25,691 nucleotides of DNA from an uncultured archaeon (GTDB lineage: Archaea; Asgardarchaeota; Heimdallarchaeia; Heimdallarchaeales; Heimdallarchaeaceae). Positions 1-25,691 of this stretch are shown here, in pieces (within the stretch, counting starts at the first letter, position 1; the number at the start of each line of letters is the position of its first letter). The stretch lies in NCBI GenBank assembly GCA_964534625.1, contig CAZHRF010000011.1, positions 49,474 to 75,164 of the forward strand, in the 5' to 3' direction. The translations under genes were made by a program, and so were the position numbers. The notes beneath the pieces were generated by a model. That model saw only the letters and a program-made list of their open reading frames with translations. It ran no database searches and was not told the DNA's origin.

Positions 1-352
1 GTCATCTTGATCACTTGGCTGGTCAGGTGAATAGTCTATACTTTCAATAACAGGAGCAGTTTTATCGAGAATAGTAAAAGCATGGGTAGCACTTTTAGTG
101 AAATTATCTGATGTATCATACGCATAAATGGTGAATTCTATGGTAACAGTTGCGTCAAAAGCACCGATAGTTACACTATAATTGTCATTCCCTAGTGCTG
201 TCATAGTCGTATTTGTCCATGCTCCCTCATTTATACGATACGAGAGAATAACCTCTGCTACTTCCACACTATCAGTAACAGTTGTTGTAATAGTTATGTC
301 ATCTTGATCACTTGGCTGGTCAGGTGAATAGTCTATACTTTCAATAACAGGA
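1..352. repeat. Intragenic direct repeat with 297-bp period; 1-55 identical to 298-352
   Basis: gtcatcttgatcacttggctggtcaggtgaatagtctatactttcaataacagga occurs exactly at 1-55 and 298-352. Confidence 0.95.
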
Positions 353-1551
353 TCTGTTGTATCTATTGATCCTATATTAAAGACTTGGATACGGTGATTA
401 TTTCTATCTACGACATAAATTTGCTCATATTTAATACTGAGACCGTAAACTCGATCAAATTCTCCTTCTCCTGAACCAAATGTGCCAAACTGAGAAAGAT
501 ACTTACCTTGATGGTCAAAGATTTGTACCCTATTATTCATAAGATCTGCTACATATACATATTGAGCATCTACATGAATATCATAAGGATAATTAAATTC
601 ACCATTACCCGTGCCCTCTATGCCCCATTCACGTACATAATTGCCTTTTAGATCTAACACTTGTATTCGATGGTTATTTCTATCTACAGCATAAATTTCC
701 TCATTATACACGGAAAGACCAAAGACACCGTTAAACTCTCCTGATTCTTCTCCGACTATACCAAATTCATCTATAAATTCTTCTTCTAATAAATCATATA
801 CCACAATAGAGGGAGCATTATCTAGACCTGCACCCCAAAAGAGTTTATTGTCATAGATGGTTATTCCACGCATATCCGCATAGGGAGCGGTGATATTCTT
901 TATATAGTTCCCCGATGTATCATAAACATTTATGTACCCCATACCAAAGGGAGAACTACTACTAATAAATCGCTGAGATACATAGATATAGTCTCCGTCA
1001 GTAGTCATATCCCACAACCATACACTATTGTTGGTCACTTCAAAGAGAAAATTACCTGATAGATCAAAAGCTTGCACCCTTCCATATGCACTTCCTGTAG
1101 AAGAACCTCGATATTCACCTACAAAGATTTTGTTATCTGCAATTGTAACGGCTTTAGGATAATCTAAAAATTCCCCTTCATTTGAACCATAGGAACCAAA
1201 CATGAATTGAAAGTTAATTGATAGGTTTGAAGATAAGAGATCACAGGAATGTCCATCAAGAGAGTATAAACTCAAAGCATCTCCCGTTTCTATATGGCTA
1301 TGTGGGTCTGTTTGAGAGGAAATGGTCAAAGATTTTTCAGTAGACTGTATTACTGTTTCTTTTTGTTTAAAATCTATTTGGTGAGGATCTTCTTTGTACA
1401 AACTATTTTTTACATTATTATATGAGTCTTTTATCGCCATTTTCAGTTGGTTCTCTTCATTTTTTTTGTTTATAGACGCAACAGATGTACTATTCATAAG
1501 CAAATTAACGATAATTAAAAACGAAATAAATAATAAGGTTTTGTTTTTCAT
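1..1551 (-). CDS. Secreted/surface protein: signal peptide, NHL-repeat beta-propeller, tandem ~99-aa Ig-like repeats (runs off the window's left edge)
   Basis: Translated by hand; open from ATG 1551 (GGTGAT RBS upstream) to base 1, at least 517 aa. It starts MKNKTLLFISFLIIVNLLMNS. NHL blades include FGIVGEESGEFNGVFGLSVYNEEIYAVDRNNHRIQVLD, WGIEGTGNGEFNYPYDIHVDAQYVYVADLMNNRVQIFD and FGTFGSGEGEFDRVYGL...VDRNNHRIQVF. These are followed by DTTDPVIESIDYSPDQPSDQDD...YAYDTSDN...DKTAPVIESIDYSPDQPSDQDD. Confidence 0.9.
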   Translation of the reverse strand, partial: MKNKTLLFISFLIIVNLLMNSTSVASINKKNEENQLKMAIKDSYNNVKNSLYKEDPHQIDFKQKETVIQSTEKSLTISSQTDPHSHIETGDALSLYSLDGHSCDLLSSNLSINFQFMFGSYGSNEGEFLDYPKAVTIADNKIFVGEYRGSSTGSAYGRVQAFDLSGNFLFEVTNNSVWLWDMTTDGDYIYVSQRFISSSSPFGMGYINVYDTSGNYIKNITAPYADMRGITIYDNKLFWGAGLDNAPSIVVYDLLEEEFIDEFGIVGEESGEFNGVFGLSVYNEEIYAVDRNNHRIQVLDLKGNYVREWGIEGTGNGEFNYPYDIHVDAQYVYVADLMNNRVQIFDHQGKYLSQFGTFGSGEGEFDRVYGLSIKYEQIYVVDRNNHRIQVFNIGSIDTTDPVIESIDYSPDQPSDQDDITITTTVTDSVEVAEVILSYRINEGAWTNTTMTALGNDNYSVTIGAFDATVTIEFTIYAYDTSDNFTKSATHAFTILDKTAPVIESIDYSPDQPSDQDD

Positions 1552-1563
1552 ACATATCACCAT

Positions 1564-1833
1564 TTATTTTTCTTTTTTTCGTTTATTAATATAACTATTT
1601 CTATACTCAATATGGTTTTTGTAATTGATCTTTATCAATGGCTGTTCTCTCTCTGTCTCTTTTTTTCTTATTTTCTTTGTAATTATCCCTGTTCCACATC
1701 CAACTTCCAAGGTTCTCTTAGTTCCCTTTAATCCTATTTTTCTGTAGATTCTATTCTTGGCGCTTTTTGTCCAAACGGCTTGTTTTATAAACTGATTATT
1801 GGATTTAGTATAATTTGTATCGGTTTCTGTCAT
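1564..1833 (-). pseudogene. Truncated class I SAM-dependent methyltransferase remnant
   Basis: Motif I LEVGCGTGII is present. The next expected acidic strand (TAIDKD) lies in another frame after a GA-repeat tract (~1645-1665) and is followed shortly by a stop. Likely start ATG 1833. Confidence 0.65.
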
Positions 1834-1957
1834 TGGAAAATCCTTTTCAGTAAACACTTTAAATAACTGATAGTCCATAGTTAGTATATAAGTGTTGCTA
1901 AAAACATTGTGGTTCAGAAATAACACTTATCTACCACTTTCTTTGTAGATAAACCAA

Positions 1958-1972
1958 TATAACGGCGTTATA
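1958..1972. promoter_or_regulatory. Perfect palindrome TATAACG-G-CGTTATA (candidate operator), next to inverted repeat TTATCTAC-N10-GTAGATAA (1927-1952)
   Basis: Both dyads are read directly in intergenic sequence; function is inferred. Confidence 0.3.
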
Positions 1973-2173
1973 AACAAATATAGCGTTAGGGATGTTTCTG
2001 CCTATGATAAGTCAACTTTAATTAAATGATCTATAGTGTTCATTGAGTTTGGAAAAACGAATAAGGAACTTTTGCTATGAAAACATTTTGTTGATCATTT
2101 ATTTTTTTTAAAACTTTGACTTTCATGTTTTTTTGGATAATTAAGTTTATTCAATTCTTAGTAAATATGGTGT

Positions 2174-3055
2174 TCATTTTATCGGTTCTGGCTCCTCCGA
2201 GTAGATTTTATCAAGTTCAAATATGGATAAAATATCTATTGCTTGCTGAATTTGGTTACTTGTAACTTCTTTTTTCCATTTTTCAATAATATTATCTCCA
2301 GTCAAAATGGCACTTTTTTCTCTTACTTCAGCTGAAGGTATTTTCATTTTCTTAAATACGTTTTGAGTATAATTTTTACCTAAATATTGAAAGAGTTTAT
2401 CTACTTCTTTTTGAGGCTGGGTTACAAAATTTTCATAAAAACACACATGAATACGCTTTTTGTTTATTTGTTTTAACGCCACATAATTTTCAATACACCA
2501 TAAATAAATCTGCCTTTTGAATAAATCTTCTACTTTTTTAATATGTTTTAGGAATGGTGAAAGATAATCTTCGATTAATTCTTGTTGCTCTAAAAATACT
2601 GCTAAATTAATGTCCCAACCTAATTTGATACGTGAATTACCAACAGCACAAGGATGTCTTAAAACATATATTATATTATATTAGTTTTTGGAAAATGTGT
2701 GGTTATCCAATCTATCAACATATTAATTCTTATGTCTTTAATCAAACGTTCTTTACAAAAAAGTTTTTTGTTGAATCTGTCTATCCACGGATCACTAATG
2801 TTACCTGAAAGAATTTGTTTTGTAGCATCAAGATATTTTTGATTATAATTTTCTGGTCTCAAATATTGTCTTAGGCCAGAACTTTTCACGCTTTCCACTT
2901 TTTTGGATAAAAAGGTTCAAACATATACCTATAATCATTTTTATAGTTTATCAAATTAGAAATCCAAGTGGTTCCACTCCTTGATGTCCCTAAAAGTAAA
3001 ACTGAATTTTCATAACTACTATCTAAGGTAACATAAATTTCACTAAAAATTTCAT
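2174..3055 (-). pseudogene. Frameshifted PAPS-dependent sulfotransferase
   Basis: Reconstruction gives ...VLLLGTSRSGTTWISNLINY...YMFEPF (5'-PSB loop) / ...LRQYLRPE...LIKDIRINM...TNII / YVLRHPCAVGNSRIKLGW...CFYENFVTQP...KWKKE. Breaks occur at a T run (~3046-3050), an A run (~2899-2904) and an (AATAT)3 repeat (~2669-2683). Start position is uncertain. Confidence 0.8.
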
Positions 3056-3268
3056 TTTTACTGCATCTAAAAGTGTTCTATTTCTAATTTTGGTTTGTAT
3101 TTTTGAGAGTAGTAGTCATAAACTTCAATGCTAGATATAATAAAATCAATCTTAGTTCTTTTTTAAAGATATCTTTGGGTAACCAAACTCTTCAAGGTTT
3201 AAAACATCAATATTCTCTAAAAATTTTAATAGTATAATAATCTATGTAAGATATACAAGGTAATTGCT

Positions 3269-4510
3269 ATGAATATTCTATTAATATCCTATTTTTTTCC
3301 ACCTGACCAAAGAGTAGGGGGATACCGCCCCTACAGTTTTGCCAAACAGTTACCCGATTTTGATGTTAATGTAACTGTGCTTACCAGTATTGAAGAAAAC
3401 CAAAAGAATACTATAATTGACGATCTTAATGTTAAGGATATTTATTGTGCTAAAAAAACCAATCTTAGAGAACTAGGTTATAAAACAAAGATTTTAGCCC
3501 TTCTTGAACTTCTAAAATTAGATAAATTATTCCTATTTCCAGACCCCTATTTCCCATGGATAAGGCGAGCAACTAAATTAGGTAAAAAAATCTTGAAGAA
3601 GCAAAAAATCGATGCAATACTGGTAACAGGACCGCCATTTAGTACATTTCTAGTAGGTTATAACCTATCCAAAAAATACAATATTCCATTAATATTGGAT
3701 TATCGAGATCCATGGTTGGGTAATCCTTTTGATGATTATTCTTTCAATTTTTTGGAAAAAAGAGTCAAAAAGAATGAGAAAAGAATCATTGAACAAGCAG
3801 ATATGTTGATAACCGTTGGAAATGAATATGCTGAACTAATAGCTGATAATATAAATATAGATCCGAGTGAGTTCAATATTGTCTTTAATGGATATTTTGC
3901 AAAGGATAAAAAAGAACGTGACATAAAAAAACTTGAAAAAGTTTTTACTATCTCTTTCTTTGGGAATTTTTATCTCATACAAAAACAAGTTGTAGCGGAT
4001 TTTTTAGTGGGTTTAGGAAAAATGATCAAAAATAATGGACTTAAACCTAGTGATATTCAATTTAAGTACGCAGGTAAAACTTCTCGTAAGGTTCTCAGTC
4101 GAATGTTGAGAGATGCTGAAATAAACGATTATTTTGTAGATTTGGGTTTTCTAAAGAAGGAAGATCTTATGAAGGAAATAACTAAATCTCACCTATTATT
4201 GGATATAGTGCCTGAGGGAACCGAATATATGATCCATACGAAAATCTATGATTATTTCTTAGGTGATTCTCATATTATTCTTGTAGGTAAAAAAGGTTCT
4301 ATTGTCACTTTATGTGATGATATAGAACAAGAGTATACTTCAGTCTCTCAAAATATATCAGAAATAAAACAAAAATTAACTGATCTTTATCAGAAATGGC
4401 AAACAAAAGAATTGAAATTTGGTTGTAATGAAGAAAAATTAACCAAATATAGTCGAAGGAATCAAGCAAAAAAACTTGTAAATATCCTTAAAAAGCAATA
4501 TTCTTCGTAA
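3269..4510 (+). CDS. GT4-type (GT-B) glycosyltransferase
   Basis: MNILLISYFFPP..GGYRP, VTGPPFS, LILDYRDPW, NGY and KIYDY motifs. Confidence 0.85.
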   Translation: MNILLISYFFPPDQRVGGYRPYSFAKQLPDFDVNVTVLTSIEENQKNTIIDDLNVKDIYCAKKTNLRELGYKTKILALLELLKLDKLFLFPDPYFPWIRRATKLGKKILKKQKIDAILVTGPPFSTFLVGYNLSKKYNIPLILDYRDPWLGNPFDDYSFNFLEKRVKKNEKRIIEQADMLITVGNEYAELIADNINIDPSEFNIVFNGYFAKDKKERDIKKLEKVFTISFFGNFYLIQKQVVADFLVGLGKMIKNNGLKPSDIQFKYAGKTSRKVLSRMLRDAEINDYFVDLGFLKKEDLMKEITKSHLLLDIVPEGTEYMIHTKIYDYFLGDSHIILVGKKGSIVTLCDDIEQEYTSVSQNISEIKQKLTDLYQKWQTKELKFGCNEEKLTKYSRRNQAKKLVNILKKQYSS

Positions 4511-4643
4511 TAACCCTTGTTATGCTCTTCTATATAAGATTCATTAGCTCGTCTTGTACAATGCAAATTTTACAATTTATCTCACTTATTATTTTCTATG
4601 AAAACTTTTTATTAGGTTATCTATAAGATTAAAGGGAGAATAA

Positions 4644-5573
4644 ATGCGCGTTGCTATTATAGGAGATTATGCAAGCCAATATTATCTTATTGGTAAAGAA
4701 TTAACTAAAAGAGGATATAATATAACCTATTTCCTTCAAAATAACAAATATGCTGATTTACCTGAAAATTTTTACTGTTTAGGGGATGTGTATGGAAATC
4801 TTTTATTTAACTATGTAAAGACCGGTTATTGGATGGCTTTTGGAAAGTTTTTCAAACGTTTTCCTATTCAAGTTATTAATGGAACTTACAAGAACATTGT
4901 GAGAGCCACAAATACTTGTTACCATTATCACGGTTCTGATTTAAGATTGAAAACAGTTGAACCTAAATATCCTTCTTTTGTTTCTCAACGAGAACTTTTG
5001 GACTATAGTGAGGAATCTGTATTTATTCCTAGATGTGCAGATCATAGTATCTTTAGACCAATGGTAAACATAAAAGAAGAGAAAGAGGAATTCAAAGAAG
5101 AGGAGGGGTGTGATTTTATTGTAGGACATTTTGCACCATCTGTTAAGATTAAAGGTTCAGATCTGATAAATAAAGCAATAGAATTATTGCAAGAAGAAAC
5201 AGGATATAGTATTCATTTTATTAACAAACCGGTTCCAAAAGATAAAATACCCGAAACAATGAATTTTTGTGACTTGGTGTTAGACCATGCAAATGCAAAG
5301 GTAGGTCAAACATATAATGTGTTGAGTATAGAAGCTCTATTATGTGAGGTACCTGTAGGTAGTTATTATTCAACCGAATATATTGATTATCCGGAAATGA
5401 AAGAGGTAGTAGAGTTTTTAGAGCCTAAAAGCATAAAAAGTCTAAAAAATTCCATTCTTAATATTTTAAAAGGAAAATTACAAGTCAAACGTGAAATAGT
5501 AATGAAATACCATAGTCCTTCTAAAGCAGTAGATGAGATACTAAATTACTGGGAAGAGTGGAATTTTATATAA
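4644..5573 (+). CDS. GT-B/GT4-like glycosyltransferase
   Basis: YHYHGSDLR, APSVKIKGSDLI, and CDLVLD...VLSIEALLCEVPV resembling the GT4 donor-binding region. Confidence 0.7.
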   Translation: MRVAIIGDYASQYYLIGKELTKRGYNITYFLQNNKYADLPENFYCLGDVYGNLLFNYVKTGYWMAFGKFFKRFPIQVINGTYKNIVRATNTCYHYHGSDLRLKTVEPKYPSFVSQRELLDYSEESVFIPRCADHSIFRPMVNIKEEKEEFKEEEGCDFIVGHFAPSVKIKGSDLINKAIELLQEETGYSIHFINKPVPKDKIPETMNFCDLVLDHANAKVGQTYNVLSIEALLCEVPVGSYYSTEYIDYPEMKEVVEFLEPKSIKSLKNSILNILKGKLQVKREIVMKYHSPSKAVDEILNYWEEWNFI

Positions 5574-5598
5574 TTGATATTCGTCAAAGAGTGGTAAT

Positions 5599-7050
5599 AT
5601 GAATAAAGTGATAAGTGAAGAAGCATTTGATTTAACGTCTGCCTATGAAAAATTTCTGCAATTTGAAGATAAGTTTGATTTATTTGAAAAAAAAATTAAT
5701 GGAGTATATTTCTGGGAACGAATAAGATTTAACGCGGGTAGATTAGTCTTATATCCTCAACTTTTTCAATTAAAGGAAACAGAAAAATCTTCTCTTTTTT
5801 CAAAATTTAAAGCAAAGAGCAAAAAGATCTTAAAATATCTAAAATCCATACTTTATGTCCATAGAAATCCTGTTTTTTCTAAAGTACATGATGTATTATT
5901 CTTAAGTCACCCAAGGAGAAAAAAGAAAGAGGATGGTAAATGGTGGGATATCTACACTGACCATTATCTGCCTTTAGAAGATTATTCTAGTCTGTCTATA
6001 GAAACACATTTCAGTAATACCTTTCTAACACCAGCAAAAACTAAAAATTTGAAGTATTTCACTTTCTATAATACACTCATAAACATTAAAAGACTATGGA
6101 AAAAAACAGAGATAAATTTCTCTGAAGAAGAGATTAATCTTCTACAAAATATGAGTAAAAAGTATTATGAGTTATTTGATGTTGACATTAATTTTGTAAA
6201 ATTAGTGCGATTAATATTGATTAGGCGTGAAAGAATATTACCTAAGTATATCAAATTCTTAAAGAAAATTAATCCAAAAGTGGTTTTAGTAGTAGTAAGC
6301 TATTCACATTCGAATTTTATTGAAGCTTGTAAAATATTGGACATTCCCACAGTTGAACTGCAACACGGGATTATTTCAAGATACCATCTAGGGTATTCAT
6401 TTGAAGGTGAAAAAGCGAAGAAAGAAACGTTTCCTGATTACTTGTTTACATTTGGTAAATACTGGAATGAATGTGTAGAATATCCTATATCTAAAGAGAA
6501 TATTGTAGCTATTGGTTTTCCGGAATTTGAAGAACAAAAAGAAAAATACAAACACCTTTCTAAAAAGAAACAAATTCTTTTCATATCCCAACCAATTGAG
6601 GATAATAACAAATTATCACGAATAGCTTTAAAATTGAGTAAAAGTAAAAATATCGAATATAAGATCATCTTTAAACTCCATCCTTCAGAGGATGATGTGT
6701 GGAAAGAGTGGTATCCGTGGTTAAATAATAGTCCGGTAGAAATTGTTGATCGAAGTGGAGACGATTTGTATAAACTCTTTGCGACTTCAGAATTTATTGT
6801 TGGGATGCATTCTACAGCTATCTATGAAGGTTTAGGATTTGGAGTGAAAACTTTCCTTTTAGATTGTAAGGTTACTCCTTATATCACTGATTTAATAGAT
6901 ACTAAGGCAGTAAAAATGATCTCTTCTGCAGATGATATAATTAACAATATAGGAACAATGGAAAGCCAGAAAATAGAAAAAGAATATTTCTTTAAAAGAA
7001 ATTCGAAAAAAAATATGCTAAGAGAATTAAAGAAAGTTATTGAAGGATAA
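5599..7050 (+). CDS. GT-B protein, putative nonulosonate (sialyl-like) transferase / capsule biosynthesis protein
   Basis: ELQHG, FPDYLFTFG, ILFISQP, FKLHPSE and HSTAIYEG motifs; the HP and ST motifs resemble bacterial sialyltransferase/TagF-like folds. It lies in a neuA/neuB locus. Confidence 0.65.
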   Translation: MNKVISEEAFDLTSAYEKFLQFEDKFDLFEKKINGVYFWERIRFNAGRLVLYPQLFQLKETEKSSLFSKFKAKSKKILKYLKSILYVHRNPVFSKVHDVLFLSHPRRKKKEDGKWWDIYTDHYLPLEDYSSLSIETHFSNTFLTPAKTKNLKYFTFYNTLINIKRLWKKTEINFSEEEINLLQNMSKKYYELFDVDINFVKLVRLILIRRERILPKYIKFLKKINPKVVLVVVSYSHSNFIEACKILDIPTVELQHGIISRYHLGYSFEGEKAKKETFPDYLFTFGKYWNECVEYPISKENIVAIGFPEFEEQKEKYKHLSKKKQILFISQPIEDNNKLSRIALKLSKSKNIEYKIIFKLHPSEDDVWKEWYPWLNNSPVEIVDRSGDDLYKLFATSEFIVGMHSTAIYEGLGFGVKTFLLDCKVTPYITDLIDTKAVKMISSADDIINNIGTMESQKIEKEYFFKRNSKKNMLRELKKVIEG

Positions 7051-7141
7051 TCTTTCAGTCTCACTCTTTCTTATTTAATATTAATTTAGATAACTTTAAA
7101 TAAAGATTATACTTGCTTTCATTGTTCATTGGAGTAAACCT

Positions 7142-8746
7142 ATGCCTGAAAAAGAAAGTACCTCTTTATTAGATTTAGGAAGAAGTTCGAAATTTGCTAT
7201 TGTGTTCTTTCTTTCCTTTGTTTTAGCAAAGTTATTAGGCATAGCATTTAGTAAAATTTTTACCAATACTTTGACAGAAAATGAGATGGGGACTTATTCC
7301 ATTATAACTTCTGCCATCATGTTAGTTATAGCATTTTCATCTTTTGGTTTTACTGGATCTCTAAACAGATATATTATTAAATATAAAACATCGAGACAAA
7401 TAAATAAGATAAAAGATTTTGTCACAACTGGTGTTTTACTATATATTTTAGCCGAGGTAGTTGTTGTATGCTGTTTATATGTGGTATATTTTATTACGCG
7501 AAAAAAACCTTGGTTTCTTCAAGTATCAAATTATGTAATAACTTTACTTTTAGTAGCATTGATTGTTTTATCTCAAGTATTTAGTGTAGTTGTCTATGTT
7601 AGTGCAATTTCCGTGCAAAATGGTAAATATTATTCAATAGTAGTAATAATGCGCGTATTACTTCAAATACCCTTTGGGATACTTTTTGTTATATTTTTTG
7701 ATCTAGGTCTCTTCGGTTTAATCCTCGGATTAGCAACTTCAGAAATAAGTGTGGCGTTGTATAGTATATATATACTTATTAGAGATATTGGCATAGGGAG
7801 GTTTTCACTTGTTGAGCTTAAGAAGATCTCAACATATTCTCTCCCTTCTTATTATGTAGGAAATTTATGGAAAGGATTTGATTTATTAATCTTTTTCTTA
7901 GTTGAATTCTTCTATCCAGTTGATAGTTCCGAGATCGTTGCTTTGTACCGATATGGAGCATTGGTTGTAGCAAATCTCATTCTTATTGCAGGTAATGTGT
8001 TTAGTTTAGTCTATAAACCTGTGGTCTTTAGACTTTTTGAGCAGAAGAGATTTGAAAGAATGCAACGCGTAACTAAAAAAATCTTAAAATTGTTCTTAGT
8101 AACAATTATCCCCATATCAATTGGACTTTATGCATATTCACCAATATTGATTGTTATATTTACAAATGCCTTTTACAGGCAAAGTATCTTTGTTATACCT
8201 ATTATTTTAGGAACTATAATCATGCAATATTTACAAGGAATAATTGGCTATGGACATTCCTTATATCTTAAGCAATATTGGAATGCTATTGCTGCTACAA
8301 TTGCATTCATATGTGGAACTCTAGCTGGCTATTTCATCATTCCAATAAATGGATTAGTTGGATTAGTATTGGCATTGTTTGTCATAAGATTTGTATATTC
8401 TTTCGGATTGATTATAGTCTCACAATTTTACCTCAAGCTAAAATATGATGTTAAAAGCTTATTATTGATACTAGGATCCACAATAATCTCAATAGGTATA
8501 GGCATTATACTGAATAAATTAGTGTTTAGTTACATTGCAATTTACAGTATTACGATTTCTTTTACTATTAGTATACTTATCTTTTTAGTCTTAATTTTAG
8601 TGACGAAACAGATAACCAAAGATGACTTAAAATTTTTCAGAAAGATGTTTCAGAGTTACATAGATAAAATAAAAAGAAAAGATAAGAAAAAAACCAAACT
8701 AGAAAATGATGAGGAAACTAAACTTAAAGATATTCAAGAAGATTAA
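7142..8746 (+). CDS. Oligosaccharide flippase (Wzx/MOP superfamily)
   Basis: Many hydrophobic segments, with the N-terminal FTNTLTENEMGTYS...GFTGSLNRY pattern typical of polysaccharide exporters. Its stop overlaps that of the convergent gene (TTAA, 8743-8746). Confidence 0.85.
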   Translation: MPEKESTSLLDLGRSSKFAIVFFLSFVLAKLLGIAFSKIFTNTLTENEMGTYSIITSAIMLVIAFSSFGFTGSLNRYIIKYKTSRQINKIKDFVTTGVLLYILAEVVVVCCLYVVYFITRKKPWFLQVSNYVITLLLVALIVLSQVFSVVVYVSAISVQNGKYYSIVVIMRVLLQIPFGILFVIFFDLGLFGLILGLATSEISVALYSIYILIRDIGIGRFSLVELKKISTYSLPSYYVGNLWKGFDLLIFFLVEFFYPVDSSEIVALYRYGALVVANLILIAGNVFSLVYKPVVFRLFEQKRFERMQRVTKKILKLFLVTIIPISIGLYAYSPILIVIFTNAFYRQSIFVIPIILGTIIMQYLQGIIGYGHSLYLKQYWNAIAATIAFICGTLAGYFIIPINGLVGLVLALFVIRFVYSFGLIIVSQFYLKLKYDVKSLLLILGSTIISIGIGIILNKLVFSYIAIYSITISFTISILIFLVLILVTKQITKDDLKFFRKMFQSYIDKIKRKDKKKTKLENDEETKLKDIQED

Positions 8747-9564
8747 TCCCAAATTTCAGTTTCTAAACCTGTGAGTTCTTTTAATTTTTGATTAGGCTCT
8801 TTAAAAAACTCCTTAAGCATTTTTCGTGTATGCCTCGACAATTCTGGATATCCTGGTTTTTTTCCTTTGTAACAAAGAGAACTTAACACTCTAAATATGA
8901 AAGAATCAATTCCGAAAGTTTCCCCGATTTTCTTTAATAAGCGTGGACGTCGAGGTATGATTGTCTTATGCCTTACTTCTTCTATATATTGATAATCATC
9001 TGATTTGGGAATTTCTAAGAAGGAAAATATTTGTTCTAATTCTTTTAGGGGGTTTTTGATAAATTTTTCAAACAATAAATAGTGCATTTGTTCATGACTA
9101 AAATAATTCAGATAATTTTTTATTTGTTTGTAATAAATACCGCGTTGTAAATAGCCTTTGAAGACATTTTCTTTTATTCTTGTTTCTTCTTGTTCTACTG
9201 ATTGTTCAAACGATAATTTTTCATTTCCACGCTTTACCGAATGCCAATAGTTCGAATACGCCCTGTTAATTGGATTTCTGAATATCCAAATTAGTTTTAC
9301 TTCTGGGTTGTAGTCATAGATCCTCTGTGGCACTTTTTCTAAATAACAGTAAGTCGGGGTTTTTTCTCCTATTAAGTTATCCTCATTATATTCACTGAAT
9401 ATGTTTTCATACCACTCATAGCCTTTGTTAAAATTAGATTCTAAATCAAAAAAATGCACTTCCTCGAGTGGCATGCTAATTGAGGGATGGTTATTCATAT
9501 GAAAAGCCAGACTGGATGTGCCAGCTTTCATTGCACCTACAATAATAACATCGGTTTTTTTCAT
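8743..9564 (-). CDS. PAPS-dependent sulfotransferase, heparan sulfate 3-O-/N-sulfotransferase-like
   Basis: IIVGAMKAGTSSL (5'-PSB), EEVHFFD, GYEWY, GEKTPTY, FRNPINRAYSNY (3'-PB) and a C-terminal LKEFFKEPNQKLKELTG. Confidence 0.9.
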   Translation of the reverse strand: MKKTDVIIVGAMKAGTSSLAFHMNNHPSISMPLEEVHFFDLESNFNKGYEWYENIFSEYNEDNLIGEKTPTYCYLEKVPQRIYDYNPEVKLIWIFRNPINRAYSNYWHSVKRGNEKLSFEQSVEQEETRIKENVFKGYLQRGIYYKQIKNYLNYFSHEQMHYLLFEKFIKNPLKELEQIFSFLEIPKSDDYQYIEEVRHKTIIPRRPRLLKKIGETFGIDSFIFRVLSSLCYKGKKPGYPELSRHTRKMLKEFFKEPNQKLKELTGLETEIWD

Positions 9565-9668
9565 CCTTTACCTCTCCATTTTTTGGACCTGCTAAATTGG
9601 ATTGAAACTATATTAGTTGAGTTCTATTAGAAGATAGGAACTTATTTAAAATAGTTTTGAACCTTGTC

Positions 9669-10199
9669 TTAATGGAATTTTTTCTCACTCTTTAATTTAT
9701 AATAATGTTCTCTGTCTCTGTATTTGAATACTTTGGCAGGATGACCTCCAACTATTGTACAGGGAGGTACATCTTTAACCACAACACTACCAGCTTGAAC
9801 AATAGCTCCCTCTCCCACTGTAACCCCACTTAGAATTATTACACGTGCACCAATCCATACATTATCTTCGATAATTATGGGGTTACGTATATATGTTTGG
9901 TCATAAGGAATTTTTGTTCCTTTATCATAGTTGTGATTTCGTGTGAGGAGTAAAATATCAGGTCCTGAATGAAAATTATTTCCTATAGTAACTGGACCAT
10001 CTCCTCGTATAGTCAAACCATTAAAATTTACGTTGTTCTTAAGAATGGTATTAGGGTTTACTTTAGATTTAAAATTTACAGTAAGATCATTACCATAAGA
10101 TTTTGCCTGCTTTTTTACTAAAGCTGTATAATATTTACGTTTAATGGCAATTATGAGGGATTGAAAAATCCCAATAATATCTACCATCTTGAACATCAC
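9669..10199 (-). CDS. Left-handed beta-helix O-acyltransferase
   Basis: Hexapeptide repeats [49 protein letters not shown]. Confidence 0.9.
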
Positions 10200-10318
10200 A
10201 AGTTAATGGGCTATAAGAATTATAAAAGCTTTTTTCTATAAGATAGAGTATTTACGTACTTTAAACCACTTTAATTCAAATTTGGTAAAATATGAAAATG
10301 GATATAAGATGTACATCC

Positions 10319-11365
10319 TTATTCCATTAAATCTTCCCACTTTAAAATGTCATCCTCTTCTTTGTCAGCAAAGATTTTTTTTCCTACAATCAAATCGTAG
10401 TGAATAGGACTGATACCAGTAGCCGGTCTCTTTGTTGTAAGTTTCTCTTCAGTAATAACTTCACCTTTTTTCATCGATTCAGCTAAGACGATACTTCTTC
10501 GGGCATAGTTTCTTGCAGGTAATTCTGCTTCAACTGGTCTTTTAACTTCCTCTCCTAACACGTCCTGTACTATACGAAGATTGTTAGTAAGTTTAGATAA
10601 ATCGTTTGGATCCATTGCATGATAGTGGTCGTTTCCAGGTAATGTCTTATCTAATGTATAATGTTTTTCAATAATAGTAGCACCTAACATCGAAGCAATT
10701 ACCAATATCATCATATTTTCATCAGGTAAGGTATGATCTGAATAACCGATTAAATATTCAGGGAAAATCTCTTGAAGATGTCTAATCATTCGGAGATTGG
10801 CATCGCTATTTTTTGTTGGATAACTTAATACGCAATGTAATAAAACTATCTGATTATTCCCTTGTTCTTTTATTGTTTCCACTGCATTGTATATTTCTGC
10901 TATGGTAGAGGCACCAGTTGATAAGAAAATTGGTTTATTCTTCTTCGCAATATGTCGTAAAAATGGTATGTTAGTTATATCTGAAGAAGAGATCTTGAAA
11001 ACTGGCATAATTTCATCTAAGAAGTCTGCACTTTCATTATCAAATGGGGTGGACATAAATATAATGCCCTTTTTTTCTGCTTCTTTAGCTAGTTCTCTGT
11101 ACTCCTTCTCCCCAAATTTATCAAGTTTTTTGAAAAAATCCCGTTGCGTCATATTTGTATCCCAATACGCTGGAGATTCTTTTGCAGCTATTTTTTCCGC
11201 TTTATATGTTTGGAATTTAATTGCATCAGCTCCAGTCTTGGCAGCCTCTCTTATCATTTTTTTAGCTGTGTCCATGTCATTTTCATGGTTAACTCCTGCT
11301 TCAGCAATAATAAATGGGGTGCTCTTTTCATCAATGATTCTATCATTAATCTGTATTTTTTTCAT
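10319..11365 (-). CDS. neuB: NeuB-family nonulosonic acid synthase with C-terminal SAF domain
   Basis: IIAEAGVNH, ADAIKFQ, STPFD, LSTGAS, LLHCVLSYP, GYSDHT, EKHYTLD, and ARRSIV...KRPATGISP. Confidence 0.92.
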   Translation of the reverse strand: MKKIQINDRIIDEKSTPFIIAEAGVNHENDMDTAKKMIREAAKTGADAIKFQTYKAEKIAAKESPAYWDTNMTQRDFFKKLDKFGEKEYRELAKEAEKKGIIFMSTPFDNESADFLDEIMPVFKISSSDITNIPFLRHIAKKNKPIFLSTGASTIAEIYNAVETIKEQGNNQIVLLHCVLSYPTKNSDANLRMIRHLQEIFPEYLIGYSDHTLPDENMMILVIASMLGATIIEKHYTLDKTLPGNDHYHAMDPNDLSKLTNNLRIVQDVLGEEVKRPVEAELPARNYARRSIVLAESMKKGEVITEEKLTTKRPATGISPIHYDLIVGKKIFADKEEDDILKWEDLME

Positions 11366-11366
11366 C

Positions 11367-13073
11367 TTATTCTACCTCTATTTGTACGTTCAATTTGGTG
11401 GAAGGATATTTTTCATGATACTTTTCGAATATTTTGTTTATTATTCTTTTTATGCCATATTTTAAATCATAACGAGTTAATATTCTATTCATTTCCTTCC
11501 TTAGATTAGTATTAGTACTCAGTTTAGTTATAGTTTTCTTTAATTTTTTTTTGGTTTTCTCATCTGCTAATCCTAAATATTCTATACCCTTTGAATCTTT
11601 TGAAAAGGTATGTTTTGTTTCTCTCTCATTTTGAGCAATAACTATTGTCGGAACACCAATAGATGCTACTTCAAACACCGTTCTACCGTTGGATGTAATA
11701 GCTATATCAGCATTATACATAAATTTAGACATGAATTTGATATCTTGAAAAACCTCTATATTATAACCTTCAGATTGTAATTTAGAAACATATTCATTTA
11801 GTGCATCTTTATATCTATATCCCAAGCCTAATACTATAGTAATTGTTATATCTTTTTTTTCTAAACCTTGGATGGCTTTAAGTGCTTCAAAAGTTAGATT
11901 ATTTTGGTCAGTTCCACCAAATGTAATCAAGATATTTTCAATATTTTCCTTGATTTTTTTGGTGGGGATTAACCTAAATTCCTCTCGTAGACAAATATAC
12001 TGGTGACCACTGTAGAAGTTTTCTTGATCAAAATTGGGATATTCATAAATGGCATTGAAAACAATATCTGCTTCTTTTGCTCCCATTCCAAGATCCTCAA
12101 ATGAAACAACTAATGCACCATGTTGTTTTAGTTTGGATATATATTGTAATTCAGTATCAAGAATATCGACCATAATAATATCGGGCTTTTCGTTTTCCAC
12201 AATATCGAAAAAAGATTTTTCTTCTGGGATGGTAACTAAGTTGTAATTATAAGACTTAACTTTATTAACTCCCAATTTAGATTTTTCGTTCATAACAAAA
12301 GTTATATCGTGCATAACAAGTTCATTTGCTATAGTTATCATTCTATAAACGTGCCCCATACCTATTTTATGATCGCCATCAACTCTCAAAAGTATTTTCT
12401 TTCTGTTGAGTATTTGTTCAGTTAGGAACCAATCTTTTTGAGTATCAATATCAATAGCTTCCTCTTCAGGGAGTTCAAAAACTCCAATAGGTTCTGAAAT
12501 ACGAGAATGACTTGTCAAGTTTTCTGTTTTTGTAATCAGGAATCCACCAGTTTCAAAAAAAACAGCATCAAGTTGTTGTCTATTCAATCTTTTTGGATAA
12601 AAAGGATGCAATTCTCCTTCTTTTTTGATCCAGAATAAATGTTTGATAGGTTCTACTGATAAAACTGTATGATAATGTTCCCTATAGAACTTTTCAATAG
12701 CGCTATCAATGGAGGTACTTCGTAATAATGGGCTAGTCGGTTGAAGAGTTATAACACAATCATATCTCACACTTGTTTGTCCCGAATATTCAATATATGC
12801 GTGATAAATAACTGGGTCTAGAGTTGTAGCATCTTCAGCTAATTTTTTGGGGCGATCAACTATATATTTAATACCAAACATTCTGCTAATATTTGCAATT
12901 TCTTCGTCATCTGTTGTAACAATTACGTCATCAATATAATCACTTGAAAGTGCAGTATTGATGCAGTATGCAATTAAAGGTTTATTCTGTAAAAAGCGAA
13001 CATTTTTTCTAGGTATACCTTTTGATCCACCTCTAGCGGGAATTATAGCTAAGATTTTTTTGTCGTTGTACAC
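11367..13073 (-). CDS. Fusion of CMP-nonulosonate synthetase (NeuA/PseF-like) and PseG/SpsG-like GT-B hydrolase
   Basis: N-half has IIPARGGSKGIPRKN, LQPTSPL and DIDT. C-half has LRVDGDHKIGMGHVYR, LITFGGTD and GRTVFEVASIGVPTIVIAQNERE. GTG start. Confidence 0.88.
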   Translation of the reverse strand: MYNDKKILAIIPARGGSKGIPRKNVRFLQNKPLIAYCINTALSSDYIDDVIVTTDDEEIANISRMFGIKYIVDRPKKLAEDATTLDPVIYHAYIEYSGQTSVRYDCVITLQPTSPLLRSTSIDSAIEKFYREHYHTVLSVEPIKHLFWIKKEGELHPFYPKRLNRQQLDAVFFETGGFLITKTENLTSHSRISEPIGVFELPEEEAIDIDTQKDWFLTEQILNRKKILLRVDGDHKIGMGHVYRMITIANELVMHDITFVMNEKSKLGVNKVKSYNYNLVTIPEEKSFFDIVENEKPDIIMVDILDTELQYISKLKQHGALVVSFEDLGMGAKEADIVFNAIYEYPNFDQENFYSGHQYICLREEFRLIPTKKIKENIENILITFGGTDQNNLTFEALKAIQGLEKKDITITIVLGLGYRYKDALNEYVSKLQSEGYNIEVFQDIKFMSKFMYNADIAITSNGRTVFEVASIGVPTIVIAQNERETKHTFSKDSKGIEYLGLADEKTKKKLKKTITKLSTNTNLRKEMNRILTRYDLKYGIKRIINKIFEKYHEKYPSTKLNVQIEVE

Positions 13074-13127
13074 ATCTTACACCTAATATAATGGTTTATT
13101 AGAAATTCATAATGGAATTGAAAATAC

Positions 13128-13337
13128 TCATAGGTAGCCTAGTTTTTTGAGTCTTTCTTCTACTTCTTTTTCTTCCTCTTCCAAAATTTCTTTCGTTTCT
13201 GCATTTTCTATTTTTTCTTTAAGCATATCTTCAACATAAGAATCTATTGTTTCATATTGATCTTCTTTCTTTATCAATTCTTTTAATTTATTATAAACTT
13301 CTTCAGATATCTCAATCTGGTATCTTTTTTCACTCAT
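13128..13337 (-). CDS. Small CopG/ribbon-helix-helix-like protein with acidic C-terminal tail ending EERLKKLGYL
   Basis: YQIEISEEVYNKLK...YETIDSYVEDMLKE strand-helix-helix pattern. GTGAT RBS; tightly packed in the operon. Confidence 0.75.
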   Translation of the reverse strand: MSEKRYQIEISEEVYNKLKELIKKEDQYETIDSYVEDMLKEKIENAETKEILEEEEKEVEERLKKLGYL

Positions 13338-13346
13338 TTTATCACT

Positions 13347-13931
13347 TCAATTTTTACTTTCTTCATTTCTTTGTCTATAAAGTCTTTTATCGACAACATT
13401 AGCAATTTTGGGATATTCTAAATCAAGTTCAAGAAACGTTCTAAGTTTGTCAATATAATCTTCTGGTTTACTTAAAATATTGTTATAAGAAACATACAAA
13501 ACATCAAAATTTTCATTCATAGCCAACCATCTTTTAATCTTCTCTAAGTGTTTTTCGAAATGTATTTGCATTTCATTATCACTAGTAGTGTTCTCTTCAT
13601 CTCGTCGGATTAGCATCTTCTTTTGAGACATTAAGATTTCTTTTAAATCTCTCTCCATAAATAATATTTTATACTGATAGTTGTTATCAGGTAGATATTT
13701 CAGAAGATATGAGATAATTTTGACAACTTTATTATCTTTATTGGCATCTTCCATCCACCCATAATCTTTTTCTGGTAATTTCTTAACTCTTTCAAATTCA
13801 AAATACCCCTTTGGATTGTCCATATCTGCCTTTCGTATTTCATCTGTTAGTGTATCTAGACCAGCAGTTTCTAACACACTCATCATCATTGAGGTACCAG
13901 ACCGAGGTAATCCAGAAACTATTATAATCAC
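13347..13931 (-). CDS. Short PAPS-dependent sulfotransferase
   Basis: IIVSGLPRSGTSMMM, NPKGYFE, FMERDLKEILMSQ and VSYNNIL. GTG start with GGAGG RBS. Confidence 0.85.
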   Translation of the reverse strand: MIIIVSGLPRSGTSMMMSVLETAGLDTLTDEIRKADMDNPKGYFEFERVKKLPEKDYGWMEDANKDNKVVKIISYLLKYLPDNNYQYKILFMERDLKEILMSQKKMLIRRDEENTTSDNEMQIHFEKHLEKIKRWLAMNENFDVLYVSYNNILSKPEDYIDKLRTFLELDLEYPKIANVVDKRLYRQRNEESKN

Positions 13932-13942
13932 TTATATTCCTC

Positions 13943-15286
13943 CTATTTAGATAATTTTTGTTTCTTTTTATGTATATCTATTAGCTTCTCTAATTCTTGG
14001 GCTAATTCTGCTTTTTTGTCAATTTGATTATTTTGTTCCATAGGATCTTCTGTAAGGTTAAATAATTGTTTAGTTCCGTCATCATATTTAATATACTTCC
14101 ACCTTTTTCCCCTTATCGTAACGATTTGATTCCCAGTACCACTCATCGATACTTTTCCCCTGTCTTCCATAGTCTCACTAATGATATAAGGACGTTCTCT
14201 GTAACCATCTCCGAAAATGAACTGACCTTTAAATAACTCAGGTATTTTTATTCCTGATAATCCAAGAATTGTTGGAGCTAAATCTACTAAAGATATTAGA
14301 TCAGTATGTCTTTGAAGGTCGATATCATTGTCACTTATTAGTAAGGGAACATGAATTAATTCATCATATAACTTGGCTTTATGACTGAAATCGCCGTGTT
14401 CTTTGAATTCTTCACCGTGGTCGGCAGTTATAATAATAGTTGACGCTCCAATTTTTTCTTGCCATGTTTTGATTAGTTTGTTAATATGTTTGTCAGTAAA
14501 ATGGATCTCTGCATCGTAAAGATCGATTATGCGCTGTTTTAATTCTTCAGAAACGTTTTCGGGATGTCGTATCTTTTTATCGATTTTAAATGACTTTTTC
14601 AAGGAAACTTCTTCATCTCTCCATTTTTTTAAAGAATCAGAGTAAATAAAAGGGTGATGAGGATCCATGTAATGAACCCATAAGAAAATAGGTTGATCAG
14701 TATGGTGTGTTTCTAACCATTCGAGAACTTTCTCAGTCGTCACATCAGCTCTAGCGTAAGGTATCTCATCTTCAACAAATATCTGATTATATACGCTTTT
14801 AAAAGTCAAAATAATTTTCCGGAGTATTTTACGTAGAAAGGGTACTTTCTTAATATTCCTTTTAAGAAAAGAATGCTTGGGCGGTTTAACTTTACTTTTA
14901 TCCTGTGTATTTAGTTTAGATTTGCCTTTTCTAGCACCAAGATCGAAGAAAAAATCAAACCCCCTTTCATAACCATAATGATCTGACACGTAAACATTAG
15001 AATGAAAGCCAGCAGTAGTGTATCCATGTTCTTTGAAAATAGACGTAAGACTTGTTCTTCTGTTATGCTTTAAGGAAGGAATTGAACTATAATCTAGAGG
15101 ATGTGTGGATGTAAATATGGCTGGAAACGAATAGGGTGTACTTGGTCCTGTTGAAAAAGCATTATCAAAAATCTTGAAGTTAGTAGATAGCTTATCTAAA
15201 AGGGGTGTCGTCTTTCGGTTATAACCATAACAACTCATATGATCTGGTCTCAAACAATCAACAGTAATTAAGAGAATACTTTTCAT
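13943..15286 (-). CDS. Cytoplasmic sulfatase-like hydrolase/transferase (alkaline phosphatase superfamily) with Thr-type active site
   Basis: ITVDCLRPDH, PSTPYSFPAIFTS, HYMDPHHP, YDAEI, TADHGEEF...H and LYDELIHVPL. No signal peptide and no [C/S]xPxR motif. Confidence 0.85.
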   Translation of the reverse strand: MKSILLITVDCLRPDHMSCYGYNRKTTPLLDKLSTNFKIFDNAFSTGPSTPYSFPAIFTSTHPLDYSSIPSLKHNRRTSLTSIFKEHGYTTAGFHSNVYVSDHYGYERGFDFFFDLGARKGKSKLNTQDKSKVKPPKHSFLKRNIKKVPFLRKILRKIILTFKSVYNQIFVEDEIPYARADVTTEKVLEWLETHHTDQPIFLWVHYMDPHHPFIYSDSLKKWRDEEVSLKKSFKIDKKIRHPENVSEELKQRIIDLYDAEIHFTDKHINKLIKTWQEKIGASTIIITADHGEEFKEHGDFSHKAKLYDELIHVPLLISDNDIDLQRHTDLISLVDLAPTILGLSGIKIPELFKGQFIFGDGYRERPYIISETMEDRGKVSMSGTGNQIVTIRGKRWKYIKYDDGTKQLFNLTEDPMEQNNQIDKKAELAQELEKLIDIHKKKQKLSK

Positions 15287-15313
15287 TTTGCACTTTTCCT
15301 TAAATTTTTTAAT

Positions 15314-16794
15314 TTAATATTTTTTCTGTTTTCGTTCAGTTTTATATTTATTGTTGTGTATTATTTTTTGTAGTTCTTTTTTCAAATTTGATACGGGATT
15401 ACTTTTAAAGAAATATTCCTTATCTATTTTTTTCCTTTAAACTCTGGTATAAGTCGCTTTATTTCATCAGCAGACGAAACAACTTTAACTTTTCCAGTTT
15501 CAATTAAATTATACATATAGGGTGTAACAATACAATCTAAAAGAAATATTTTAAGACAAAATCCCAACCCCTCATATAGTGCTGTTGAATGCATTGCAAC
15601 CAGATATTCCGATGTGGCAAAAAGAGTATACAAATCATCCCTCTCGCTATCTACTATGTTTATATCTGCATCTTTTAGCCACAGATACCATTCTTCCCAT
15701 ACATCATCTTCAACAGGATGAGTTTGAAAATAATGCCATAATTGAATTCCTCGTCTTTACTGAGTTTCAAAGCGATTTTGGACAACTGAATATTGTCCTC
15801 GATAGGTTGGGATATGAAAAGAATTTGTTTCTTTTTAGAAAGGTGTTTGTATTTTTCCTTTTCTCTATCAAATTCGGGAAAACCGATTGCAACCAAATTT
15901 TCGTTTGGGATAGGATAGTTCACAATTATTCCAATATTTGCCAAATGTAAACATGTAATCTGGATAGGTCTGAATTTTTGTATTTGGACTTTCGAAAGAA
16001 TAGCCTACGTGATATCGTGAGATAATACCATGTTGCAGTTCAATAGTAGGGATATTAAGTGTATTGCATGCTTCAATAAAGTTAAAGTGTGAATAACTGA
16101 CGACAATGAGAACAGCTTTCGGTTGTATTTTATTTTGAAGTTTTAAATATATAGGTAGTATTCTCTCCCTGCGAACAAGAATCGCTTTAACCAATGTTTC
16201 AAGCATAATCCGAATTTGAAATAATGAATAGAATTGTTCAGTCAAATCTTTTAAGAAGTCTTGTTCTTGGTGGGTAAGGTTAATTTTAGGTTTTTTCCAA
16301 ATCCGTTGTAAATTTAGTATAGTATCGTAAAAAGTCAAATATTTAAGATTTTTAGTTTTAGGTGGGGTCAAAAATTTATTCCAAAAATGATTTTCAATTG
16401 ATAAAGAAGAATAATTGTCAAAGGGAAGATAATAATCAGAGTATATATCCCACCATTTACCATCTCCCATCAATTTTCTCCGACGGTGACTTAATATTAA
16501 AATATTTGACTTTTTGGCAAATAATGGGTTTCTGTGAATATATAAAATAGATTTGCCATAGATAGAAATTTTTGATGTTTGGATCGGATTTTGGAAAGAA
16601 AAGACCTTTTTTTCATTTTTTCTTGTATGAAATAACTGAGGTATAGAACTTGACGACCAACCTTAAAGCGAATTCGCCCCCCCCCCGAAATGAACATTAT
16701 TGATTTTCTTATCGAATAAATCATTGTTTGTTTCAAATTTGATGGATTTTTTATAGTTCTCCTCTAAATCCGATTCTTGCATATACTTTGTCAT
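15314..16794 (-). pseudogene. Frameshifted paralog of the 5599-7050 putative nonulosonate transferase
   Basis: Reconstructed from ATG 16794 to TAA 15314, it aligns end to end with 5599-7050 (DGKWWDIY, ELQHGIISRYH, EKYKHLSKKKQILFISQPIEDN, MHSTALYEGLGF, KEYFFK). It has five frameshifts: G10 at 16677-16686, ~16578, ~15922, ~15719 and ~15427-15433. The ORF-track entries at 15424, 15675, 15868 and 16497 are its fragments. Confidence 0.9.
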
Positions 16795-16919
16795 TTGAAT
16801 AGTCTTAAAATTTTTTTAGGTTGGAATGGTTATTTTTCTTTGTTTTTGGTCTTGTTTTACCTTCAAATTTTTAAATTCATTATACATCTTTATAACAATT
16901 AGAAGAGTATTGTGATAAC

Positions 16920-17291
16920 ATGAAAAACATGGAAAATTTCAAGAAACAAAGAGAAGAGATGAATGAAAAACTATTGGCTTTAGATAATAAACAAATACGA
17001 AGATTCATGTCGATAGATGCGGGAACCTATCGTGAAGGAGCATTAGATGTTAAAACAAAAGAGCTACTAGGACTGGTTACTAGTACCGTTTTACGATGTG
17101 AAGACTGTATAACTTATCATATGATTAGATCTGTACAAGAAGGATGGTCTGACGATGAAATAGCAGAAGCACTAAATGTAGCCTTAGTAGTGGGAGGTTC
17201 CATTACCATACCAGAAATAAGAAGAGCAGTAAATACGCTTTATATACTTAGAGAGAAAGAGAAAAATGGTGAGGGATTAAATTTGTTATAG
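16920..17291 (+). CDS. Carboxymuconolactone decarboxylase / AhpD-like protein
   Basis: GALDVKTKELLGLVTSTVLRCEDCITYH...EIAEAL..A..VGG. Confidence 0.88.
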   Translation: MKNMENFKKQREEMNEKLLALDNKQIRRFMSIDAGTYREGALDVKTKELLGLVTSTVLRCEDCITYHMIRSVQEGWSDDEIAEALNVALVVGGSITIPEIRRAVNTLYILREKEKNGEGLNLL

Positions 17292-17463
17292 ATTAATTTT
17301 TTAAAAATTTATCCAGATATAGATATGTGTCGGGTTAAATAGGCAAGATATGTCGAGAAGGAGAGTAGTGAAGGATGAGATGTACAGAAAGAGAAAATAA
17401 GGTAATAATAGTTTTATGTCCAATCTTATCAATTCCTATTAGTAGCTCTTGTTACTAAGATCA

Positions 17464-17994
17464 TTAATAACTATACTTCGAGTAAGTTTTCATATCTTTT
17501 AATTCTTTATCAAGCATTTCTTTTGCTAAGATTGTCTTTTCATCTATTTTTAATGCTTTTTTATAACATTTGATAGCTTTGTTACCTTTAAATAATCGGC
17601 CTAAAGTTACCCATTCGGATGCTGTGGTGGGTTTACGTTGAGAGAATACAAAGTCTAAGGCTTTATTTGGTTTTCCGAATTCAATAAAGAGAACTTCCTG
17701 TTTGATTAGCCTAGAATCAGCACCAGGCATTAATTGAGAAAAAAAAGCCTCCTGTGTAAAAGAGGGATGTCTATAGCTAGAGGGAAGCAACCATACCCAC
17801 TGTTGTTTTTGTGTGATAAGAACTGGTGATTTAACTACAATATAGCGTTTACAATCAGGACAAATAATAATATTGAATGCTCCGTTAATTACATCTTCTT
17901 TTTTTTCAGGTTGTAAATGCAAATTAATAGTTGATGGTATATTCTTATAAAAATCATTATGACAAAAGGGACATGTAATATTTTTAATGTTCAT
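17464..17994 (-). CDS. CpXC-type zinc-ribbon protein with C-terminal TPR-like helix pair
   Basis: ITCPFC and IICPDC; WVTLGRL...AIKCYKKALKID. Confidence 0.7.
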   Translation of the reverse strand: MNIKNITCPFCHNDFYKNIPSTINLHLQPEKKEDVINGAFNIIICPDCKRYIVVKSPVLITQKQQWVWLLPSSYRHPSFTQEAFFSQLMPGADSRLIKQEVLFIEFGKPNKALDFVFSQRKPTTASEWVTLGRLFKGNKAIKCYKKALKIDEKTILAKEMLDKELKDMKTYSKYSY

Positions 17995-18073
17995 AACCTA
18001 TGTTCAGCTCCTATCCTAAGAGTACATTATGCACGAATCAATTTAAAAATATACTTATTAATGGCATAATGAA

Positions 18074-18616
18074 ATGAATGTAAAGCAATATAAGATGTAT
18101 GTCAAGTTGTTGTACACAGAAATTGTGCTAATGTTAATCAATTTTTTAAATGCATTGTACTTGACTTATAATTATTACACGGGAAATGTTTATTGTGTGA
18201 TCGAACAAGGGTTATTCGATTGCGCAAGCGTGCATTTGAGTGAATATGCAATCTTTTTATGGTTGCCTGTTTCTCTTTGGGGGATGTTGTATCATCTTGT
18301 GTGTATAGGGATAATTATTTTTTCTATAAATAATATAGAAAAAGAGTATTTAGTTTCTTTTTATCTACCAGTAGCAATGATTTGGGGAGTTATTTTCTCT
18401 ACATATTTAACTATTGTACAAATATTTTTAATTGAAGCTTTTTGTGAGTTTTGTTTATTTTCAGCAATTACTGTGGTGATTAGCACAATTATAGCGTTGA
18501 TTGCAAAGAAAATAAGGTTTGGATCTGTTCTTGCTAAAATCGATTTCTGGGTACCAATTATTAACTATTGGAAAGAAAGAAGCGATAGAATGTTAGAAAA
18601 AGAAAAAGAGATTTAA
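18074..18616 (+). CDS. Vitamin K epoxide reductase (VKOR) family membrane thiol oxidoreductase
   Basis: Loop cysteines C..FDCASVHLSEYA, PVSLWG, STYLTIVQ, active-site FCEFC, and hydrophobic helices. Confidence 0.88.
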   Translation: MNVKQYKMYVKLLYTEIVLMLINFLNALYLTYNYYTGNVYCVIEQGLFDCASVHLSEYAIFLWLPVSLWGMLYHLVCIGIIIFSINNIEKEYLVSFYLPVAMIWGVIFSTYLTIVQIFLIEAFCEFCLFSAITVVISTIIALIAKKIRFGSVLAKIDFWVPIINYWKERSDRMLEKEKEI

Positions 18617-18631
18617 AGAAGGATAAAAAAA

Positions 18632-19168
18632 TTGATATTTATTATTACTGGAGGAAAAGCTGTAGGTAAAACAACTTTGGTTGAAAAACTCAGCAAAGAA
18701 TTAGTAAATGAAGATTTAAAAGTAGGGGGAGTAATAACTAAAGGACAAGAAGAAAGACATTTCATCTCAATAAAGGATAACAAACAAATACCCTTCTTTA
18801 ATAATAAAAAAAATAATAATACAAAAACAGTTTCAGTAGGTAAATTCTTAATCTCAACTAACGCTTTAAATTTTGCAAAAGAAGCAATTAAAACAAGTAT
18901 ATATGATGAAGTAATCTTTATCGATGAAATTGGTAAATTAGAAGCAAATTGTGAAGGATTGTATACTGCGACAAAAGAATTGATTGACAAACAAACAAAA
19001 AGTATTTTTGTTCTGGTAATAAGGGAAGACAATATGGATCAAATTTTACACTGTTTAGCCTTAGATGAGAAAAGGGTACGTATCATAAAAATTATTGAGA
19101 GACCCAATAAACAACTAATAAATCGAATAAAAACTGACATTCTAAAGCATCACTGGAATCCAAGCTAA
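18632..19168 (+). CDS. THEP1/NTPase_1-like P-loop nucleoside triphosphatase
   Basis: ITGGKAVGKTT, VGGVIT, VGKF and IFIDEIGKLE. TTG start. Confidence 0.85.
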   Translation: MIFIITGGKAVGKTTLVEKLSKELVNEDLKVGGVITKGQEERHFISIKDNKQIPFFNNKKNNNTKTVSVGKFLISTNALNFAKEAIKTSIYDEVIFIDEIGKLEANCEGLYTATKELIDKQTKSIFVLVIREDNMDQILHCLALDEKRVRIIKIIERPNKQLINRIKTDILKHHWNPS

Positions 19169-19257
19169 TAATGGCAAAGCGTTTTTTTATCCCTTTGCAT
19201 ATATTATCCTTTTATGCGTTAATATAGGTTTAAATATTATGAGATAATCATATAATT

Positions 19258-20484
19258 ATGAACGATGAGCCCTTTAAAAGTCAACCATCGGAGAAAGCAA
19301 TTAAAATGGATAAATATGAAAAAAAAGAGTTTAAAGAAACTTTAGATGAAGTAGAATCAACAGAAGAAGGCATATTTGAAAAACCATTGAATATGTATTA
19401 TGCTATTACTGAAATAGGCTGTTTTATAGTACTAAATGTGGTTTTTTTATATCTGTTAAACTGGCATCGATTGGGGTATAGAAATACTTGGGTACCCGAT
19501 ACTTCATATAATAACTATTACAACCACATTTTTTCTATACTAAGAGTTAGCTTTATCGTGATGGGTTTACTTGTATTTTTCAATGATTATATTCATATTC
19601 TTACTTTTAGTAGAAAAGAGAGGATCGTTGGATTTTTCACTCGTTTTATATTTATTACTACTGCCATTGCTTGGTATCTTGTTATGGGCTCTCTAGATGA
19701 AACTTATTTTACTATATCTTATTTTGTTATTCTGTTTTACGCATTAGGTTCAAACTTTAGTCTGAAAGCTTATTTATTAACAACAAACAAAAGTATTCAT
19801 GGATTATTATTCCAGAGACCAATTTCTGGTTCTCCTGCTGAAAATGAATGGAAAAGGATCAACTTTATTTCAGGTATAATTGGAATAATAACAGGCATAT
19901 TCTGCATTCAATTTCTGTGGTTATTATACCATGTTTTCGTACGGAAATATGTTATAAATCGTAAACAAGCTCAATTAATTATAGATAGTTTACAATATGA
20001 AAAAGAAACACCTTTAGCTCCACTAGCATTAGACTTAGGTTTGTCTTTAGAAAATGTTATTTACACACTTAAACAACTCATCCATAAACGGCACTTAGAC
20101 GGAAAATTGACCCGATATGGATTTATTTTATATGGAATTAGAAAACCCAAATGGTTTTCGCAAAAAATAAGAGAAAAATACGAGCAATATCTTGAAGAGA
20201 AGCAATTAGATCAAATTGAGAAGCATGTGAATAAAATTTTTGAAATTGTGGACAAGGAGAGAATTAAAGCGAAAGAATTTAAACAAAGACTGAACATTAA
20301 ATCAGATTACAGTATAGAGAACCTAGAGCATTTGCTTCCTATAGGTGTTATGGATGTAAAAAAGCCACTATTTTCTAAGAAAAAAATCATACAGTTCAAC
20401 CGCAATAAAATGTACATGCAAAGGGATAGAATATTACAGATATTAAAAGAAAACTACAAAGAAATATTCAAAAATGATATCTGA
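19258..20484 (+). CDS. Multi-pass membrane protein with C-terminal PCI-like winged-helix region
   Basis: About five hydrophobic segments, then LAPLALDLGLSLENVIYTLKQLIHKRHLDGKLT. TTTAAATA box at 19229-19236. Confidence 0.6.
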   Translation: MNDEPFKSQPSEKAIKMDKYEKKEFKETLDEVESTEEGIFEKPLNMYYAITEIGCFIVLNVVFLYLLNWHRLGYRNTWVPDTSYNNYYNHIFSILRVSFIVMGLLVFFNDYIHILTFSRKERIVGFFTRFIFITTAIAWYLVMGSLDETYFTISYFVILFYALGSNFSLKAYLLTTNKSIHGLLFQRPISGSPAENEWKRINFISGIIGIITGIFCIQFLWLLYHVFVRKYVINRKQAQLIIDSLQYEKETPLAPLALDLGLSLENVIYTLKQLIHKRHLDGKLTRYGFILYGIRKPKWFSQKIREKYEQYLEEKQLDQIEKHVNKIFEIVDKERIKAKEFKQRLNIKSDYSIENLEHLLPIGVMDVKKPLFSKKKIIQFNRNKMYMQRDRILQILKENYKEIFKNDI

Positions 20485-20502
20485 AATAGTTTTTGAGGAT
20501 AC

Positions 20503-20810
20503 AAGGTCTACTTATCTATGCTTTGTCTTTTTCTCTTTTTTTCCATAGACCTTAGAGTTCATCTCACTTGAGAAATATATGGACAGCTAAGTATGCTTAA
20601 ACCATCGCAAAAAAGTTTACTGAGATGAACTTTGAAGTTCGTGTTTTTTCTTGACTTTTTAAACTTCAAGAATAACTATTTCTTACTTTGAGTTCCTATT
20701 TATCAAATATATGATAAGGAAAAAGAATAATTAACTAAAATAGAATTGAGGGAGGGAGGGGAGACGCATAAAAAATAAGGTGCATCTCCCATATAACTTC
20801 TTCTATGGGA
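20503..20810. other. Intergenic cluster of inverted repeats (candidate structured RNA or terminators)
   Basis: Stems at 20503-20510/20546-20553, 20552-20566/20621-20635 and 20759-20768/20781-20790. Confidence 0.4.
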
Positions 20811-21059
20811 ATATTTAAACTCTCCGCTTCTAGCGAGTAATAACTCTAATTTCTCTAAAATTTCTAAGTTGTTTAATATATCTTTTTAATCTATTTATCA
20901 ATAAACTTATTTTTTCTTCCTAAATTAATCCGAGGGAATAGTTATTACCTAGAAAGAATATATAATCAATTCTAACCTTCAGTATAAAATCAGTGTGTCA
21001 ATTATTTTTTGTTTCAATAAAGAGTAAAAATAGAAATAAGAAAAAAAGGTATATTTATA

Positions 21060-23321
21060 CTATAACTCTTCTTTAGTTATTTTTTTCTTAACCACTTTGT
21101 TGAAAATGAAAATAACTCCAATGGTGGCTACTATTACTATACTTATAATCAATATCACTTGAATGAGTTGTTCTGCAGAATTAATAGTATATTCATCAAT
21201 CCTTAGTAAACCCTTTCCTTCTCCAATATTCACTAATAAACCCATAAATATAGACGAAGTAAGCGACATAACTACAAGTAAGGTATTTATACTTGGTCCA
21301 GCTGTATCCTTGAATGGATCACCAACTGTATCTCCAGTAATTGACGCTTTATGAATCTCTGTTCCTTTTCCTCCTAAATTCCCTTCTTCAATCCATTTTT
21401 TAGCATTATCCCATGCTCCACCTGAATTAGCCATCATTAGTGCAAAGACAAAACCTGAAAGAATAGCACCGGCTAAGAATGAACCTAAGGCTGCTATCCC
21501 AAATACAACTCCAACTAGTAATGGTATCATCATTGAAATTATGCTGGGAAAAATAAGTTCTACCAGAGCCCCTTTGGTAGCAATTTGTATCGTTTTTTTG
21601 AAATCCGCTGGTTCTTCCCCTGTTAATATTTTAGGGTTTTCTTTAAACTGTCTACGTATCTCATTTACCATTTTAGCAGCGTTTCGTTGAACTGATAAAA
21701 TAATCAAAGCTGAAAATAGTGCAGGTACGACCACTCCAATGAATGCCCCAGATAATATTTTAACATTTAACATATCTAAAACAATTGGTTCTGTTGTTTC
21801 AAGTAATTCTTTTGCTTCTATCGTGAATGAAAAGAGTAAAGCAATAACTGCTAAGTTGGCTGCACCTATGGCAAACCCTTTTGTGATAGCTTTAGCAGTA
21901 TTTCCAGCAGAATCTAATGTATCAGCTTGTCTAATGATTTCTTCATCTAGCCCACCTTGTTCTGCAATTGCTCGAGAGTTATCTACAATTGGACCATATG
22001 CATCATTTGAAACAATAGTACCAACAATTGCCAACATACCTACAGCTGCCATTGCCACCCCAAAATATCCATCTAAAAGAAAAGATAATGCCATAGCAAC
22101 AATTATGCCCAAAGCAGGAGGAGCAACACTCAACAATCCATATGCAAATCCAGAAAGAATAACTACCGCATCACCTTCTCTCGCTGAATTAGCAATTGTA
22201 CGGGTGGGTGCTCTATCATCTCGTGTGTAATAATCGCTAGTCCATCCAATAATGATGCCAGAAAGAAGTCCTAATACTACAGCAACATAATCTTTCCAAA
22301 GTTGGAGTCTTGCTCCTGGTGGAACTGGTAAAGTCATTAGGAAAATTATTAGAGCTGCCAAAATAATAAACACAAAAGTGGCAAGGTATGTACCCATATT
22401 CAGAGCCTTACCTGGATTTTCTTTTCCAAACCATTTAACCAAGAAAATGCCAATCAAAGATGCAAAGACACCTATCCCTGAAATGACAATAGGTAATATT
22501 ACGAAATGTACTTCATAGTTAGCAAAACCTAATGTTGTTGCTAATATCATTGCAGCTACTATTGAGGCAACATAAGAATCTAAAAGATCACTACCCATGC
22601 CCGCAATATCGCCCACATTATCACCAACGTTATCAGCAATAGTAGCAGGATTTCGTATATCGTCTTCAGGCAAATTATATTCTGCTTTTCCAACTAAATC
22701 AGCACCAACATCCGCTGTTTTAGTGAATATACCGCCACCACATTTCATGAATAAAGCAATTGTTGAGGCACCAAAGCTAAAGCCTAATACTACTTGAGGA
22801 GCAACCATTTCACCTACGCTTGAACTAAATATCCAGTAGATGCTTGATACTCCAATAAGTGCGACGCCTACGACTGCTAAACCCATTACTGCACCACCGA
22901 AAAAGGCTATATCAAACCCTTTTTTGATACTTTTTGTGATACCTTGTGCTGTACGGGAGTTTGTTTTAACACCAACGGTAAGACCAAGCCATCCAGCAAC
23001 CATACTAGCAGTTGAACCAATAAGATATGCTAAAGCTTGTTCCCAATTTAATCTACCTACAGAAATAGGTACCATGCGCCCTGTCATTGCAGAAGGTAAG
23101 AAAAGTAAAATGATAACAAAAAGTAGTATAACAAAAGCAGAAAGAACACTATATTGTAACCATAAAAAATGTTTGGCTCCTTCTTCAATGTATTGGGCAA
23201 TTTGAATCATTTGATTGTTGCCACGGTCTTCTTTCATAACTATTATCGCAAAGTAAATAGCCACACCAATAGCAACAATTCCAGAAATAAGTGATATTAA
23301 TAATATAATTGGAACTGCCAT
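21060..23321 (-). CDS. hppA: Membrane-bound ion-translocating pyrophosphatase, predicted K+-independent, divergent
   Basis: GGGIFTKTADVGADLVGKAE, PEDDIRNPATIADNVGDNVGD, GNTAKAITKGFAIG, GGAWDNAKK and GDTVGDPFKDTAGPS. Confidence 0.95.
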   Translation of the reverse strand: MAVPIILLISLISGIVAIGVAIYFAIIVMKEDRGNNQMIQIAQYIEEGAKHFLWLQYSVLSAFVILLFVIILLFLPSAMTGRMVPISVGRLNWEQALAYLIGSTASMVAGWLGLTVGVKTNSRTAQGITKSIKKGFDIAFFGGAVMGLAVVGVALIGVSSIYWIFSSSVGEMVAPQVVLGFSFGASTIALFMKCGGGIFTKTADVGADLVGKAEYNLPEDDIRNPATIADNVGDNVGDIAGMGSDLLDSYVASIVAAMILATTLGFANYEVHFVILPIVISGIGVFASLIGIFLVKWFGKENPGKALNMGTYLATFVFIILAALIIFLMTLPVPPGARLQLWKDYVAVVLGLLSGIIIGWTSDYYTRDDRAPTRTIANSAREGDAVVILSGFAYGLLSVAPPALGIIVAMALSFLLDGYFGVAMAAVGMLAIVGTIVSNDAYGPIVDNSRAIAEQGGLDEEIIRQADTLDSAGNTAKAITKGFAIGAANLAVIALLFSFTIEAKELLETTEPIVLDMLNVKILSGAFIGVVVPALFSALIILSVQRNAAKMVNEIRRQFKENPKILTGEEPADFKKTIQIATKGALVELIFPSIISMMIPLLVGVVFGIAALGSFLAGAILSGFVFALMMANSGGAWDNAKKWIEEGNLGGKGTEIHKASITGDTVGDPFKDTAGPSINTLLVVMSLTSSIFMGLLVNIGEGKGLLRIDEYTINSAEQLIQVILIISIVIVATIGVIFIFNKVVKKKITKEEL

Positions 23322-23471
23322 ATTTATTTCCTCGTTTTAACTATGTCCTTTTTATGTATTGGCAGTATGTATTTAAAATTTGTCTAATAGAACAGCGATT
23401 ATTAAAAAGAAATCTCAAAGGATTTAACAAAGAGTAAAAGAATACTGAGATCATTACTGAAGGTTACCTTA

Positions 23472-24043
23472 TTATTGATGGCTACTAAAAATGTCCTGTA
23501 TATTTTGCTTTACAATACTAAAGATGGTTATTCCTCTAAAGCGATATAACAGGATCAATGCAAACAAAGAGACTAAGCCTAAAAATTCATGGAAGGAGTG
23601 TGCAATAATAGTTGTAAGTGATTTATTGGTTCAGGATGATAAGGTATTGCGACAAAAGGATAGAATAAAGGCAAATAGCCACCAAGATCCAAAATCAAAT
23701 GAGTTTGCCACCCAAAAATAAAACTATAGGCAATATACTTTTTTTCTCTGAATATGACAAAGACAAGACCGCTAATTATTACATTGAAAAGCAAAGAATG
23801 CCCAATATGTCTTCCATAACCAGTTAAAGGCAGTACAATTAATTTATCAACTATATCTGGACCAAGAGCGCCAATAGAAAGAGGAATTAATGAAAATATT
23901 TTTGCTCCATAATACGATAGTAAAAAATCTTTGATATTTAAAAATTCAAGGGATTTAATTTTGATATAAACAATGTAGAAGTAGAGGAGAGCTAAGATTT
24001 CTGCAATTAACAAAGCATATCCAAAATGAGCAATTATAAACAC
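23472..24043 (-). CDS. YdjM-like membrane metal-dependent hydrolase, possibly frameshifted near the 3' end
   Basis: IAH, GALGPDIVDK, RHIGHSL and THLILD. The ORF stops at 23579, but an adjacent frame continues with HEFLGLVSLFALILLYRF to TAA at 23472. Confidence 0.7.
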
Positions 24044-24125
24044 ATTGATTATCTCCTTTTTTCTAAATATTTATAAAAGTAAAATTTTCATCCTTACTGA
24101 TTTTAACCACTGTTAAAATTGAAAT

Positions 24126-24701
24126 TTACTCTTTTACAGTTTTAGACTTAACTTTTTCTTCATGCTTAACTATCAGTTTGAGCATTTCATTAATGACTCG
24201 AGTTACATTGTCATTTTTGGCTGAACATTCCATATAAATACTTTTTATACTTTCACGATTTGATGTCCTGTTTAACCTGAAAATAAATTGTTTAGGATCA
24301 ATTGAATTAATTACTCTCTGGGCATTACCTTTGAGATCAGTCTTATTACCAACAAGGACTATGGGTAATTTGCCATATCCATTATAGTTGATGAGCTCAT
24401 CAATCCAGTAATTAACATGCCTAAATGTCTGAACTCGTGTGATGTCAAAGAGAATGATAGCTCCCGAGGTACCATAGTACCATTTGGTGCTTCTTCTGCT
24501 TGAAAGTTCACCGGCTGGCAAATCATAAAGTTCAATAGAATATTCTTGTTCCTTATATACACGTTTAATTTCTATAACTTCAACTCGAACAGAAAGTTTT
24601 TTTGCTACTTCTTTTTCTTGTTTAAAGACTTTCTGAAAAAAAGTGGTTTTACCGACTGAACCATCACCCAAAACTAAAACTTTGTAAGTTTGTAGTACCA
24701 T
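24126..24701 (-). CDS. Rab/Ras-like small GTPase with degenerate switch motifs
   Basis: G1 GDGSVGKT, G4 NKTD and G5 CSAK are present. G3 reads YDLPAGE and there is no G2 Thr. Start placed at ATG 24701 because TTTATAAA lies at 24725-24732. Confidence 0.85.
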   Translation of the reverse strand: MVLQTYKVLVLGDGSVGKTTFFQKVFKQEKEVAKKLSVRVEVIEIKRVYKEQEYSIELYDLPAGELSSRRSTKWYYGTSGAIILFDITRVQTFRHVNYWIDELINYNGYGKLPIVLVGNKTDLKGNAQRVINSIDPKQFIFRLNRTSNRESIKSIYMECSAKNDNVTRVINEMLKLIVKHEEKVKSKTVKE

Positions 24702-24775
24702 AAAAAACCCTTCAAGTAAATTCATTTATAAATATTTCAAAAGTGTTTCTTTAGAGACAATTTATTTGTTTGTGT

Positions 24776-25336
24776 TTATGTTGATTGTCTTGCTCTGATA
24801 GTTTTACCTAATATCTCGAAAGCCTTATCGATATTTAGACCTGTTTTAGCTGAAGTTTCCATACAGTAGTTTTTTACCCCATGACGAGCTGTTTGAGAAT
24901 TGAGTTCATCAATATAAGCAGTAACATGTTTCATTTTAACGCTTTTACGATCTTTAAGATCATATTTATTAGCTAAAAGAATAACAGGAAGGACTCCTTT
25001 ACCATTATGTCTATACAATTCGTTTAACCAATTAGCAAGATTTTCAAAAGTTTGTGGGCGAGTAATGTCAAAAACGAGTAAAGCTCCTTGTGCACCTTGA
25101 TAAAAGCGAGGTCTAACATGAGAAAACATATCTTGCCCAGCTAAATCCCAAATTTGAAATTTCCATTGTTCACTTGGTTCAATTTCTTTACTAATAACAG
25201 AAAAATCGGCACCAATGGTCATAAGATGCTGTTTCTCAAATCCATATCCCATGTATCTCAAGCGTATGGATGTTTTCCCTACCGCCCCATCACCAATTAA
25301 AATGGTCTTGAAGACATACTCTTTGTTGGTATTCAT
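24776..25336 (-). CDS. Rab-like small GTPase
   Basis: GDGAVGKT, MTIGADF, IWDLAGQ, FYQGAQGALLVFDIT, NKYD and ETSAK. No C-terminal cysteine. Confidence 0.93.
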   Translation of the reverse strand: MNTNKEYVFKTILIGDGAVGKTSIRLRYMGYGFEKQHLMTIGADFSVISKEIEPSEQWKFQIWDLAGQDMFSHVRPRFYQGAQGALLVFDITRPQTFENLANWLNELYRHNGKGVLPVILLANKYDLKDRKSVKMKHVTAYIDELNSQTARHGVKNYCMETSAKTGLNIDKAFEILGKTIRARQST

Positions 25337-25459
25337 TCATTATTCTTTGAAAAATTGGAGATAGTGTTTAAAAAACCATCGAATAGAGCAAGATAAAATT
25401 AACTCAAATAAGAGGAGATTGACGAAAAAAGAATATTAAAGTGAAAAACACTTGATTAC

Positions 25460-25691
25460 TAGTACTTCCGAATTAATGCTTAGTTCCCACCTCCTTGTTG
25501 AATGAGCAAACGTAATCGCGTTCTAAAGAAATAGAGCGTGAGGGAGGATTCTGACTGGACAAACACCACCAAGGTGTCGTGTCGGGGTAAACAAGGAGGA
25601 AAAACGCCAAGACGCAAGCACACATAACAGGCAAGGAGTATCGCGGTGAGATAGAAATACAACAACCGGAGCGCACTGTTAGTAGTTGAGG
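25460..25691 (-). mobile_element. Probable end of an ISH3/IS4-like insertion sequence (transposase C-terminus plus terminal repeat), cut by the window edge
   Basis: GC content rises abruptly. A minus-strand frame is open from the edge, STTNSALRLLYFYLTAILLACYV...GGGN* (stop at 25480), resembling ISH3-type transposase C-termini. TAGTACTTCCGAA at 25460 resembles ISH3-family ends. Confidence 0.55.

Follow-up and report, generated by a model that had tools for sequence, protein, structure and literature searches.

A conserved LGY peptide shared by sulfatase-fold enzymes and a small ribbon-helix-helix-like protein in an Asgard glycan operon

Most members of one branch of sulfatase-fold enzymes, in Archaea as well as in Bacteria, end in the same conserved peptide with an invariant tyrosine. 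This peptide also occurs as a separate small protein, which is encoded either at the head of PAPS operons or, in the locus described here, beside a tail-less enzyme within a glycan operon. We found no mention of the conserved LGY peptide in the literature. The locus lies in a window of 25,691 nucleotides (the whole stretch of DNA that was analysed) from an uncultured archaeon of the Heimdallarchaeaceae. Since the 69-residue protein of the window bears the peptide that most relatives of the neighbouring enzyme carry in cis, it probably lends this peptide to the enzyme or regulates through it. Our best reading, held tentatively as a whole and with the sulfated-glycan operon included, is that the 69-residue protein provides the LGY tail in trans, as a docking peptide. 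With its 12 residues, the tail offers a cheap and concrete handle on the mechanism or regulation of sulfatase-fold enzymes.

Three adjacent genes in a glycan operon

The sulfatase-fold enzyme, a sulfotransferase and the 69-residue protein are encoded by three neighbouring genes on the minus strand, separated by gaps of 11 bp and then 9 bp. The features of the locus, in window coordinates, are the following.

13943..15286, minus strand: tail-less cytoplasmic Thr-type sulfatase-fold (alkaline-phosphatase superfamily) enzyme, 447 aa (PF00884, SGSH_C)
15137..15139, minus strand: codon of Thr50, the predicted nucleophile, which occupies the formylglycine Cys/Ser position of sulfatases
13347..13931, minus strand: short PAPS-type sulfotransferase, 194 aa (PF00685, PF13469)
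13128..13337, minus strand: RHH-LGY protein, 69 aa, stop codon included (family searches, AF2, Foldseek)
13203..13337, minus strand: N-domain of the 69-aa protein, residues 1-45, ribbon-helix-helix-like (strand, helix, helix), net charge -5 (AF2 and Foldseek fold; weak RHH_1/VapB/RHH_5 family matches)
13167..13202, minus strand: acidic linker of the 69-aa protein, residues 46-57, helical in the model and continuous with helix 2
13131..13166, minus strand: LGY tail of the 69-aa protein, residues 58-69 (EVEERLKKLGYL), a basic amphipathic helix with invariant Gly-Tyr and a hydrophobic residue
13073..11367, minus strand: PseF/PseG-like fusion, 54 bp past the 69-aa gene
11365..10319, minus strand: NeuB-like gene
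8743..13073, minus strand: downstream context, comprising the PseF/PseG-like fusion, the NeuB-like synthase, a hexapeptide acetyltransferase and a second sulfotransferase (273 aa)

The initial annotation had described the trio as co-oriented, spaced by 9-11 bp and located upstream of nonulosonic-acid genes, and all of its coordinates and features hold. An SD-like AGTGAT lies in the 9-bp gap, 3 nt ahead of the ATG of the 69-residue gene. No terminator-like site was found between the trio and the downstream genes (8743..13073), and these probably belong to the same transcription unit. A scan for bacterial-type promoters and terminators, in which bacterial models were applied to an archaeal host, gave counts at the shuffle level. 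The operon contains NulO synthesis genes, a flippase, glycosyltransferases and two PAPS sulfotransferases. The locus points to a sulfated, sialic-acid-like glycan on the cell surface of this Asgard archaeon.

The 447-residue enzyme matches the Pfam families PF00884 (1.8e-47) and SGSH_C (4.8e-11). It opens directly on the first strand of the fold (MKSILLITVDC) and therefore has no signal peptide or transmembrane segment; its C-terminus, HKKKQKLSK, is without LGY. The metal-binding Asp and His residues of the sulfatase fold (D10, D289 and H290) are conserved, together with T50 and H205, across 66 homologues. The nucleophile region, STGPSTPYSFPAIFTS, reads S-T-P-Y-S and lacks the C/S-x-P-x-R of type I (formylglycine) S1 sulfatases, the family consensus being ..CSTRPSF.. 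or ..GPSTPYSF.., neither of which has that pattern. Thr50 aligns with Cys84 of iduronate-2-sulfatase and is at least 90% conserved in one of the alignments (A2), inside the family motif ..ST..SFP.I.TS. These results bear out the earlier description of the enzyme as having no signal peptide, no formylglycine motif and no LGY tail. The N-terminal part of the protein also matches EptA/MCR phosphoethanolamine transferases. Phosphoryl transferases (EptA, LtaS, NPP) typically use a Thr nucleophile, so the transferred group could be a phospho-substituent and not sulfate.

Among named homologues, those nearest to the enzyme are haloarchaeal 'sulfatases' of ~451 residues with 35-39% identity, and it is through these that the 447-residue protein becomes a candidate Agl31-like glycan sulfotransferase. 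That sulfatase-fold proteins add sulfate to archaeal N-glycans was shown only in 2025, for Agl30 (VNG1056C) and Agl31 (VNG1057C) of Halobacterium salinarum (Zaretsky et al. 2025, PMC11980604). Like the window's enzyme, both belong to the alkaline-phosphatase superfamily, are annotated as sulfatases and are encoded in a glycan biosynthesis cluster, and Agl31 is also soluble and cytoplasmic. The idea that such a 'sulfatase' adds rather than removes sulfate agrees with the published genetics of Agl30 and Agl31, for which the same study mentions no sulfate donor, tail or partner protein (PMC11980604). The haloarchaeal homologues carry the LGY tail, whereas the window's enzyme is without it and has a separate tail-bearing neighbour instead.

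The 194-residue sulfotransferase is above the gathering score for both PF00685 (1.4e-9) and PF13469 (3.5e-9), and it has the two PAPS motifs of the family, the 5'-PSB PRSGTS (residues 9-14) and the 3'-PB R-x7-S (RDLKEILMS). The catalytic base of PAPS sulfotransferases is a His in cytosolic SULTs and a Glu in TPST. Here, the canonical His aligns with a Ser, as judged from the only PDB alignment, a weak one with SULT1C3 (E 0.003). Homologues of this protein are present in 13 of the 301 Asgard genomes; some are encoded within sat-DHH-x-cysC operons, and seven adjoin an LGY/RHH gene.

The small protein family and the distribution of its tail

The 69-residue protein ends in EEEEKEVEERLKKLGYL, its C-terminal helix being EERLKKLGYL; the LGY end noted at the outset, and its absence from the enzyme, both stand. 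Its family was detected by an exhaustive homologue search (a word-indexed search gave only the query) and has 46 representatives at E<1e-3; 121 of 301 Asgard genomes contain a match, and the residues L63, G67 and Y68 are invariant. The small open reading frame is therefore more than a chance one. Pfam has no model for the family, and matches to RHH_1, VapB and RHH_5 among its members are weak, RHH_1 matching just 2 of 43 members (6.6e-4). The common architecture consists of a ribbon-helix-helix-like N-domain, an acidic linker (mean charge -4.5 to -4.9 across the family) and the LGY helix with its invariant Gly-Tyr. The AF2 monomer of the 69-residue protein (pLDDT 85) has a coil at residues 1-11 and helices at 12-24 and 31-66, and its best Foldseek matches are RHH proteins only (among them NikR, ParD, CopG and Arc), at TM 0.5-0.6 and E 0.3-2.

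A check on the invariance of the tyrosine, proposed by the initial annotation, came out in its favour: in the 46 representatives, in 67 Asgard and 19 bacterial stand-alone proteins and in ~160 enzyme tails, that is, in every true tail examined, Tyr is invariant and never replaced by Phe. An RLxxLGY tail was absent elsewhere in the window's own genome. With the 69-residue protein as its sole carrier, the tail is thus no common proteome tag there. The HbYX proteasome-docking motif was also considered and rejected, as Gly precedes Tyr and the distance to the C-terminus varies.

On the side of the enzymes, 83 of the 120 closest homologues of the 447-residue protein end in ..MDEEVKERLRDLGYQE, and its bacterial relatives mostly end in ..RLRALGY(L/I/V). 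The window's enzyme and its nearest Asgard relatives have no tail, which was absent from all 30 Asgard homologues inspected. That the tail might be a missing structural part of the enzyme was rejected, since the window's enzyme matches SGSH_C over its whole length and the tail is attached outside the fold by way of a linker. When a tailed Halorubrum enzyme was modelled as a monomer with AF2, the tail helix reached a pLDDT of only ~65 and is therefore not confidently docked in cis. A second branch of the alkaline-phosphatase fold, that of NPP-like proteins, behaves like the sulfatase-fold branch as to the tail. NPP-like enzymes of ~460 residues in LGY-headed operons are tail-less; those of 539-573 residues have the tail in cis and no stand-alone gene nearby. 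The distribution that the initial annotation had described, namely on sulfatase-fold proteins, on phosphodiesterase-fold proteins and on small CopG-like proteins by PAPS genes, is the one we found.

The stand-alone gene and the cis tail are complementary in a set of 80 genome loci. Of the 29 tail-less enzymes encoded there, 19 have a stand-alone RHH-LGY gene no more than 8 kb away, against 1 of the 51 tailed ones (Fisher OR 95, p = 3e-10, for loci that are phylogenetically non-independent), a relationship driven by one acidobacterial clade. Tail-less enzymes adjoin stand-alone LGY genes in Acidobacteriota, in KSB1 and in the window, and the acidobacterial small gene is internal to EPS operons, just as the window's is within its own operon. 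However, a replicate with 80 metagenome loci showed no association, the stand-alone gene being within 5 kb of a single tail-less enzyme out of 20 and a single tailed one out of 57; the tail-less enzymes of these loci end in a different, basic helix. The co-occurrence that had been suggested as a check is consequently present in the genome loci but not in the metagenome loci. Just 6 of ~44 Asgard enzyme homologues lie within 3.5 kb of an LGY gene. In genomes G000 and G163, of the same archaeal family, the enzyme, the sulfotransferase and the RHH-LGY protein are all present. G130 and G283, also of that family, have the sulfotransferase and a small RHH protein; searches of these two for an enzyme homologue (E<=1e-30) and, in all frames, for the tail found neither.

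Sulfate-activation operons and a possible purely regulatory role

In Asgard genomes, RHH-LGY genes mostly occupy the first position of the known copG-sat-NPP-cysC PAPS operon. The LGY gene is co-oriented with sat and 0-62 bp upstream of it in 41 of 67 family members, and the neighbours in 61 LGY loci (60 Asgard loci and the window) include NPP in 49, sat in 46 and cysC in 41. A copG-sat-DHH pApase-NPP-cysC(-tauE) cluster has been described in Pyrococcus yayanosii and Thermococcus onnurineus (Jin et al. 2021, PMC8268124, citing Lee et al. 2009). The same small family comes first in it, and its neighbours there are, as in 41-49 of the 61 loci above, ATP sulfurylase, NPP phosphodiesterase, APS kinase, DHH phosphatase and TauE. 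The copG of that cluster has been treated only as a putative transcription factor, and its tail went unremarked (PMC8268124). It was therefore fair to suspect, as the initial annotation did, a system hidden behind the labels 'CopG regulator' and 'sulfatase'. The first of these bears an enzyme-type tail, and the second is probably a transferase instead.

The window's copy differs from this arrangement. It does not lie directly upstream of ATP sulfurylase but inside a glycan operon, where it follows the sulfatase-fold enzyme and the sulfotransferase and precedes the NulO genes, away from sat-cysC. The fused sat-cysC gene of this genome is on contig C45 and has no LGY gene with it. TAATTA palindromes are ~5-fold enriched upstream of Asgard LGY genes (1.52 vs 0.28 per 100 nt); no TAATTA array was found near the window's operon or near the genome's sat-cysC gene.

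It is conceivable, though on balance we think it rather unlikely, that the 69-residue protein is purely a CopG/Mnt-type RHH repressor of sulfate-activation and sulfation genes. It would then sit in the operon because it regulates that operon. Its C-terminal helix would serve oligomerisation (by tail-tail contacts, as in P22 Mnt) or effector sensing, and the likeness to enzyme tails would reflect a shared oligomerisation helix. The RHH-like fold is in line with this view, and so are the first position of the family in the copG-sat-NPP-cysC operon (41 of 67), with TAATTA-enriched upstream gaps of ~80-430 bp, and the slightly basic N-domains of operon-head members (mean +1.2). A Pyrococcus member has indeed been called a putative copG regulator (PMC8268124). 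Moreover, in the model, helix 2 runs unbroken into the tail like a coiled-coil arm, and G130 and G283 have kept a tail-less RHH domain beside the sulfotransferase. Nonetheless, the window's copy is operon-internal, 9 bp behind the preceding gene and with no operator-like array nearby, its N-domain charge of -5 sits poorly with DNA binding, and the acidobacterial copies are likewise internal to EPS operons. Pure oligomerisation also leaves unexplained why the stand-alone gene accompanies tail-less enzymes and why the tail is lost together with the enzyme.

Proposed docking in trans and other possible roles for the tail

If the tail is instead a docking peptide supplied in trans, the three genes would be part of one operon building a sulfated, nonulosonate-containing surface glycan. 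The 447-residue protein would be no sulfate remover but a Thr-nucleophile member of the sulfatase-fold branch that supplies the Halobacterium N-glycan sulfotransferases Agl30 and Agl31, and the 194-residue protein would be an ordinary PAPS-dependent sulfotransferase serving another position or acceptor. The enzyme would have lost its cis tail. The 69-residue protein, a putative dimer-forming ribbon-helix-helix module with the portable LGY tail as its C-terminal helix, would provide the tail in trans, and we infer that the tail docks on the sulfatase-fold enzyme and may regulate it, bridge it or report its occupancy. Where the family takes its usual place as first gene of a copG-sat-NPP-cysC operon, its N-domain probably doubles as a DNA-binding autoregulator.

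Docking in trans is the better supported of the two readings offered by the initial annotation because of the cis tails of homologues (83 of 120), the LGY genes neighbouring tail-less enzymes, the loss of the tail in enzyme-less relatives and a weak pass in complex modelling, even though the complementarity was not replicated in metagenomes. The multimer prediction, likewise among the checks proposed, gave the enzyme and the 69-residue protein an ipSAE of 0.48 (runs 0.47, 0.54 and 0.48) compared with 0.00 for the best control. This amounts to weak support: 58 of 80 solved complexes attain the ipSAE mark and so do 2 of 110 mismatched pairs, and at values of 0.60 or below there are just 7 of the 80 solved complexes, yet both passing mismatches. 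The runs agree in at least 97% of contacts, with a partner pLDDT of at least 81; the enzyme alignment used for the model includes tailed homologues, which may bias the placement.

The other reading in the initial annotation was a sulfo-tyrosine relay, in which the PAPS-dependent 194-residue enzyme sulfates the invariant Tyr and the sulfatase-fold enzyme moves the sulfuryl group onto Thr50 and then to a sugar; in tailed enzymes, the shuttle would be part of the same protein. We rather disfavour this scheme and regard it as very unlikely. Its proposed acceptor is indeed invariant, and the chemistry is plausible, since aryl sulfates are natural substrates of the sulfatase fold and donors for PAPS-independent arylsulfotransferases. 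An ASST-type gene (PF05935) adjoins the equivalent trio in G163 and lies in the same way at three other LGY loci, and the unusually small 194-residue sulfotransferase would suit a macromolecular acceptor. In addition, no donor for Agl30 and Agl31 is named in the published work (PMC11980604). However, the first step of the scheme fits poorly with the distribution of its proposed charging enzyme, which does not regularly co-occur: of 80 loci with tailed or tail-dependent enzymes, just 3 have a PF00685-type gene within 8 kb, none of them of the 194-residue type, and the majority of LGY genes are in sat-NPP-cysC operons without any sulfotransferase. The acidobacterial operons with an LGY gene and a tail-less enzyme hold no PAPS gene, and G130 and G283 have retained the sulfotransferase despite the loss of the tail. 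Furthermore, a sulfo-Thr alkyl ester is a poor sulfuryl donor, and the residues beside the Tyr are basic or hydrophobic, unlike those of known tyrosine-sulfation sites. A neighbour conserved in the acidobacterial loci, c3 (390 aa), matched nothing in Pfam, NCBIfam or the PDB and lacks a P-loop; it is therefore not a hidden sulfotransferase. Also very unlikely is the general proposition that the LGY Tyr is a covalent sulfate shuttle and that archaeal and bacterial sulfatase-fold glycan sulfotransferases take sulfate from sulfotyrosine, not from PAPS directly. The sulfotyrosine would be on the enzyme's own tail or, here, on the RHH-LGY protein charged by a minimal PAPS sulfotransferase. If true, the shuttle would be a protein-borne aryl-sulfate donor system and would answer how Agl30/Agl31-type enzymes obtain their sulfate.

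Alternatively, the tail might be a general sulfate-pathway tag read by a third component or by the membrane, either as a metabolon scaffold or as a peripheral anchor taking soluble enzymes to lipid-linked glycans; the 69-residue protein would then compete for, or report on, the receptor. Such a tag seems improbable to us, all the more so as VNG1057C, tail-bearing or not, fractionated as soluble (PMC11980604). In its favour, proteins of unrelated fold share the motif (sulfatase-fold, NPP-fold and RHH), its short, basic and amphipathic helix comes after a flexible acidic linker, the cis tail is not confidently docked in the Halorubrum model, and Asgard homologues substitute another basic amphipathic C-terminal helix. 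A similar pattern, ...LxxMGYLP, ends nearly all APS kinases, but this likeness may be an intrinsic helix of the APS-kinase fold. No recurrent candidate receptor gene was seen across the archaeal and bacterial loci, and strict Gly-Tyr invariance would be unusual for a generic membrane anchor.

Returning to docking in trans, there is a parallel in the CysE-CysK cysteine synthase complex and in CymR-CysK, where a C-terminal peptide docks on a pathway enzyme and the enzyme-regulator complex couples metabolism to transcription. The likeness proposed here is that the short C-terminal peptide of a sulfur-pathway protein would dock on a pathway enzyme. The folds are unrelated, however, and the key residue of CysE is the terminal Ile carboxylate, whereas the LGY motif would work even if internal (P0002; bacterial tails with extensions). 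RHH type II antitoxins (ParD, CcdA, RelB) and P22 Mnt combine an N-terminal RHH dimer with a partner-binding or oligomerising C-terminal extension, the architecture proposed here for the 69-residue protein, and they share with the canonical members of its family the position as first gene of the operon; ParD/PrpA, CopA, CopG and Arc are among the top Foldseek matches of the 69-residue model. In contrast to these proteins, the family has no toxin partner, its LGY tail is shared with enzymes across Bacteria and Archaea, and the window's N-domain is strongly acidic. DltX, a membrane peptide carrying D-alanyl esters, resembles the 69-residue protein as a small protein with an invariant Tyr near the C-terminus that is encoded with cell-surface polymer-modifying enzymes. 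It differs in its membrane location and ester cargo, the LGY tail being also fused to soluble enzymes.

The three-gene run and its sulfatase-fold enzyme

The window's contig (C11) belongs to a 3.37-Mb MAG with a completeness of 90%, which the names of homologues assign to the Heimdall group of Asgard archaea. Three consecutive minus-strand ORFs, separated by 11 and 9 bp, are found here, and the minus-strand run to which they belong ends with a further sulfotransferase gene:

15286..13943, minus strand: sulfatase-fold enzyme, 447 aa, Pfam Sulfatase (1.8e-47) and SGSH_C
13931..13347, minus strand: sulfotransferase, 194 aa, Sulfotransfer_1 and Sulfotransfer_3, both above the gathering score
13337..13128, minus strand: small protein, 69 aa, without a family above threshold (best VapB_antitox, 0.009)
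8743-9564, minus strand: second sulfotransferase, 273 aa, PF00685, last gene of the run

The initial annotation had described the trio in the same way, and every detail is borne out. The small protein ends in EEEEKEVEERLKKLGYL, and both PAPS-binding motifs, PRSGTS and R-x7-S, are present in the 194-aa sulfotransferase. Starting 54 bp past the small gene, with no terminator-like site in that interval, are a PseF/PseG-like fusion, a NeuB-like synthase, a hexapeptide acetyltransferase and the second sulfotransferase, so that the candidate sulfating enzymes of the locus number up to three. Glycosyltransferases and a flippase lie upstream, on the opposite strand. Just upstream of the enzyme gene there is also a broken paralog (15868-16794, minus strand; fragments of 201, 79 and 69 aa) of a 483-aa protein with no Pfam family (5599-7050, plus strand), which falls into the same cluster as the fragments; a 53-bp identical patch and a G10 tract noted previously relate to this gene and its broken copy.

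In an alignment of 66 enzyme homologues, D10, T50, D289, H290 and H205 are (near-)invariant. Thr50 pairs with the formylglycine Cys of iduronate-2-sulfatase, and the surrounding family motif, ..ST..SFP.I.TS, does not fit C/S-x-P-x-R, which rules out a formylglycine sulfatase; judged from the alignment, the enzyme belongs to the alkaline-phosphatase superfamily and has Thr as its nucleophile. Residues 1-70 match also EptA/MCR-type phosphoethanolamine transferases, and since the N-terminus begins at the first strand of the fold, there is no signal peptide. The family numbers 3091 proteins (E<=1e-10), its named members being mostly haloarchaeal 'sulfatases' of ~451 aa. In H. salinarum, deletion and heterologous expression revealed that two sulfatase-fold proteins, membrane-bound Agl30 and soluble Agl31, sulfate N-glycan sugars, with neither donor nor mechanism named (PMC11980604, Zaretsky et al. 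2025). The window's enzyme is a candidate Agl31-like glycan sulfotransferase. Only genomic context and the Halobacterium precedent favour sulfate as the group that it would transfer; phosphoryl transferases are the enzymes in which a Thr nucleophile is typically seen.

The small protein and PAPS operons

An exhaustive search yielded 46 cluster representatives of the small-protein family, almost all of 64-74 aa and matching end to end. Their alignment consists of a strand-helix-helix N-domain, an acidic linker and a C-terminal helix, the LGY tail, of the form (I/V)KERL(K/R)xLGY(L/I/M)(D/E), with L63, G67 and Y68 invariant. In the AF2 model (pLDDT 85) helix 2 extends through the linker up to L66, and the top Foldseek matches are exclusively ribbon-helix-helix (RHH) proteins, with weak E-values. 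Family member P0002 has tandem copies with LGYL internal, and certain bacterial enzyme tails run on 10-25 residues beyond the LGY motif, so a free C-terminus is not needed.

A profile search with the small protein matched 121 of 301 Asgard genomes. Clustering of neighbour genes from ~8 kb on each side of 60 matches (61 loci with the window) gave a usual order of LGY gene, ATP sulfurylase (sat), NPP-type phosphodiesterase (~460 aa) and APS kinase (cysC), with NPP present in 49 of the loci, sat in 46, cysC in 41 and TauE in 15; sat is directly downstream of 41 of 67 small genes, at a gap of 0-62 bp. Variants have a DHH phosphatase inserted, or NPP replaced by the window's short sulfotransferase family (L047, L058). 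This layout is the 'sulfate assimilation cluster' of Thermococcales, for which the small gene has been described as a putative copG regulator and removal of PPi has been proposed as the role of the NPP protein (PMC8268124). TAATTA palindromes are ~5-fold enriched upstream of the Asgard small genes (1.52 per 100 nt, vs 0.28 in the remaining intergenic upstream sequence of these loci; related genomes are not independent), and the N-domains of operon-head members are slightly basic, which makes DNA binding plausible for these members. The window's small gene lies inside a glycan operon, not at an operon head, its product has an N-domain net charge of -5, and no TAATTA array is found near it. Outside the window, the same genome (G000) encodes a sat-cysC fusion:

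G000 contig C45:7900-9654, minus strand: fused sat-cysC, encoding a single 584-aa protein, with genes for two TauE-like exporters after it

No small LGY gene or NPP-type gene lies beside this fusion, and an NPP homologue was not found in the genome.

The LGY tail on enzymes

Among the 120 closest enzyme homologues, 83 terminate in ..MDEEVKERLRDLGYQE; a short, basic end closes the chain soon after a conserved His, both in the window's enzyme and in the Asgard proteins nearest to it. When each species was represented by one genome, a scan gave 80 enzyme loci, mostly bacterial, and the majority of these enzymes end in ..RLRALGY(L/I/V)x. Some Asgard NPP-type proteins (539-573 aa) bear the LGY tail as well, acidic linker included. 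The Tyr is invariant across all true LGY tails, two apparent Phe-for-Tyr tails having been dismissed as regex artefacts. At least three kinds of C-terminus occur in the Thr-type sulfatase-fold family (loci L106-L135, L216-L295):

Kind 1: acidic linker and RLxxLGY; haloarchaea and most Bacteria
Kind 2: basic helix of the EKxKIxxxIxKLK type; Asgard and other archaea
Kind 3: RLRDLRLEW-like ends; Acidobacteriota

Of the 41 Asgard APS kinases, nearly all terminate in ...VEESKxxILxxLxxMGYLP (L032-L091, e.g. L055:10925-11458, plus strand), sharing hydrophobic spacing and Gly-Tyr with the LGY tail; this ending may belong to the kinase fold as an intrinsic helix, or else have given rise to the tail or mimic it.

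Across the 80 genome loci, 19 of 29 tail-less enzymes have a stand-alone RHH-LGY gene no more than 8 kb away, vs 1 of 51 enzymes with the tail (Fisher OR 95, p = 3e-10). Of the ten tail-less loci that lack the small gene, several are contig ends or have tails with long extensions. The loci with the stand-alone gene are 17 from Acidobacteriota (essentially one clade), plus KSB1 and Dadabacteria. The acidobacterial EPS operon reads Wzx, LGY (internal), a methyltransferase or FemAB-like gene, an unknown 390-aa gene, the tail-less enzyme, three GT1 genes and Wzy, with no PAPS gene within 8 kb. The 390-aa protein has no known family and carries the motif RPLVLLQSDDWGRVG (L144-L195, e.g. L165:6817-7989, plus strand); its gene invariably comes immediately before that of the tail-less enzyme, the stop codon of the one overlapping the start of the other. 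In a metagenome replicate (80 loci seeded with the window's enzyme) the association is absent, the stand-alone gene being found at 1 of 20 tail-less vs 1 of 57 tailed enzymes. The tail-less metagenome enzymes have a different, basic amphipathic C-terminal helix, as do 28 of 30 Asgard homologues examined.

The most telling comparison comes from the archaeon's own family. Enzyme, sulfotransferase and RHH-LGY protein occur together in G000 and in another Asgard genome, G163, whereas in G130 and G283 the gene after the sulfotransferase encodes a small protein that, though clearly homologous, stops short of the tail:

L094:1316-1486, minus strand: tail-less small RHH protein after short sulfotransferase, in a genome of the archaeon's family
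L095:2033-2227, plus strand: tail-less small RHH protein after short sulfotransferase, in a genome of the archaeon's family

In G130 and G283 there is neither an LGY in any frame nor an enzyme homologue at E<=1e-30. Thus, the RHH domain tracks the sulfotransferase and the tail the sulfatase-fold enzyme, in a contrast of four genomes that is probably one evolutionary event. In L094, a frame-shifted tail remnant (KIKEVKERQFLF) may come after the stop.

Possible roles of the LGY helix

The predicted complex of enzyme and small protein has an ipSAE of 0.48 (runs 0.47, 0.54 and 0.48; best of three controls 0.00), and the runs share at least 97% of contacts, with a partner pLDDT of at least 81. Among solved complexes, 58 of 80 reach the ipSAE pass mark, as do 2 of 110 mismatched pairs, yet values of <=0.60 include just 7 of the 80 solved complexes and both passing mismatches. 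The enzyme alignment included tailed homologues, which may bias the placement, and the model lends the complex weak support. When a tailed enzyme from Halorubrum is modelled as an AF2 monomer, its tail helix (438-446) comes after a coil and has a pLDDT of only ~65; as modelled, it is an appendage outside the fold, without confident docking in cis.

The copG-sat-NPP-cysC cluster, RHH proteins with partner-binding tails and sulfatase-fold sulfotransferases are already published. In the literature searched, there is no mention of an LGY tail common to these proteins, of how widely it occurs on this enzyme branch in both Bacteria and Archaea, or of its split form within glycan operons.

The best-supported account takes the LGY helix for a portable element of the sulfation machinery, a peptide that would bind alkaline-phosphatase-fold enzymes and that, in the window's operon, a small RHH dimer would provide in trans. 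Of the two readings in the initial annotation, this docking peptide is the better supported; we favour it tentatively, at somewhat under even chances, as the signal from comparative genomics, though strong, is lineage-bound and the complex model is weak. The other reading, a sulfotyrosine relay through the LGY Tyr, has in its favour an invariant Tyr, attractive chemistry and the lack of a named sulfate donor for Agl30/Agl31. The distribution of the charging sulfotransferase makes it very improbable: this protein does not co-travel with the tail, is absent from most LGY operons and persists where the tail was lost.

Rather unlikely, yet to be taken seriously, is a purely regulatory small protein with the LGY helix as an oligomerisation arm, which fits the operon-head members better than the window's copy. 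That the tail is a pathway tag recognised by a third partner or the membrane seems improbable, even with a similar ...LxxMGYLP helix at the end of nearly all APS kinases.

Genes of PF05935 (PAPS-independent ASST) adjoin LGY genes in four loci (L037, L063, L079 and L091). The one in L037 (G163:C65, 254-3421, plus strand) is an ASST-type gene in the only other genome with the window's trio.
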